Source: a phage
Direction: 5' to 3' (one strand)
DNA: 64,000 nt
Assembly (NCBI GenBank): GCA_025677605.1
Contig: GCA_025677605.1_4110.1
The notes beneath the pieces are model-generated. The model did no database searches. It had not been told where the DNA came from and saw only the letters and a list, made by a program, of their open reading frames with translations. Each line of letters starts with the position of its first letter. Position 1 is the stretch's first letter. The position numbers and the translations under genes are program-made. Below, piece by piece: positions 1-64,000 of this stretch.

Positions 1-48
1 AAAAAAAAATAGACACTCCACAATGTTCCTCGTGGAATGTCTCTATTA
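1..48 (-). terminator. Putative hairpin terminator downstream of gene 80..640
   Basis: Imperfect inverted repeat ATAGACACTCCAC...GTGGAATGTCTCTAT preceded on plus strand by A9 (U-tract on minus-strand RNA); resembles the hairpin at 733-774. Confidence 0.3.
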
Positions 49-79
49 TATCAGTACTTCTCAATGTGTCCCAAAAATT

Positions 80-640
80 TTATGGTCTGAATGGTAAATC
101 AATAAATGGGGTTTCATTTAAATCTATTGCCAACAGTTCTGCACGGTATGCACGAACTTCTGCTAGATAAGCTTGAAGTAAGCGTGGGGTCGTTAGCATC
201 TTGATTTCTTCATCAGCCCAACGAACTGCCATGTCTATTTCTTGTTGTCGCATGATTGCATTTGGAACTATTGTATCATTATACAACATATAATTCCACG
301 GATTCTCTAAGAAATCATCAGGTATGATACTTATATCTACAATATACAAATCATGATTTACAGGAGAGAGTCTATCAATTTCCGAACTAGCACTGGCGAT
401 GTAATTATTATTTGGATCTCCATCCCCGCGATAAGCTACAAGAAAACCACAAACATTGGACAATTTCATTAATTCATCACGCAATTCATACCAATCATTG
501 CCATTTTCATCTCTATAAAATGAAAATGAATATTCAGATTCTGGATAATACTGTTCCCAACCTCTATAAATTAACATGTATATAAAACCCCTCTTTTGAC
601 TGTAAATTATTAAAAATAAAATAAAAAAACTTATAAACAA
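80..640 (-). CDS. Tail fibre assembly (Tfa-like) chaperone; true start probably the internal Met (MLIYRGW, ~577)
   Basis: C-terminal segment WADEEIKMLTTPRLLQAYLAEVRAYRAELLAIDLNETPFIDLPFRP resembles the conserved C-terminus of caudoviral tail-fibre assembly proteins; first 21 codons are hydrophobic junk with no RBS. Confidence 0.45.
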   Translation of the reverse strand: MFISFFILFLIIYSQKRGFIYMLIYRGWEQYYPESEYSFSFYRDENGNDWYELRDELMKLSNVCGFLVAYRGDGDPNNNYIASASSEIDRLSPVNHDLYIVDISIIPDDFLENPWNYMLYNDTIVPNAIMRQQEIDMAVRWADEEIKMLTTPRLLQAYLAEVRAYRAELLAIDLNETPFIDLPFRP

Positions 641-732
641 AATAGAGCACTGTACTTAATAGTTTTCTACTCTGTACATAAGCATTGATATTTATTTTAA
701 TTTAATAAAAATACATCCAATTTAAAGGGATA

Positions 733-774
733 AAAATAGACACACTACCTAAATGAGTAGTATGTCTATTTTAT
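733..774. terminator. Hairpin terminator between gene 778..1233 and gene 80..640
   Basis: AAAATAGACAC-ACTAC...GTAGT-ATGTCTATTTT long inverted repeat flanked by A/T tracts. Confidence 0.45.
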
Positions 775-777
775 GTA

Positions 778-1233
778 TTATAGTAGATTTAGTACTTCTT
801 TAAGATCAGAGATTAGCTTCTCGTACTCAGCAGCTTCTTCAGTGCTCAACATATCGAATTCTTTCTTCATGTCCAGTACTTTTTTACGTTCACTCAAATC
901 ATTGAATATTTGTTGTGGGGTAGGTTTACGAGGTGGTCTTTCAGAAAAAGTGCCATCTTCTTCATGATATATTTTTCCTCTTAGTTCATGTCCATCACCA
1001 TCATATTCAATTTCATATACACTAGCATCCACTGGATACATCATAGTAATATCACGTGTTGCATTGCAAACTATATTATTTTTATCAACCACAATTTTCA
1101 TTGTATTTTCGGAAAATAATTTTTGAGAATCATACCAATCCATTCCACATTCTGAAATTAAAAAAGCAACATTTAATTTTTTTAATTTAGGGTCATTACC
1201 TTCATATGATTTAAAATTTTTTAAAGTTATCAT
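778..1233 (-). CDS. Hypothetical protein, possible tail-fibre chaperone (sits directly after the fibre gene)
   Basis: 151-aa ORF starting 4 nt after the fibre gene stop; acidic coiled C-terminus; call is by position only. Confidence 0.3.
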   Translation of the reverse strand: MITLKNFKSYEGNDPKLKKLNVAFLISECGMDWYDSQKLFSENTMKIVVDKNNIVCNATRDITMMYPVDASVYEIEYDGDGHELRGKIYHEEDGTFSERPPRKPTPQQIFNDLSERKKVLDMKKEFDMLSTEEAAEYEKLISDLKEVLNLL

Positions 1234-1236
1234 AAA

Positions 1237-2847
1237 TTATCCGTTTATATTTCTCCAGCTACCATCAACCAAAATTTGTATAAATTTATAATTCACACCA
1301 CCAATGTTATCAGCAGAGTTTTTACCAACATCTTGTACATTTATACCACTTAGTACTGCACCTGATGGACACACAAAGTGCCATGATAACTCATTACCAC
1401 CCGGCCAATAATAATCTTGATTGAAAAAACGTACATCTTGTACTGATCCGACAGATATATTTACATTACCGTCAGAACCAGCAGTTGAGCCGTTAACAGA
1501 ACGTACTATATGTTTCGTTCCGACAGTTGCTGATGCTGCGTTAACTGTTAATGAACCTGGAATATACAAAGAACCACCACTGTTAACTGTTACAGCACCA
1601 CCACCAGCACGAAGTCTTAGTTCATTACCTTGGAAGTATACTGCTGCACGTTCACCACCACTAGCGTTCTGGAAGAATAAGTACAAATCACCACCACCAC
1701 GAATACCAGCACGGTTAGCAATGTATAATTCACCAGACATTGTATCACCAGTTTTACGAACAAAACGATCATTTGCAGTATTTTCGCTCATCGCAACAGA
1801 TGGTTCGGAAATGTTATACAAAATTGCAGTGTTAAAGTGTGGTACGTCAATACCTGTTACTGTATGGTTATGGGTTATTGTGCGTGCATTCGCATCATCA
1901 TAAATTGGTTGTGAAGTTGATAATGCAGTTGCTGCATTGTTACCATCTACACTAAACTCCATACGGGCATTCTTATCACCAAAGATTGCAGGACCACGAT
2001 AGCCTCTACCATCATTCCATGCTCTACCACTAATGAAAACAGCATCATCCGCATCACTACCGTTAGTACCTAACATTTTACCAGTACCGTGAATATGATC
2101 AGGTATTGTGAAAGTACTAGGTGTTAATGAACCACCACCTGCTATCATTGCGTCAGTTTTGGTAATACCACTAGTTGTTATACTTCTTAAATATCCATCA
2201 CGGTTCAAGTTTGGTACTTGTTTCTTTATTGGACCATTAGTTCCTACCCATTCCCACCACATACCATCAGCAAAACACCAACCATCAGATGTTTTCCACG
2301 GTTTTGCCTGTGTGCCTTCTCTTCCATTCTGTCCACCAGTACTACCCGACATTTGTTCACGTATACTATCAACTGTTTGTCCAGATGTCAAGCTATAATG
2401 CATAATACATCCAGGTTTAGCACTCGTGTACAAACCATTAGCACCTTGAATTGATGAAGGTGTTGGGAATATAATATTCAATGTAGTTCCGCTAATAGAA
2501 GCAGTTGGAATTGATGACATTGAATAGGTTACTCTATCAACCTTAGTTCCAAGTATAGAATTGATATCCTGAATCTGTTGTTCAATTGGTGCAACTACAT
2601 CGGCAGCACTTAACATTTCAATCCAGTTAGTACCATCATGATACTTCAAAGTAAGAGTGTTTTTGTCAAATACTATCGCCCCTGCTTCACCAACAGGCAA
2701 ATCCTGAACAGGTAGTATTACCGATGAAGAATTCATTCTAATTGGTCGAGGATTAGTTGGTGTACCACCTAGTACTATTAGATTCAATGAACCATTTTCC
2801 GCAGTACTGGTTACAGTATTCTGTGGATGATTAAAACTTATGCTCAT
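1237..2847 (-). CDS. Tail fibre protein with phage tail-collar-like domain
   Basis: 536 aa; Gly/Ser/Thr-rich; segment PWKTSDGWCFADGMWWEW...VPNLNRDGYLRS matches the tail-collar pattern (GWxxCDG ... LPDLRG); late-promoter-like element upstream. Confidence 0.55.
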   Translation of the reverse strand: MSISFNHPQNTVTSTAENGSLNLIVLGGTPTNPRPIRMNSSSVILPVQDLPVGEAGAIVFDKNTLTLKYHDGTNWIEMLSAADVVAPIEQQIQDINSILGTKVDRVTYSMSSIPTASISGTTLNIIFPTPSSIQGANGLYTSAKPGCIMHYSLTSGQTVDSIREQMSGSTGGQNGREGTQAKPWKTSDGWCFADGMWWEWVGTNGPIKKQVPNLNRDGYLRSITTSGITKTDAMIAGGGSLTPSTFTIPDHIHGTGKMLGTNGSDADDAVFISGRAWNDGRGYRGPAIFGDKNARMEFSVDGNNAATALSTSQPIYDDANARTITHNHTVTGIDVPHFNTAILYNISEPSVAMSENTANDRFVRKTGDTMSGELYIANRAGIRGGGDLYLFFQNASGGERAAVYFQGNELRLRAGGGAVTVNSGGSLYIPGSLTVNAASATVGTKHIVRSVNGSTAGSDGNVNISVGSVQDVRFFNQDYYWPGGNELSWHFVCPSGAVLSGINVQDVGKNSADNIGGVNYKFIQILVDGSWRNING

Positions 2848-2878
2848 GTAAAAATCCTTTTTTGTTTAATATATATCA

Positions 2879-2886
2879 TATTTATA
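2879..2886 (-). promoter_or_regulatory. Candidate late promoter (TATAAATA on minus strand) for fibre gene
   Basis: Plus strand TATTTATA about 32 nt upstream of the 2847 start codon. Confidence 0.4.
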
Positions 2887-2887
2887 T

Positions 2888-3196
2888 CTATAGTAAATCA
2901 TTTTCCATATCATCCAATACGGAATCAATAATATTTGCAGCTAACTTTTTAGGCATCTTGAACCATTCAGAGTTAGGTTGCCTTGTTGCATTCATTTGCT
3001 TTAATCTCTTATGCACTTCCTTTTCTGCTGTTCGTGCATCGTCAAACATAACCTGATGGTATACCTCAAAATCCCTGAATGGTGAAGCAGTCTGGTAAAC
3101 ACCTAAACGCTCTTTCATCTCTGATTTTGTAGTGAAGCCTATCTTTACATATTCAGGCCATGCACTATTAGTGATTACATAACATATTTGTGACAT
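2888..3196 (-). CDS. T5orf172 / GIY-YIG-like domain protein (stand-alone, 102 aa)
   Basis: CYVITNSAWPEYVKIGFT...ERL...SPF...EVYHQVMFDDARTAEKEVHKRL...SEWF matches the GIY-YIG-like T5orf172 pattern (IYxxxN, KIGxT, R, E..H, EWF). Confidence 0.6.
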   Translation of the reverse strand: MSQICYVITNSAWPEYVKIGFTTKSEMKERLGVYQTASPFRDFEVYHQVMFDDARTAEKEVHKRLKQMNATRQPNSEWFKMPKKLAANIIDSVLDDMENDLL

Positions 3197-3226
3197 AGAT
3201 ATCTCCTAGTATGGAGATATTTATTA

Positions 3227-3577
3227 TTAACTAATTCTGAAGTTTACACCCGCATCTATCAGGCGTTGAAATGGATTTTGAGGATCAAACTCGGATGGGG
3301 TTTTAGGAGTGTTCAGTACTGGAGCATCAGCATGTAACTTCGACATGCGTTCTTTGTATTTGTCAATATATTCTTCATACAACATGTCTTCTGAATCAGT
3401 ACTCAATATATCTTCTATAAAATGATCAGTACTGTAATCCAGACGATCATCATTGTAATACAACGTCTCCGTAGCCTCATCATAACCCACCAACGTTCCA
3501 TAAGGAACATTGATCTCAATTTTTGAGTACTGACTCTTTAAGTACTCTTCTTTTTTAAAAATGTATACAGTTAACAT
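3227..3577 (-). CDS. Hypothetical acidic protein
   Basis: 116-aa ORF, same strand and tight spacing with neighbours; no recognisable motif. Confidence 0.4.
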   Translation of the reverse strand: MLTVYIFKKEEYLKSQYSKIEINVPYGTLVGYDEATETLYYNDDRLDYSTDHFIEDILSTDSEDMLYEEYIDKYKERMSKLHADAPVLNTPKTPSEFDPQNPFQRLIDAGVNFRIS

Positions 3578-3601
3578 AGTGAAAGCTTCCCTGCTTAGTG
3601 T

Positions 3602-4708
3602 TTATTCAAATGTATTTACAATCTCCAGTACTGTTTCAAGATACTTAGCATCAAAAGTTTCTGTGAATCCTGATGGCAACTCTTCAGTAGTTACTACACC
3701 ACTATCAATGTATTGTTTCAAAAACTTTTCCAGTACTAAGGGTTTATGACCATCTTCAAAGTAACGTTCTACCAGTACAGTGTGTTCAAAATCAGAATGA
3801 CGACTTTGCTCATTTACACGGCGTTTCATATCGCCAGTGATTCCATACTTGTACACTGTCTTATCTTTATTAGTTAGTTTTTGAACATAGAAATATCCAG
3901 GTTTTGATGGCTGATATCCATATTCACCACATGATGGGCATCCTTTACCAGCCATATGTGCTTTTGGTTGTTGGGAGAAAACACCATGAGTTGGACATAC
4001 AATATCAACATAATTCTCGCTTATAGTATATTCAACCAAACTATAATCATACTTATGGTTATGGATAGGTGATACCAGTTCAATGAAACGTTCAGTACTG
4101 CGACCACCTTTACCGGAGCATGTACCACAACCAGTCTTACCAACAAGTAAAGTTTTCGGATCAACTGTCCATTCATGGTTACCCGCTTTACAATACACAG
4201 TTACTTTAGTTTTTTGATTTACATATACTGTGTTAGTTAAATCTAATGAATCACCATAATTTTCTTTTACTTTTTCTACGAATTCTTCAGTACTGTATGC
4301 TTCATTTTTATTACATATAGGACATCCCTTACCAGTAAGAAATTTGTTTGGTGTAATTTCAAAGTAATCGTTATGTTCTTCGTCTGTACAGAGTATTGTT
4401 ACTTTTGTTATAGCGTTAATGTAATTTAGTTTATCAAATTTGAATTTATCTTTTCCAAATTTAGTTTCTACCGTGCTGATAAATTTTTCGTTGTTCGAAC
4501 GCTGTGACATGTTTGAATAACATGAAGAACATGTACATGAAATGTGACGTAGTGCAGGTTTAGTATTTTCTTTTCCGCATTTATTACATTTAACTGTTGT
4601 CTTACTGGCTTTGAATACTAAAGTGCTGAAATCAAATTCACCATATGCTCCATACTTGTTGTTCATCTCTTCAATGAATTTTTCTTTGTCGATACTTACT
4701 TTTGGCAT
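3602..4708 (-). CDS. Zinc-ribbon repeat protein with C-terminal GIY-YIG/T5orf172-like domain (possible homing-endonuclease-like or DNA-binding protein)
   Basis: Repeated units F..G(K)GCP.C (FLTGKGCPICN, LLVGKTGCGTCSGKG, HMAGKGCPSCG) plus CNKCG...CTCSSC; C-terminus GYFYVQKLTNKDKTVYKYGITGDMKRRVNEQSR resembles GIY-YIG/T5orf172; own consensus sigma70 promoter. Confidence 0.5.
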   Translation of the reverse strand: MPKVSIDKEKFIEEMNNKYGAYGEFDFSTLVFKASKTTVKCNKCGKENTKPALRHISCTCSSCYSNMSQRSNNEKFISTVETKFGKDKFKFDKLNYINAITKVTILCTDEEHNDYFEITPNKFLTGKGCPICNKNEAYSTEEFVEKVKENYGDSLDLTNTVYVNQKTKVTVYCKAGNHEWTVDPKTLLVGKTGCGTCSGKGGRSTERFIELVSPIHNHKYDYSLVEYTISENYVDIVCPTHGVFSQQPKAHMAGKGCPSCGEYGYQPSKPGYFYVQKLTNKDKTVYKYGITGDMKRRVNEQSRHSDFEHTVLVERYFEDGHKPLVLEKFLKQYIDSGVVTTEELPSGFTETFDAKYLETVLEIVNTFE

Positions 4709-4743
4709 TTTATTTGTCTCTTTGTGATTTTTGGTATGTGGTA

Positions 4744-4772
4744 ATTATATATAATTAAAATCTACTTGTCAA
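4744..4772 (-). promoter_or_regulatory. Consensus sigma70-type promoter (TTGACA-17-TATAAT) driving gene 3602..4708
   Basis: Minus-strand reading: TTGACA agtagattttaattata TATAAT, about 30 nt upstream of the start codon with AAAGAGA RBS. Confidence 0.6.
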
Positions 4773-4783
4773 GCTTTTTTTCT

Positions 4784-4814
4784 GAAAAAAAGAAAAGGGA
4801 CTCCGAAGAGTCCC
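4784..4814 (-). terminator. Rho-independent terminator after major capsid gene
   Basis: Minus-strand RNA: GGGACUC-UUCG-GAGUCCC (7-bp stem, UUCG loop) followed by CUUUUCUUUUUUU. Confidence 0.6.
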
Positions 4815-4837
4815 TAGTATATTTAAATTCTTTATTA

Positions 4838-6013
4838 TTACATGAAAGTAACGTTTTTGATAGCGATTTTGCTGTAGTAGTCCGCAGCGTTACCTAGTGA
4901 ACTGGTGCTATCGGTCAACTGAACATACCCGTATCTGGTTAAGAAAGTTGTAACGAGTTCTCCAGTGTTAGGGTCCATAACAGTACCAGATGCCATTAGT
5001 GGGATGTATGGGCAATAGAATACACCAGCATCAGTTTCTGCATTACCTTTATAACCAATTAGAATATCTTCTACGTCACTTGCGTAGGTATCAACAAAGA
5101 TACGCATGGTGCTGTTTAGAGTACCAACGAATTTAACGTTAGTTGGTGCTTCAAAAGTACCTTCAGTAGTACGTGCAAAGCTAGAAGTAGTTGCAGATTG
5201 TAGAATAGTTAGAGCGGTTGGGGAAACAACAGCCCAGTTCGCAGCACCACGTTTGGTACGACGAGCAACTTCGTTCGCTTGACGGTTGATTAGGGTAGCT
5301 AGAGCAGCGTGCTCATCACCAACGAAAGTAGCAACACCAGTTACTTTAGATTGGTCATAAGTTACAGCAGCAGCACCTGGTAGAGCACGTAGACGGCTTA
5401 GTAGTTCTTGGTCGATTTCAACGGTAACTTCTTGTGCGATAGCAGCCATTAGTTCAGCTTCAACGTCGATACCATGTTGAGATTGTGCATCTTGTGCAGA
5501 TTCAACAGTCCAGCGTGCAGATAGACGACGAGATTTCGCTTCAACAGTTTCACGTAGGATACGGATGTTAACGCGACGACCCATAGTACCTTCTAGTTGG
5601 CTAGTAGGAGCAGCTTGTGGGTTGCTGTTGTCAGAGTTTAGCTCACCAGTGTAAGATTTAGCAATCTTGAATGGAGATAGCATTTCTTCGCCAGCTACAA
5701 CACCTGGTGCGTTGTCAGCGTATTGAACACGTAGAGTGTGGATTTGACCAACTGGGCCAGTCATTGGTTGAACACCGATGATTTCGTTAGCGATAACGGT
5801 TGGCATTACACGACGCATAATTGGTAGAATCACTTTGTTTAGAGTAGCGATGTTACCAGCAGAAGTTGCACCAGCGGTTGCAGATTCTTGTAGCATAACT
5901 TTACGATGGTTATCAAGAACGGTTTCCATTACGGATTTACGAGTACCTTGAAGACCTTCAACTAGTTTCTCTTTAACTGCTACCCATTTGGATTCATTTA
6001 GTAGTTGTGACAT
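4838..6013 (-). CDS. Major capsid protein (T4 gp23-like fold)
   Basis: LPIMRRVMPTVIANEIIGVQPMTGPVGQIHTLRVQY matches the conserved gp23/gp24 segment (…RR.IPNLIAFDICGVQPM..P.GQ…LR..Y, from memory); sits after scaffold and protease in canonical order; strong RBS. Confidence 0.85.
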   Translation of the reverse strand: MSQLLNESKWVAVKEKLVEGLQGTRKSVMETVLDNHRKVMLQESATAGATSAGNIATLNKVILPIMRRVMPTVIANEIIGVQPMTGPVGQIHTLRVQYADNAPGVVAGEEMLSPFKIAKSYTGELNSDNSNPQAAPTSQLEGTMGRRVNIRILRETVEAKSRRLSARWTVESAQDAQSQHGIDVEAELMAAIAQEVTVEIDQELLSRLRALPGAAAVTYDQSKVTGVATFVGDEHAALATLINRQANEVARRTKRGAANWAVVSPTALTILQSATTSSFARTTEGTFEAPTNVKFVGTLNSTMRIFVDTYASDVEDILIGYKGNAETDAGVFYCPYIPLMASGTVMDPNTGELVTTFLTRYGYVQLTDSTSSLGNAADYYSKIAIKNVTFM

Positions 6014-6059
6014 TATATTATCTCCTTAAAGATGTTATATTCGTTTTTCAGTATGTTAT

Positions 6060-6067
6060 TATTTATG
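6060..6067 (-). promoter_or_regulatory. Candidate late promoter (CATAAATA on minus strand) for capsid gene
   Basis: ccATAAATAata about 47 nt upstream of the start codon; part of an element shared with 8799-8890. Confidence 0.4.
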
Positions 6068-6105
6068 GTACTGAAAAAATTGATTATTAAAATGCTTTAA
6101 AATGT

Positions 6106-7224
6106 TTATTTTTTATTGATACCAGAAAGAACGTCGAGTTCTTTTAGGAATGCCATATCGTCAGCGGTCATTTCTTCGCTTTCAACAATAGCCTGACGGT
6201 TGCCAGTGATTACTTTACCTTCTGCTAGGGTTGTTTTCTTCGCTGAAGGTTGAACTGCTTGACGAGTGGTAGCAGATTCATTTACTTTAGTACCGTTAAG
6301 TACAGACTTATGGTACTTGCTGAAATCTTCTTTAAGCTTTTCTGTTGGAGAAGCAGCTAGAAGGGATTCCATAATTTGTTTTTGTTGACTAGTCAAAGGC
6401 TTAACCAATTCAGACATAATTGCATTGCGTGCCTGTGTATCTTCCATGATACGTAGTTTTGATTGAACTTCTTTAACTGCGTTAACAGATTCATTTAGTT
6501 CTTGTTTAACTTGAGCAATCTCATCTTCTTTAGATTTGATTGATTCAGTCAAAGAACGAAGTAGTGAATTCTCATTAAATTGTTTGGTATTAAATTCTTG
6601 AGCAAATGCTTCAAAGATTTTACGACCGAACATATTTTGTTTAGCTTCAGCAAGATCTTGTTTCAAAGCGTAAAGATTTTTCTGAGTGGTTTCTGCAATA
6701 TATTTAGCAGCACTTTCAGAGGTACGTTTGATAAAGTTATTACGTGCTTCTGCAATTTGACGAGAACCTTCAGCAAGTAGTTTTACACGAGCTTCTACTA
6801 GTTGACGTTTTTCGCTGTGGAATTCTTTTAGTTCTTCAGCTAGGATACCGTTAGAGAAATTAACGAATTTACCGAGGCTTTCTTGAACTAGTTTACGTTC
6901 GTTACGCATTTGTTTAACTTCTTCAGCTAGTACTGAATTAGCGAATTCAGAGAAGTTACCAAGAGTTTTACGGAGGGTAACGCGGTCTTCAACGAGACGT
7001 TTTTTCTCGTCATATACTGCACCCATTTCTTCAGCGATAACTTGAGTAACCATAGTGTTAAGACCTTCTGTTAGTTCAGCTAGGTCTTGTTTATAACGGC
7101 CTTTCATTTCTTCACGCATTTCAGCGGCTAGTGTGTTCTTTTCTTCATTCCATGCTTCCTGAATTAGCTGTTTTGCTTCATCAGAAAGAGATGATTCTTT
7201 TAGAAGCTTTTCTAATTTAGACAT
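6106..7224 (-). CDS. Prohead scaffolding protein (gp22-like)
   Basis: 372 aa, strongly alpha-helical / coiled-coil composition (E,K,L,A,Q-rich), located between protease and capsid genes. Confidence 0.6.
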   Translation of the reverse strand: MSKLEKLLKESSLSDEAKQLIQEAWNEEKNTLAAEMREEMKGRYKQDLAELTEGLNTMVTQVIAEEMGAVYDEKKRLVEDRVTLRKTLGNFSEFANSVLAEEVKQMRNERKLVQESLGKFVNFSNGILAEELKEFHSEKRQLVEARVKLLAEGSRQIAEARNNFIKRTSESAAKYIAETTQKNLYALKQDLAEAKQNMFGRKIFEAFAQEFNTKQFNENSLLRSLTESIKSKEDEIAQVKQELNESVNAVKEVQSKLRIMEDTQARNAIMSELVKPLTSQQKQIMESLLAASPTEKLKEDFSKYHKSVLNGTKVNESATTRQAVQPSAKKTTLAEGKVITGNRQAIVESEEMTADDMAFLKELDVLSGINKK

Positions 7225-7273
7225 TCTGTTCTCTCCTTTAAGTACTGAAATATCTGTACTTCAAATATACAAA

Positions 7274-7281
7274 TATTTATA
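7274..7281 (-). promoter_or_regulatory. Candidate late promoter (TATAAATA on minus strand) for scaffold gene
   Basis: Plus strand TATTTATA about 50 nt upstream of the 7224 start codon. Confidence 0.45.
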
Positions 7282-7292
7282 ATTTTAAAATG

Positions 7293-7913
7293 TTAACCTT
7301 TTAATTTCTTGAAAAAATCATAAATTTCAGAATCTAGTTTATTTACTGATTTAGATTCTGCGATTTTTTTAGGTCCATTGCAAGGTGAGCCGTACTTACT
7401 CATCAAAGACTCAAATACCGCTGTTGGGTACGCTTCGGGAGCACTAGGTTGAGCAACAATATCAATTGTGATAATTTCGAAATCAGAAACTATTCCATTA
7501 TAATCAACGTTACCGGAACCACGAGAACTTACACCAAGTTTTACACCTGCTTCGAGCATTTTACGAATATTTTGACCATGTGCAGTATCAAGTAATTTGA
7601 TTTCTGCCATCCCATTAGAACCTTCCATCCAGACTTTAGTAATCATTGCTGCTACACGGTCAAGGTTAATAGTCAAAGTTTCAGGGTGGTCACATTCTAC
7701 TAGAATGCTTTCGCCTTTAGCCAAACGTTGAGCCATATTATTAACAGCTTTAGCAATTTCGGCTAAAGGGTAAATTCTTTCGTTCAAATTACGCTGGTCA
7801 GCTTGAATTGCGATACCACGAAGATAGCAATCGCGACCTCCCAGCCCATTATCACGATGTTCCATAACAATTTGTGAATCATTGAATGAAGACCATTCAC
7901 GAATCATACTCAT
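7293..7913 (-). CDS. Prohead core protease (gp21-like)
   Basis: 206 aa (T4 gp21 is ~212 aa); position between portal/core proteins and scaffold; segment CYLRGIAIQADQRNLNERIYP resembles the gp21 family. Confidence 0.65.
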   Translation of the reverse strand: MSMIREWSSFNDSQIVMEHRDNGLGGRDCYLRGIAIQADQRNLNERIYPLAEIAKAVNNMAQRLAKGESILVECDHPETLTINLDRVAAMITKVWMEGSNGMAEIKLLDTAHGQNIRKMLEAGVKLGVSSRGSGNVDYNGIVSDFEIITIDIVAQPSAPEAYPTAVFESLMSKYGSPCNGPKKIAESKSVNKLDSEIYDFFKKLKG

Positions 7914-7943
7914 AATGATCTCCTTTCTTTGTTTTATTTATTA

Positions 7944-8798
7944 TTAGAATTTTGGTTGTGATTTTGGTAGTGGGGAACGAGACTTAGAAGAACCAGTGGT
8001 TACTTTCTTAACGTCTTTCATTACGCCTTTGCCGCTATCCATAACATTATTCATATCTTCTGGTACGGTGTGAGATTCAGTATCTACGCCATCAAATTTG
8101 TCATCAACTACTGGAGTTGAGTTTTTAGCGATTTTTACTGGAGCTACGCCTTGTACTGGAGATTTAGCTTGGGAAGCAACTGGGGATTTAGTATTTGCAC
8201 CAGCTTTTTCTTTCTTATCAACATCAGCAACTGCTTTTAGTTTGAAAGACTCACCAACTTTTTCATCACCGAATTGAACATCAGCGAAATCATCACCGCC
8301 GTCTTCGGAACCAACTTCTAGATCAACTTCTTCTTCGCCACCTACTGGTTCTTCAGCGTCTAGGTCAACTTCACCTTCGCCGGAGATTTCATCAAACATT
8401 TGTTGTAGGCCACGGAAAGCATCTTGAATGGAAGCCCATTGGTCTTCGGAAGGGACTTCTTCACCTTCTGCACCAACTTCACCTTCAGAATCTTCTTCAC
8501 CAGCTTGGAATTCGATATCATCTTCAGCACTCTTGTCTTCTTCACCAAGAGAATATTCGATTTGACTATTAAGACCAGCATCTGGGGAAACGTCGAAGTC
8601 TTCTTCTAGTTTCTCTTCTTTGTCGTCTTCATCGCAGCATTCTTCGTCGTCCATGCTTTCTTCTAGTTCTTTGTTAATTTCTTGTGCTTGTTCAACAAAG
8701 TACTTACGCATTTTTTTATCAGCTACATCTTGCTCGCCGTTAGCAAAAGCTTCGATTGCTTCTTGTAGTAGTTTTAAATTAGCCATTATATCCTCCAA
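7944..8798 (-). CDS. Highly acidic prohead core / internal head protein
   Basis: 284 aa with long D/E-rich tracts (EEDSEGEVGAEGEEVPSEDQ...), in the head-core gene position. Confidence 0.4.
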   Translation of the reverse strand: MEDIMANLKLLQEAIEAFANGEQDVADKKMRKYFVEQAQEINKELEESMDDEECCDEDDKEEKLEEDFDVSPDAGLNSQIEYSLGEEDKSAEDDIEFQAGEEDSEGEVGAEGEEVPSEDQWASIQDAFRGLQQMFDEISGEGEVDLDAEEPVGGEEEVDLEVGSEDGGDDFADVQFGDEKVGESFKLKAVADVDKKEKAGANTKSPVASQAKSPVQGVAPVKIAKNSTPVVDDKFDGVDTESHTVPEDMNNVMDSGKGVMKDVKKVTTGSSKSRSPLPKSQPKF

Positions 8799-8890
8799 AG
8801 ATATATTTAATTCCTATAAAGTATGATATTATTTAGTACTGAAAAAATTCGTCATTTTTAAAAGCGTTAAAAAGAGCGATTTTTAAGGTA

Positions 8891-9136
8891 TTACATCATT
8901 CCGGCATTAGCATCAGGTGCTGGTGCTGGAGCATAAACAACAGCGACTACATTATTTCTACGCTGTTCTTCATTTGCTTTAAATTCTCTGTACTTACGCA
9001 GATTGTTAAGTACTTGCAATGTGAGTTTGGGTTTTCTAGAATCCGTAATTTTATATACGGTCTGATCATCTTCAGGGTCGTACATAGAATCAGAATTCGA
9101 TTCAAAGATATCCTTTAACATGCTATCTCCTTGCAT
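8891..9136 (-). CDS. Small prohead core protein (gp67-like by size and position)
   Basis: 81 aa ORF between portal and core genes; positional inference only. Confidence 0.3.
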   Translation of the reverse strand: MQGDSMLKDIFESNSDSMYDPEDDQTVYKITDSRKPKLTLQVLNNLRKYREFKANEEQRRNNVVAVVYAPAPAPDANAGMM

Positions 9137-9191
9137 TAATATGAAGGGAATTTTTTACGTTCCCTTCATTTATATACATTGTTATTTATTA

Positions 9192-10919
9192 TTAAAAAGA
9201 TTCACCTAAATTATTAGGGTCAAAAGAGCCATTTCCTTGCTGATTTTGGTATTCAGCGTCAGCACTTTCCAGATTACCATCTGCATCTAATCCTAGGTCC
9301 ATACCTGGGTCATTAGGAGAGTCGATACCAACTGACTGTAATCCAGCAACATCTTCTTGTTGTGGTGCATTAGAATCTTGTGGATTCTCTTGTAACCATA
9401 GCTGTTCATTTTTAACAATATCTTTCTGGGAGAAGCCCATTTTTTCAAGGATAGTTTGTTTCGCCATATATGGTAATTCATTAAGTGGCATATATGTATT
9501 AATGAGTTTCGCATCCAATTCTGCTTTACGATAAGAAGCCAAGTTAATTGGTGGATTCATAATAACTTCAAAAGAAGAAGTACTAATGTTATATCCATTT
9601 TTTACCATAAAACGCTTAAATTCAGCATCGAAAATTTTTGCAACTAGACGCTGATAACGCATACATTGGTTATTAAAACGTAATTCACTTGCCATTGCTT
9701 GAGTTGCACCATCACCAAATAGTGATACGCCGCCGTCATCTGGACCTTGTGGAAGGTAAGATGCTGGGATTTGTAAGCCACGAATTAGTTTATTATTAAA
9801 ATATCTCAAGTCATCAATCTGACCTAAGTTATCACCACCAGGTAGTGTTTGAACATCTGAACCACGACCTTCGGAAGTTTGTGGGAAGAAATAGTCTTCC
9901 AATATACTTAGTGGGTTGTATGCTGCATCCATCAATGAAGTACTGCCACCTTTATTAGAAGGTATACGTCTTTGATGGATTTCATTTTTAAAGCGTTCAA
10001 CATATGCCATTGCTTGGTGAGTTTGCATATCACCAACATCAATTTTGAATACACGGCGTTCTGGTGCACGTTGTACACGATAGATAATAATACTATCTTC
10101 AAGAAGTTCTTTTTGTTTGTAGACTTTAAAGACATCTTCTAGTATACTTGTACCGAAAGGCCAAACTCCATCTTGTCCTGTATTTAGTGACAGATGAATT
10201 ACGTGTTCTGCACCAACTGGTATAATATCCATACGACCATTTGTATTAAATGGATCGGAACTATTACCTTGGTTGGTAAAACCAGATGCACCACCTGCGG
10301 CAACTTGACCACCACCACCTAGTGTGTTCGGTATTGCCCCTGGATATGAAGCTTTATCAAAACCAATTTGAAGGTTACTAAAAACTTTATCTTTAAGGTT
10401 AAGAGATACATCTCTTATATAGTATATTACTGGTGTTTTTCCGGTTGCTTCGTTAACAAAAACCTGTTCGACATTTTTTGGGTTAACCCAATACCAGTCG
10501 AATGTTTCTGGGTCACGAATAAAGAACTGGTCACCGTACTTAAGTAGTCCGCGAACAATTTCATACATTCTTGTTTTGAAATCATTCTGTTCAGTCCATG
10601 CATCTAAGCGGTCTTCAATAGTGGTTACTTCCGTATCACCAATATTATCTTTATATTTAATTTTATATGGTAGACCAAAATCTTCAGTACTCTGTGTACA
10701 AAAGTCAGCAATAATGTTTAGTGCCGTTCTGATTTCTGGGTCTTGATCCATCTGGTCGTATTGACTGTAACGGTCAGTACGGTTTGCCAATCCGTTATAA
10801 ACCACCGGAAGGTAGGAAGCAAAATTAGTTTTGCTCCCAGTGGATTTATTACTATTGGATTGCTGGGGTACGATCGATAATTTTGATCTTCCCATAGTCA
10901 TGTGACGTTTCCAACTCAT
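9192..10919 (-). CDS. Portal protein (gp20-like)
   Basis: IYRVQRAPERRVFKIDVGDM matches the gp20 segment [20 protein letters not shown] (from memory); 575 aa; canonical position upstream of core and protease. Confidence 0.8.
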   Translation of the reverse strand: MSWKRHMTMGRSKLSIVPQQSNSNKSTGSKTNFASYLPVVYNGLANRTDRYSQYDQMDQDPEIRTALNIIADFCTQSTEDFGLPYKIKYKDNIGDTEVTTIEDRLDAWTEQNDFKTRMYEIVRGLLKYGDQFFIRDPETFDWYWVNPKNVEQVFVNEATGKTPVIYYIRDVSLNLKDKVFSNLQIGFDKASYPGAIPNTLGGGGQVAAGGASGFTNQGNSSDPFNTNGRMDIIPVGAEHVIHLSLNTGQDGVWPFGTSILEDVFKVYKQKELLEDSIIIYRVQRAPERRVFKIDVGDMQTHQAMAYVERFKNEIHQRRIPSNKGGSTSLMDAAYNPLSILEDYFFPQTSEGRGSDVQTLPGGDNLGQIDDLRYFNNKLIRGLQIPASYLPQGPDDGGVSLFGDGATQAMASELRFNNQCMRYQRLVAKIFDAEFKRFMVKNGYNISTSSFEVIMNPPINLASYRKAELDAKLINTYMPLNELPYMAKQTILEKMGFSQKDIVKNEQLWLQENPQDSNAPQQEDVAGLQSVGIDSPNDPGMDLGLDADGNLESADAEYQNQQGNGSFDPNNLGESF

Positions 10920-10934
10920 TATATTATTAATCCT

Positions 10935-13106
10935 TTAACTATTGCGTTCACCTTGTGTATTTTCAGAAATTGTTCTTAAGTAATTATTTGTCTGATTTGT
11001 TGCTGCGAGTGATTGTTCACTCATTTCTGCTAGACGTTTAAAAATTTCTTTGATCTCTTCTGAACTCATGTCATTATTTATAGTTCCGTTTTGTGGCGTT
11101 ACCAGAGATTTTATATCACGATCTGGTTCTGGTGGGAATGGTGCTTCACCAGGTTTCCATGCGGATTTATCATAATGTTTACGAGTTAATTCCATCATAG
11201 GTGGTGTATTTGGCATTACTGTAGTCTGGACGTTTTTAGGTGGTTCATAGCCCAAGACTCGATATGCATTATCTACGTTAAATGGTCTAGGTGGTGTATA
11301 TAATTTAGAAGATTTCCATTTTTGGAAGTCAAGTGTTTTTTCTTCTACAAATTTTGTGAAATCGTCTACTGAATTACCAATAGAATCCCAGAAAGATGTA
11401 GCTTTCTCTTCTATTTTCTTTTTAGGTTCTTCTTGTTTTTCAGATTTATCATCTGAACCAAACCATCCTTTTACTTTATCCCATAACTTTCCAGGTAAAT
11501 CCATGAGATTCTTCATGAAGTCATCGAATGCTTTTGAAACTTGAGTGTATGTATCACCAAATATATCTGCACCTAATCCTTCAAGCCACAATACAAATTC
11601 ATTACCGACACGATCAACATAAGCAACTGCATCCTTGAATATTGGAACTAACCCAAATCCATCTTTAGCCAATTCCCAAATAAATCCCCATGCACTATCG
11701 GTACGATCTGCAATTGCTGTCAAATAATCAACAACATTATTTTGAACATCAGCATACATTTTATTGAATGGAGCAACAAATTCAGTACTGACCCATCTGT
11801 TCAATCTATCAGTAAATTCTGCGATTTTATCTGCTGGTCGATTTTTGTCAGCATTAATTGCAGCTTCCATATCTAACATTTGCTTAGCAAATGCGGCAGC
11901 GGTGAAGTTTTGACTTCGTTGCATATCTTCCATATCTTTTTCAACGCGTTTTCTGTTTTTCTTCACCCACTGATATTGTGCTTCACGTATAGCTTTTGCA
12001 TCGGTTACACCAGACTTAACCATGTTCTCACCAAGGTCAGCGAATTCGCTAATCATTGGAGATAATAAATCATCAGGAACACCACCAATTGATATTCTGT
12101 GGCTAATCAATCTTAGGAAATCAGTACCCATATCCCCCATACCACCTGCCGCTTCGGTAAGTGCTTTAGTGGTTAATGTTGCGGTTTCTTCTGATAGTCC
12201 CACCCAGTTGTTTAGTGTAGTTTTTAGTATTCTTGCATCAAATGATTTATCAAGTGATTGTGTCTTTTTAAGTAATTCATCAATTGACATACCCATTGTC
12301 TTACTAAAAGTAGACATAGTTTTAATTAACTCTTGGGTACTTTGTGCTTGGTTTATATTCCTTACTAGTTCTGCACCACCAAATTGTTTTTGAATTTTGA
12401 TGTTACGTGCTGCTAAATCTGATAAAGTTTTTTGTGACATACCATATAGGCCAAGTTTATCTTGGGCATTTTGAACTACACCTAACAATTTACCAAATTC
12501 CTTAACGCCATCTCCATACGAACCATCCAATTGTGCAATAACATCACTATGAGTTGATATTACTTCACTGAATAGATCCATAGACATTAACGCTGAACCT
12601 GAACCTTTTAGCAAAGAGCCATAACCTTCAGCAAGAGAAACACCCGCACTGTTGACTCTGTTGTACATTTCAAGCTGGGCGTTCATTACGTTATATACTG
12701 CCATCCCTACATCAGCAACCATTTTAAATGCTGATGCTGCCATTCCTACAGGACCGGGAATCATAGAAAGAGAGCCAGCTACGGATGATGCACTCATACC
12801 CATTGAGTTAATGACAGTACTGACATTCGCTGAAGTACTCATCATTGTTTTACCAACGTTTGTCATTTCGCTGGACATTGCTCTGAACATTTTACCCATA
12901 GAGGATGAATTACCACGAGAACCGCGTCCACCACCACTTGGTCCAGGTGAATCGCCAGGTGATGGGTTACCACCACCATTATTTTTCTTTTTATCATTCT
13001 TTAAACTTTCTGCTAACAATTCACGTATAGCTGAAAGACCATCTACGGTATCATTAGATTTATTCACTATCTGTTGTAGTAAGTAATCACTGTTGTTTAC
13101 AGCCAT
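10935..13106 (-). CDS. Gly/Ser/Met-rich virion protein (tape-measure-like or ejection protein?)
   Basis: 723 aa; N-terminal GGGNPSPGDSPGPSGGGRGSRG then Met/Ala/Ser-rich helical segments; ends 16 nt before the portal start. Confidence 0.35.
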   Translation of the reverse strand: MAVNNSDYLLQQIVNKSNDTVDGLSAIRELLAESLKNDKKKNNGGGNPSPGDSPGPSGGGRGSRGNSSSMGKMFRAMSSEMTNVGKTMMSTSANVSTVINSMGMSASSVAGSLSMIPGPVGMAASAFKMVADVGMAVYNVMNAQLEMYNRVNSAGVSLAEGYGSLLKGSGSALMSMDLFSEVISTHSDVIAQLDGSYGDGVKEFGKLLGVVQNAQDKLGLYGMSQKTLSDLAARNIKIQKQFGGAELVRNINQAQSTQELIKTMSTFSKTMGMSIDELLKKTQSLDKSFDARILKTTLNNWVGLSEETATLTTKALTEAAGGMGDMGTDFLRLISHRISIGGVPDDLLSPMISEFADLGENMVKSGVTDAKAIREAQYQWVKKNRKRVEKDMEDMQRSQNFTAAAFAKQMLDMEAAINADKNRPADKIAEFTDRLNRWVSTEFVAPFNKMYADVQNNVVDYLTAIADRTDSAWGFIWELAKDGFGLVPIFKDAVAYVDRVGNEFVLWLEGLGADIFGDTYTQVSKAFDDFMKNLMDLPGKLWDKVKGWFGSDDKSEKQEEPKKKIEEKATSFWDSIGNSVDDFTKFVEEKTLDFQKWKSSKLYTPPRPFNVDNAYRVLGYEPPKNVQTTVMPNTPPMMELTRKHYDKSAWKPGEAPFPPEPDRDIKSLVTPQNGTINNDMSSEEIKEIFKRLAEMSEQSLAATNQTNNYLRTISENTQGERNS

Positions 13107-13138
13107 ATAATAATTCCTACATTAAGTTTATATAGGAA

Positions 13139-13146
13139 TATTTATG
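13139..13146 (-). promoter_or_regulatory. Candidate late promoter (CATAAATA on minus strand) for the 723-aa/portal operon
   Basis: ttCATAAATAttcc about 33 nt upstream of the 13106 start. Confidence 0.4.
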
Positions 13147-13159
13147 AAATGCAATGCAT

Positions 13160-13196
13160 AAAAAAAGCCCACATGGATATTAACCATATGGGCTTT
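13160..13196 (-). terminator. Rho-independent terminator after gene 13214..13756
   Basis: AGCCCACATGG/CCATATGGGCT inverted repeat (one mismatch) followed on minus strand by U7. Confidence 0.55.
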
Positions 13197-13213
13197 GATT
13201 TTATTTAATTATT

Positions 13214-13756
13214 TTAGTATCGTGGTTCCAGTACTGCACTATAGGTTCGTTTTGGTGAACCGTCACTAACATTTTTATTACTGAATATGATAGAGTTTGT
13301 TTCTCTATTAACATACAATGTACCTTCAAGTTTTACTGTCTTTTGAACACCGCCGACAGTATAAGTGAAGTCGTTAATGTTGTAATAAACATCATATCCA
13401 GATGCAGTACTTCCAATATAACTCCATGATTCATATGTCTGACCCATCAGTACTTCATCACCGTTAACAGTGAATTGGATGAATGTCCATTTTAAATGTT
13501 CCTCGTTAGGATCTTCGTTATACAGTTTACCTTTGTAGCTAACAATTTGTGTTGGTAATTCACGTTTAGTTAACTGCTCTTTGTACTCTGATTCTTTAGA
13601 TGTGGATGTTTCGCTTTTCGGAACAATCATACCGATTACTAACATAACAACCATAAAGATACCAAAGGCTTGGAACAAACGTTTGATTGTTGTCTTTATC
13701 ATAAAATATTCCTCTTGGGTGATTTTGAAGTTTTGAACATACATAAATACTTTCAT
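13214..13756 (-). CDS. Membrane-anchored hypothetical protein (start probably Met at ~13702)
   Basis: N-terminal hydrophobic helix LFQAFGIFMVVMLVIGMIVP then a soluble beta-rich domain. Confidence 0.4.
   Translation of the reverse strand: MKVFMYVQNFKITQEEYFMIKTTIKRLFQAFGIFMVVMLVIGMIVPKSETSTSKESEYKEQLTKRELPTQIVSYKGKLYNEDPNEEHLKWTFIQFTVNGDEVLMGQTYESWSYIGSTASGYDVYYNINDFTYTVGGVQKTVKLEGTLYVNRETNSIIFSNKNVSDGSPKRTYSAVLEPRY
13743..13750 (+). promoter_or_regulatory. Candidate late promoter (CATAAATA) for gene 13762..14649
   Basis: About 30 nt upstream of the probable start ATGTCAATG (13780) with GGAG RBS. Confidence 0.35.
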
Positions 13757-13761
13757 AATTA

Positions 13762-14649
13762 TTGCATGGAGAAAGTATTATGTCAATGAACCCGTTAGCA
13801 AAATACACAAAAATCGAAGAAATTAGTACTAAACTCGTCACTAACAACATTTTCCAGTACAAAGATGGTGTATTGGGGAGCAAAGGCATTAAATGTGGTG
13901 TCTGTGCTCGTAGTGCTCGTGACGAAATGATGCTCAATACACCTGATATGTTACTCAATGGTAGTGCAGTGTCATCTGTTATCGAAAACTGTGTACCAAA
14001 CATTCTAAACGCAGATGAGCTTTTTGTCAATGATGTTGAGCAAATTCTTATTGCTATCAAGTTAGCATCCAAAGAAACCAGTTATGATGTCAATGTCGTA
14101 TGTCCATCATGTTCCAAAGAAGGCCGTTTTGAACGTGATCTTTCTTATCTATTGGAAACGGCAGAATCTTTTACTGAAATTCCTAGTATTGATCTTAATA
14201 ATGGTTTGTCTCTTCAGTTCAGACCACTTACTTGGAAAGAATATTCAGAGTTTTCTCAACGTATGTTAGCTGAACAGCAAAAAACTAAGTATCTTGAAAG
14301 TACTATTGATATTTCTGAAGATGATAAAATTAAAATGTTTTCTGAAGTATTTGAAAACATGGCACAACTAAACTTTGATATGATTGCTGGAGTTATTGAT
14401 AAGGTAATTACTCCTGATGGTGATGAAGTATCAGATAAGAAATTCATAAGTGAATGGTTAGGTACTCAATCAAAAGAAGTGATCAAGCAAATCAGAGAGA
14501 AAATGGATGAAGTACTAGAGATTGGTGTATCGCATACAATGGAAGTTGAATGTATTGAATGTCAGCATCAATGGGAACTTACTGGATTAAAGTATGACCC
14601 TACTCATTTTTTCGATCTCAGCTTCTCTTCTCAAACCCAGAAGAAATAA
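13762..14649 (+). CDS. Hypothetical zinc-ribbon protein (probable start 13780, MSMNP); possible C-terminal extension by -1 frameshift
   Basis: Three CxxC pairs (CGVCARS, CPSCSK, CIECQH); slippery T_TTT_TTC near the 3' end (see findings). Confidence 0.45.
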   Translation: MHGESIMSMNPLAKYTKIEEISTKLVTNNIFQYKDGVLGSKGIKCGVCARSARDEMMLNTPDMLLNGSAVSSVIENCVPNILNADELFVNDVEQILIAIKLASKETSYDVNVVCPSCSKEGRFERDLSYLLETAESFTEIPSIDLNNGLSLQFRPLTWKEYSEFSQRMLAEQQKTKYLESTIDISEDDKIKMFSEVFENMAQLNFDMIAGVIDKVITPDGDEVSDKKFISEWLGTQSKEVIKQIREKMDEVLEIGVSHTMEVECIECQHQWELTGLKYDPTHFFDLSFSSQTQKK

Positions 14650-14841
14650 AAGAACTTCTGGATGATATGGAGTTGAATAAATCAGATATTAAAAATGCCC
14701 TTATGGATGCTGCTGTTTATGTAGATAATGTCGATTATGCAACTCTACTTAATATGCCAGTAAATGACAGAGATATGCTTATTAAGGCATACAATAAGAA
14801 AGTAAAGAAGATGAACGAGAAGCACTAATACTCATAAGAAG

Positions 14842-14866
14842 CCAGCACATTGTTGCTGGTTTTTTT
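14842..14866 (+). terminator. Rho-independent terminator
   Basis: CCAGCA-cattgt-TGCTGG hairpin followed by TTTTTTTGTTTTTGTTTTTTGGGTTTTTT. Confidence 0.6.
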
Positions 14867-15123
14867 GTTTTTGTTTTTTGGGTTTTTTACTTACAAAGTA
14901 GATGAAAGAAATTATGATCTTAAAAGATTTATTCTTGAAGGAATTCATTTGATTTATATTGAACTCATCTAACTCATTTCATTCGTTAGCTGAAGAATAT
15001 TCGTTAACTACGTTAACTCATATTCATTTTAATATAATTATAAAGAACTTTAAATGATTTAATACTTGACGGGATTTGTTGAGGATATTTCATCCCCCCG
15101 CAGGGGAATGAAGATAATAAAAA

Positions 15124-15148
15124 AGAGACAATTAAGTCTCTGTTTCTT
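15124..15148 (+). terminator. Hairpin with T-rich tail (terminator-like) inside the ORF-free region
   Basis: AGAGAC-aattaa-GTCTCT then GTTTCTT; an adjacent hairpin TCATCCCCCC-gca-GGGGAATGA lies at ~15090-15112. Confidence 0.3.
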
Positions 15149-15683
15149 GACGCTGATGGCATCGGTATTATTGTATTGCGAATTTCTTAAAATTTAAACG
15201 TAATTATATTGTAAAAATATTAAGAACGAAAGCGGGTTGCTCTGTTTCTCTCTATCGCAGTCATGTGCAACGGTCGTCAGTCTTAAACATCCTGACACTC
15301 ACCTGAAAGTCTATACAATCAAACTTCAGGCTGTTTAATGAAATGAATCATCAAACTCCCTTAGCAAATCTGGTAAGGTGCGATCCTTATACATCTATCG
15401 AGGAACTCTCTGTATGCTTATCGGAGTTCTTTATTGAGCCGTGTCGCCGTGAGGGGTTCATAATATGCCCACATCTAACGGGTTTCTTTTGCTCATCGCA
15501 CTGTTGAACTGCTCATCTACCCTCTACATTTTCGAGTGGATTAGGTTCTAATTTATATGCATTTCTGCATTCAACAGGATTGTCAGTACTACATGAAACA
15601 TTATAGCACGCAATTTAAAAGTGTCTCAAAATATCTAATCTTTTTTATAAAAAAGTACTTAAAAATTTCTTAGGAATGTATTT

Positions 15684-15691
15684 CATAAATA
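15684..15691 (+). promoter_or_regulatory. Candidate late promoter (CATAAATA) for endonuclease VII-like gene
   Basis: About 32 nt upstream of ATG 15724. Confidence 0.4.
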
Positions 15692-15723
15692 TTTCATAAA
15701 CTAACTTAGATCTAAGGCACATT

Positions 15724-16215
15724 ATGAAACGAAGACTTAAAGATAGTAAGGAAGCTGCTACGTACAGAAATGAATTATTAAAAAAGCAAAAAGGTATTGA
15801 TCCTATAATCAAGGAACCGATTAAGAAACCAGTACTCGACCACTATCACTTCGAAAACCAGCATTGTAGAGAAGTTCTACAAAATGAGGTTAACGCATGG
15901 GAAGGTAAGGTGCAGAACTCTTTCAATCGATACTTGCGTCATTTAACTGATAAACCTCTTCATGAAGTACTAAGAAATCTGGCAGATTATCTTGAAAAGA
16001 ACAATAATATTCCACCAGAAGAGCAAGTGATTCATCACACGGCATTAACTGTGGATGTTAATAAGTTTAAAAGGCTCCCAGCAACGCAGCAAAACGCGAT
16101 TCTGGAAGGGTTAGGAGTTGTCCCTGGTAGCAACACTACTGCTCGTGTAAAACAGGCTAGGAAGCTTATTAAGGACGGCAAATTAAACATGTTAGATATA
16201 AAAAAAGGGAGCTAA
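15724..16215 (+). CDS. Endonuclease VII-like (T4 gp49-type) junction-resolving nuclease, lacking the zinc-binding cysteines
   Basis: VLDHYHF...AWEGKVQNSFNRYLRHL...LRNLADYLEKNNNIPP aligns with T4 EndoVII HLDHDHE...AAEGQMKHKFNRSGL...LENLLTYLKSDYTQNNIHP (from memory); 163 aa vs 157 aa. Confidence 0.6.
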   Translation: MKRRLKDSKEAATYRNELLKKQKGIDPIIKEPIKKPVLDHYHFENQHCREVLQNEVNAWEGKVQNSFNRYLRHLTDKPLHEVLRNLADYLEKNNNIPPEEQVIHHTALTVDVNKFKRLPATQQNAILEGLGVVPGSNTTARVKQARKLIKDGKLNMLDIKKGS

Positions 16216-16235
16216 GGCTCCCTTTATTCATTATA

Positions 16236-18383
16236 TTAGAAAATATCATCAAGAGTAGCATATTCAACAGTACTGAAACCGTCTTCTTTAACCACTTTAA
16301 GGATTTTTTCTGTTTTAGATAGTAATTCTTCTCTGTGAGATATTGCATATACGTTTTTACCACGTACAGCAGCCATATCCTGGAAGATTGACCATACTCT
16401 TAGAACACCACTTGAATCAAGACCCTGATCTATCATCTCATCTATGATAAGAATATTAATACTTTGATATAATGATTCATAAGTATCGCGGAAAGCACAT
16501 GATAATGCAATATTAACACGTGTTCGTTCTCCACGACTCAATTGTTTATAGTCAAAGTACTGTCCACTCTTCTCAATCTCAACACTAAGGTCATTCAAGA
16601 AGACCACATTGTGTTCTGAACCACACATATCAATATAGTACTGCAATCTGGAGTTCAAATATGAGATATTTTGTTCAATGATACGTTTACGAACATAACT
16701 ATCCTTATTGAGCAATAGTTTAACTAAGAAATCTTGGTGATTAGCCAATTTTTCAAGGTTATTGAAGTCAGTATAATCAATAGGAACCAACGAATCGGTT
16801 GTTAAAGTATTAATCTGACTAATAAACGTATTAGTTGTGTTCATTTCGCGTTCAAGTTGTTGAGTAAGTGAGTTAAAAGTCATTTCTAACTCTTTAACTT
16901 CTGATTTATTCAACGCATCTGGAACTTCCTTTACTTCTAATGCATCAAGAGCCTCATAAGAAGACATTAGTTCATCACGGTAGATGTTAATTTGTTCTTC
17001 CTCACTCTTTTTAATAAGTTCTTGAAGCTTATGGTCATGCATTTGGGCTTCGGTAAGGGTATTATAGAAAGTTACAGGTTTAGGGGGCATATCAAATATC
17101 TCAATTGCATTGATTTCATCTGATAGTGTTGCAATTTCCAACTCAACCTTACTTATATTTTCTCTGATTAGACGAATAGTATCATTAATCTTATCTTTTA
17201 TACCATTACCATGCTCATTATGCTCCAACTCTGATAAACAAAGTGGACATTTACTATCCTCAACTGATTTTAATTTCTCTTCTTCTGCTGTAAGAGATTT
17301 AATATGAGCATTCAACGAAAGATTTAGTGAATTTAGTTTCTGTGTTTTGAAATTCTTTTGCAACTGATTATCTTTTAAGATAGATTCTAGTTGTTTCCAC
17401 AGTTCCATTTCTTCATGGTTTTTTAATTCAGATTCAATATCAATAGTTTTTAATTTATCGATACTATGCTGAATAATATTTTTATTAGTGGCTAGTTCTC
17501 TATCGTACTGATCATATTTCACTGCAAGTTCTTGAACTCTACGTTCGAGTTGTAAACGTTTAGAGATGTGTAGAAGTGCTTCTTCTTTCTCTTCAGCAGC
17601 AGCATATAAATCAGAAAATACAAAAGTACTGTATACTTCTAATTCACTTTTTAGTTTTTGCACTCTATTAGCCTTATCAATTTCAAACTTATTAGCCTGT
17701 TCCTGTAAGGTTTCAATGCTGCGTTGAATGCGTTCATTACTTGCTGCAACTGTTTCAATTTTAAACTTCTCTTGGTCAGCTAAACGTTTTGACTCTTTGT
17801 TCATATCCTTTAACAGTTCAGCTTTCTCTGTTAATTGGGTAATACCTAATAGCTCTTCAATCATATCACGTTGTTTCTGTGAAGAAAGAGCAAGGAAAGG
17901 TTCAACGTTAGCATTCAGTACTACAATGTGCTCAAAAAGTAATTGAGAGATTCCTAGAATTTCATTTAGATCTTCTTGTGTATCTTTCTTTTCACCTCTT
18001 GATTCATCGAGAACTTTATTGTCCTGACCTAGAGTGATGAAATTGAAATATGTGGGACTACGCCCACGCTCAACAAGGTATTGTATACCGTCTTTCTCGA
18101 ACTCAACGGTAACTTCACAATTTTTAGCATTTGTTTTATTAACTAAGTTTGGAATTTTAATATCGTTACCAATACTTTTTCCAAATAGTCCAAAAACAAG
18201 ACCTTGAATAATTGCACTTTTACCTACACCGTTACGACGACCAGAACTATCACCACCTTCAATGACAGCATCATTGTTTTGACCGAGTACTAAAGATATG
18301 TCAGCACCATTTAAATCAATAACTTGTGGTGCATTACCAAAGGAAAAGAAATTCCTCATTGTTATACGTGTAATGTTTAACAT
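16236..18383 (-). CDS. Recombination nuclease ATPase subunit (gp46-like, SbcC/Rad50 family)
   Basis: N-terminal Walker A GRRNGVGKSAI, long central coiled coil with CPLC zinc hook, C-terminal signature/Walker B region (LSRGERTRVNIALSCAF...ILIIDE) and H-loop. Confidence 0.85.
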   Translation of the reverse strand: MLNITRITMRNFFSFGNAPQVIDLNGADISLVLGQNNDAVIEGGDSSGRRNGVGKSAIIQGLVFGLFGKSIGNDIKIPNLVNKTNAKNCEVTVEFEKDGIQYLVERGRSPTYFNFITLGQDNKVLDESRGEKKDTQEDLNEILGISQLLFEHIVVLNANVEPFLALSSQKQRDMIEELLGITQLTEKAELLKDMNKESKRLADQEKFKIETVAASNERIQRSIETLQEQANKFEIDKANRVQKLKSELEVYSTFVFSDLYAAAEEKEEALLHISKRLQLERRVQELAVKYDQYDRELATNKNIIQHSIDKLKTIDIESELKNHEEMELWKQLESILKDNQLQKNFKTQKLNSLNLSLNAHIKSLTAEEEKLKSVEDSKCPLCLSELEHNEHGNGIKDKINDTIRLIRENISKVELEIATLSDEINAIEIFDMPPKPVTFYNTLTEAQMHDHKLQELIKKSEEEQINIYRDELMSSYEALDALEVKEVPDALNKSEVKELEMTFNSLTQQLEREMNTTNTFISQINTLTTDSLVPIDYTDFNNLEKLANHQDFLVKLLLNKDSYVRKRIIEQNISYLNSRLQYYIDMCGSEHNVVFLNDLSVEIEKSGQYFDYKQLSRGERTRVNIALSCAFRDTYESLYQSINILIIDEMIDQGLDSSGVLRVWSIFQDMAAVRGKNVYAISHREELLSKTEKILKVVKEDGFSTVEYATLDDIF

Positions 18384-18392
18384 CCGTGTCCC

Positions 18393-19442
18393 TTATAATG
18401 ATCTATAGATTTGTATTAGTAGATTCTTGTCGAACATTGGAGAATCAATTTCCATGATTTGTTGTAAAACTATCTCATCAACTGATTCAGTACTTTCAAA
18501 GTGTTCACCTTCTTCCAAAAGTTCTTTGATACTTTGTTTACTTGTAACAACGTTAAACTCACGAATATTATAAAGTTTAGTAAAAGTATCACGAATAAAA
18601 CTAATCTCATCAGTTGTGATTGGAATATCAACCTGAACTTTCGAGATAGAGTTATCTTGTAAGTAATAACTTGGATCAGTTAGTAGCTCTGACAAAGTAA
18701 ATGTTCTGTATTTCGGTGCAGCATCCCATGATTTGAATGTTGGTTCTGAACCGTGTTCAAGAATCATAACACCTCTAGCATCATCCCATGTGTCTGAGAA
18801 GTTATGAGGGAAACAGTTACCAGTATAAATGACACGAGTTCCTTTGGATGTGAGTTTTGATTGTCGTTTATGGAAATGCCCACTAAAAACATACTCACAA
18901 CCACCAAAAGAACCTTCAGTCTCTTTGCCATGATCTGGCATTTCTACCATTTTGTTAAGCAAATATCCAGGTAATTCAAGATGACCAAATACATATTTGC
19001 TTTGTAATTTAGGTAGCATTTTGTATTCATCTTCAATCATAAATGGAATGAAAGTACAATCGTCGATTGTAGTAATTTCATTAATGAACTCGATGTTTTC
19101 ATAAACTTGTGCCATATTAATACTTGTAATATCGCGTTTGTTTTTATGATACATGTCATGGTTCCCAACTAAGAAGTAAACTTTATCAAAGTTGTCATTT
19201 AGTAATTGGAGAATTTGTAAACCATAGTTTAATGTTTGAATATTAATGTTGCTGCGGTTATGGAAGTAATCTCCCATAAACACACATACTTTAATACCTT
19301 TCTTTTTGGCTTCATCAATCATAAATTTAATGAAGTTCAAACAATCTTCGTTGTGCTGCTTACTGTTATTCTTTAATCCTAAATGAATATCAGTGAATGT
19401 AATTGCTTTATCAAATAGTGCCATCGTCATTTTTCCTTTCAA
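18393..19442 (-). CDS. Recombination nuclease subunit (gp47-like, SbcD/Mre11 family)
   Basis: Calcineurin-like phosphoesterase motifs: DIHLG, GDYFH, GNHD, GHxH (FSGHFHKRQ); immediately upstream of the gp46-like gene. Confidence 0.85.
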   Translation of the reverse strand: MKGKMTMALFDKAITFTDIHLGLKNNSKQHNEDCLNFIKFMIDEAKKKGIKVCVFMGDYFHNRSNINIQTLNYGLQILQLLNDNFDKVYFLVGNHDMYHKNKRDITSINMAQVYENIEFINEITTIDDCTFIPFMIEDEYKMLPKLQSKYVFGHLELPGYLLNKMVEMPDHGKETEGSFGGCEYVFSGHFHKRQSKLTSKGTRVIYTGNCFPHNFSDTWDDARGVMILEHGSEPTFKSWDAAPKYRTFTLSELLTDPSYYLQDNSISKVQVDIPITTDEISFIRDTFTKLYNIREFNVVTSKQSIKELLEEGEHFESTESVDEIVLQQIMEIDSPMFDKNLLIQIYRSL

Positions 19443-20295
19443 TCATATTCATTTCGATTTCAATCTGTCTTGTATGTGATGGTGTAAAACCATGCATCTC
19501 AAGAAGGTCGTCGCGAATGTTACGTACATTCTTCTCACTGTTCAAAATAGAACGGAAGCTATTGTTAACGAATGACGTATAGTATGAGAAAGGATTTAGT
19601 TGGACAGCGGGTTTATCTTTCTTATACAAGATACTCTCTTTAAAGAGAAGTGCATTTTTAACTAATTGTATTCTAGCATCACCCATCATTTCATCCAAAT
19701 ACGTATAATTTCTGTAGTTAGATTTGTGAGAGATCTCTTCTGCTAGTTTAATGAACATTTTACCGAGTTCATTTGTGATTTTACCATGTGTTAAGCAGAA
19801 ATCGCCATCTTCCAAGTCGCCTTTCCAATGTGAACGAACAACTTCATACAGAATACCTTCATTATCAACGATATAATGTTTAAATGGTTCAAAATTCACT
19901 CGTGTATCTGGTGGAATGTGCTCATCAGTGATAACTCGAATCACCACTTCATCCAGTGGTACATCATTTACGAATAGACCGTGCTCATCAGCATATTCCT
20001 TTGCTTTCTTAGCACTCATATTCTCTTTTTCGCGAACACTATCAAGCATTTCATTATTCAAACGTTTGATTCGTGCTGCTTTTGCCTTTTCAAGTAATTC
20101 TTCTGTGATTTCAGACTCATGAAACACAATATAATCATACATACCATAACTTTTATCCAAAAGCCAGCAGTATGATATCTTACTTTTATGTATTTCACGT
20201 AATAAGTCTGCGTTATTCAGATACTTCTTACGCTTCGGCTTGTTTATCATTGTAACTCTCCATGTAATGACCAATAGGCACAATCCGTGTGCCAT
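19411..20295 (-). CDS. Late-transcription sigma factor (gp55-like) with internal insertion; probable start Met at 20250 (MINKPK)
   Basis: N-terminus INKPKRKKYLNNADLLREI vs T4 gp55 TKPKYNYVNNKELLQAI; core LGKMFIKLAEEIS...NYTYLDEMMGDA...NPFSYYTSFVNNSF vs T4 IGLAIMLIAEGLS...SGYTQSWKQEMIADG...NPHAYITQACFNAF (from memory). Confidence 0.7.
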   Translation of the reverse strand: MAHGLCLLVITWRVTMINKPKRKKYLNNADLLREIHKSKISYCWLLDKSYGMYDYIVFHESEITEELLEKAKAARIKRLNNEMLDSVREKENMSAKKAKEYADEHGLFVNDVPLDEVVIRVITDEHIPPDTRVNFEPFKHYIVDNEGILYEVVRSHWKGDLEDGDFCLTHGKITNELGKMFIKLAEEISHKSNYRNYTYLDEMMGDARIQLVKNALLFKESILYKKDKPAVQLNPFSYYTSFVNNSFRSILNSEKNVRNIRDDLLEMHGFTPSHTRQIEIEMNMIERKNDDGTI

Positions 20296-20302
20296 CGCTA
20301 AT

Positions 20303-20330
20303 ATTATAGCACTAAAATCAGCTTTGTCCC
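20303..20330 (-). promoter_or_regulatory. sigma70-like promoter for the gp55-gp47-gp46 operon
   Basis: Minus-strand GGGACA-16-TATAAT followed by a 5'-UTR hairpin GGCACAcggatTGTGCC and a GGAG RBS. Confidence 0.45.
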
Positions 20331-20333
20331 ACC

Positions 20334-20341
20334 TATAAATA
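20334..20341 (+). promoter_or_regulatory. Candidate late promoter (TATAAATA) for the baseplate operon
   Basis: Exact TATAAATA about 34 nt upstream of ATG 20375; divergent from the gp55 promoter. Confidence 0.5.
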
Positions 20342-20347
20342 CTTCAA

Positions 20348-21106
20348 ATGTTTCCTTGTAATGGAGTAACACAAATGATTGATCGTCGAATCCGACTAAG
20401 ACCTAAAGCCGCTGGTGCTAACTATGTGTATGGGGATTTTGGTGACGGAGCCAACCCAACACTACTATCGTTTTTGCGTCCAACCAATGGTTTGGTATGG
20501 ACCGTAACGCCAACAATCACTGAACAAAGAAGTATTCAGTATGAAACACAGTCTCCTGTGCATTCAAATAGTAACTATAACAACTATAAAAATACAAGTA
20601 ATACTATTTTCACGATACAAGGTGAATTTTATGCAAATACTGCTGCTGAAGCTCTATACACTTTAGCATGTATGCATTTTATTCGCTCTGTATCATTGAT
20701 GGATTTTGGTAGAAAAGCTGCATCAGCTAATAACCCCGATTTAGCTGTTCCTGGTGCACCACCACCAATCCTATTACTAAGTGGGTATGGTCGTTATACA
20801 TATAATGATATTCCTGTAGTAATGAAATCATATAATTTTACCTATCCAAATGATGTTTCTTATATTCAAGTACCATTGGATAGTAGTAACAGTACTTTTA
20901 ATTTGTCCGATATGGATAGTAGACAATTTTTTGAACAATTAAGAAGTTCTGGGTACATGAATCCACAAGATGAAGTGTGGGTTCCACAAAAGATATCGGT
21001 AACTATTCAATTAGAAGAGCAACCAACATCAGAATTTATGACTAAGAAGTTTAATCTTAACGCATTTAAGCGTGGTGATATGCTTCGCAATGGAGGATTC
21101 ATTTAA
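20348..21106 (+). CDS. Virion structural protein (baseplate/tail); probable start at 20375 (MIDRR)
   Basis: 252-aa ORF heading the baseplate operon; conserved motif TAATGGAGTAACACA immediately precedes ATG 20375; stop overlaps next start (TAATG). Confidence 0.4.
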   Translation: MFPCNGVTQMIDRRIRLRPKAAGANYVYGDFGDGANPTLLSFLRPTNGLVWTVTPTITEQRSIQYETQSPVHSNSNYNNYKNTSNTIFTIQGEFYANTAAEALYTLACMHFIRSVSLMDFGRKAASANNPDLAVPGAPPPILLLSGYGRYTYNDIPVVMKSYNFTYPNDVSYIQVPLDSSNSTFNLSDMDSRQFFEQLRSSGYMNPQDEVWVPQKISVTIQLEEQPTSEFMTKKFNLNAFKRGDMLRNGGFI

Positions 21107-21420
21107 TGTCAAACTATAGTCAATATTCACCTTATGCAAAAGTTAAACAGACGTGGTATTTGGATTATACCTTACCTCGTGACATAATTCCAGCAGATAC
21201 TGATGATTTTTATGAAATACCTGCAAAGTACAACCACCAACCGTGGCGTTTAGCGTATGAAATGTATGGTAATGAGCGTTTATATTATGTATTCGCCTTA
21301 CTTAATCCTGATTTATTGGGTGAAGACCCGATTTACAACTTTCAAACTGGAATAACTATTAGAGTACCGTCAAGTCAACGCATTCAATCATACCTTAATG
21401 GTACACGCAGTGTAGGTTAA
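21106..21420 (+). CDS. Small baseplate wedge protein (gp53-like)
   Basis: LAYEMYGNERLYYVFALLNPDLLGEDPIYNF resembles the gp53 segment LANAIYGNPQLYWVLLMCNDNYDPYYGW (from memory); directly upstream of the hub gene region. Confidence 0.4.
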   Translation: MSNYSQYSPYAKVKQTWYLDYTLPRDIIPADTDDFYEIPAKYNHQPWRLAYEMYGNERLYYVFALLNPDLLGEDPIYNFQTGITIRVPSSQRIQSYLNGTRSVG

Positions 21421-21431
21421 TGGAGTAACAC

Positions 21432-23582
21432 ATGGATACTAAAATTGGACTAGACCCTAGTCAGAGTAACAAATATGGTGCTAAAGTAAGTAACGTACAA
21501 TCAAAACCAATTCAAAGCACACATACTGATAGAATTTATGACGATAAAAAGATTTCTGATTTTATTATTGACAATGAAAATGTTTTATTAAAATACAATT
21601 CAGCAACGTGGCACTTTACCTTGTTTGCCTTAGATAAAGATGACTTTAAGATGTTCTGGGAAAATCCAGATGCTGAAGTCCAACGTTATGTAATCACTGA
21701 AAGTGGCGTTACTGGTAAGTATAATATCACAAATGTTCAGATGACGCAAGCTGGTCCCTCAACTCCTGGTATGACAACAAACTATACATTTAATACTGCT
21801 TCAATAAGTATGTCAGAAAACAATAGTATGAGTTTTTACGATGAGTTGATATCATTAAGTAATAAACTTCGTTATCATAAATTTATGGATTTACCATTAA
21901 TCCTTGAACTAAAGTTCATTGGTTATAATGAAGATGGTGTTCCTCAAGTCATACCAAACACTACAAAACGTTGGTCAGTGAAGATTAACAACGTTAAAGC
22001 AAGTGCCAGTGCAACTGGTAGTACAATGTTATATACCATTAACTTAGTACACAATCGTGCTGCATTGGTTGATAACGTAGAATGGACATTAAAAGAAACA
22101 TTCTCATGTACTGCTGCACAATTTGGAGCATTTTGTTATGATTTGGAAGATAAGTTAAATGAAATGTCAGAACAACAGTATGGTTATTTGTGTATGAAAT
22201 TTCCAGAACTGGCAGAAGGTAAATTTTTTGAATTTAAAGTTGCACCTGAACTTGCTGATATGTTCATAAACTATGATTCTAAACAAATGACTGAAGTAAC
22301 TTCAACAAAAAATGGTTCACAGGGTTCTAAAAACTTTTCATGGAATCCAAGTACACCAATATCAAGAATAATTGATGATGTTATTGATGCATGTACTGTT
22401 CGTGAAGGTGATAGTACTAGCGTTCGTCAATTTGTTAATATAATCCCACTTAAACAATATGTTGGTTTTGATAATTTACGTAACACATCAGTATATAAAG
22501 TTATTTTTAATATTGTTCGTTTTCGTATTGGTGATGTTGTTCATGAATCCGATTTACAACCAGAAAACTTTAACTTCGAAACGTTCCTAGAAAACTCTGA
22601 ACGTTATCTTGACCCTAGAGATAATGAAGAAAAGTTAAGAATGAAAATATACAATTATCAATTCAGTGGATTGAATAATGAAATATTAGATTTGGATATG
22701 AATTTCGATCAGCAATTTTATGTAGCTACAACACGTAACCCAGGTCCAATACAAGACCAAGGTAACAGAAGTGGTACACATGCATCACAGGAATTAACCA
22801 TACAAGGGGTTCAATATAGTAACCCATTAGATGCGTGGAATAAGACTAGTGATATAAGAAAAGCACGAAGTAAAGGGGAAATTATAACACAAGCTCAAAC
22901 TGCATTACTAAATGAAGTAGATGAGCAATTAAAAAATGCGATGGGTGTGGGTAATCAAGAAGAACAAGATGCTTATATGAATTACAAAGTTCATGTCCTT
23001 CCTGAATACATTGAAGATTATCGTAGTGTATATGAAGAAAATGACATGGGTGCTGATGGAATTGGTGATCGTAGGGGTGAAATATTCACTATACCAACTG
23101 AAGCTACAAACAACCATACAACTTTATCGGCATCTGATAACGATAATAGTAGTACGTATGAAATGGACAGACGTAAAATACGCGACAACTATTATAACCG
23201 TCCATTTATGTGTAAGTTGGATATGCGTGTAATTGGTGACCCATATTGGTTGGGGTGGGGTGATCATGCATATCTTCAATATTTGGATATGTTGGTAAAT
23301 GGTGAAGCATTATATATAAATCCAGAGGATTTCAAATATGCAAATTATATTTCAACTGAAGCATATTTGTTATTGAAATTACAACCAGTTGTTTCTATTA
23401 ATGATAATACTGGTATTTTGGACATAACCACGCCAACCACATTCAACGAAACAATCTATCGCGTAAACAAAATAATTCATGATTTTGGTACAAACGGTAC
23501 TTTCACGCAACAAATTCAAGGTGCTATTGTCGCTCGTGCACTTAAACGTAAAGATAGTATAATAAACCCAGGTGGTGAGTAA
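21432..23582 (+). CDS. Baseplate structural protein (possibly hub-associated)
   Basis: 716-aa ORF, translationally coupled to the gp5-like gene (TAATG overlap); no motif recognised. Confidence 0.4.
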   Translation: MDTKIGLDPSQSNKYGAKVSNVQSKPIQSTHTDRIYDDKKISDFIIDNENVLLKYNSATWHFTLFALDKDDFKMFWENPDAEVQRYVITESGVTGKYNITNVQMTQAGPSTPGMTTNYTFNTASISMSENNSMSFYDELISLSNKLRYHKFMDLPLILELKFIGYNEDGVPQVIPNTTKRWSVKINNVKASASATGSTMLYTINLVHNRAALVDNVEWTLKETFSCTAAQFGAFCYDLEDKLNEMSEQQYGYLCMKFPELAEGKFFEFKVAPELADMFINYDSKQMTEVTSTKNGSQGSKNFSWNPSTPISRIIDDVIDACTVREGDSTSVRQFVNIIPLKQYVGFDNLRNTSVYKVIFNIVRFRIGDVVHESDLQPENFNFETFLENSERYLDPRDNEEKLRMKIYNYQFSGLNNEILDLDMNFDQQFYVATTRNPGPIQDQGNRSGTHASQELTIQGVQYSNPLDAWNKTSDIRKARSKGEIITQAQTALLNEVDEQLKNAMGVGNQEEQDAYMNYKVHVLPEYIEDYRSVYEENDMGADGIGDRRGEIFTIPTEATNNHTTLSASDNDNSSTYEMDRRKIRDNYYNRPFMCKLDMRVIGDPYWLGWGDHAYLQYLDMLVNGEALYINPEDFKYANYISTEAYLLLKLQPVVSINDNTGILDITTPTTFNETIYRVNKIIHDFGTNGTFTQQIQGAIVARALKRKDSIINPGGE

Positions 23583-26245
23583 TGGCAGATACAAGTAAAA
23601 AGTATGCAAAGGAACAGTTGGGTCGTTTTGACCCATCTTATCCACAATTAGCAACCGTTATGGATAACCGTGATCCTACGAAATCTGGTAAGCTAAAAGT
23701 ATGGATACAAGGTTCACAAAGTGATAAAAACTCTAAAGATTCATGGATTGAAGCTTCTTATATGGCTCCGTTTGCTGGCAAAACTCCAGGAATACCGAGT
23801 GCAGATAGTTATGGACAATATCCAAAGGGTTATGGTTTTTGGGCCGTTCCACCAGATGTGGGATGTACTGTTGTTGTTATTTTTGCACAAGCACGTACAT
23901 TCCAAGCTTACTGGATTGGATGTGTTTATGACCAACGTATGAATACAATGGTTCCTGGAATGGCAACTGCGGATACCAATTACAATGGTACTGATATGCC
24001 ATTACCAGTAACTGATTATGATCGTAACACAATCACAACTGACATGCAAGACAAATATATTAACGTTCCTGCTGTTGAAGGATTGAAAAAACAAAACTTA
24101 TTATACGATGATGAAGCAGGTGTTGCAAACCGTAGCAGTACTCGTCAAACAACCAGTACTGTATATGGTATGAGTACACCTCGTGGTAATAGTTTTATTC
24201 TTGATGATGGATATACCGAAGAAGAATTAACCAAACCAACATGGGATCAAGATCCTGATGGATATCAAGACACACAATTTAACAACCCAGTTAATGACAC
24301 GCGTGTTGGTTCCCGTAAGAATGAAGGTATTGTTATTAAAACACGTAGTGGTGCACAACTTCTTATTTCTGAAGCTACTGGTAATGTTTTATTAATTAAC
24401 CGCGACGGTACGGCTCGTATTAAATTCACTGGCGATGGTGATATTGAAATGCACTGTGATAAAAACATAAACATTCGTGCAGGTCAAGATATTAACATGG
24501 TTGCAGGTCGTTCTTATAATATTGAAAGTGGGCAAGACTTCAATACTCGTGTTGGTGGAAATACCAAACTGGAATTGGTCGGTAATTTGGATGCTAAGGT
24601 CAATGGTCAGGTTGTAATTAATTCTGGTGCTGATCTTCGTTTGGTTACTGGTGCTTCATTACGTCTTCAAAGTGGTAGCAGTACTGATATTACGGCTGGG
24701 TCAACTGCATCTATTAAAGGTTCATCCTCTGCAAACGTTATTGGTGGTTCATCCGTTAACATTAGTGGTGGTGGTCAAAACCTAACAGTTGATAGTTCAG
24801 GTAATAGTGGTAGTGCTGCATTCATGGCTCCTGACTTCAAAACTCCATCAGTGGGTCTTAATGACCACATTCATATGATTGCTAACTGGAAAGATGCAGA
24901 AAACCACGGTGATAGGGTTGATCCTGGTATAAGTGGTGGTGGTCAAGGTAGTACGACATCTCCGGTTGAACCACAACCAGCTAACGATGTTAAACCAACA
25001 CTAGCAGAACAACAAGAAACTGAAGCAGTTCAATTTGTAAACTATGCTCCAGAGACGAGTGAAGTTCAAACGCAAGATTTAATGGCGGCTGAGCCTGGAA
25101 TGACTGGTTATTCACAGACGTTTGAAGGTTTGCATATGCTTATGCCATGTAGTGGTACTATACGCCAGAATGGATATTGGGGTAAAGGTGTAACAACCGA
25201 AAATGGAACCAAGCGTGATAGTAGTGGGTGGGAAATTCAAGCCCGTGGTAGTGTGGTTGCACCAGACGGTGGTATTGTTGGTATCAGTGGTGATGCTATT
25301 ATTGTTGAGCATAAATCTGGTTATAAATCGGTTTTCTATGGTTTAACTTCTGACCTATTCAATAAAGATGTTGTTGAAAAAGGGCAAGTGATAGGAACTG
25401 CCAATGGAATACTTCGATTTGAAATAAGAGTTCGATCATCTAATATCTATGGTTTTAGTGGTTCAGTCGATCCTGGGTTATTCTACACAACTGTAACTGG
25501 TCAGGGTTCTGCTGCTGCGAATAAAACATTAATTGGGGGCCAACCATCAACACAAAATAATCCTAAAGATGTGGTCAGACCATCTGCTGATAGTGATGAA
25601 TTGGTAATATCAACTCGCATACGAACTATTGGAACTGGTTATTCACAACGTGGTTCTCGTCATGTTCCTCGTCGTAGAGAACGTAAGCCTCGAAATGCAG
25701 GAACCGCTCCAAAAGTTGAACAAAATTATAATGTAGGTAATGTTGATAAAACTGCCGTTGGATGGAAAGTTGCTCCGGGTGATTCCCAATTTATATCAGA
25801 ACTTAAAGAACACGAAGGTACTATCCAATATCAAACAGCACTTGGATATTTCAGAAATGGAAAATTCTGGCGTTATATTGATAGCCGTGGATTCCCTACA
25901 ATTGGATATGGACACCTTATTGTCGGAGGTGAAGATTTTTCTGGTGGTATAACTGAAGCAGAAGCTGAAGCAATGTTAGTACGAGACAGTACGCAAGCAA
26001 TTAATGATGCCAAATCAATATATGCGGCATGGGATTTAAAAACACCTGTTATTGCTCAACAAGTACTATGTCAAATGGTATTCCAAATGGGCAAATACAA
26101 AGTTCAAAAATTCAAAGGTATGCTTGGATGTTTAGCTAAAGGTGATTATCGTGGTGCTGCTGCTCATATACGTAGTTCAGCTTGGTATCGTCAAACAACT
26201 CGTCGTGCAGAGTTAATGGCACGTAGAATTGAGGCATGTCAATAA
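23582..26245 (+). CDS. Baseplate central spike/hub protein (gp5/VgrG-like) with M23/LytM-like and C-terminal T4-lysozyme-like domains
   Basis: N-terminus DNRDPTKSGKLKVWIQGS resembles gp5 OB-fold start (…DPKLSGRVRVRVVG…); repetitive beta-helix ~24540-24800; M23-like segment ~25170-25470; C-terminal 160 aa (YxDSxGxxTIGYGHL, MVFQMG, SAWYRQT) is T4-lysozyme-like. Confidence 0.75.
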   Translation: MADTSKKYAKEQLGRFDPSYPQLATVMDNRDPTKSGKLKVWIQGSQSDKNSKDSWIEASYMAPFAGKTPGIPSADSYGQYPKGYGFWAVPPDVGCTVVVIFAQARTFQAYWIGCVYDQRMNTMVPGMATADTNYNGTDMPLPVTDYDRNTITTDMQDKYINVPAVEGLKKQNLLYDDEAGVANRSSTRQTTSTVYGMSTPRGNSFILDDGYTEEELTKPTWDQDPDGYQDTQFNNPVNDTRVGSRKNEGIVIKTRSGAQLLISEATGNVLLINRDGTARIKFTGDGDIEMHCDKNINIRAGQDINMVAGRSYNIESGQDFNTRVGGNTKLELVGNLDAKVNGQVVINSGADLRLVTGASLRLQSGSSTDITAGSTASIKGSSSANVIGGSSVNISGGGQNLTVDSSGNSGSAAFMAPDFKTPSVGLNDHIHMIANWKDAENHGDRVDPGISGGGQGSTTSPVEPQPANDVKPTLAEQQETEAVQFVNYAPETSEVQTQDLMAAEPGMTGYSQTFEGLHMLMPCSGTIRQNGYWGKGVTTENGTKRDSSGWEIQARGSVVAPDGGIVGISGDAIIVEHKSGYKSVFYGLTSDLFNKDVVEKGQVIGTANGILRFEIRVRSSNIYGFSGSVDPGLFYTTVTGQGSAAANKTLIGGQPSTQNNPKDVVRPSADSDELVISTRIRTIGTGYSQRGSRHVPRRRERKPRNAGTAPKVEQNYNVGNVDKTAVGWKVAPGDSQFISELKEHEGTIQYQTALGYFRNGKFWRYIDSRGFPTIGYGHLIVGGEDFSGGITEAEAEAMLVRDSTQAINDAKSIYAAWDLKTPVIAQQVLCQMVFQMGKYKVQKFKGMLGCLAKGDYRGAAAHIRSSAWYRQTTRRAELMARRIEACQ

Positions 26246-26248
26246 ATA
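26241..26248 (+). promoter_or_regulatory. Candidate late promoter (AATAAATA) for endolysin gene
   Basis: ATAAATA core ~32 nt upstream of ATG 26280; a second copy at 26257-26264. Confidence 0.35.
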
Positions 26249-26279
26249 TTTTATCCAATAAATATTATAGGAGAAGTAT

Positions 26280-26768
26280 ATGAGTAAATGGGAAATTAAA
26301 CCTGATGATGCACAGTATTTGAAAGAAATTAAAGAGTTTGAAGGTACTATTGCTTTCCAAACTAAATTAGGTTATTTCAAGAATGGTAAATTCAGAGTTT
26401 ATAAAGATAGCCTAGGACTAGATACCATTGGATATGGTCACTTAGTACTAAAAGGTGAAAATTTCAGTGCAGGGCTAACGGAAGCTGAAGCTGAAGCATT
26501 ACTTCAAAAAGATTCCCTAAATGCATACAGAGAAGCAAAAGAGATTTACGATCAATTCGGAATGACTGCACCTATTCAAGTACAACGTGTACTTTGGATG
26601 ATGGTATTCCAAATGGGTAAATCTCGTGTATTGAACTTTAAGAAAGCAATGGCAGCATTGGGACGTGGTGATTATAAAACCGCTGGCAAAGAAATGCGTG
26701 ATTCCGCTTGGTATCGTCAAACAACTTCTCGTGCTGAAAAAATGGCAAGGATTGTTGAATCCGTATAA
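26280..26768 (+). CDS. Endolysin, T4 lysozyme (gene e)-like muramidase
   Basis: YKDSLGLDTIGYGHL, MVFQMGKSRV, DSAWYRQTTSRAEKMA match T4 lysozyme motifs (YKDTEGYYTIGIGHL, MVFQMGETGV, SRWYNQTPNRAKRV); catalytic Glu in EFEG context; 162 aa. Confidence 0.85.
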   Translation: MSKWEIKPDDAQYLKEIKEFEGTIAFQTKLGYFKNGKFRVYKDSLGLDTIGYGHLVLKGENFSAGLTEAEAEALLQKDSLNAYREAKEIYDQFGMTAPIQVQRVLWMMVFQMGKSRVLNFKKAMAALGRGDYKTAGKEMRDSAWYRQTTSRAEKMARIVESV

Positions 26769-26781
26769 ATGAGGAAAGTCT

Positions 26782-27177
26782 ATGGCAATAGTTTTTAAAG
26801 GTTTCTCTACTCCTGTTGTGGGTAAAACACAAACTCTGTATGATGCTGAGTTGGTGAGACAGGATTTGATGAACCACTTCAATACAAAGAAAGGTGAAAG
26901 AGCATTTGATGCTGATTATGGTTTCATTGCTTGGGATTTGATTTTTGAACTTGATGGTTATAATACAAAAAATCTTTTAGAAGCTGACGCTCGTAGAATT
27001 ATTTCATTAGACCCACGTTTGAATTTAAAAAATCTAACAGTTAGTAATGTTGAATATGGTTATCGTTTGGATATAATTTTAGAGTATGTAATGCTTGATA
27101 AATTAGAACAACTAACTATAGTGTTTGATGCCAGAAGTAATAATAGAATGGCGACATTCACAACATCTAAATTATAA
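26782..27177 (+). CDS. Baseplate wedge protein (gp25-like)
   Basis: 131 aa (T4 gp25 is 132 aa); KGERAFDADYGFIAWDLIFE vs T4 gp25 KGSRPFDPEFGCDLSDQLFE (from memory). Confidence 0.75.
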   Translation: MAIVFKGFSTPVVGKTQTLYDAELVRQDLMNHFNTKKGERAFDADYGFIAWDLIFELDGYNTKNLLEADARRIISLDPRLNLKNLTVSNVEYGYRLDIILEYVMLDKLEQLTIVFDARSNNRMATFTTSKL

Positions 27178-27183
27178 TTTACT

Positions 27184-27210
27184 AAGCACTCTTCGGAGTG
27201 CTTTTCTTTT
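27184..27210 (+). terminator. Rho-independent terminator after gp25-like gene
   Basis: AAGCACTC-TTCG-GAGTGCTT (8-bp stem, UUCG loop) + TTCTTTTGG. Confidence 0.6.
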
Positions 27211-27211
27211 G

Positions 27212-27219
27212 GATAAATA
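27212..27219 (+). promoter_or_regulatory. Candidate late promoter (GATAAATA) for gp6-like gene
   Basis: ATAAATA core ~58 nt upstream of ATG 27277, followed by TTTCAGTACTG element. Confidence 0.35.
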
Positions 27220-27276
27220 TTTCTATATAAAATTTCAGTACTGACCCAGTACTTTATTGGCTTAAAGGATTAATAA

Positions 27277-30200
27277 ATGTCACAACAAAAAAGACAATCT
27301 AATTTATACGCGGGGGAAGACTGGACCCAGGTATATGAAAGTTTCTATAAAATAAATCTGACGGCTTATGACTTCGATACTATACGTCAAAGTATGATTG
27401 ATTATTTGCGTCAAACATATCCTGATTCATTCAATGACTGGATTGAGAATGACCAGTTTATCTTCATTTTAGATACCATTGCGATGCTTGGACAAAACTT
27501 AGCATTTCGTATGGATTTAAACACGCGTGAAAACTTCCTAGATACTGCTAGTCGTCGTGCATCTGTACTTAAATTAGCTAAAATGATCTCATATTCACCT
27601 CGTCGTGCATATCCAGGGCGAGCAACAGCAAAACTAACTGAAATTAAAACTAACCAAGACGTTCGCAACAGCTATAACGAATCTCTTAAAGATAAAATTA
27701 TCCGTTGGAATGACCCAATGGACTCTAACTGGTATGAAAACTTTATCCTGGTGATGAATAGTGCATTTGTCAGTACTAACCAGTTTGGTAATCCAGTAAA
27801 ACGTTTAGATATTAATGGTGTGTCTCGTCATTTGTATAGAATGAACACTTTACCTATGTCTGCACCTAATTTACCATTCACCGCAACAGTAAATGGTGAA
27901 TCGATGACATTTGAAGTCGTAAACCCAGATATTAACGTTATTGGTGTTGATGAAAGACACCCTGAGCCACAAGAACAGAAATATATTGTGTATCAGAATG
28001 ATGGTAATGGTTTTAGTTCACCTAATACTGGATTCTTTGTCTATTTTATTCAAGGAACATTACAATATCAAGATTTCCAATACGATGTAAGACAAGAAAA
28101 CCGTATTCAGGATATAAACGTAGACAATATTAACGAAACTGACGTATGGGTACAGGAAATCACTGAAGATGGTATAGTTCGTACTAAATGGACTAAGGTT
28201 CCATCGATGGAAAGTATCGCATATAACACAGTAACACGCCAACTTAAAACAATTTATGCGGTAACTACTCGTGATCGTGACCAAATCAGTATTAAGTTCC
28301 CTGATTCACGTAGTGGTGTTGTTCCACGTGGTACATATCGCGTTTGGTATCGTGTTAGTAATGGCGAAACATACAACATCAAAACTGCTGACATTCAAAA
28401 CAAAAGTGTTAAGTACATTTACAGAACTAAATCACAATCTAACTATGAGAATAGTACATTAGATATTAAATTTAGTTTACAATTTGAATCAGACCGTGCA
28501 CAAAGTGCAGAAACCCTTGAACAAATTAAAGCTCGTGCACCACAAATGTATTATACTCAAAACCGTTTTGTGAATGGTGAAGATTATAACATTGCTCCGT
28601 TGAGTCAAGGTAATGCAGTACTGAAATCTAAAGCGATTAACCGAATTTACAGTGGGCAATCACGATTTATTGACATAAATGACCCAACTGGTAAGTATCA
28701 AAACACTGATGTGTTTAGTGATGATGGTGCAATGTACAAAAATGTCACCAAATACAATAAATCTGTTAATTTACCAAGTACTAAATCTAATTCTAGTATT
28801 GTTATCGATGATATACAACCATTAATTGGTGAAAACGCTGTTATTCAGAAGTATCAAGCATATCCACAGAATACAGTACGTGTTGAATTACAACAAAACT
28901 GGGTTCCATCATATAGTTCAAGCTATGCAACTAATACATATGGTCGTATTATTGGGGCAACTGGTACAATTTATGGTGATTATAAAGTTGGTACATTAAT
29001 TAAATTCGGTAGTAGTTCAAATAATATCGTATGGGCTAGTATTGTTAGCGTGTTACCTAACGGTTTTTATGTTCTAAGTACGCCGATTTCTTCCTCTATG
29101 CAGATTCAGGAGTACATTAGCCCATATAGAACTCGTTTCAACACAGTTGAAGTACAAAATATTGCTGCAATGTTAGATAAGAAAACTAACTTTATTCTAA
29201 TTTATGATATTGTATCCACTACATGGGTTCCTTTGGAAATGACAACCACTAGTGATACTATAACATACAATGGTTCGTTAGTACAGGTGATGGTTAACAT
29301 CCAATACACTGCTGAAACATGGGAATTTGATTCCAATGGTGTTGAGTATGTATTTGTTGGTGGAGAAAAAGTTCGTTTTTACTTTGTAAGCTCTAAGAAA
29401 ATCACTGATATTAGTTCTGGTTCAGTGCAAAGTGATAAAATTGAGATTCTTTCATCAAACTCTACCAGTACTAGTAACGTGGGTCTAACCAATAACATTG
29501 ATTTCCAGATTCTGGATACAATAAAACAAGAAAATGGTTATTTGGATGGTTCAAGAGTTGTAATTACATCAGAAAGTATGGATAGTAATGGTATTCCATT
29601 AAATCCTAACCAATTCCAATCTATTGTTCCTGATTGGACAGGTGAAGATTCTAGAAAATATGGTGGTATATTGGTATTTCAACAAAATGAAGATTTTACT
29701 ATTTCTTCATTGACATTACCAAATTCATCATTCACTATCATGGATTCAACATGGAATTACACAATGGATCAGGCATTAGCAGAAACTAATGCGTACAAGA
29801 GACAAGAATTCATTCGTAATAATGAAATTCGCTCAACTACACTGAGTGAACTATATAGTAAAGGTACTGGTTTTATTATTGCATTCCAATACGAAGGTCA
29901 ATATTACTTCATCGAACAAACAGTTGGTAATAACAATGACCGTTTGGGTGTTCTAATTCAGAACATGACTGAAGTTACAGACCCAAGTGCGGCTACTCCA
30001 GAAACTGCTTTCTATCGTTGTATTAAAAACATGGGTACAAGTGTTGACGCTAATAAAAAGCTTAATTATTATGGTTATAAGGATATTACATCTGAACTTA
30101 CTATAAAAACTAATGCTAGAACGTCTATTAACTTCCACTGGAAGCATTATGCACCAGATGATAATCGAATCGACCCAAGCAGAACCAACTTAATTGATAT

Positions 30201-30741
30201 GTATGTTTTAACAAACTCATATAAGACAGAAGTTGATATTTGGTTGAAGAATGGTGCTAAAGGTGATATGCCTAAACCACCAACATCGGTTGAATTACAA
30301 GATATCTTCAAGGATGTTGAGAAGAAAACTGTAATTAGTGATAGTTTGATATGGCACAGTGCTGAATATTTGCCTTTATTTGGTAATAGTGCAGCACCGG
30401 ATTATAAAGCTGATTTCAAAGTAGTGAAATTACCTAATAGTACAATGAGTGATGATGAAATTCGTCAAAATATTGTTTCATTAACTAACCAGTACTTTGC
30501 AGTTGAGAACTGGGATTTTGGTGAAAGTTTCTATTATACTGACTTGTGTACGTACCTTCATACCCAACTTGGTAGACACATTAGTACTGTTGTAATTGTA
30601 GCTCAAAACCCTAATTCTAAGTTTGGTTCATTGTTTGAGATACCTTCAAGACCTGACCAAATATTCATTAGTACTGCTACCGTTGATAACGTACAAATCG
30701 TTAACTCTCTAGCTAAAAGTAATATTAATATTGGTTTTTAA
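27277..30741 (+). CDS. Baseplate wedge protein (gp6-like, baseplate-J family), enlarged
   Basis: 1154 aa; N-terminal region (DFDTIRQSMIDYLRQTYPDSFNDW...) resembles baseplate-J/gp6; follows gp25-like gene as in T4-like phages. Confidence 0.55.
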   Translation: MSQQKRQSNLYAGEDWTQVYESFYKINLTAYDFDTIRQSMIDYLRQTYPDSFNDWIENDQFIFILDTIAMLGQNLAFRMDLNTRENFLDTASRRASVLKLAKMISYSPRRAYPGRATAKLTEIKTNQDVRNSYNESLKDKIIRWNDPMDSNWYENFILVMNSAFVSTNQFGNPVKRLDINGVSRHLYRMNTLPMSAPNLPFTATVNGESMTFEVVNPDINVIGVDERHPEPQEQKYIVYQNDGNGFSSPNTGFFVYFIQGTLQYQDFQYDVRQENRIQDINVDNINETDVWVQEITEDGIVRTKWTKVPSMESIAYNTVTRQLKTIYAVTTRDRDQISIKFPDSRSGVVPRGTYRVWYRVSNGETYNIKTADIQNKSVKYIYRTKSQSNYENSTLDIKFSLQFESDRAQSAETLEQIKARAPQMYYTQNRFVNGEDYNIAPLSQGNAVLKSKAINRIYSGQSRFIDINDPTGKYQNTDVFSDDGAMYKNVTKYNKSVNLPSTKSNSSIVIDDIQPLIGENAVIQKYQAYPQNTVRVELQQNWVPSYSSSYATNTYGRIIGATGTIYGDYKVGTLIKFGSSSNNIVWASIVSVLPNGFYVLSTPISSSMQIQEYISPYRTRFNTVEVQNIAAMLDKKTNFILIYDIVSTTWVPLEMTTTSDTITYNGSLVQVMVNIQYTAETWEFDSNGVEYVFVGGEKVRFYFVSSKKITDISSGSVQSDKIEILSSNSTSTSNVGLTNNIDFQILDTIKQENGYLDGSRVVITSESMDSNGIPLNPNQFQSIVPDWTGEDSRKYGGILVFQQNEDFTISSLTLPNSSFTIMDSTWNYTMDQALAETNAYKRQEFIRNNEIRSTTLSELYSKGTGFIIAFQYEGQYYFIEQTVGNNNDRLGVLIQNMTEVTDPSAATPETAFYRCIKNMGTSVDANKKLNYYGYKDITSELTIKTNARTSINFHWKHYAPDDNRIDPSRTNLIDMYVLTNSYKTEVDIWLKNGAKGDMPKPPTSVELQDIFKDVEKKTVISDSLIWHSAEYLPLFGNSAAPDYKADFKVVKLPNSTMSDDEIRQNIVSLTNQYFAVENWDFGESFYYTDLCTYLHTQLGRHISTVVIVAQNPNSKFGSLFEIPSRPDQIFISTATVDNVQIVNSLAKSNINIGF

Positions 30742-30750
30742 TAAAATCGT

Positions 30751-30775
30751 GGCGGCCTTCGGGTCGCCTTTTTTA
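30751..30775 (+). terminator. Rho-independent terminator after gp6-like gene
   Basis: GGCGGCC-TTCG-GGTCGCC hairpin (UUCG loop) + TTTTTT. Confidence 0.6.
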
Positions 30776-30792
30776 TAGCATAAATAAATCAA

Positions 30793-33700
30793 ATGAATGA
30801 ACGAATTTATGGAGTCCTATACATGACTAATAATTTTAAGTTTCTACCAACTAAAACGGCAGAAGCAGTACAACAGAAGCTTTTCATTAAAAGATTACCT
30901 GAATGGATGCAAGGCTTAGAAGACATTCAAAAGGTTAGTGATGATGTAATTCAACAATGGTTCAATCCAGCGGATAATGAAATCGTTGATGGATATATTG
31001 GTGATATGGGTTCTCCTGCTGCATCTGCTAAGATTTTCCTTGACGAAGCAACCGTTGAACGTCAGCTATATCAATTATCAACAGCATATGTGTCTCGTAA
31101 TGATGACACAAGCATTCGTTCGCTTCAATTTTATGATGATTTGGTTGGCTACATGGAACACTACGGCACGTTAACTTCAAACGAGAGCCGTCTATTTTCT
31201 GGTAAGTTCTATTCTTGGACACCACCAATTAACCCAAACAAAATGACCAACTACAGTTCCTATTTGTGGGATAGTAAAAATAGTTATGGTATCACAACTC
31301 CTGACTTTATTGTTATGGAACGTGGTGCTGATAACGGAAACACATGGTCCCTACAGAACTTTTGGTATACTATTGGTCAAACACTAGAAGATGGAACAGT
31401 ACTAACTGCTGACATGACACAAGATACTCGTTTTATTCGTGCACAAGCACCAATCATCGAGTACAATAAAAATATCGAATTAATTAACTACGGGACACAT
31501 TTCCGTGGTGTTGTGGATCTTTTCTCTGATACAATTAAACCAGAAGATATCGTCCAAAAAGACGTAAATGATGGTATTCGTATTGACGGGATTATTCCAC
31601 AAGATGGTATGCGTATTCTTTTCACTAGTATAGGTAACGTTGGTGAAAACAACCGCATTTATAAAGTTTTTATTAAGAAAATGCAAGATGGTTCTCGCAC
31701 ATATGGTCTAGCATTGGACCCAGATGAAGAAACTGACGACCGCCCAAGTGGTGAGCCACATAATGGTGATGTTATTTTGGTGCGTGATGGTAATGTATAT
31801 AAAAATACATCCATGTATTGGAATGGTGTTAACTGGATTAGAGCACAAACAAAATCTGGTGTAAACGTATTCCCACAATTCCAACTATATGACCGTGATG
31901 GTGTTAAATTAAATGATTCTACAATTTATCCATCAAGTAACTTTGTTGGTTCATCCCTATTTGGTTTTAAAATCAACTATAATTACGGCACTGATAAAGT
32001 ATATGGTTATAACATCGAACTAGGTAATTATAATTACTATATGTACGAAAACTTCCTACAAAGTGTTCGTTATACATATGATCATTTGGGTGTTGAAACT
32101 GAAATTTCTGGATTGTACTACTATAACGTAGTTGGTAAAGATAATGAACTACACCTTAAGACCGATTGGGTTCGTTCTAAGGAAGATTCAAAGCAATTCG
32201 TTAAACAAACGCCACAAATCGAACACACTGATATGTATCGTGTATTCAATACCGTATTCGAAATGGAAAACTTTAAAAATCCATTAGAAGGTATGTATGC
32301 ATATGTTACTGAAGTGGATCGTACCTATCAATATTACAAAGAAGAACGTCAAACCTATATGGATTGGCATGTAATTAGTGGTGAAGGTATTCAAAGTGAA
32401 CGTTTCAATCGCACATTTGAATTAGCCCAGAAAATTATTGATGGTAAGAGTACTGAAATCATTGAAATTCAAGTTGATGGTGTGGATGTAACCGATTATA
32501 CACGTCATGTATATAATAACAAGGTTCAAAGCATCACTTTAGGTGAAGATGTAGCTCTTAAAGATGAATCAGTGATTCAAATTAGAACATACAGCAGTAC
32601 TGAAGTACCAAATAAAGAGTTGGGTGCATATGAAATCCCAATCAACTTACAAAATAACCCATACAACGATAATATTCTTTATATCAACCAAAGTAATTTT
32701 ACATTACATTTTAAAGATATCATTCAAAAGAATATCACCAGTGGTTCCGTTGATGATTTCAACGACTACGAAGATCGTTTGTCTAAAGGTTTAGTGGATA
32801 ACTCCGTTGGTACTAAGATTATTCAAAACGAAGCATCAATGCTACCGTTAATGGCACATTCTGCAAATGAAGATATTGACCTATTTGAATCTGTATTGTT
32901 TATGCAATCCGAATATTTCCGTTTCGTAAACAAGTTCAATACACAAATGATCCGTTTGTACAATGAGAACCCAGCAAACTTCTTAGCTAATAATGCTTCT
33001 AATATTGTTGATGAAATTCTAACAATTATTAATATGGGTCATGATAATACTTTCCCATTCTATTATGATAACGTAGCAAGTACTTCTGGCTTCATTCGTG
33101 CGTTTGTACCACCAACTCCACAGTTTTTGGGTATTTTGAAAGCACACGTTCCAGAAAAAGCAACATTTTTGAATGCTGGTAGTAAGCAAAGCTGTTATAA
33201 CATCAGTCATACAGGTGCAATCACTAAAGCATACCGTGTAATAAACGGTGTTGATAAAATGGATGACGTTATATATGAGTTAGAAAATAGAATTTTCAAT
33301 AGTATTGATGTTATTTTCAAAGATGAAGATTACCAACCTAAGCTAGATGCTTCTGATCTTTTCCCAACTCCGTATTACAGAGATACAGAGTATAATGACG
33401 AAGAGAAAAAGAACTTACTACTACGTGGTTATATTAATTTCATCGCAACCAATGGTATCAGTAACAGTTCACATGATTATGATCCAAATAACTGGATGAC
33501 TTGGAACTATACTGGAACACATTATATGGTTAATGGTCAACAAACACAAATAGCAGCCCGTGGTTCATGGCGAGCAATCTACACTGACCAATTTGGTACA
33601 TATCGCCCAGCAACCCATCCGTGGGAAATGTTTGGTTTCTCCCAACGTCCAGTTTGGTGGAACCAGGAATATGAACCTACCGCAGTTCAAGTTGGCGAAC

Positions 33701-36700
33701 GTGATGGTGATGTTGTTTATGTATATGAGGCATTAGTTATCAACGAACAAGGTAACATGGTTCCTAGTGGGTTATGGGACGTTGGTAACGAGAAAGGTGA
33801 TAGCTCAACGGGTACTATCTTGTTTGGTGCACGTAAAGGTCAATATGACAAGTACAAACGTTTTGGTACACAACCATTTAAGATCACTAAAACAGGCAAG
33901 CAGACAGCATCTGGTGTTGATATTTGCGTCATTGAGTACATTGCTCCTGAAGTTTTAGGTCTTGTATATGGTAGTCTAAATCATCGTGCTGAACCGTGGA
34001 CTTATGGTGATATGGGTGATATGGAATTCACTTATATGAACACAGCAATGTTTGCATATGATGAATTATTGATGTTATTCAAAGCTAAACCTGCACAGTT
34101 CACAAACTATTTCTGGGATACCCGAAATAATACATTAAAAACTGTATCTGGTAATGAACCACAGTTTTTATATGGTGATACTCGTTTACGTTTGAACTTT
34201 AATAGTGATACAATCGTACATGGTGAGAATAGTACTCGCGTTATTGGTTATCAAATGATTGTTAGTGATTATTTGATGTATCAAAACAAAAATATTACAA
34301 CTAAGTACGGTGAAATTGTTCGTTCTTCTCATATTAATGTGGGTCATAAACTAGGTGGATTCACTAAAGCTGACCAATTAACATTTACATCAGAAGCAAC
34401 TGGTCTAATTTCACAAGAAAACCAATCTATCGGTTTAGTTCGTTCTAATAATATTAGAAATGAGCAAATGAGTGCAATTAAAATTACTTGGACTGGTAGT
34501 GCTTACCAAATTGATGGTTATGATTTAGTTTCTGCAACATTCAATTATAAATTGCCTGTTAAAAACGGTCATAAAGTATCTTTGAAAGTTGATAATCGTA
34601 ATGTTGTTCATTATAATGAGTGGAAAAATGATGCATCCATTCCTTACGGAACTTTGATGAATACCTTCCAGGAAGTTTACACATTTATTTGTGGTTATGG
34701 TGAGTATCTAAAGCAACATGGTTGGATTTTTGAAGAAGTTGATGAATCTGGTATCCAACAGGACTGGAATACAATTGCAAAAGACTTTTTAATCTGGAGT
34801 CAACAACAATTGAGTACTGGTGAATTCATTTCTTGTACCCCATCAGCAATTAATGCTAAATTTGGTACAGATTTTGGTTCAGTTCAGTCAATTGCACAAA
34901 ATAGTGGTGGTGTTTGGTCATTATTAGATGATTCAAACCAAGGTATACGTCAATTTGAGATTGAAACATCTCGTATTGGTAACATATTCACGGTAAGAAC
35001 TACTGAAGAATCAAATAAACGCATGGCACTTATTCGTTTAAGTATCAGTTCTTATGAACATGCTGTTATTTTTGATGATCAGACTATTTTCGGTGATTAT
35101 ATCTATGAACCAACCTATGGTGCAGTTCAAGAATTGATTAAATTGTATGGATATATCACTGGTTCATGGTCTGGACGTTTACAAGCTCCTGGATTTATCA
35201 TCCTAGAAGCTGGGACATTACCATCATTTGAAACTTTGGTGTCTAATTTCCAACATTATTATGATAATGAAACCCCAGTTAGTGATGTTCAATTAAATGA
35301 ACTTTCAAACCACTTAATTGGCTATCAGTCTCGTGATTACTTACAACGTATGATCACTAATGAGCCTGGTCGAATTGATTTCTATAAAGGTTTTATTCAT
35401 GATAAAGGCACTAACCAAGTACTAGAAAAAGTATTACGTGTATCTAAATCATATAATACTGATGAGTATAAAGCATTACAAGAATGGGCATTCCGTGTTG
35501 GTTCTTATGGTAACATTGATGGTGTTAAAAATCTTCAATTTAAACTAATTAATAATGAGTTTAAACAACAACCACAAATGATTACGTTCGACCGTTATTC
35601 CGATAAGGTTGAATCTGAGAATGAAATTGTATATTATGGTGAAATTGGTGAAGATTCACGCTGGATTAGTCGTCCAAAAGGTAAATTCTCATTCCCTATG
35701 CGTAATGGGAGAAGTGAGAATATCCAATTACCTAATATTGGACCAGTAACCCTAGATGAAATTGATTATACCACATTAAATTACGAAACTGCAAATCAAG
35801 ACCGCATTAGTTATATGAATAATTCTGGTAAAATCCCAACATCTGTTTGGATGTTCCAAGATATCAATAACGAATGGAATGTGTATGATTTAGTAGATAC
35901 TGGTATTACAATGGTTTCTATTACACCAATTGAAAGTGAAGATCCATATGCTGAGCAATATTGTAAAGTACTATTGTCTGATGATATCCCACTCAATGAT
36001 GGTGATTATTATTATTTTGTTGATGAAACAAACTTTATGCCTGATGCCCTACGTGATGAATGCCAATACTACACTTCTGGACTAGATCCAAAAGTTATGG
36101 TAGTGCCATTTGACACTTCCATTACTATTGACTTTTCAACAGTAGAATCAGCACCACGTTTGTATCGTTATGTTAGTAGATTTAGTACTCAACAAGAACG
36201 CGATGAATATATTGCTAAAAAATATAGTTACAGTGCACCTGAAAGCACTTTGTTTGACCGTCCTACTACGTATGATGAAAGAACAAACATTACTGCATTG
36301 TATTTGAATGTGTTTGACCCAATTAACGGTGTTATTCCTGGGGTTGCAATGCAAGATGTTGATTTCATCTCTCCAGTGGACCCAGCACAGTATAGCAGTA
36401 ACGGTGAACTATTACAAGCATGGGGTGCTGAAAAGGTAGGTAAAGTGTGGTGGAACACTAGCACTGCATTCTATCTGGATTATACCCGTCCAATCTTTGA
36501 TGAGGATGGTAACGTTGATGTAAAAGCAACTAATGAATATAAGCGTTATAATTGGGGTAAATTATTACCACACAGTGTTATTGATGTTCTAGAATGGGTT
36601 AGTTCACCAGTAGAACCATACAACTGGGAAAAATATTGTGCAGAACAAGCCAATAAAAATAAAAACAATACTATGTATCTCCCAAGTGGGATTGCAATGG

Positions 36701-39700
36701 ATGAGAACTACAGTTCATCTATGGAATATGATCCAATCACTGATACATATGTAGTTCGTTATTATTTCTGGGTTCGTAATACCATTTATGTTCCACCAAT
36801 GACTACTCGTAGTAAGTCTTGTACTGATATTGCACGTATTATTCAAGATCCAACACAATTGAATGTTCCTTGGTTTGCACCTATTAATGAAAATAGTTTC
36901 ATTCTAAGTAATATGCAATTTGAAGTTAATGATGATACAAGCATTTTGACAATTTCATATAGAAATGACAATATCGAAGTACTGAAGCATGATCAATATC
37001 AACTTTGTAAAGAAGGTGATAGTTATGACTTTAACCCAGATATTTGGAATTCACTATGGAACTCACTAATTGGTCAAGAAACTACTTCAACTGGTGTTGT
37101 AAATGAAATAATTTATCCTAAAGTTGAAACTGGTTTAGGTTCTAATAAAACTTGGTTCCAGAATGTCATTGAAGCTCGTCGTGCGTTTGTTGAAAGTGCA
37201 AATAACTTTTACCGTTCACAGAACATCACAACTAACAGTGTTGTTATGAATGATGTGTTTAATGTGAAAACATTAAAAATGAACCCAAATGATATTACAT
37301 TCCGTGTTCTATCATTTAACAATGAATTGGTAATTGCACCAGAAGATAACCGCTTTAAAGAGAATGATGCAGTATTTGTAAGTTCCATCGGAACTCTACC
37401 AGCACCATTATCTTCTAGTTCAGTATATTTTGTTCACATTGATCCAAATGGATACATTCAATTGATGAACAGCCCAAGTACAGTTGGTAGTACTGTTACA
37501 ATCACTCTAGAAAATAGAGGTGAAGGTCAACACAAGATGATTAAACAAGCTGACTTCATAGAATCACTTGGTACATCTTTGGATATGACCCAGTACTGGA
37601 ATCTGGCTGATTGGTACGATACTGGATACGATAGCAACACTGAATATACACAAGAAGTTAGTTTAGATGACGCAAACACTAAAAATTACCAAATTGGTGA
37701 TATTATCCGTGTAACTGATAGTGATGGTGTTTGGACATTATACATCAAGACTGCATCTCGTAATAATATATACTGGAAAGCTATTGGACGTGAGAATAGT
37801 ACAGTTGAATTGAATTCAATGTTATATTCTGGGTACAATGTTTACAATGATGATGGTTCTTTGAATTCTCATGAGGTTAACGTTCGTAATGCGTTAGCGT
37901 TGTTGAAAAATTCATTCAACTTATATCAAAGTAATATTGTTTTTGATATGGTTAAGTACGTACACACTGAACAAAGTGTTGTTGACTGGGTATTCAAAAC
38001 CTCATATATCTATATTGTAGGTTTAGAACAATCTCTCGTACAAAACTACTCAAATGACAACTTGATTAATCAAATTGTTGAGTACTTCGAAGAAGTTAAA
38101 CCATACAGAACCAAAATCCGTTCTCAAATAGAACAGAAAACTTCTGATGATGATTTGATTAATGGTATCAGTAATGACCTTGACCCAGATGGCTATATTT
38201 TAGTTGATGGTGTGTGGGTTAAGACTGAAAAAGACATTTGGGATTTAGAATATGCACAATTTAATGACGTAACCCAACGTTGGGAAAAGATTGGTTCACT
38301 ACCAAGTGACTTTATCACACCTAACAGACGATTCCAAGAAATCGACGTTATTATGCATTATGATAATATTCAATGTGACCCGTATGATAGTAATTATACA
38401 ATTGATGAGTTGAAATCAACCAATAGTAAGTATCAATCTAATGCTTCGGATATAGGAAATGATTATGAGTTACAGAGATATGTTTATACATTCCCTGAAT
38501 ATGATAATAATACCTTAATTTCACAGATTGGTATTGAAATGACTACCAAATATTCAGATTTGGATATTAGTAATGGTGTCATTAAAGGAATTGATGCATG
38601 GTATAAAGCCCATTCAACTGATATTGCAATGACTGACCAATTTACTGCTGATTTGGAGCAGGTAACTGCTGATACAAACAACAGTAACATTTTAGAAGAC
38701 GTTAAGAAATATATTCAATACAATACATTGGCAACTCGTGTGAAAATGTTTAAGAATATATCTGATGACATGGTTTCTAATGAGATTGGTTGTCCATTTA
38801 AGGGTACGAACTATAATGATAATCCTAATACTCGCCTACCTTTTGGGTTCAGTGCAAGTAGTGATTACAACTATGGTTATTTTGAGATTAGTATTGAACT
38901 ATATGAAAAATATGTCGATATGATCAAGAAAAATCACCCTGAGTTTACTAATGAAGACCAAGTTCGTAATATACTAGAGATAGAATATGGTGTTTATTGC
39001 TACAAGTATGATACCACATTAAATGACCGTTATTATTCTGATACCGTTCATGTGTTATCTGCAATGCGACAAACATTTAATAAGAATATTCTAGATCATT
39101 ATTATGTTGCTAGAGAAATCTTAAGTAATCGTGCAGTTGATAAGTATGCTTTTGTTATGATGCCAAGGAAATATGTGTATGTTGTGAATGCGGCAGGTGA
39201 ATATCTACCGATTCCTGAAAGTTACAGCATATCTGATTTCATGGAAGACTTATTCATAACAACCGGAGAATCAGTTGTATTGGCTGAAATTGATTTAAAT
39301 GATTTACCACAAGACCAGAATAATCCAATGTATTCTGCATATGTTGAAGTACTGGAAAGTATCAATACTGCAAAATATTTCAATGATATGAATGCATTCG
39401 ATAACTTGGCATTGGAATCACAAACCAAATCCATTAAATGGGAAGTTAAAGATAGTGAGATTGATCCTTATATCATCGACATTTCTGAACTAAACCCATC
39501 AGGAAGAACAATGGCACAATTACGTTTCACTGTTGATGGTTACGGTTTCGATGAAGTTGCTCAAGAGCAATTAAAAGACACAAGTAGATTCCAGATTGAG
39601 GGTATGATCGTACAAAACCCTTACAATATGTCAGAAGCAGTTGTAAGTATTCCATCATATGATATTGTCATTGAGAATATGGGTAAAGATGTGTTCAAAG

Positions 39701-40800
39701 AATCTGAAAAATACTTCTTCCCAATTTCAGAAATTAAAACAATTACTGAAATCAAAGTTCACGATGAAGGTTTGAAAGATGGTGATAAGGTTATGATTTT
39801 CACGCCAGATGGTGAAGATTATGTACGATTCCAAGACGGTAACTGGGTAACTATATTAAGTGCTAGTAAAATCCAATCCTCTAAAAAACCAAAACTATAC
39901 ACAGTACGTGTATTGGGTAATGGTAACGTAGAGTTGGTTGATAGTAATGGTGTAGTGTTAATGTTTGATAGTATAACTAAGCGTGAAAGTAATGAGCGTT
40001 TTTATACATTATCAATGAACTTAGTTAGAATCCGCACTTTCCAAGACCCTGAGTTTGATGACAATGGACTTAAACTATATGAAAATAATCGTCATTACAG
40101 TATACATGCATTGAACTATGAAGTATTCTATGACGAAACATTATATGGTGGTAAATTCAATGATGGTATCACACCTGATGAAATTGATTTGTGGTTAGTT
40201 TCCAATGAGATTTTTGAAGTTGATGGTATTACAATTGATAATGGTTACAATCAGCCAATCTCTGGTAAAGGTGTCCTGGGTGAACTAGTACGAGCTAAAA
40301 TGACTGATGGTATTGAAATCACTGTATTTGAATACGATGTTGATGTTATTCAACCAGTACTAAGTTATGATCGCGTGTGGCAGTATGCACAACCTGTGGT
40401 CAATAACACGTTCATCAAAGAAGTAGGATGTAGTGTAATTAACATTACAACCGTTGAAGATGAGGCAATCACTTATGTTGCTAAACCTCGTTCAATAAGC
40501 CCATATATCATTACTGATTCAGTACTGTCAGGTGCTGCGGCACAGAATGATGATATTATTGTGGTTGGATATGAGAAGGTTCAGGTAAGAAACACTGACC
40601 GTCTATTACGTGGTGTCATGTATAGTGCGGAACATAATTTTACTAAAGGAACGTCTTATAGCTTTAATGGATTGAACTTGGGGAGCATTGATAAGTTTAC
40701 TCAATATCAAAACTTCTATCCACCAATTCCATTAGATACATTCAGAAATGGATTGTCAATTACTGGAACTGATATCGAAAATCTATTGAATATTCAATAA
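30793..40800 (+). CDS. Giant virion protein (3335 aa), in the gp7 (baseplate wedge) position
   Basis: Uninterrupted 10,008-nt ORF with RBS (GGAG) upstream; follows gp6-like gene where T4 has gp7 (1032 aa); no motifs recognised by eye. Confidence 0.6.
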   Translation: MNERIYGVLYMTNNFKFLPTKTAEAVQQKLFIKRLPEWMQGLEDIQKVSDDVIQQWFNPADNEIVDGYIGDMGSPAASAKIFLDEATVERQLYQLSTAYVSRNDDTSIRSLQFYDDLVGYMEHYGTLTSNESRLFSGKFYSWTPPINPNKMTNYSSYLWDSKNSYGITTPDFIVMERGADNGNTWSLQNFWYTIGQTLEDGTVLTADMTQDTRFIRAQAPIIEYNKNIELINYGTHFRGVVDLFSDTIKPEDIVQKDVNDGIRIDGIIPQDGMRILFTSIGNVGENNRIYKVFIKKMQDGSRTYGLALDPDEETDDRPSGEPHNGDVILVRDGNVYKNTSMYWNGVNWIRAQTKSGVNVFPQFQLYDRDGVKLNDSTIYPSSNFVGSSLFGFKINYNYGTDKVYGYNIELGNYNYYMYENFLQSVRYTYDHLGVETEISGLYYYNVVGKDNELHLKTDWVRSKEDSKQFVKQTPQIEHTDMYRVFNTVFEMENFKNPLEGMYAYVTEVDRTYQYYKEERQTYMDWHVISGEGIQSERFNRTFELAQKIIDGKSTEIIEIQVDGVDVTDYTRHVYNNKVQSITLGEDVALKDESVIQIRTYSSTEVPNKELGAYEIPINLQNNPYNDNILYINQSNFTLHFKDIIQKNITSGSVDDFNDYEDRLSKGLVDNSVGTKIIQNEASMLPLMAHSANEDIDLFESVLFMQSEYFRFVNKFNTQMIRLYNENPANFLANNASNIVDEILTIINMGHDNTFPFYYDNVASTSGFIRAFVPPTPQFLGILKAHVPEKATFLNAGSKQSCYNISHTGAITKAYRVINGVDKMDDVIYELENRIFNSIDVIFKDEDYQPKLDASDLFPTPYYRDTEYNDEEKKNLLLRGYINFIATNGISNSSHDYDPNNWMTWNYTGTHYMVNGQQTQIAARGSWRAIYTDQFGTYRPATHPWEMFGFSQRPVWWNQEYEPTAVQVGERDGDVVYVYEALVINEQGNMVPSGLWDVGNEKGDSSTGTILFGARKGQYDKYKRFGTQPFKITKTGKQTASGVDICVIEYIAPEVLGLVYGSLNHRAEPWTYGDMGDMEFTYMNTAMFAYDELLMLFKAKPAQFTNYFWDTRNNTLKTVSGNEPQFLYGDTRLRLNFNSDTIVHGENSTRVIGYQMIVSDYLMYQNKNITTKYGEIVRSSHINVGHKLGGFTKADQLTFTSEATGLISQENQSIGLVRSNNIRNEQMSAIKITWTGSAYQIDGYDLVSATFNYKLPVKNGHKVSLKVDNRNVVHYNEWKNDASIPYGTLMNTFQEVYTFICGYGEYLKQHGWIFEEVDESGIQQDWNTIAKDFLIWSQQQLSTGEFISCTPSAINAKFGTDFGSVQSIAQNSGGVWSLLDDSNQGIRQFEIETSRIGNIFTVRTTEESNKRMALIRLSISSYEHAVIFDDQTIFGDYIYEPTYGAVQELIKLYGYITGSWSGRLQAPGFIILEAGTLPSFETLVSNFQHYYDNETPVSDVQLNELSNHLIGYQSRDYLQRMITNEPGRIDFYKGFIHDKGTNQVLEKVLRVSKSYNTDEYKALQEWAFRVGSYGNIDGVKNLQFKLINNEFKQQPQMITFDRYSDKVESENEIVYYGEIGEDSRWISRPKGKFSFPMRNGRSENIQLPNIGPVTLDEIDYTTLNYETANQDRISYMNNSGKIPTSVWMFQDINNEWNVYDLVDTGITMVSITPIESEDPYAEQYCKVLLSDDIPLNDGDYYYFVDETNFMPDALRDECQYYTSGLDPKVMVVPFDTSITIDFSTVESAPRLYRYVSRFSTQQERDEYIAKKYSYSAPESTLFDRPTTYDERTNITALYLNVFDPINGVIPGVAMQDVDFISPVDPAQYSSNGELLQAWGAEKVGKVWWNTSTAFYLDYTRPIFDEDGNVDVKATNEYKRYNWGKLLPHSVIDVLEWVSSPVEPYNWEKYCAEQANKNKNNTMYLPSGIAMDENYSSSMEYDPITDTYVVRYYFWVRNTIYVPPMTTRSKSCTDIARIIQDPTQLNVPWFAPINENSFILSNMQFEVNDDTSILTISYRNDNIEVLKHDQYQLCKEGDSYDFNPDIWNSLWNSLIGQETTSTGVVNEIIYPKVETGLGSNKTWFQNVIEARRAFVESANNFYRSQNITTNSVVMNDVFNVKTLKMNPNDITFRVLSFNNELVIAPEDNRFKENDAVFVSSIGTLPAPLSSSSVYFVHIDPNGYIQLMNSPSTVGSTVTITLENRGEGQHKMIKQADFIESLGTSLDMTQYWNLADWYDTGYDSNTEYTQEVSLDDANTKNYQIGDIIRVTDSDGVWTLYIKTASRNNIYWKAIGRENSTVELNSMLYSGYNVYNDDGSLNSHEVNVRNALALLKNSFNLYQSNIVFDMVKYVHTEQSVVDWVFKTSYIYIVGLEQSLVQNYSNDNLINQIVEYFEEVKPYRTKIRSQIEQKTSDDDLINGISNDLDPDGYILVDGVWVKTEKDIWDLEYAQFNDVTQRWEKIGSLPSDFITPNRRFQEIDVIMHYDNIQCDPYDSNYTIDELKSTNSKYQSNASDIGNDYELQRYVYTFPEYDNNTLISQIGIEMTTKYSDLDISNGVIKGIDAWYKAHSTDIAMTDQFTADLEQVTADTNNSNILEDVKKYIQYNTLATRVKMFKNISDDMVSNEIGCPFKGTNYNDNPNTRLPFGFSASSDYNYGYFEISIELYEKYVDMIKKNHPEFTNEDQVRNILEIEYGVYCYKYDTTLNDRYYSDTVHVLSAMRQTFNKNILDHYYVAREILSNRAVDKYAFVMMPRKYVYVVNAAGEYLPIPESYSISDFMEDLFITTGESVVLAEIDLNDLPQDQNNPMYSAYVEVLESINTAKYFNDMNAFDNLALESQTKSIKWEVKDSEIDPYIIDISELNPSGRTMAQLRFTVDGYGFDEVAQEQLKDTSRFQIEGMIVQNPYNMSEAVVSIPSYDIVIENMGKDVFKESEKYFFPISEIKTITEIKVHDEGLKDGDKVMIFTPDGEDYVRFQDGNWVTILSASKIQSSKKPKLYTVRVLGNGNVELVDSNGVVLMFDSITKRESNERFYTLSMNLVRIRTFQDPEFDDNGLKLYENNRHYSIHALNYEVFYDETLYGGKFNDGITPDEIDLWLVSNEIFEVDGITIDNGYNQPISGKGVLGELVRAKMTDGIEITVFEYDVDVIQPVLSYDRVWQYAQPVVNNTFIKEVGCSVINITTVEDEAITYVAKPRSISPYIITDSVLSGAAAQNDDIIVVGYEKVQVRNTDRLLRGVMYSAEHNFTKGTSYSFNGLNLGSIDKFTQYQNFYPPIPLDTFRNGLSITGTDIENLLNIQ

Positions 40801-40801
40801 C

Positions 40802-40836
40802 AAAAAAGGAGAGCCAATGGCTCTCCTTTTCTTTTT
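40802..40836. terminator. Bidirectional terminator between the convergent giant gene and clpA-like gene
   Basis: AAAAAA-GGAGAGCC-aat-GGCTCTCC-TTTTCTTTTT. Confidence 0.6.
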
Positions 40837-43120
40837 ACACTACAGATGGGGTTTTAACTTGACGTTTTGGTTTGATACCCAACTTTCCGTTAATCACATC
40901 AAATGTTACGTTACCACCATTTACCAGTGAACCGCATAGCATTTCTTTAGCCAGAGGAACACGGATGTTCTGCTCGATTGTACGTTTCATTGGACGTGCA
41001 CCCATTCCAGGCTGAACACCATTTGCTTCTAACCATTCACGAGCCGCTTTAGTCAGTGTTACTTTCACGCCACGCTCTTTGATTTGCTCATTTAGACCAG
41101 CCATGAACTTATCAATAACGCTCTGGATAGCTTCACTGGATAGCTCATTAAACTTCACGATGCTATCGATACGGTTTAGGAATTCAGGTGGTAGGAAAGC
41201 TTTCACTGCCTTCTCCTGTGCTGTTTCACCACCACTCAAACCCAGACTACGTTTATTTGCATCTGCTGCACCCAAGTTGGTTGTCATAATAACTGTTACG
41301 TTGTTAAAGTATACAGTTTTACCCTGTGAACCAGTTAGGTGACCTTCATCCAGAACCTGTAGGAAGGTTAGCAGTACTTTAGGGTGTGCTTTTTCAATTT
41401 CGTCCAGCAGTAGAACTGCATTCGGGAATTGCTCAATTTTGTCGAGTAGCAGACCATTACCAGTATCGTGACCAACATAGCCAGGAGGTGAACCAATTAG
41501 TTTTGCAACGGTATGTTCTTGTGAAAATTCAGACATATCGAAGCGAATCAGTTCAGAACCCATTGCATCGGCTAGTGCTTTAGTGATTTCAGTTTTACCA
41601 GTACCAGACGGACCGACAAACATGAATGCACCCTGAACACTTGCTTTCTCACGAAGTCCTGCACGTGCAACCATTACGTTATCAACCAATTTCTCCACTG
41701 CTTCTTCTTGACCGAATACACGACTACGAAGTGCTGCTGGTAGTGACTTCATACGTTCAGTTTCAGTACAAGCTACTACGTTGATATCCAAGTTTGCAAT
41801 TCCCGCAACAACTTCTTGAATTGTGCGTAGTGAAATCACATTATCAGATTCATCGCGTGAACGTTTCTTAGCTGCTGCTGCATCCATAATGTCGATTGCT
41901 TTGTCTGGGAAGTGTTTGTTCTTCAGGAACTTATCACTCAAAGACACAATCGCATCCATTGCTTCAGTACTGAAAGTTACGTTATGGAATTTCTCATATG
42001 TACCTTGCAGACCATTTACAATCGCACGAGTTTCTTCAATAGTTGGCTCAACTACGTCAATTTTCATGAAACGACGAGTCAATGCACTATCTTTCTCGAT
42101 GTTTTTACGATATTCATCATAAGTAGTTGCACCGATTACACGAATCTCACCACGAGATAGTGCTGGTTTCAACATGTTACTCATATCCATTGAACCGTTG
42201 CTTGCAGAACCTGCACCTACCATGATATGGATTTCGTCAATGAACACGATTGTATTTTCACGTTTCTTCAGTTCTTTGAGAAGATTATCAATACGTTCTT
42301 CGAATTCACCACGATACTTAGTACCAGCGGTTAGTGCACCAACGTTAAGAGATAAAATCTCAATGTTTTGTAGATGTTCTGGTACATTACCATCAACAAT
42401 GGCTTGTGCTAGACCGTCAACAATCTGAGTTTTACCAACACCAGCTTCACCAGTAAGAATAGCATTCTTCTTAGTTTTACGAGCCAGAGTTTCAATTAGT
42501 GCATCCAGTTCTTTTTGACGACCAATCATTGGGTCCAGTTTACCATCTTTAGCCAACTGTGTTAGGTTGGTCGTGTAATCTTCGATTGATTTCTGTTTTG
42601 ATGCAGGTTGTTGTTGAGCCACCTTTTTCTCCCCAGTAGGTTCATCAGCGATGCTTTGTAGGTTAATTTCAGAATCAAGAGATTCTACATATTTCTGAAG
42701 AGTGCGGGCCGCTTCAGTACGAGTTACACCCTCTTCCAACAATGCTGCTTCTAATGCAGTGTTTGGGAATGACAAACATTCAAACAGTACAAAGAATGCA
42801 TCAATTGAGAAATCGTCACGTTTGAGTTGTTCGATGACAGATTTCTTAGATAGTTCTTGCATTACACGATTGACGATTAGTGTAGTGCGATTAACTTCTT
42901 CCCCCATAGTGCTGCGTGGTGCGTGTGGAACATTGGTATTTTTCAGATATTCAATCAAGCGGTCACGCACTTTCGTTGCGTCAACGTTCATTGTACCAAA
43001 TACATCAATAATGCTATCCACTGTCAGTACTGTAGCACTGATGTGATCGATTGTCAAGAAAGTATGACCCATAGAGGTTGCAAGGTCGTCGCTGCTTTTG
43101 AATAGCTGTGTTAAATTCAT
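40835..43120 (-). CDS. clpA: ClpA-like two-ring AAA+ unfoldase (Clp/Hsp100 family)
   Basis: Walker A GEAGVGKT (D1) and GPSGTGKT (D2); Walker B IVFIDEIH and LLLDEIEKAH; RFDMSEFSQEHTVAKLIGSPPGYVGHD matches ClpA [27 protein letters not shown]; N-terminal Clp-N-like repeats; GARPMKR sensor; 761 aa, no ClpB-type middle domain. Confidence 0.85.
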   Translation of the reverse strand: MNLTQLFKSSDDLATSMGHTFLTIDHISATVLTVDSIIDVFGTMNVDATKVRDRLIEYLKNTNVPHAPRSTMGEEVNRTTLIVNRVMQELSKKSVIEQLKRDDFSIDAFFVLFECLSFPNTALEAALLEEGVTRTEAARTLQKYVESLDSEINLQSIADEPTGEKKVAQQQPASKQKSIEDYTTNLTQLAKDGKLDPMIGRQKELDALIETLARKTKKNAILTGEAGVGKTQIVDGLAQAIVDGNVPEHLQNIEILSLNVGALTAGTKYRGEFEERIDNLLKELKKRENTIVFIDEIHIMVGAGSASNGSMDMSNMLKPALSRGEIRVIGATTYDEYRKNIEKDSALTRRFMKIDVVEPTIEETRAIVNGLQGTYEKFHNVTFSTEAMDAIVSLSDKFLKNKHFPDKAIDIMDAAAAKKRSRDESDNVISLRTIQEVVAGIANLDINVVACTETERMKSLPAALRSRVFGQEEAVEKLVDNVMVARAGLREKASVQGAFMFVGPSGTGKTEITKALADAMGSELIRFDMSEFSQEHTVAKLIGSPPGYVGHDTGNGLLLDKIEQFPNAVLLLDEIEKAHPKVLLTFLQVLDEGHLTGSQGKTVYFNNVTVIMTTNLGAADANKRSLGLSGGETAQEKAVKAFLPPEFLNRIDSIVKFNELSSEAIQSVIDKFMAGLNEQIKERGVKVTLTKAAREWLEANGVQPGMGARPMKRTIEQNIRVPLAKEMLCGSLVNGGNVTFDVINGKLGIKPKRQVKTPSVV

Positions 43121-43160
43121 GTTCTCTCCTATGTGATTCTTCTCACTGTCATTAAAATCA

Positions 43161-43188
43161 TTATATCACATTCTTTCAGTTTGTCTAC
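43161..43188 (-). promoter_or_regulatory. sigma70-like promoter with extended -10 for clpA-like gene
   Basis: Minus strand: TAGACA-16-TGaTATAAT about 35 nt upstream of the start codon; GGAGAGAA RBS. Confidence 0.55.
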
Positions 43189-43216
43189 CTAGTAAATACA
43201 GATATACCGATTTATT

Positions 43217-44725
43217 TTGGAGAACAAAATGGCATACAGAATGTGGAAAAAAGGTAGAACCAATGATTATAAATTCATAGATTCTGCCATTGCTGAACAA
43301 TACAATATTGGTGGCGTAGACATGTGGCTTTATGCCTTTGTCGGTGCTAAACCATCAACAACTCCTAACGACTATTCTTACGGTGGTGATTATATCACTG
43401 ATGGTTCCGCTGCGTCAAGTATTGGTGACCTAATTTTTGGTGAAACCTCAAATCGTAGTTACAATCTAGAGGCTATCACACTTAGTTGTGTTTATCAAGT
43501 ACAAGAAGCAACACCTGATTTAAAAATTCCTGGGTTGTTCTTTAACTTCAACACAATGGACATTACAGTTCATTATAACACAATGATGCAGCGATTGGGA
43601 AGAAAAATTATGCCTGGTGATGTAATTGAACTTCCAAACCTTCGTGATTTCGATGTTGTTGGTAAAGATTCAGGTTTAAACCGTTTTTACGTAGTTCAGG
43701 ACGGATTTAGAACATCTGAAGGTTACTCTGCAACATGGCAACATCACATTTACAAAATTCGTGTCAAACCTATTACCGATTCACCTGAGTACGCGGACTT
43801 ACTTACTAATAATGATTATCCAGACAACCCAGATGACCCAAATAATGGTAATGGTAACAGTGGTTCCAATGGTTCTTCACCAAACAGCAGTTATGATAAC
43901 GAAATGGATATCATGAACCGTATTATAATGCAAGCTGATGATGAAGTCCCTTATATCCACTTCACAAATGAACATATATACGATGATAGACTAGATACAA
44001 CCGATTTGTCAAAGTTTGTTCTTAATGGATATGACTTCCCAGAAGAACCAGCTAACAAAATGTACTTCTTGAAGAAAACTTTACCAGTACTGAAAGAGAA
44101 AGTCAACAATTCATGGGAAAATGTTTCAGTACCGTATGGAACAACGTTTCCACGTAAACCATCTGATGGTGATTTCTTCTATAAAGAGAATGATTCAGAT
44201 GTTACTGGATATTCCCTGTATCAATATGACAAATCTCTCAAAAAGTGGCTCAATTGTGACGTTGAATACTCAACTGGTGACGTTCCACCTAATAATGCTG
44301 AGGATTTTTACATTCAATATGAAAAACCAACAATGTACCAGTACTTAGATGGTACATGGCAAGTTCCACCAGATACACATGTTAACTTACCTTTCAGTTC
44401 GAACAGCGTGTATGGTAACATAGACTCACAACAAGATTCAAGACCTAAAATTCCACCCGCTCGTGGTACTGTGCAAGAAGGAAATACTTTCCCATCTGAT
44501 CCAACTGATGGTGAATACTTCTATCGCACTGATTACAACCCTGTAACTCTTTGGGAATACAGTGAAGTTAAAAAGTCTTGGGTAATCTTTGATTATGGTG
44601 GACGTAAACCGTGGGAAGGTGCAGATTTAGCCCTAACCGAGTTCGTTAACAGTCCTAATCGTGTCCCATTACACGACGCGGCAAAACCAAACACTCTATA
44701 CCGTGCAAAAGGGGATAAAGAATGA
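43217..44725 (+). CDS. Baseplate wedge-like structural protein (tentatively gp8-like)
   Basis: 502 aa; GGVDMWLYAFVGAKP loosely resembles gp8 LGVTDMWTHMMGTVK (from memory, weak); internal repeats DGDFFYKEND / DGEYFYRTDYN. Confidence 0.3.
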   Translation: MENKMAYRMWKKGRTNDYKFIDSAIAEQYNIGGVDMWLYAFVGAKPSTTPNDYSYGGDYITDGSAASSIGDLIFGETSNRSYNLEAITLSCVYQVQEATPDLKIPGLFFNFNTMDITVHYNTMMQRLGRKIMPGDVIELPNLRDFDVVGKDSGLNRFYVVQDGFRTSEGYSATWQHHIYKIRVKPITDSPEYADLLTNNDYPDNPDDPNNGNGNSGSNGSSPNSSYDNEMDIMNRIIMQADDEVPYIHFTNEHIYDDRLDTTDLSKFVLNGYDFPEEPANKMYFLKKTLPVLKEKVNNSWENVSVPYGTTFPRKPSDGDFFYKENDSDVTGYSLYQYDKSLKKWLNCDVEYSTGDVPPNNAEDFYIQYEKPTMYQYLDGTWQVPPDTHVNLPFSSNSVYGNIDSQQDSRPKIPPARGTVQEGNTFPSDPTDGEYFYRTDYNPVTLWEYSEVKKSWVIFDYGGRKPWEGADLALTEFVNSPNRVPLHDAAKPNTLYRAKGDKE

Positions 44726-46065
44726 AAGTAGAATACTACTATGATGGTCAATTTCGTCGAGTACTGAAACATCTTATCAGGATTTTTGGTGGGTTTCAAG
44801 TACAAAATGGAGTTGATGACGAAGGTAAACCAAGATACAAGCAAGTTCCATGTAGATATGCAGATATTTCACGTTTGGCTGCTGCTGTTATCAATGGTAA
44901 CAGTGAGAACGTAATGCCTACTGCACCGATCATGACTATTAGTGTGAATCAATTGAAATTGGATCGTAAAAGTATTCGTTCAAATGCGAACGAAACTATT
45001 ATTATGGGGACAAATAAGTCCCCTGCACCAAATGAATTCACTCCTGAGTTGGATAAGCAGTATAAAATAACAAGACATAACCCTGTACCTTGGACATTTA
45101 CATTTGATTTAAACATATGGGTTACACAACTGCAAACAAAAATGGAATTATATGAGCAAATCAGTACATTGTTTGCTCCAAGTGTTCAATTGCAACTATC
45201 TGATAACCCATTAGACTGGACGGCACAAAGTGATGTGGAATTAATTGACTGTCAATTCAGTACTCGTGGATTTCCACAAGGAACTGATACTGAACTTGAT
45301 ATTATGGTTCTTACATTTGAAACAACTATATGGTTATCATTACCTGCTATCGTTGAAAAGCCAAAGCTTATACAACAGATAACAACTAATATAGAAAGTG
45401 GTCGTGATGAATTGGATTTTGAAATAGGAAACTATCAGGATATAATTACTGATGTATTCACTCCTAAAAATTTATGCATCAAAGTTGAAGAAATAACAGA
45501 AGCATCGGATAAAAACGCAGATACTTATGTCCTTACATTGGTAAGTCAAAGTATGAGTGAGAGAACATCCAACGGTGGTATATATTCTTGGGAGAAATAT
45601 ATTCAGTACTTAGAGCCTGAATACAAAGATAAGAAACTCGGTATTAAATTCCAACAAGCAATCGAAGAAAGTAATCCTTTGCGTGGAACTATAATATCAA
45701 TGGGACACGAAGATAAGGCAAACAAGATTGTTGTTCAATTGGATAGTAGTAATTATGTTGTCGATTACTCTATCATAGCGTTGATATCTAAAGATGCAGA
45801 ATTGTATTCAGCTATACCTGAACAATATTATGTAAATAATAGTGCAAGAGATTTAATTTACAAAGACACAGTTATTCCACCAAATTATTTGTTCAAAATA
45901 ACGAATGAAGGTGCTGAACTAATTGAACCGTCTTCAGTACTTAATTATGTTTACAATCGTCAAGATAGTCACTATTATAGATACAATGAAAAATTCAAAT
46001 GGCATAAGAGTATTATGTCGCAATACCGTCAGGGATATTGGAAGATATCATTCACTGACAAATAA
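44722..46065 (+). CDS. Virion structural protein (baseplate/tail-associated)
   Basis: 447-aa ORF translationally coupled to the upstream gene (ATGA overlap); no motif recognised. Confidence 0.35.
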   Translation: MKVEYYYDGQFRRVLKHLIRIFGGFQVQNGVDDEGKPRYKQVPCRYADISRLAAAVINGNSENVMPTAPIMTISVNQLKLDRKSIRSNANETIIMGTNKSPAPNEFTPELDKQYKITRHNPVPWTFTFDLNIWVTQLQTKMELYEQISTLFAPSVQLQLSDNPLDWTAQSDVELIDCQFSTRGFPQGTDTELDIMVLTFETTIWLSLPAIVEKPKLIQQITTNIESGRDELDFEIGNYQDIITDVFTPKNLCIKVEEITEASDKNADTYVLTLVSQSMSERTSNGGIYSWEKYIQYLEPEYKDKKLGIKFQQAIEESNPLRGTIISMGHEDKANKIVVQLDSSNYVVDYSIIALISKDAELYSAIPEQYYVNNSARDLIYKDTVIPPNYLFKITNEGAELIEPSSVLNYVYNRQDSHYYRYNEKFKWHKSIMSQYRQGYWKISFTDK

Positions 46066-46074
46066 GGAGGATGT

Positions 46075-46539
46075 ATGAATGAGGCAGTAGGAGCAATATT
46101 TTTATCTAAAAGTACTGGTCATATGATGCTCAATCTTAGATCTGAAAGCAGTACCTATTCAAACAACTGGGCTTTTGTTGGTGGAAAACTCGAATACAAC
46201 GAATCCCCTTTGCAAGCTTTGCATCGTGAAATACGAGAAGAATTGGGAGATTCGTTACCTGATATAATTGATATTATACCCTTTGATGTATTTTGTACTA
46301 AGAATGGTAAGTTCAAATATTATTCTTTCGTTGTTGTTGTTGAAAATGAGTTTGTTCCTATTCTCAATAAGGAAAGCTCTGGATATGCTTGGGTTAAAAT
46401 TGGCTCATGGCCTAAACCTCTTCACCCTGGAGCTAAAAATACATTATTAAATGTCAATTTGATGAAAGATTTTTATTCTTTATGGGAAAGTATAAACGCT
46501 GGTACACAATTTGTCAATAGTCTACCATATAGATATTAA
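46075..46539 (+). CDS. Nudix hydrolase
   Basis: Nudix box GGKLEYNESPLQALHREIREELG fits Gx5Ex7REUxEExGU. Confidence 0.8.
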   Translation: MNEAVGAIFLSKSTGHMMLNLRSESSTYSNNWAFVGGKLEYNESPLQALHREIREELGDSLPDIIDIIPFDVFCTKNGKFKYYSFVVVVENEFVPILNKESSGYAWVKIGSWPKPLHPGAKNTLLNVNLMKDFYSLWESINAGTQFVNSLPYRY

Positions 46540-46569
46540 AAAAAGGAGCCAATGGCTCCTTTTTCTTTT
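46538..46569. terminator. Bidirectional terminator between Nudix gene and minus-strand operon
   Basis: AAAAAAA-GGAGCC-aat-GGCTCC-TTTTTCTTTT. Confidence 0.55.
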
Positions 46570-46572
46570 GTA

Positions 46573-47670
46573 TTACACACCAATAATAGGAATACCAGTT
46601 ATATTAAGCAGTACTGAAGCCTGAAGCTTAACACTTTGACCAGTTCCTAAACCGGAAATTGAACCATCAACACGGAAACCTAAATGTTTATTAGTATTGA
46701 GTGAGTTGATAACCCATGCTTCATAATCAGTCTTCGTCATTCCACCTGGATTTGGAATTGTTGGGTCCACACCATTAACTACCATATTAACATCCCAAGT
46801 TGGTTGTGAACTGGTAATAACATCTTTAATAACTTCCAGACTTGTAATTCTACGTGGATCTGGAATCTCACTACATGGGATAGAACCAGGAACAAAAGCA
46901 CCTTCATTGTCAATATAGAATTGACCTTTAATGATAAATGTCTTGGAGTTGAATGGTAAAGAAACAACTTCACCAGTACTATCCTGTACTTCACGAATCA
47001 TAATCTTCAAATCATAGAAATAGTTACTTCCGAATTGGAAAACACCATTACCATTACTAAATGATGTCCAGTTGTCTGGATCTACCTTAGAACCACCACC
47101 TAAGTTGAAATATGCAAGTGTCTTAGTACTTTCAGTTTGGGTAAATTCAATATATTTTTTACCTAAATCATAGTTTATATCCAATAGTGATGAATATTCT
47201 TTGTTTTCAGGACGAGATGTTTGAATTTCACGCCATTCTTTGTTTTTCATCAAAACACGGAGTGAATCACCGTTATTTGTCAAAACCATACGACCCATAA
47301 CACTACTTTCGCCATCTGGGATGGTGTTGAAAATTGTGATCATTGGGATTGATGCCCAATCTGCTTCAGAAGCAGTATCTATTGGTTGACGAGCGTTATC
47401 TACTAGAGAAATAAGTAGTTCACCTATGTTACCAGTGTTTTTATACCAAATTTGTCCTTTAACACTACCACGTGGTGCAGATGGACCACTAAAATGCTCA
47501 ACTAAGTGTAGAAAGTTTTCGTTCCATGCTTGACCATAACCAACCTTATTACGCCCAACTAAGTTAATAGGAACTGGGTTAGTACCTGGTTGGTTAGGAC
47601 CAAGGATAACGTTGTTTGGAATGGAAGCATAAACGCTTCCATCACTGCGATATATAGTATAATTATTCAT
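46573..47670 (-). CDS. Baseplate / short tail-fibre-like protein
   Basis: 365 aa, beta-rich, last gene of a three-gene minus-strand late operon; N-terminal segment NLVGRNKVGYGQAWNENFLHLVEHF is of a type common in baseplate-attached fibre proteins (weak). Confidence 0.35.
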   Translation of the reverse strand: MNNYTIYRSDGSVYASIPNNVILGPNQPGTNPVPINLVGRNKVGYGQAWNENFLHLVEHFSGPSAPRGSVKGQIWYKNTGNIGELLISLVDNARQPIDTASEADWASIPMITIFNTIPDGESSVMGRMVLTNNGDSLRVLMKNKEWREIQTSRPENKEYSSLLDINYDLGKKYIEFTQTESTKTLAYFNLGGGSKVDPDNWTSFSNGNGVFQFGSNYFYDLKIMIREVQDSTGEVVSLPFNSKTFIIKGQFYIDNEGAFVPGSIPCSEIPDPRRITSLEVIKDVITSSQPTWDVNMVVNGVDPTIPNPGGMTKTDYEAWVINSLNTNKHLGFRVDGSISGLGTGQSVKLQASVLLNITGIPIIGV

Positions 47671-47680
47671 TTACCACTCC

Positions 47681-48295
47681 TTACTGTAGTTGTACACGAA
47701 CAGTATATTTTATTTGTAAAACACGGTTCGCACTTTTCTCTACTGGGTGGAAAATAATATGAGATAACGGCATACCATTATCACCATCAGTATATAAACC
47801 CAATTCATCAAACACGTAAGTACCGTCCATGTTAGTACTTGAACTTGTATTCTGGTCTACTGGTTCACCTAGTCCCAAAGTACAAATACAAACGATATCG
47901 GTGTATGCTTGACCTGGAATATGAACAGTTGTGATGTTATTATATTGTGAATCAATGCTACTTGAGATTCGTGGGTTTATTTTCTTCAAATATGTTTGTG
48001 AATATAGACCACCAAATGAAGTTACACGTGGTTTTTTGTATGTTACACGCCCAGTACTCAATACTACAGTACCACCGTTACCAAAACGCATTTCTGATAT
48101 TGAACCAACTGGGATACCAGAACTATCTTGGTTATATGCTAGTGCGTTAGCGATTGCAGTACTCATGTTTTCTGGGTGAATTGCGTTCGATTTATCGAGC
48201 ACAATTTTTTCATTCGCAGGATCAGTAACGTCAGTAATTAGTACATGACCCTTAACGAACAGTTTTGGTTGTTCTGTTTCTAATTTCATTTCCAA
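47681..48295 (-). CDS. Hypothetical virion protein
   Basis: 204-aa ORF in tight operon spacing; no motif recognised. Confidence 0.35.
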   Translation of the reverse strand: MEMKLETEQPKLFVKGHVLITDVTDPANEKIVLDKSNAIHPENMSTAIANALAYNQDSSGIPVGSISEMRFGNGGTVVLSTGRVTYKKPRVTSFGGLYSQTYLKKINPRISSSIDSQYNNITTVHIPGQAYTDIVCICTLGLGEPVDQNTSSSTNMDGTYVFDELGLYTDGDNGMPLSHIIFHPVEKSANRVLQIKYTVRVQLQ

Positions 48296-48298
48296 TCC

Positions 48299-48796
48299 TT
48301 AAAAGTTTATTAAAATTTCTTCAATTTTTCCAGCCATACTCTTTTGAATATCAGTTGGATTCTGACTAATGTAATTACGGTCGATGCCAACTTTCAAATA
48401 TGTAAAATTACCAGTTAGTGTTTCTGCAAATGTGCCAGTTGTACCATGCTCAAGCATACTATCGCCATTATTTGGGTTGTAAATTCTGGTATCAGTAAAT
48501 TCCAGATAATAATTACATGATTCGGTAAATTTAATCGGGAACCAATCATCATCAGTTGGGTTACTAGCTAATGTTGCTAACACATAAATTCTTCCAATAA
48601 ATTCACGTAATGTGAAGGAAATTGTATGTAGACCAGTTGTACTACCATAGTAGCCACCGCTTGCCATTGGTAATGTCACTTCGTTCCAGTGATAATCGTC
48701 ATTTGATGGATACCAACTATCAGAATCTGGAAAATCCTGAATAGCTCCATCTTTTCCTTTGCGTTTGAAAAGAAAATTCTTTGATCTTAAAGCCAT
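48299..48796 (-). CDS. Hypothetical virion protein
   Basis: 165-aa ORF, first gene of the operon; late-promoter-like element upstream. Confidence 0.35.
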   Translation of the reverse strand: MALRSKNFLFKRKGKDGAIQDFPDSDSWYPSNDDYHWNEVTLPMASGGYYGSTTGLHTISFTLREFIGRIYVLATLASNPTDDDWFPIKFTESCNYYLEFTDTRIYNPNNGDSMLEHGTTGTFAETLTGNFTYLKVGIDRNYISQNPTDIQKSMAGKIEEILINF

Positions 48797-48828
48797 TGTT
48801 AAGCCCTTTTGTGTAGTGAACTTTCATT

Positions 48829-48836
48829 TATTTATT
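48829..48836 (-). promoter_or_regulatory. Candidate late promoter (AATAAATA on minus strand) for operon 48796->46573
   Basis: Plus strand TATTTATT about 33 nt upstream of the 48796 start. Confidence 0.35.
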
Positions 48837-48862
48837 ATTGGTCTTCGTTGCTGCATTGAACA

Positions 48863-48870
48863 GATAAATA
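48863..48870 (+). promoter_or_regulatory. Candidate late promoter (GATAAATA) for collagen-like gene
   Basis: About 36 nt upstream of ATG 48906; divergent from the preceding promoter. Confidence 0.35.
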
Positions 48871-48905
48871 TTCCTATATGATAACAATTCATAAAGGGAA
48901 TAATT

Positions 48906-50033
48906 ATGACAATTTCATTCAACAATGGGTCTGGCGGTTCATGTAACAATTCTGGTATTAAGAGTTTAGTAATTAACTCTGCTGGTCATTTGATTGTAAC
49001 ATTCGCTGATAATACAATACAAGATTTGGGTCTAGTCGTTGGACATGACGGTACTAATGGTAAAAATTTCTATCCTGATGATGTTGGTATGGAAATACCA
49101 GACGGTACATTTGCAGTTGATAAACCAGAAGGTTGGTGTTATTTAAGTCTAGCAAATGGAACTGCAAAACTATATTTTAAAACAAATGATGCTGGTGTAG
49201 CACCAAGTACTTGGAACACAGTAGAATTTGGTAAAGGTGATACTGGTGCACCAGGTAAATCATTTAAAATTGATTCTTCTGGTCCTGTTTTCCCAACCAC
49301 TGGTCTATTTGACCAATATACTTTCTATAATACTTCCGATGGTAAAGTGTATTTTTATAATCAAAAAGCTGGTTCATGGAGTAATGGTATTGATTTCCGT
49401 GGTGAACAAGGTCCACGTGGTCGTTTCCATATTGACAGTGATGGTCCTGCTTTCCCAAGTATTGATAACTTACCAGAAGATTATTGCTTCTATAACACGA
49501 CTGATGGAAAACTATATTACGTAGATATTAATAAGCAAACCACCCCTCCAACAAAAGAATGGAGTGAAGGTATTGAGTTCCGTGGTAAAGATGGTGAACC
49601 TGGTCCAGAAGGTAAGCAAGGTGATCCGGGTCAGAATGGTAAAGATTCAATTATCGTTGTAAACACGATTGATCATTCATGGACCAACGCAGTATTGGTG
49701 ATCGGTACATGCCCAGCAGGTTATGTAGTAACTAATATTGAAGTTGATATCACCCAAGCTTATATTGACCCTGTAACTGAAATGCACATTCGTGTAGGTG
49801 GGGAAGCACAAGAAGATATCGGTGGTACTATTATTGCACCAGTTGATTATTTTGATATCAACCGTGCACTACGCTTTATCGTTAATGAAACAAACCATGA
49901 ACCGTCAGCAGAAGATGAAATCATTGCTTGTGTTTTTAATGAATCAGTTAATAACAGTAATTATGGTCAAATGAAAGTAATTTGTACTCTAGCATGGCAA
50001 GCACCAATCCAACCAATTGAAAACAACATCTAA
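48906..50033 (+). CDS. Collagen-like repeat-containing fibre protein
   Basis: Gly-X-Y runs (FRGEQGPRGR; FRGKDGEPGPEGKQGDPGQNGKD) and duplicated motif FYNTSDGKVYFYN / FYNTTDGKLYYVD. Confidence 0.5.
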   Translation: MTISFNNGSGGSCNNSGIKSLVINSAGHLIVTFADNTIQDLGLVVGHDGTNGKNFYPDDVGMEIPDGTFAVDKPEGWCYLSLANGTAKLYFKTNDAGVAPSTWNTVEFGKGDTGAPGKSFKIDSSGPVFPTTGLFDQYTFYNTSDGKVYFYNQKAGSWSNGIDFRGEQGPRGRFHIDSDGPAFPSIDNLPEDYCFYNTTDGKLYYVDINKQTTPPTKEWSEGIEFRGKDGEPGPEGKQGDPGQNGKDSIIVVNTIDHSWTNAVLVIGTCPAGYVVTNIEVDITQAYIDPVTEMHIRVGGEAQEDIGGTIIAPVDYFDINRALRFIVNETNHEPSAEDEIIACVFNESVNNSNYGQMKVICTLAWQAPIQPIENNI

Positions 50034-50046
50034 GGGGGATTGATTA

Positions 50047-50120
50047 ATGGCAGTTTTTTCTAACTTTGAAGGGACAATGAAAACCAAGTTTATACTTGGT
50101 AAAAATGGGGCATTAATTAA
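50047..50120 (+). repeat. Shared 5' module (copy 1) of the two tailspike genes
   Basis: atggcagttttttctaactttgaagggacaatgaaaaccaagtttatacttggtaaaaatgg is ~80% identical to 52236-52300. Confidence 0.6.
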
Positions 50121-52218
50121 TTATGCTAACAATTCCCTGTCTATTACAGATAGTTTCGGAAGCATCTTATTGCCCGTACAAGTTGGTGAACCGATTAATG
50201 ATAATTCAGCGATTACTGCAAAGTATCTCGCTGACCACCCAACTGTATTATTTGGGAATGAAATCCCAGATAATAGTCTTGGTAAGGATAATTATACTTA
50301 TTTGCAATTAGACCAAGAAAGTGGTGGTATCCTAGATATTTTCGCTAAGAAGAATGGTGCATGGATAAAATCAATGTATGTTAATACTAAAGTATTATCC
50401 AGTACTAATGGTTCTGATTATATTGGTTTGGTTTCTGGTGGAACACTACAACAAGCTTTGTATTATATAACACCTGAAGAATTTGGTGCTATCGGTGATG
50501 GTATTGCTGATGATACTGACGCAGTTCAAGCTTGTGCTGATTACGCTAAAGCTCATGATATCCAAATACAAGGTAAAGGTGTTTATCGTTTATCCAAAGC
50601 AATATATTTTGAAAATATTGAATGGTATGGTGGAACATTAACTGGCACTGGTAAAACAATGATATCAGCAACCAACTGTAAAATACAAGGGGCAAACATT
50701 GCTCGTAGTTATATTCAGTTTTCTGGTGGTAATGGTAAGTTCTATTTCAACCGCTTTTATGGTACAACATTCACCTGTGCATTCTTTATGCGTGATTTAA
50801 CTTCAGAAGGTATTCTCGACTTTTGTTTCAATGAAATGTACGATGTTAACTTTGGTGTTCTACAGCAAGGTGGTAGTGGTGAAATAGTAAAATATGCTCG
50901 CTATGCATATAACCATATTCACGATATCTATGGTGATGGTATTGAATTAAACGTAGTTTCAAGACACTTCACTGATGGTCTAATCATTGAAGGAAACCAT
51001 ATTGAAAACGTTGATGGTACTAACGCTCCAATCCCACTATCAAACTGGGGTATCGGTATCGGTGTTGCTGGTAAAGGTCCATATGGAGTTGATATTCCAG
51101 ATAGTCAATATGTTAAAAACTTCACTATTGCTCGAAATAGAGTATATAACTGTCGTCAATGTATACACGTTGAAGTCGGTAAGAATTTTAATATAATAGA
51201 TAATGAGACATTTCCATCAACCACAATATCAACTGGAACTGGCTTAACTGCCGCAGGTATCATCACTTATGGATGTCAAGATTTTGTTGTTGACGGATTA
51301 ACTGGTCGCTATTTGGATGATCCAGCAACTGCACCAACAAACAGAATGATTAAATTTACATGGGGTGTTAACCCTGCTGATGCAACACACCAATATGCAT
51401 GGTATGCAGGTCCACCAAAAGATTTTAAAGTTCAAAACGTTTTCATTCCTGAATCTAGTATAGAAATATACACATCCGGTGCAAACGCATGGACTAACGA
51501 AACTGATATGCACAATATAACTTGTGAAAAATTATATTGGCGTGGATTACCATCATCATCAAAATTCAGTAAAATTTATACAAAAAATTTAGATGTAATT
51601 GGTCAATATCAAGATGGTGAAGGTGGTGGCGTTTATACCAGAACTAATTATACATATACCAGTTGGATTGGTAATATAGTTCAAGATGACGCTAATATAT
51701 CAAATTATTCATTCTCACGAATGTATGTTGATAGAATAGATCAATCTGGTAATAACTTCACGGTAACAACTGAAATAGATGGAACTGGTCACCGTGGCCC
51801 AGTACTGATACCAGTCACGGAGCAATATTATCTACCTTATGATGAATTCCCAGGTGGTAGATATTTCCCCAAAGGAACAATTTTACACAAACAATCTGGG
51901 GGTAAATATGTAGTAACAGTAGCTGGTGCATTCGTAGGAAAATATGAACAGCTTAAAGCAGCAGTAGTTGGTGCTAAAACTATTAGAACACATAACACTG
52001 CATGGGGTACAAACCAATATGCTAAAGCAGCAGGTACAAGAATTGTAATTCCTGGTGCTGGTGAAAATGGAACTGATCTCCACACTCATATAACACGAGC
52101 TACATACGTGGTCAACTCGGTATTTTGCATTGATATAGCAGATGAAATAAAAACTGCTTTCCCTGATGGGACTCCATTGTTAGCCGAATCCCCAATTACA
52201 TACATTACACTTCCATAA
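50047..52218 (+). CDS. Tailspike with pectate-lyase-like (right-handed beta-helix) domain; candidate depolymerase
   Basis: ITPEEFGAIGDGIADDTDAVQACADYAKAH is the typical start of pectate-lyase-3-type beta-helix domains; N-terminal 25 aa shared with gene 52236. Confidence 0.55.
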   Translation: MAVFSNFEGTMKTKFILGKNGALINYANNSLSITDSFGSILLPVQVGEPINDNSAITAKYLADHPTVLFGNEIPDNSLGKDNYTYLQLDQESGGILDIFAKKNGAWIKSMYVNTKVLSSTNGSDYIGLVSGGTLQQALYYITPEEFGAIGDGIADDTDAVQACADYAKAHDIQIQGKGVYRLSKAIYFENIEWYGGTLTGTGKTMISATNCKIQGANIARSYIQFSGGNGKFYFNRFYGTTFTCAFFMRDLTSEGILDFCFNEMYDVNFGVLQQGGSGEIVKYARYAYNHIHDIYGDGIELNVVSRHFTDGLIIEGNHIENVDGTNAPIPLSNWGIGIGVAGKGPYGVDIPDSQYVKNFTIARNRVYNCRQCIHVEVGKNFNIIDNETFPSTTISTGTGLTAAGIITYGCQDFVVDGLTGRYLDDPATAPTNRMIKFTWGVNPADATHQYAWYAGPPKDFKVQNVFIPESSIEIYTSGANAWTNETDMHNITCEKLYWRGLPSSSKFSKIYTKNLDVIGQYQDGEGGGVYTRTNYTYTSWIGNIVQDDANISNYSFSRMYVDRIDQSGNNFTVTTEIDGTGHRGPVLIPVTEQYYLPYDEFPGGRYFPKGTILHKQSGGKYVVTVAGAFVGKYEQLKAAVVGAKTIRTHNTAWGTNQYAKAAGTRIVIPGAGENGTDLHTHITRATYVVNSVFCIDIADEIKTAFPDGTPLLAESPITYITLP

Positions 52219-52235
52219 TAAGGAGATATTTCAAA

Positions 52236-52300
52236 ATGGCAGTTTTTTCTAATTTAGAAGGAACTTTGAAGAAGAAATTTATTCTAGGTAAAAATGGTGC
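52236..52300 (+). repeat. Shared 5' module (copy 2)
   Basis: See 50047-50120. Confidence 0.6.
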
Positions 52301-53138
52301 ACAATTCACAACAAATGGTGATATTGTGCAAATCCAAGATTATTCTGGAACACGACTTCTTCCGGTTTCTGCTGGTGACCCAACCGCAAACACACACCTA
52401 GTAACCTTAGCATATTTTAATGCTCATGGTGGTAGTGGTGCAAGTGGTATTTTGCGTGGTGATATCGCTCCTGCTGATACACTAGGAACTGATGGTGATG
52501 TTTATTTTATGGTTGATGCAACCAACATCGTTCAAATATATATTAAAGACCTTGGGATTTGGAAACCATTTAATGGTGGTGGTCCAGTAACCGATAGTCC
52601 TTATGTAACTTCATTCTCTGTCCCTGTTGCAGCATTTGTTCTTATTCCTGGAACAGTCGATGAATATACATATACCATTCCTGAATCACAACATGACCGT
52701 GGTCGTGACATTTTAGTTCAAATGGAAGATACACCAACAGACGGTAATCCAAATATTCGTAGTGTGGTTAATTCCGAAATTACAGTGTCTGGATTTGGGG
52801 ATATTACAATTAAAATGCTTGGCCTCCCAGATGGTATTACTGAGGTTAAAGTTAATATTATAGGAGCAACCGCTATGACTACCCCATACGGAAAATTGAT
52901 TAACAAAGCAGACTGGATTGCTGCTGCTGATAAATTCACTTACACTGTCACTGCTGATACACATAAACAAAGTCCTGATTCTTTGTACGTGGCAATCTAT
53001 GGTAATGATGTACCTGGTTCAACAGCATCTGCACCGTTTGATTTGGTATTCGTGGATACACAAATTGATACAGATGGTAATGTTACTTTTGTATCTGATG
53101 AACAATTCAGTGGTAAGATTGTTATCGCTGGGAAATAA
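52236..53138 (+). CDS. Second tailspike / receptor-binding protein with the same N-terminal anchor
   Basis: MAVFSNLEGTLKKKFILGKNGA vs MAVFSNFEGTMKTKFILGKNGA in the preceding gene; different C-terminal domain. Confidence 0.5.
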   Translation: MAVFSNLEGTLKKKFILGKNGAQFTTNGDIVQIQDYSGTRLLPVSAGDPTANTHLVTLAYFNAHGGSGASGILRGDIAPADTLGTDGDVYFMVDATNIVQIYIKDLGIWKPFNGGGPVTDSPYVTSFSVPVAAFVLIPGTVDEYTYTIPESQHDRGRDILVQMEDTPTDGNPNIRSVVNSEITVSGFGDITIKMLGLPDGITEVKVNIIGATAMTTPYGKLINKADWIAAADKFTYTVTADTHKQSPDSLYVAIYGNDVPGSTASAPFDLVFVDTQIDTDGNVTFVSDEQFSGKIVIAGK

Positions 53139-53145
53139 GATATAT

Positions 53146-53178
53146 GCCAGGTATGATGTCTTAGTGCCTGGCTTTTTC
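53146..53178 (+). terminator. Possible terminator after second tailspike
   Basis: GCCAGG...CCTGGC stem with long loop + TTTTTC. Confidence 0.3.
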
Positions 53179-53187
53179 ATATATACA

Positions 53188-53195
53188 AATAAATA
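53188..53195 (+). promoter_or_regulatory. Candidate late promoter (AATAAATA) for the 1847-aa fibre gene
   Basis: About 58 nt upstream of ATG 53253. Confidence 0.35.
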
Positions 53196-53252
53196 ATTAC
53201 ATATTAACACAGTTAATAAGTATTTTAATTTTACCCAAATGGAGGGAAATGA

Positions 53253-56200
53253 ATGTACTCGATAAAAACAGATCTAGCAGTAACTGGTAATACTAATGTT
53301 GGTAAAGAATTATCAGTTAAAGGTAATGCGGTCTTCGATAAAAACGTAACCATTAAGGGGACCGTTAGTTTCGCTGATGCTACCTTCACTGCAATTACAG
53401 TAGATCAAGCAACAATCAACACAACACTCGATGTTACAGGCAAAGCGTCACTTAAGGGTGGAATGGATGTACTTGGCAATACAGTTATTGGTAATACTAC
53501 TGCTGGTTCCGATACAGCAACTATTAATTCCAATGCTACTTTTAATGGCACTTCTACTTTTGCCAAAGATATTACACAAACATCAGGAAAAGCAATTTTT
53601 CAAGATACCACCACTTCTGCATTAGAAGTTAATGGTACAACAACATTAAATGGTAACCTCACTGCTGCGGCAGCAACCACTGCAAGCTTTGATAAATTAA
53701 CTGCTAATGAAGCAACCATTGCAACTGTATCAGCAACTGATATTACTGCAACTGGTGCAACCGTTGAGAATCTAACTGTAACTGGTAAATTAGATGGTGA
53801 TTTCACATTAGGGGATGTTAATACCGATAATTTAGTTGTTGAAAAACTATCTACATTAAAAGGTGCTGTAACCCTAGAATCAAACATCATTGGTACTAAT
53901 ACTGTAGCAAACCTAAAAGCTGTATCTTTGGGTTCTAATGCAGCGGATTCGACTGCACGCCTAGGCTTTGCATATACTGCTCCTGGTTTACGCCCAACTG
54001 TAATTCTACAAAACGAAGTACAGTCCGAGCTAATGACACCAGCAAATCTAACAGTACTTAAAACTGCTACATTTGGTGATGTATCAGCAGCAACCAATGG
54101 TATTACCGCAAAAGGTTTGAACCTATTTGATTACCTAACACTTTCTGGTAACTCAATACAAGATCCAACCACACCAATTCTACGTGTAACTAAAGGTAAA
54201 ACACAATTAACTGACCTACAAGTTGATGGAACTACTAATATTACTGGTAAAACTACTGTTGGTGATTTGGATATTACTGGAACACTATCAGGTAACTTTG
54301 TACTAAGTGATATTACTGCGGATAATTTAGTTGTTGAAAAACTAACTACACTAAAAGGTGCATTAAACCTAGAATCTAATATTGTTGGTTCAACTGCGAA
54401 TGCTAATTTAAAATCTGTCACTTTAGGTGGAAACGTAGCAGACACGAATGCTAAAGTTAACTTTACATATACTGCTCCTGGTTTACGTCCAACTGTAATT
54501 CTACAAAACGAAGTACAGTCCGAATTAATGACCCCAGCAAATCTAACAGTGCTGAAAACTGCTACATTTGGTGATGTATCTGCATCTACCTACGGTATTA
54601 CAGCAAAAGGTTTGAACCTATTTGATTATTTGAAAATAACTGGTAATGCGGTACAAGATCCAAATACATTAACTCTAGATGTGGATGGTAAGGCTCAATT
54701 CAAAGACGTTAATTTCACTGGTACAGTTACTGGTTTTGTTCCTGACATTTCTGGTCAAGATATTACACCTAAAGATGTAACTGCTTCTGGTAATATTAGT
54801 GGTGTTAATCTAGATGCTTCTGGTACACTAACAGTTGATGGGGATTCCGTTCTAAAAGGCACAACTATAACTGATTTGACTGTTACTGGAACTACAACTG
54901 GTATTACACTAGCTGGTCAAGACATTACTCCTAAAGATGTAACTGCATCTGGTAATGTTAAAGGTGTTGACGTAACTGCATCTGGAAACCTAACAGTTGA
55001 CGGTACTACCACATTGGTTGGTAACACGGTAGTTGATGGTTTATTTGAAGTTGTTGGTCAAACAACCACTGTTAAAGATTTGAACGTTACTGGTACACTA
55101 TCTGGTGCTGCAATTAAAGCAAACGTTGATGGTCTAGACATTCTACCTAATTCTGTAACCACAACTGAAGAAGTTGCAGTGGGGACTAATCTAAGTGTTG
55201 GTGGAAACGCACTCTTTAGTGGCTTGAAAGTTGAAGTTACTGGTAAAGTTACTGGTGTTGGTTCTGATGCATTAGAAACTGGTTCAATTGAATCTGACGG
55301 TACTATCACTGCCCCAAATATCACAGCAACTACTAAAGTGACCGCAGCTTCCGCACAAATTACCGGAACCGGAACTGGTCTAAGTGTAGATCATAATGCA
55401 TCAGTTGGTGGTGATTTAAATGTTACTGGAACTTTAACGGCTGGTGTTATTGACCTAAGTGCGGCTGATGTAACTGTTAAAACACTTGATGTATCTGAAA
55501 GTGCACATGTAGGTGGAAACCTAACTGTTGATGGTACTGTAGATTTAAGTGCAGCAGATGTAAGTGTTAAATCTTTAACTAGTGCTGGTCCTGTGATTAG
55601 TAATGATGCTACTGGAACTAACATTCTACCAAAATTACAAAGTACTGATATTACTACAACTAACAGTACAACTGGTACAGCAACAGTAACTACAGCAAAC
55701 ATTTCTACATTAAATGTTACTGGTGAAAGTACATTGGCTGCTGTTTCTGCTGTTTCTGTAACTACTCCTTCTATTGTTAATACCGATGGTATTAATTTAG
55801 AAAATGATACAGTTGCACATGGTGACCTAACTGTTAAAGGTACATTTACACCTGAAGGTGGATTAGATTTAAGCCCAGTTGATATCAGTTCTAAATCATT
55901 AACAACAACTGAAGGTGCAACCATTGGTGGAAGCTTAACTGTTGATGGTGCAATTAATGCTGCTGCGGCAGATCTAACTGTTAAATCACTAACTTCTTCT
56001 GGTGTTATTACTGTTACTGAAAATACTGAACCAAGTATTCTACCAAAACTAACAAGTACTGAAGCAACCGCTGGTAAATTGAATGTTACTGGTGATGCAA
56101 CAGTCGGTGGTAAAGCGACCGTTTCTGGTGCACTTGAAGTTACTGGTGCTTCAACATTTGGTAACGCAGTAACTGTAAACGTCGGTGGTATTACTGCTAA

Positions 56201-58796
56201 AGGTGGCTTGACTGTTGCTTCTGGAAACTTGAAAGTTGCTGCTGCGGCAGTGGTTGATGGTTCAGTAAGTGCTGGTTCATACACAAGTGCTGGAGATAAA
56301 ATAACACTAGCTAAACCAACAGATGTTACTGGTGATTTGCACGTTGAAGGTGCTTTCACTGCAACTTCCGTTGATTTTAGTACAACTGATTTAACTGTTA
56401 AATCACTACAAGTTGATAATGACGTTACTATCGATGGTAACTTGACTATCACAAATGCTGATTTGGAAACTAACTCATTAGCAAGTACTACAAGTACTAC
56501 TGTTGGTACTGACCTAATTCTAACTACTGGTACAATTACTGGTGCTCCAACAATTTCTGGTGCAACTACACTAAGTTCAACCCTACATACTGTAGGTGCT
56601 GCAACTTTTGATGGTACTGTTGATGTTGGTGGTAAAATTACTTCTAAATCAATCCAAGTAAGTGCTACTGGTGTTGGTGTAGCTGTTGATAATGATGCAA
56701 CTGTTGGTGGTTATTTGACAATTGGTGAAACATTAGGTGTTACTGGACTAAGTACTCTGTCTGGTGGGGTTGATGCAGGTTCTGCATTAATCAAAACTAC
56801 TGGTGAAGTTCAATCAGCAACTCTACAAACTTCTGGTAAAGCAACACTAGCAAGTGTTGATGTTTCAGGTGATGCAGTTGTTACTGGTGACCTAACTGTT
56901 AAAGGTGCATTTACACCTGAAGGTAGCCTAAACTTAGGTTCTGCTGTTCTAAACGTTGAAGGTGTTGATGCAAGTGCTAACTTAACTGCACTCGGTTCTG
57001 TAACTGCTGGTACTACACTAACTGTTACTGGTGTTTCAACTCTAAATGGTGGTACTAACACTACTACTCTTTCAACAAGTGGTAAAGCTACATTAAGTAG
57101 TGCGGAAGTTACTGGTGCTCTAAGTGCTGGTGGTGCTTTGGCTGTTACTGGTACTACAAATCTAACTGGAAAACTAACCGCTGGTGAAGCTGCTCTCAGT
57201 TCACTAACAGTTTCTGGTGATGTTACCATTAATGGAACACTAAACCCTGGAACATTGGATCTATCTACTACTCCAGTTGATGCGAAAAGCTTGAAATCTA
57301 GAGAAACACTAGAAGTTACTGGTCTAAGCACTCTAACTGGTGGTTTGGCTGTTAGTGCAAATACCGCAATCACTGCTGCTGGTGACATTACTGGTACTAC
57401 AATTACCACAACTGGTAAAGGTACATTTGGTAGTGCAGCGGTAACTACTGGTTTGACTGTTGGTGGTGCTTTGGTTGTTAATGGTGCATCCGTGAACATC
57501 TCTGATGCTTCTACTGTGACTATGCCTAAAGCTGATATTTCTGCGAAAGGTATTATCATCGGTCCTAAAGTTAGTTCAAGACCGGAAACTATCCAATTTG
57601 TTGGTGATACTTATATTGGTAGTAACCTATTTGTTGCTGGTAATATTAACGGTTCAGTAGATTTGGCTGGTCAGGATATTTCCCTGAACTCATTAACTTC
57701 TAATACCACAATTCACGCAGTTGAGGATATTACTACTGATGAAGATATGCACGCACGTGCTGCAACATTCGGTGCACAAGGTTCAACAGCTAACAGCCTA
57801 ACTGTTAATGGTAACGCAGTAACTACTGGCGACTTTACTGTTAGTGGTAAGATTATTGGTACACTGGACCAATCTGCAAGTGCAGTCGAAGTTAAATCTC
57901 TAACTTCTACAACCTTTATCGCTGCTGGTACAACCCTAACAGTTGGTTCAACAATCACTGCTGAAGGTTTGAGTACTTTGAAAGGTGGTATTGCAACTAA
58001 TGGTGCTACAATCAACGCTGGTGATGGTGCAATCACTACAACTGGTGATGTGTCTGGTGCAAACGTTAGTGCGTCTGGTGCAGTAACTACTGCAACTATT
58101 ACAACTTCTGGCCTAGCAACTATGGCAAGTGCTAAGATTAACACTACTCTAGCAGTTACTGGTGCAACTACACTATCTGATGTTGTTACTATCGGTAAGA
58201 AACTAACTGTTAGTACTGGTGGTATCGAAATCACTGCGGGTGGCTTCAATGTAGTTGCGGGTGGTGCAGCAATTACTGGTGCTACTAACCTTAAAGGTGC
58301 TGTAACACTAGGTTCTGCGTCTGCTGATGCAATCACAGTTACTGGTACATCTTCATTTGCTGAAAATGCAACATTTGCTAAAGATGTGACTATTGAAGGC
58401 ACACTACATACAGATATTGCTGATTTAGTAACTGAAAGTGTAACTACTAAAAAGTATGCTGTTACACCTGCTGCTAAAGTACAGGCATCTGTTGCTGCTC
58501 CAAGTGAAGGAACATGGTCACCTGATGGTGAGTCTAATGTGTACTATATTACACTAGACCAAGCATCAACTACACTAGGTCCAATTAACGGATTGATTGG
58601 AAGTGGTAAGGCTGGTTCTTACTATATCTACGTACAACAAGATGCAACTGGTGGACGTGAACTTATCACTGATGGTACTTATGCAGTAGTAGGTGGTGAG
58701 ATTAACAAAACACAAAATACAGTTAGTATCATTCAGTTGATTTATGATGGATACAGCCCAGTAGTAGATATGTTTATTGCACAACGTACTGCTTAA
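53253..58796 (+). CDS. Giant repetitive fibre protein (1847 aa)
   Basis: Extreme Thr/Val/Gly/Ala/Asn composition with recurring units (..LTVDGT..LSAADV.VKSLT..); internal tandem duplications; GGAGGG RBS. Confidence 0.6.
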   Translation: MYSIKTDLAVTGNTNVGKELSVKGNAVFDKNVTIKGTVSFADATFTAITVDQATINTTLDVTGKASLKGGMDVLGNTVIGNTTAGSDTATINSNATFNGTSTFAKDITQTSGKAIFQDTTTSALEVNGTTTLNGNLTAAAATTASFDKLTANEATIATVSATDITATGATVENLTVTGKLDGDFTLGDVNTDNLVVEKLSTLKGAVTLESNIIGTNTVANLKAVSLGSNAADSTARLGFAYTAPGLRPTVILQNEVQSELMTPANLTVLKTATFGDVSAATNGITAKGLNLFDYLTLSGNSIQDPTTPILRVTKGKTQLTDLQVDGTTNITGKTTVGDLDITGTLSGNFVLSDITADNLVVEKLTTLKGALNLESNIVGSTANANLKSVTLGGNVADTNAKVNFTYTAPGLRPTVILQNEVQSELMTPANLTVLKTATFGDVSASTYGITAKGLNLFDYLKITGNAVQDPNTLTLDVDGKAQFKDVNFTGTVTGFVPDISGQDITPKDVTASGNISGVNLDASGTLTVDGDSVLKGTTITDLTVTGTTTGITLAGQDITPKDVTASGNVKGVDVTASGNLTVDGTTTLVGNTVVDGLFEVVGQTTTVKDLNVTGTLSGAAIKANVDGLDILPNSVTTTEEVAVGTNLSVGGNALFSGLKVEVTGKVTGVGSDALETGSIESDGTITAPNITATTKVTAASAQITGTGTGLSVDHNASVGGDLNVTGTLTAGVIDLSAADVTVKTLDVSESAHVGGNLTVDGTVDLSAADVSVKSLTSAGPVISNDATGTNILPKLQSTDITTTNSTTGTATVTTANISTLNVTGESTLAAVSAVSVTTPSIVNTDGINLENDTVAHGDLTVKGTFTPEGGLDLSPVDISSKSLTTTEGATIGGSLTVDGAINAAAADLTVKSLTSSGVITVTENTEPSILPKLTSTEATAGKLNVTGDATVGGKATVSGALEVTGASTFGNAVTVNVGGITAKGGLTVASGNLKVAAAAVVDGSVSAGSYTSAGDKITLAKPTDVTGDLHVEGAFTATSVDFSTTDLTVKSLQVDNDVTIDGNLTITNADLETNSLASTTSTTVGTDLILTTGTITGAPTISGATTLSSTLHTVGAATFDGTVDVGGKITSKSIQVSATGVGVAVDNDATVGGYLTIGETLGVTGLSTLSGGVDAGSALIKTTGEVQSATLQTSGKATLASVDVSGDAVVTGDLTVKGAFTPEGSLNLGSAVLNVEGVDASANLTALGSVTAGTTLTVTGVSTLNGGTNTTTLSTSGKATLSSAEVTGALSAGGALAVTGTTNLTGKLTAGEAALSSLTVSGDVTINGTLNPGTLDLSTTPVDAKSLKSRETLEVTGLSTLTGGLAVSANTAITAAGDITGTTITTTGKGTFGSAAVTTGLTVGGALVVNGASVNISDASTVTMPKADISAKGIIIGPKVSSRPETIQFVGDTYIGSNLFVAGNINGSVDLAGQDISLNSLTSNTTIHAVEDITTDEDMHARAATFGAQGSTANSLTVNGNAVTTGDFTVSGKIIGTLDQSASAVEVKSLTSTTFIAAGTTLTVGSTITAEGLSTLKGGIATNGATINAGDGAITTTGDVSGANVSASGAVTTATITTSGLATMASAKINTTLAVTGATTLSDVVTIGKKLTVSTGGIEITAGGFNVVAGGAAITGATNLKGAVTLGSASADAITVTGTSSFAENATFAKDVTIEGTLHTDIADLVTESVTTKKYAVTPAAKVQASVAAPSEGTWSPDGESNVYYITLDQASTTLGPINGLIGSGKAGSYYIYVQQDATGGRELITDGTYAVVGGEINKTQNTVSIIQLIYDGYSPVVDMFIAQRTA
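53790..54670 (+). repeat. Tandem ~390-bp duplication inside the fibre gene (units ~53790-54180 and ~54290-54670)
   Basis: ~90% nucleotide identity between e.g. 53983-54160 and 54473-54650 (TAPGLRPTVILQNEVQSELMTPANLTVLKTATFGDVSA in both). Confidence 0.7.
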
Positions 58797-58804
58797 TATA
58801 AATG

Positions 58805-58830
58805 GTGCGGGGTTTTCCCCGCACTGTATT
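58805..58830 (+). terminator. Hairpin after fibre gene
   Basis: GTGCGGGG-TTTT-CCCCGCAC perfect 8-bp stem; weak T-tract. Confidence 0.4.
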
Positions 58831-58862
58831 GTAAATAATTTAATTTTAAATGAGGAAATATT

Positions 58863-59651
58863 ATGGCTCAATTTACATATGTGAGTGGTAGTTCAGCGGC
58901 AGATTACAAACTAGGTAAAATAATTTCTAATCCTAGAGGTGTTAAAGGTCAATCACGTAGTCCACAACCACCCAATGATCCTAGTGGTGAGTATTTTTAT
59001 ACATACGACGATGTTCGTCCATTCTATGGTATTAAACTAAATCCAAATGCAGAAATACCAAAAGCTGCTGATGAAATTCGCAAGAGAGAAGGCTTCTGGT
59101 GGTTAGAATATGTATCTGTTGGCGATAGAAATTCAAAGGGTGAATACCTTGAATATCGCAAAATTGAAGGTGATGCAGTAGTTACATTTAACGAAACCGA
59201 AGTAGCACCATATGCAGCATTAACCGCAGTAAAAACACAAACCTACATTGATATGGATTTGGCTGATGTTAAAGCTGATTTGAAGCAAAGAACCGCATAT
59301 GAACGAGATAATTTAATTAATAGTGGTTATCATTATAAAAATGCTGACGGAACAGTTGATGTAACATTCCCTAGTGATGTTAATGGTCGTCAGATGTTAA
59401 ACAACTATTATACACAAGCGATTAATGGTTCCCAAACTATTAATATCTATCTAGATAGTGGTGAGATTGTAACAGTTGATGGTGATGAGATGGTTGAAAT
59501 TTTCAATGGTCTATTGGCACAAATCGACGGATACTTTAATGACGCAATTGCACAACAAACTGCAATTGATGCAGCAACTACCATTTTTGATGCACAAAAA
59601 GCAGCAACTTTTGTATATCCAGATCAATCTAAGATCCCAGTACGTAATTAA
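58863..59651 (+). CDS. Hypothetical protein (possible fibre accessory)
   Basis: 262-aa ORF with RBS (GAGGAAA); shares DPSGEYFYTYDD-type motif with the 43217 protein. Confidence 0.35.
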   Translation: MAQFTYVSGSSAADYKLGKIISNPRGVKGQSRSPQPPNDPSGEYFYTYDDVRPFYGIKLNPNAEIPKAADEIRKREGFWWLEYVSVGDRNSKGEYLEYRKIEGDAVVTFNETEVAPYAALTAVKTQTYIDMDLADVKADLKQRTAYERDNLINSGYHYKNADGTVDVTFPSDVNGRQMLNNYYTQAINGSQTINIYLDSGEIVTVDGDEMVEIFNGLLAQIDGYFNDAIAQQTAIDAATTIFDAQKAATFVYPDQSKIPVRN

Positions 59652-59660
59652 TAAACACTA

Positions 59661-59690
59661 AGGTCAACTATGGTTGGCCTTTTCTTTTTC
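59661..59690 (+). terminator. Rho-independent terminator
   Basis: AGGTCAAC-tatg-GTTGGCCT (one G-U pair) + TTTTCTTTTTCTT. Confidence 0.5.
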
Positions 59691-59694
59691 TTAA

Positions 59695-59702
59695 AATAAA
59701 TA
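59695..59702 (+). promoter_or_regulatory. Candidate late promoter (AATAAATA) for fibre gene 59733
   Basis: About 31 nt upstream of the start codon. Confidence 0.35.
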
Positions 59703-59732
59703 CTTGATATAATTGTATGAGGATAGTCAATA

Positions 59733-61706
59733 ATGTCAATTAATAGAATTCGTGGTGATGGTGGTGTTATCATAGATAGCAAAGCATTCCTTGAACTACC
59801 AAAAGCCCCAACGATAGTAACAGCAGACCAAATGCGTACAGGTATGATTCGATACAACACTGAATGGAAAGCATTCGAAGGTGTTCTTGAATTTGAAGAT
59901 GGTTCAGTTGCGTATAGACGTTTTGCGAACCTAGATGCAAATGGTAAACTATTGTCATCTCAATTACCAGATTCTGTAACAAGTGGATTGCAATTCCTTG
60001 GTACATATGATGCTATTGAAGATGATACTAACCCACCCGCATCCTATGCAGCATTACCTGCACCATCTGTTTCCTTAAATGGTGATTATTATGTAGTTCG
60101 TGGTATTATGGATGCCGCACAAGAGCACTATACACAAAATACCCCTACAACAAGTCCAGTTAAATTCACACCAGTGAACCCAACTGGTCAAGGTGATTGG
60201 ATTGAAATTCTATATTATATAGATCAAAACCCAATTGAACCAACTAAAAAATTGGTAAGTTATGCATTTGCTCGTATTGTAACAACTGCAATCCCAGCAA
60301 GTGGTCATGAAGGTCTTGTGGATTTGGCACAAGATGAATCGATCACTACACCGTTTGATACATCTTTAACACCACAAGGTCAGACTGCATTAGCTGACAG
60401 TGATTGGATTATAATCACAGAAACGAAAAACATTCGCCTACGTCAGTCAAGAGCTAGTATTTCAGCTTCTTCAGTACTGTATGATAACACTATCATGGTT
60501 GGTAGTCAACGTCAATTTAGTACCAACGCAGGTACAGTTCAAACTACCTTAGATAACCTCGTATTAGAGGGCTTACGCCGCACTGGTGACTCTATGGTTG
60601 ATGATGGACTGATAGGCAAAGGAAGACTAGGGGTAACTTATGGTAGTGCTACAGAGCCAGCTATAGGCTTTAATAACGCTCCATATGACCCAAATACTAA
60701 CCCAGGAAACGATCCAAGTAAATGGACTGACACAAAAACTGGTATTTTCCACCCAGCAGATGCCGCTATTGGTTTAACCACAGCAGGTGTTGAACGTGTG
60801 AGAGTAACAAATGGTTCTTTGAATTTATATCAAAGCACTACTACTCCCGCATCTGCACCAACATTACGTTTTGCTAATGCTTCCAACACAAACGTAGGCA
60901 TTAGTGGTGAAAATAATATTTTGTCATTTAGTTCTATGAACAAAGTACAAGTTGAAATACAAAATGGTGTAACCAAATTACATGGAAACTTAGAAGTTGA
61001 TGGTATTAGTACTTTAACGGGTGATGTTACGGCGGTTTCAAATGTTACAACTAATGGTAATTTGAACGTTAAAGGGAATACTATATTAGGAACTGGTATT
61101 TCAACTAATTTATTAACAGTTAACTCGGTGTCCACGTTTAATAAAGAAACTAATTTTAACAATGCTAATAATAATTTTAATGGAATCCTGCTAACCAGTG
61201 GTAATTCATTTAGATTTGCACACGTTACCAACGATATTAATATGAAACTACTAAACGGTGAATTGCGTATGGATGTTCGTGGTTATGCGGATTTATCTGT
61301 ATATGACAGTAATGTGTTGCGTACACGTATTAACCGTTATGGTATCCAATTACCAGTACTAACAACTGTTAATGACAGTGAAGGTGTTGATGGTATGATT
61401 GCGTACTCTGAACAGAATAGAACATCAATGCAGAAAGTTGATGGTAAATGGGTTCCGATTGGTTCTGGTACAGTAAGAACTACATTATTCACTGTTGATA
61501 ATTGGGTACTTGATGGTGCATATTACAGACTGACAGTTCCAGAAACTGATATAGTTAATGCTGAAATTCAAGAACAAGTAGCAACTGATGAATTTGTTAA
61601 AGTTGATGTTGATAGTGTTAAGTTTACATTAACTGGTGTAGTTTATAGTATTCCTTCTTCTCCTGATGTTCGTTTTGCAGGAAGAACATTAGTAACAGTG
61701 AAATAA
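59733..61706 (+). CDS. Tail fibre protein
   Basis: 657 aa, beta-rich Thr/Asn/Gly composition, fibre-like repeats (NLEVDGISTLTGDVTAVSNVTTNGNLNVKGNTILG). Confidence 0.5.
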   Translation: MSINRIRGDGGVIIDSKAFLELPKAPTIVTADQMRTGMIRYNTEWKAFEGVLEFEDGSVAYRRFANLDANGKLLSSQLPDSVTSGLQFLGTYDAIEDDTNPPASYAALPAPSVSLNGDYYVVRGIMDAAQEHYTQNTPTTSPVKFTPVNPTGQGDWIEILYYIDQNPIEPTKKLVSYAFARIVTTAIPASGHEGLVDLAQDESITTPFDTSLTPQGQTALADSDWIIITETKNIRLRQSRASISASSVLYDNTIMVGSQRQFSTNAGTVQTTLDNLVLEGLRRTGDSMVDDGLIGKGRLGVTYGSATEPAIGFNNAPYDPNTNPGNDPSKWTDTKTGIFHPADAAIGLTTAGVERVRVTNGSLNLYQSTTTPASAPTLRFANASNTNVGISGENNILSFSSMNKVQVEIQNGVTKLHGNLEVDGISTLTGDVTAVSNVTTNGNLNVKGNTILGTGISTNLLTVNSVSTFNKETNFNNANNNFNGILLTSGNSFRFAHVTNDINMKLLNGELRMDVRGYADLSVYDSNVLRTRINRYGIQLPVLTTVNDSEGVDGMIAYSEQNRTSMQKVDGKWVPIGSGTVRTTLFTVDNWVLDGAYYRLTVPETDIVNAEIQEQVATDEFVKVDVDSVKFTLTGVVYSIPSSPDVRFAGRTLVTVK

Positions 61707-61738
61707 AAAAAAAGGGAGACAAATGTCTCCCTTTTCTA
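61705..61738. terminator. Bidirectional terminator between fibre gene and thyA
   Basis: AAAAAAAAA-GGGAGACA-aa-TGTCTCCC-TTTTCT. Confidence 0.6.
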
Positions 61739-62668
61739 TTATACAGCCATTGGTGCTTTGATTGTTGGCATTGGATTGTAATTCAAAAGTTTGAAAGAAT
61801 CCATTGTAAAATCTTCAATATCGGTAATTGAAGGATCTAGCCATAATTCTGGTAAATCACGCGGTTCACGTTGAAGTTGTTCTTTAACTTGTTCTACGTG
61901 GTTTTTGTAAATGTGACAATCACCACCATTCCAAATAAACTCACCAACCTCAAGTCCAGTGATTTGTGCAATCATATGGGTTAGTAGTGAATAGCTACTA
62001 ATATTAAATGGTACTCCCAAAAATAGATCCGCACTGCGTTGATGTAGAATACAGCTTAGCTTACCCTGTACGACACAAAACTGTACGAAGCTATGGCAGG
62101 GTGGTAAAGTCATATCATCAAGCTCACCAACGTTCCAGGCACTTAGAATGTGACGACGACCGTATGGATCTGCTTTGATACCTTCAATGACTTGTTTTAG
62201 TTGGTCAGTAACACGACGCATAACAACACCATGTGAACCAGTATAATCAATTACTTTATAACCTTTATCTTTTAATTCTTGAATTTCTGCTGTACTGGCA
62301 CTGAATTTATAATCTTCCCATTCACGCCATTGCTTACCATAAACTGGTCCAAGCTCACCATTAGAATATCCAAGAGCTACACCTTGATTAAGGTAGTTGT
62401 CTGTCCAAATTGTTTTCTTTTCCCAATCACGAGTGCCGTGTAGAATTTCACACAAGCGACGCTCATCATGAGAACCTTCAATGAACCATAATAATTCTGA
62501 AGTCATTGCTTTCCAAGCTAAACGTTTGGTTGTCACTGCTGGAAAGCCTTGTTGAAGGTCAAAACGCATTTGTTGACCGATTAGTTTGATAGTACCTACA
62601 CCTGTACGATCAGTACTTTCTACGCCTTCATCCAGAATTTTTTGATATAGTTCTTGTAGTTGTTTCAT
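61739..62668 (-). CDS. thyA: Thymidylate synthase (ThyA/td family)
   Basis: DRTGVGT..FG.QMRFDL..GFP.VTTKR, LPPCHSF.QF.V..GKLSC.L.QRS.D.FLG.PFNI.SY..L.HM.AQ.....GEF.W.GGD.H.Y.NH matches ThyA active-site segments. Confidence 0.9.
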   Translation of the reverse strand: MKQLQELYQKILDEGVESTDRTGVGTIKLIGQQMRFDLQQGFPAVTTKRLAWKAMTSELLWFIEGSHDERRLCEILHGTRDWEKKTIWTDNYLNQGVALGYSNGELGPVYGKQWREWEDYKFSASTAEIQELKDKGYKVIDYTGSHGVVMRRVTDQLKQVIEGIKADPYGRRHILSAWNVGELDDMTLPPCHSFVQFCVVQGKLSCILHQRSADLFLGVPFNISSYSLLTHMIAQITGLEVGEFIWNGGDCHIYKNHVEQVKEQLQREPRDLPELWLDPSITDIEDFTMDSFKLLNYNPMPTIKAPMAV

Positions 62669-62671
62669 TGT

Positions 62672-63262
62672 TCATCCTTGAAAAAATGTTGTAAAGTGCA
62701 TCATATGCTTTTCTTGTGCATTTCTTGAGCCTATTCCCGTCCAATTTCCATGCGGCTTAGGTACTGATGCGGTTTCTTCGAATTCTTTTAGTACTGGATT
62801 ATATGAATATACTTTTCTGTCATTAATGTCATAGCAGTATATTTCAGGATTATCAGTACTGTCAATATACATTTGTACAGCCCATGCAGTACCACCACTA
62901 ACTTGAGTAGGTGAAACCAGTGATGCCATACAATAAACTCTCTCTGTGTTTAAAATTTGATATCTATTACGAGCTAATAGATTATAAACATACGAGCCAG
63001 GTTTAGGTACACGGCGTTGTAATGAATAACATGCCATGTTTAGTTGATGTAGAATAGAACTATCATTCAAAATATAAGATGGGATTTCTAATATAGTACT
63101 TTCATCAACACTATGATTATGATTTTTGAATGAAAAGTTAATTACATTAAAACCATTTTCCATAGCATATAAAGTGAAAAAGCGGTCTGCACCTTGTGCA
63201 CCACCGCTATAAAATGTATTAGTTAATCCCTTGATTGCTTCATCAAGTTCATTTATCGTCAT
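62672..63262 (-). CDS. Rossmann-like protein with SLOG-type glycine motif (DprA/LOG/deoxyribosyltransferase-like superfamily?)
   Basis: N-terminal FYSGGAQGADRFFTLYAMENG and later VSGGTAWAVQ resemble SLOG-superfamily motifs; weak. Confidence 0.3.
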   Translation of the reverse strand: MTINELDEAIKGLTNTFYSGGAQGADRFFTLYAMENGFNVINFSFKNHNHSVDESTILEIPSYILNDSSILHQLNMACYSLQRRVPKPGSYVYNLLARNRYQILNTERVYCMASLVSPTQVSGGTAWAVQMYIDSTDNPEIYCYDINDRKVYSYNPVLKEFEETASVPKPHGNWTGIGSRNAQEKHMMHFTTFFQG

Positions 63263-63575
63263 TCTTATGTTCCAAAGCAGACATTAATTCTTGTAATTTC
63301 TCATCCTCTAATGCGAAACTGGTTTCAAGGGCTGCCAAAATGACAGCACCAGCTTTGATTAAGGACTCTCTAAATTCATCGAATGATACATGCTTATCGG
63401 GGCGAGTTGCCCCTTCGAAGAGATAATAGGCACATAAGGAAGCCCAATCATTCTTTGTTTTAAGTGTATCAGATAATGTATTTGGATTATCTATTTGTTT
63501 CTGTCTTTCTTCAGTTATTTTGAGAATGATATCTTCTCTAGTAACTTTAGCCATTCTTACGCTCTGCAAAAACAA
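63249..63575 (-). CDS. Hypothetical small protein (probable start MAKVTR at ~63554)
   Basis: ~100-aa helical ORF; no motif. Confidence 0.35.
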   Translation of the reverse strand: MFLQSVRMAKVTREDIILKITEERQKQIDNPNTLSDTLKTKNDWASLCAYYLFEGATRPDKHVSFDEFRESLIKAGAVILAALETSFALEDEKLQELMSALEHKNDDK

Positions 63576-63978
63576 GTTTTAGTTTCTCAATTGCTTTGGT
63601 TTGAGAAATACCTTCTGGAAGTTCAATGTAAAAAACTTTCTTATCAGAATCAGTTTTCACATTCGTTTCGTTGGGACGAAGAGAAGGTTCTAGGTTATAA
63701 GCACGCTCATAATGCTCTTTAGCTAGTTGATCATATTTTGCAGCAGTTTTTAGTAGTTCATCAACAATAGTTTCATCTTCGACTTTTGTATCTTGAACTT
63801 GTGGATTGAATGGGTTGTAATCTTTTACTTTACCATCTTCATGTTTTTTACTTTCATTACCGTCGATTGCATCATTCAGTACATCAAGTGAAATCTTGTT
63901 GTTACCGCCAGTGTGCATGTCAATATCACAAGTACGGACTTTACGTAGATATTGTAGATTGTGAAGAACATCTAGCAT
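63547..63978 (-). CDS. Hypothetical protein (possibly truncated by window edge)
   Basis: 143-aa ORF, acidic; no motif. Confidence 0.35.
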   Translation of the reverse strand: MLDVLHNLQYLRKVRTCDIDMHTGGNNKISLDVLNDAIDGNESKKHEDGKVKDYNPFNPQVQDTKVEDETIVDELLKTAAKYDQLAKEHYERAYNLEPSLRPNETNVKTDSDKKVFYIELPEGISQTKAIEKLKLVFAERKNG

Positions 63979-64000
63979 TTTACGACCATCGAGATAACCT

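Follow-up and report, generated by a model that had tools for sequence, protein, structure and literature searches.

The stretch of DNA analysed here (the window, 64 kb of phage sequence) contains a gene for an 1847-aa fibre protein in which blocks of sequence occur twice. The initial annotation described a pair of ~390-bp units, ~90% identical, followed by a second, shorter pair, and proposed that they are recent in-frame duplications that lengthen the fibre and provide substrates for recombination between virions or strains. The locus raises the question of what is repeated, how old the repeats are, and whether they have in fact recombined.

The fibre gene and its locus

The repeats lie in the following gene of the ORF list:

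53253..58796, + strand: tail-fibre gene, 1847 aa

Over its full length the gene is 98.0% identical in nucleotide sequence to A4_569 of Escherichia phage A4, an Asteriusvirus jumbo myophage of 355 kb. The encoded protein matches the profile phrog_4549 ('tail fiber protein') across the full length of the profile, in eight stretches, with E = 1.2e-177 and 594 bits, whereas nothing in Pfam or NCBIfam scored above threshold. A Bactofilin-like beta-helix (PF04519) was considered and rejected: it reached 14.4 bits against a gathering threshold of 27.9 (E = 0.045), and that in the second copy of the large repeat only.

In the locus, small structural proteins are followed by a tailspike that degrades colanic acid, a structural protein of 300 aa, the fibre gene and two further structural proteins; the locus ends with a thymidylate synthase gene, which lies downstream of the fibre gene on the opposite strand. 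This gene order matches that of A4, 121Q, Munch, GAP32 and others. In phAPEC6 the same locus is occupied by gp256, a tail-fibre protein of 180 kDa that mass spectrometry detected in virions (PMC7247149). The gene order and the presence of phAPEC6 gp256 in virions place the window protein among the virion structural proteins of a conserved fibre locus. The gene is the ortholog of A4_569, 121Q gp571 and phAPEC6 gp256 and encodes the large tail-fibre protein of a jumbo coliphage of the genus Asteriusvirus.

In GenBank, A4_569 carries the label 'long tail fiber proximal subunit', which likens it to gp34 of phage T4. Structures of C-terminal fragments of T4 gp34 have been solved, and a sequence search of the PDB at E <= 1 returned the fibre of phage phiTE alone. 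With no T4 gp34 chain among the PDB matches and no match in Pfam or NCBIfam, the label lacks support from the sequence.

Two pairs of in-frame tandem repeats

Comparison of the fibre gene with itself revealed unit-length repetition far beyond chance, not low-complexity similarity. In self-blastn, positions 53814-54168 aligned with positions 54309-54663 (81.2% identity over 357 nt, E = 3e-79). Self-blastp of the protein returned the trivial full-length match only, and a scan of the self-diagonals was used instead; its top diagonal is offset by exactly 165 aa, and 30 consecutive residues along it are identical. The limits of the large unit, hereafter called the module, were set by a profile HMM built from module copies. 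The repeats are arranged as follows:

53760..54182, + strand: module copy 1 (c1), aa 170-310; HMM domain, model positions 1-141, score 190
54183..54254, + strand: 24-aa linker between the module copies, in which the in-register comparison drops to 10-35% amino acid identity
54255..54677, + strand: module copy 2 (c2), aa 335-475; HMM domain, model positions 1-141, score 188
54741..54902, + strand: first 54-aa unit of the short pair, with its conserved part at 54751-54841 (GQDITPKDVTASGN...LTVDG)
54903..55064, + strand: second 54-aa unit of the short pair, with its conserved part at 54913-55003; an extra unit present in the window and A4 only

The module comprises ~141 aa (~423 nt) and is filled out by the linker, for which no clear equivalent follows copy 2, to a period of 165 aa (495 nt). 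Both copies share the reading frame of the 1847-aa ORF, and over the 423-nt unit they are 77% identical in nucleotide and 72% identical in amino acid sequence. The repeat itself thus stands, but the unit is longer than the ~390 bp first estimated and less conserved, the ~90% identity being confined to a core of 168 nt that is treated below. Both copies map to one and the same stretch of phrog_4549, at about positions 323-459, since the profile holds the module once. A profile scan of the 64-kb window did not find a third full copy.

The shorter pair was found downstream of the modules, as had been proposed. Its conserved parts, 54751-54841 and 54913-55003, are 82-83% identical, and the in-frame units recur every 162 nt (54 aa). 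Conservation does not extend beyond the ~30 N-terminal residues of a unit, and 28 of the 54 residues are identical. The head-to-tail order, the periods of 495 and 162 nt, both multiples of three, and the single profile region to which the modules map characterize in-frame tandem duplications. As in-frame duplications of fibre sequence they add length to the fibre, in line with the earlier proposal. Tandem Repeats Finder reported neither the large nor the short pair, probably because the copies are diverged and number two only, with a period near the program's limit of 500. An assembly artefact is ruled out by phage A4, which was sequenced independently and carries both pairs with identical spacing.

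The module in related phages

A tblastn search with one module unit matched 59 phage records, at one to five sites in each genome, and the phages were without exception jumbo myophages of Enterobacterales or Xanthomonas. Among 1.84 billion cluster representatives, searched exhaustively with HMMER, only 12 proteins contain the module, and those with full-length matches mostly have it in two copies; a word-indexed protein database yielded four proteins for a two-module query and one for the module profile. The fibre genes of twelve relatives were fetched and scanned with the module profile, which gave the following copy numbers per fibre:

One copy: Serratia BF, Xanthomonas XaC1
Two copies: GAP32, Munch, 121Q, Ecwhy_207, Ecwhy_208, EcMJ_303, EcMJ_305, Tur5_801
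Three copies: EJP2, CRJP21, Tur5_800

All of the complete Asteriusvirus fibres examined (8/8) carry two or three copies and the more distant relatives one to three, with two copies being the commonest state in the family. The comparison across related phages thus disclosed a range of one to three large units, although none of this variation separates the window from A4: the two have equal copy numbers and no indels in the repeats, and they diverge by 0.5% outside the C-terminus of the gene. A single copy in an Asteriusvirus-like sequence was encountered only in the fragment P0004, in which a c2-type module is joined straight to the sequence that precedes c1; as P0004 comes from a 2.4-kb short-read contig that may have collapsed during assembly, it is a weak example only.

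In neighbour-joining trees of protein and DNA, which rest on 141 aa or 423 nt, the copies of the Asteriusviruses other than A4 form one clade of c1 and another of c2. Within each of these genes, the nucleotide identity between c1 and c2 is 67-73%. Grouping by position implies that the duplication predates the divergence of the non-A4 Asteriusviruses, and, judged from these sequences, the two-copy arrangement is an old, maintained architecture and not a recent event.

The short pair has a different distribution. Only the window and A4 contain the motif GQD[IL]TP[KN]x[VI] two times (the GQDITPKDV pair); it occurs once, after the last module, in 11 of the 13 other complete fibres examined and is absent from the remaining two, those of GAP32 and XaC1_300. 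In an alignment to Munch the window contains an insertion of ~48 aa at the short pair, and in an alignment to Ecwhy_207 the gaps at this site total 32 aa. By these sequence comparisons the 54-aa duplication is specific to the lineage of the window and A4. With 82% identity between its units it is not very young.

The recent origin suggested by the initial annotation does not apply to the large pair, in view of the positional grouping of the copies in relatives, the 67% identity of the sequence that flanks the core and the prevalence of the two-copy state. For the short pair the suggestion was half right: the duplication is lineage-specific, but at its level of identity it cannot be called very young.

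A homogenised core in the window and A4

The similarity between the two module copies of the window is unevenly distributed. A maximum chi-square analysis delimited a segment in each copy:

53966..54133, + strand: homogenised core of module copy 1, pairing with 54461-54628
54461..54628, + strand: homogenised core of module copy 2, pairing with 53966-54133

The two cores differ at 13 of 168 nt (92% identity) whereas the remaining 255 nt of the module contain 85 differences, and none of 200 permutations produced a mosaic as extreme. The longest exact matches between the cores are 35, 26, 26 and 22 nt. Within the core, 39 codons (aa 241-279, YTAPGLRPTVILQNEVQSELMTPANLTVLKTATFGDVSA) specify an identical protein sequence from DNA that is 94% identical, with seven synonymous differences persisting. 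In six other Asteriusvirus fibres the cores of c1 and c2 are 73-78% identical, in contrast to the 92% of the window and A4. Outside the core, the window copies are 67% identical in DNA, a divergence like that between the long-separated c1 and c2 of the relatives. The likeness of the cores extends to synonymous positions: among identical residues, the fraction encoded by identical codons is 0.82 in the window core, 0.51 in the N-terminal block of the window module and 0.43 in the core of 121Q.

A tract that is far more alike than its flanks, synonymous sites included, and that is absent from relatives has the properties of a gene-conversion tract, and this pattern suggests that the core was homogenised by gene conversion in the A4 lineage. 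The seven synonymous differences left in the 39 identical codons indicate that the conversion was not very recent. Fourfold-degenerate sites are a poor clock in these genes, as strong codon bias keeps them 50-90% identical even between diverged copies, and the bias weakens what can be concluded from synonymous sites.

The sites at which c1 and c2 of 121Q differ provide a view of the affinities of the window copies. In the two cores, 121Q-c1-type and c2-type informative sites stand at 28:12 and 25:12, whereas they are balanced in the N-terminal blocks, at 27:33 and 28:34. This distribution is compatible with conversion of a tract of ~170 nt. Of the columns that are diagnostic for position, two are consistent in the window copies, one is inverted and four are uninformative. 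In every block tree c1 and c2 of the window and A4 group together, and this includes the tree of the diverged N-terminal block.

Comparison of the window with A4 revealed 28 substitutions outside the C-terminus of the gene, 10 of which fall in the two cores, a distribution which hints that the tract is still exchanging. An attempt to read these 10 differences as polarised conversion events was abandoned, since the pattern of three sequences alike and one different is equally well explained by mutation in a tract that had already been homogenised.

Change of copy number by recombination

The middle of the three copies in CRJP21 provides the junction of a recombination event. The identity of CRJP21.c2 to 121Q.c2 is 0.92 in alignment columns 1-206 and 0.90 in columns 207-374; in columns 320-400 its identity is 0.94 to 121Q.c1 versus 0.81 to 121Q.c2, and in this segment 13 informative sites in succession, without interruption, are of the c1 type. 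On this sequence evidence the middle copy is a c2/c1 hybrid and the footprint of unequal crossing-over. Such a hybrid would be formed if c2 of one genome crossed over with c1 of another inside the conserved core.

The third copy of CRJP21, c3, groups with c2, and the extra copy of Tur5_800, its c2, groups with c1. As the extra copy of Tur5_800 is c1-like, a third copy was gained at least twice, independently. Homologous fibres thus differ in copy number, from one to three, and one of them retains a recombinant junction. The hybrid copy of CRJP21 implies that the repeats have served as recombination substrates between strains, a role that the initial annotation had foreseen.

Predicted structure of the module

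The ~141-aa module has no match in Pfam or NCBIfam and no solved structure. Its family-invariant columns are mostly Gly, Asn, Pro and Asp, with Tyr in addition, and its first ~55 residues weakly match other stretches of the same fibre. AlphaFold2 modelling of the module as a monomer yielded a pLDDT of 35 with 6 sequences and of 62 with 19 sequences, at pTM values of 0.22-0.25. The 19-sequence model, of low confidence with a pTM of 0.25, is an extended chain devoid of intrachain secondary structure, as tends to result when a single chain of an intertwined trimer is modelled.

The sole relative of solved structure identified by sequence (E = 1.6e-26) is the long tail fibre of phiTE, an rV5-like phage (PDB 9CUY/9MJN chain g, 793 aa). 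It aligns with module copy 2 of the window and with the GxDIxPxxV repeats that follow that copy. The phiTE fibre is trimeric, its N-terminus attaches it to the baseplate wedge, and an extended beta-helix is predicted after residue 171, with a predicted length of 512 A for the 793 residues (PMC11972413). Only residues 14-171 are modelled, and the module is outside the experimental structure. In phiTE a single stretch, residues 183-300, is aligned, so that its fibre apparently contains one module copy, and it has less than half the length of the window fibre.

By analogy with phiTE, the N-terminal ~170 aa that precede the first module are likely to attach the fibre to the baseplate. The module is probably a self-contained segment of a trimeric shaft that sets the length of the fibre, as the phiTE analogy, the extended model and the sequence together suggest. 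If the predicted dimensions of the phiTE fibre are scaled, each 165-aa unit would contribute roughly 10 nm and each 54-aa unit roughly 3-4 nm.

Origin and function of the repeats

We consider it probable that the repeats arose through a combination of an old tandem shaft module, shifts in its copy number, homogenisation of the core in the A4 lineage and a lineage-specific duplication of 54 aa. According to this history, a shaft module of ~141 aa would follow the N-terminal ~170 aa as an in-frame tandem array, in an arrangement old enough to be common to the Asteriusvirus fibres examined and to more distant jumbo phages. Its copy number would have moved among one, two and three by unequal homologous recombination in the conserved module core. 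In the lineage of the window and A4 a core of ~170 nt would have been homogenised well after the copies had diverged, most likely by intragenic gene conversion acting atop strong purifying selection on the protein, and the 54-aa in-frame duplication just downstream of the modules would have arisen in that lineage only. Each unit would form a mostly beta-structured stretch of the trimeric shaft, and the number of copies would determine the length and reach of the proximal fibre rather than its receptor specificity.

Parts of this history can be read differently. The pair of the window and A4 might descend from an old duplication of one ancestral module that was independent of the c1/c2 duplication in other Asteriusviruses, its core having been conserved by purifying selection alone. 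This is unlikely, yet it deserves serious consideration, because c1 and c2 of the window and A4 are sisters outside the c1 and c2 clades in the trees of both the N-terminal block and the core, because their period is 165 aa as opposed to 170-171 aa in the others, and because the position-diagnostic residues are mixed. Selection on the protein, however, leaves the synonymous likeness of the core unexplained, given how many more identical codons it has than the N-terminal block or the 121Q core, and the discontinuity is absent from six relatives that are under the same protein constraint. As the grouping of the window and A4 copies and the mixture of diagnostic residues make a separate old duplication indistinguishable from repeated homogenisation, the lineage may have undergone such a duplication and have been partly homogenised later. 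The least probable reading is that both pairs are recent and still polymorphic, with fibres of different lengths in individual virions or very close strains. A core of 92% identity with exact matches of up to 35 nt could support recombination, copy number does differ among members of the genus, and the short pair is lineage-specific; but the window and A4, independent isolates 98% identical in the gene, have the same copy number without indels in the repeats, the module copies are 67% identical in DNA outside the core, two copies are the commonest state and are positionally orthologous in the relatives, and even the short pair is just 82% identical.

A functional alternative regards the modules as docking nodes, each of which binds one accessory protein, so that copy number determines the number of branches and the cores are kept alike to bind the same partner. 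The neighbours of the gene in its cluster do include a depolymerase-type tailspike and a number of small virion proteins, phages of this group possess unusually complex, 'hairy' sets of fibres (PMC7247149), the 39-aa core is fully conserved between the copies, and in CRJP21, whose fibre has three copies, one additional structural gene lies downstream. Turkey5, with a three-copy fibre but no such gene, contradicts a tie between that gene and copy number, and the one-copy phage BF retains the same small flanking genes. Furthermore, the invariant Gly, Asn, Pro and Asp residues are of the kind expected of a structural scaffold, and in other Asteriusvirus fibres the cores are ~72% identical in protein, which means that identity between copies is not required. 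Docking by the modules is for these reasons improbable, and its more specific form, in which the one to three copies would set the number of side arms (accessory fibres or depolymerases) on each of six baseplate fibres, with the cores held identical for the same partner, is a little more so. We retain the shaft module, with its copy-number shifts and its homogenised core, as the preferred reading.

Relation to other fibres

Phage fibre genes are well known for tandem domain duplication, unequal crossing-over and concerted evolution, and internal domain duplication combined with unequal recombination is a familiar route by which fibres alter their length and reach. The repeats of the window represent ordinary modular fibre evolution, exemplified by the little-studied Asteriusvirus jumbo phages, and their discovery does not open a long-standing question. 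New is the definition of a rare module of ~141 aa, probably part of the shaft, without a match in Pfam or NCBIfam. The repeats mark where the fibre tolerates the gain or loss of whole units, which could aid phage engineering.

Tandem duplications in gene 37 of phage T4 reportedly extend the host range. They are said to resemble the window repeats in being in-frame tandem duplications of a small fibre domain that arise through recombination at short conserved motifs and vary in copy number. By the same accounts the T4 duplications affect the receptor-binding distal tip and change the host range, whereas the window units would belong to the proximal shaft; homology between the sequences of the window fibre and T4 fibres was not found. 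In the adenovirus fibre shaft, the number of repeats varies between related viruses and sets the length of the fibre. The adenovirus repeats consist of 15 residues folded into a triple beta-spiral and are not homologous to the 141-aa unit.

Close to the window fibre are the phrog_4549 fibres of the Rak2-like jumbo phages (121Q gp571, phAPEC6 gp256, GAP32_220, CBB, BF_0225 and Munch_252), whose genes occupy the same position and which share with it the N-terminus (MYSIKTDL), a conserved C-terminus and the tandem module. The fibres of the window and A4 differ from them by the shorter period, the homogenised core and the extra 54-aa unit. Apart from these repeats within the gene, several relatives contain two whole fibre paralogs in tandem at the fibre locus.

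Repeats and antisense reading frames in the shaft

Beyond the two copies of the ~141-aa module, weaker direct repeats of 30-100 nt are numerous throughout the remainder of the fibre gene, as exemplified by the pair 55805-55859 and 56870-56924 (91%). Between 55450 and 57900 of the window, corresponding to residues 734-1550 of the fibre, eight occurrences of a motif resembling D-L-S-x-x-D-[VIL]-x-V-K-S-L can be counted. The entire fibre shaft is made up of older, diverged repeats. Two long open reading frames on the opposite strand overlap the two modules:

53600-54097 (-), antisense ORF of 165 aa
54131-54445 (-), antisense ORF of 104 aa

Neither has an annotated counterpart in A4. Both are interpreted not as genes but as a side effect of the fibre gene's biased codon usage.

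The C-terminal domain

The fibre genes of the window and of phage A4 differ by 111 substitutions, 83 of which fall within the last ~340 nt (58453-58796), the stretch encoding the C-terminal ~115 aa of the window fibre; the remaining 5200 nt diverge by 0.5%. The C-terminal domain looks to have been exchanged, or to have evolved rapidly, between two phages that are near-identical elsewhere, and for this reason it may be a determinant of host range or of partner binding.

The fibre locus in related phages

In the window, A4 and 121Q the locus has a single fibre gene. Two full-length fibre paralogs, each with two or three module copies of its own, stand in tandem there in several Asteriusviruses:

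Ecwhy_1, fibre locus L005, 1059-11842
Turkey5, fibre locus L006, 9001-20388
vB_Ec-M-J, fibre locus L008, 7061-18097; the first paralog is broken into two ORFs

The three-copy phage CRJP21 possesses an additional gene downstream of the fibre, gp_302 (18750-20117 of its fibre locus, L009), which encodes a 455-aa 'structural protein', lies between genes of 780 nt and 1965 nt, and has no counterpart in 121Q or the window.

The GenBank product names of the orthologs of the fibre gene (53253-58796; A4_569) disagree with one another, with labels such as 'long tail fiber proximal subunit', 'flagellar hook-length control protein', 'YadA domain protein', 'autotransporter' and 'colanic acid-degrading protein'. 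No family match in this analysis supported any of these five. In the PBECO4 record (KC295538.1, 337720-348113; locus L007) the fibre gene is unannotated. It appears to span the ends of this linear record, since the module matches lie at 344220-344651 and the C-terminal match at 1447-1620.
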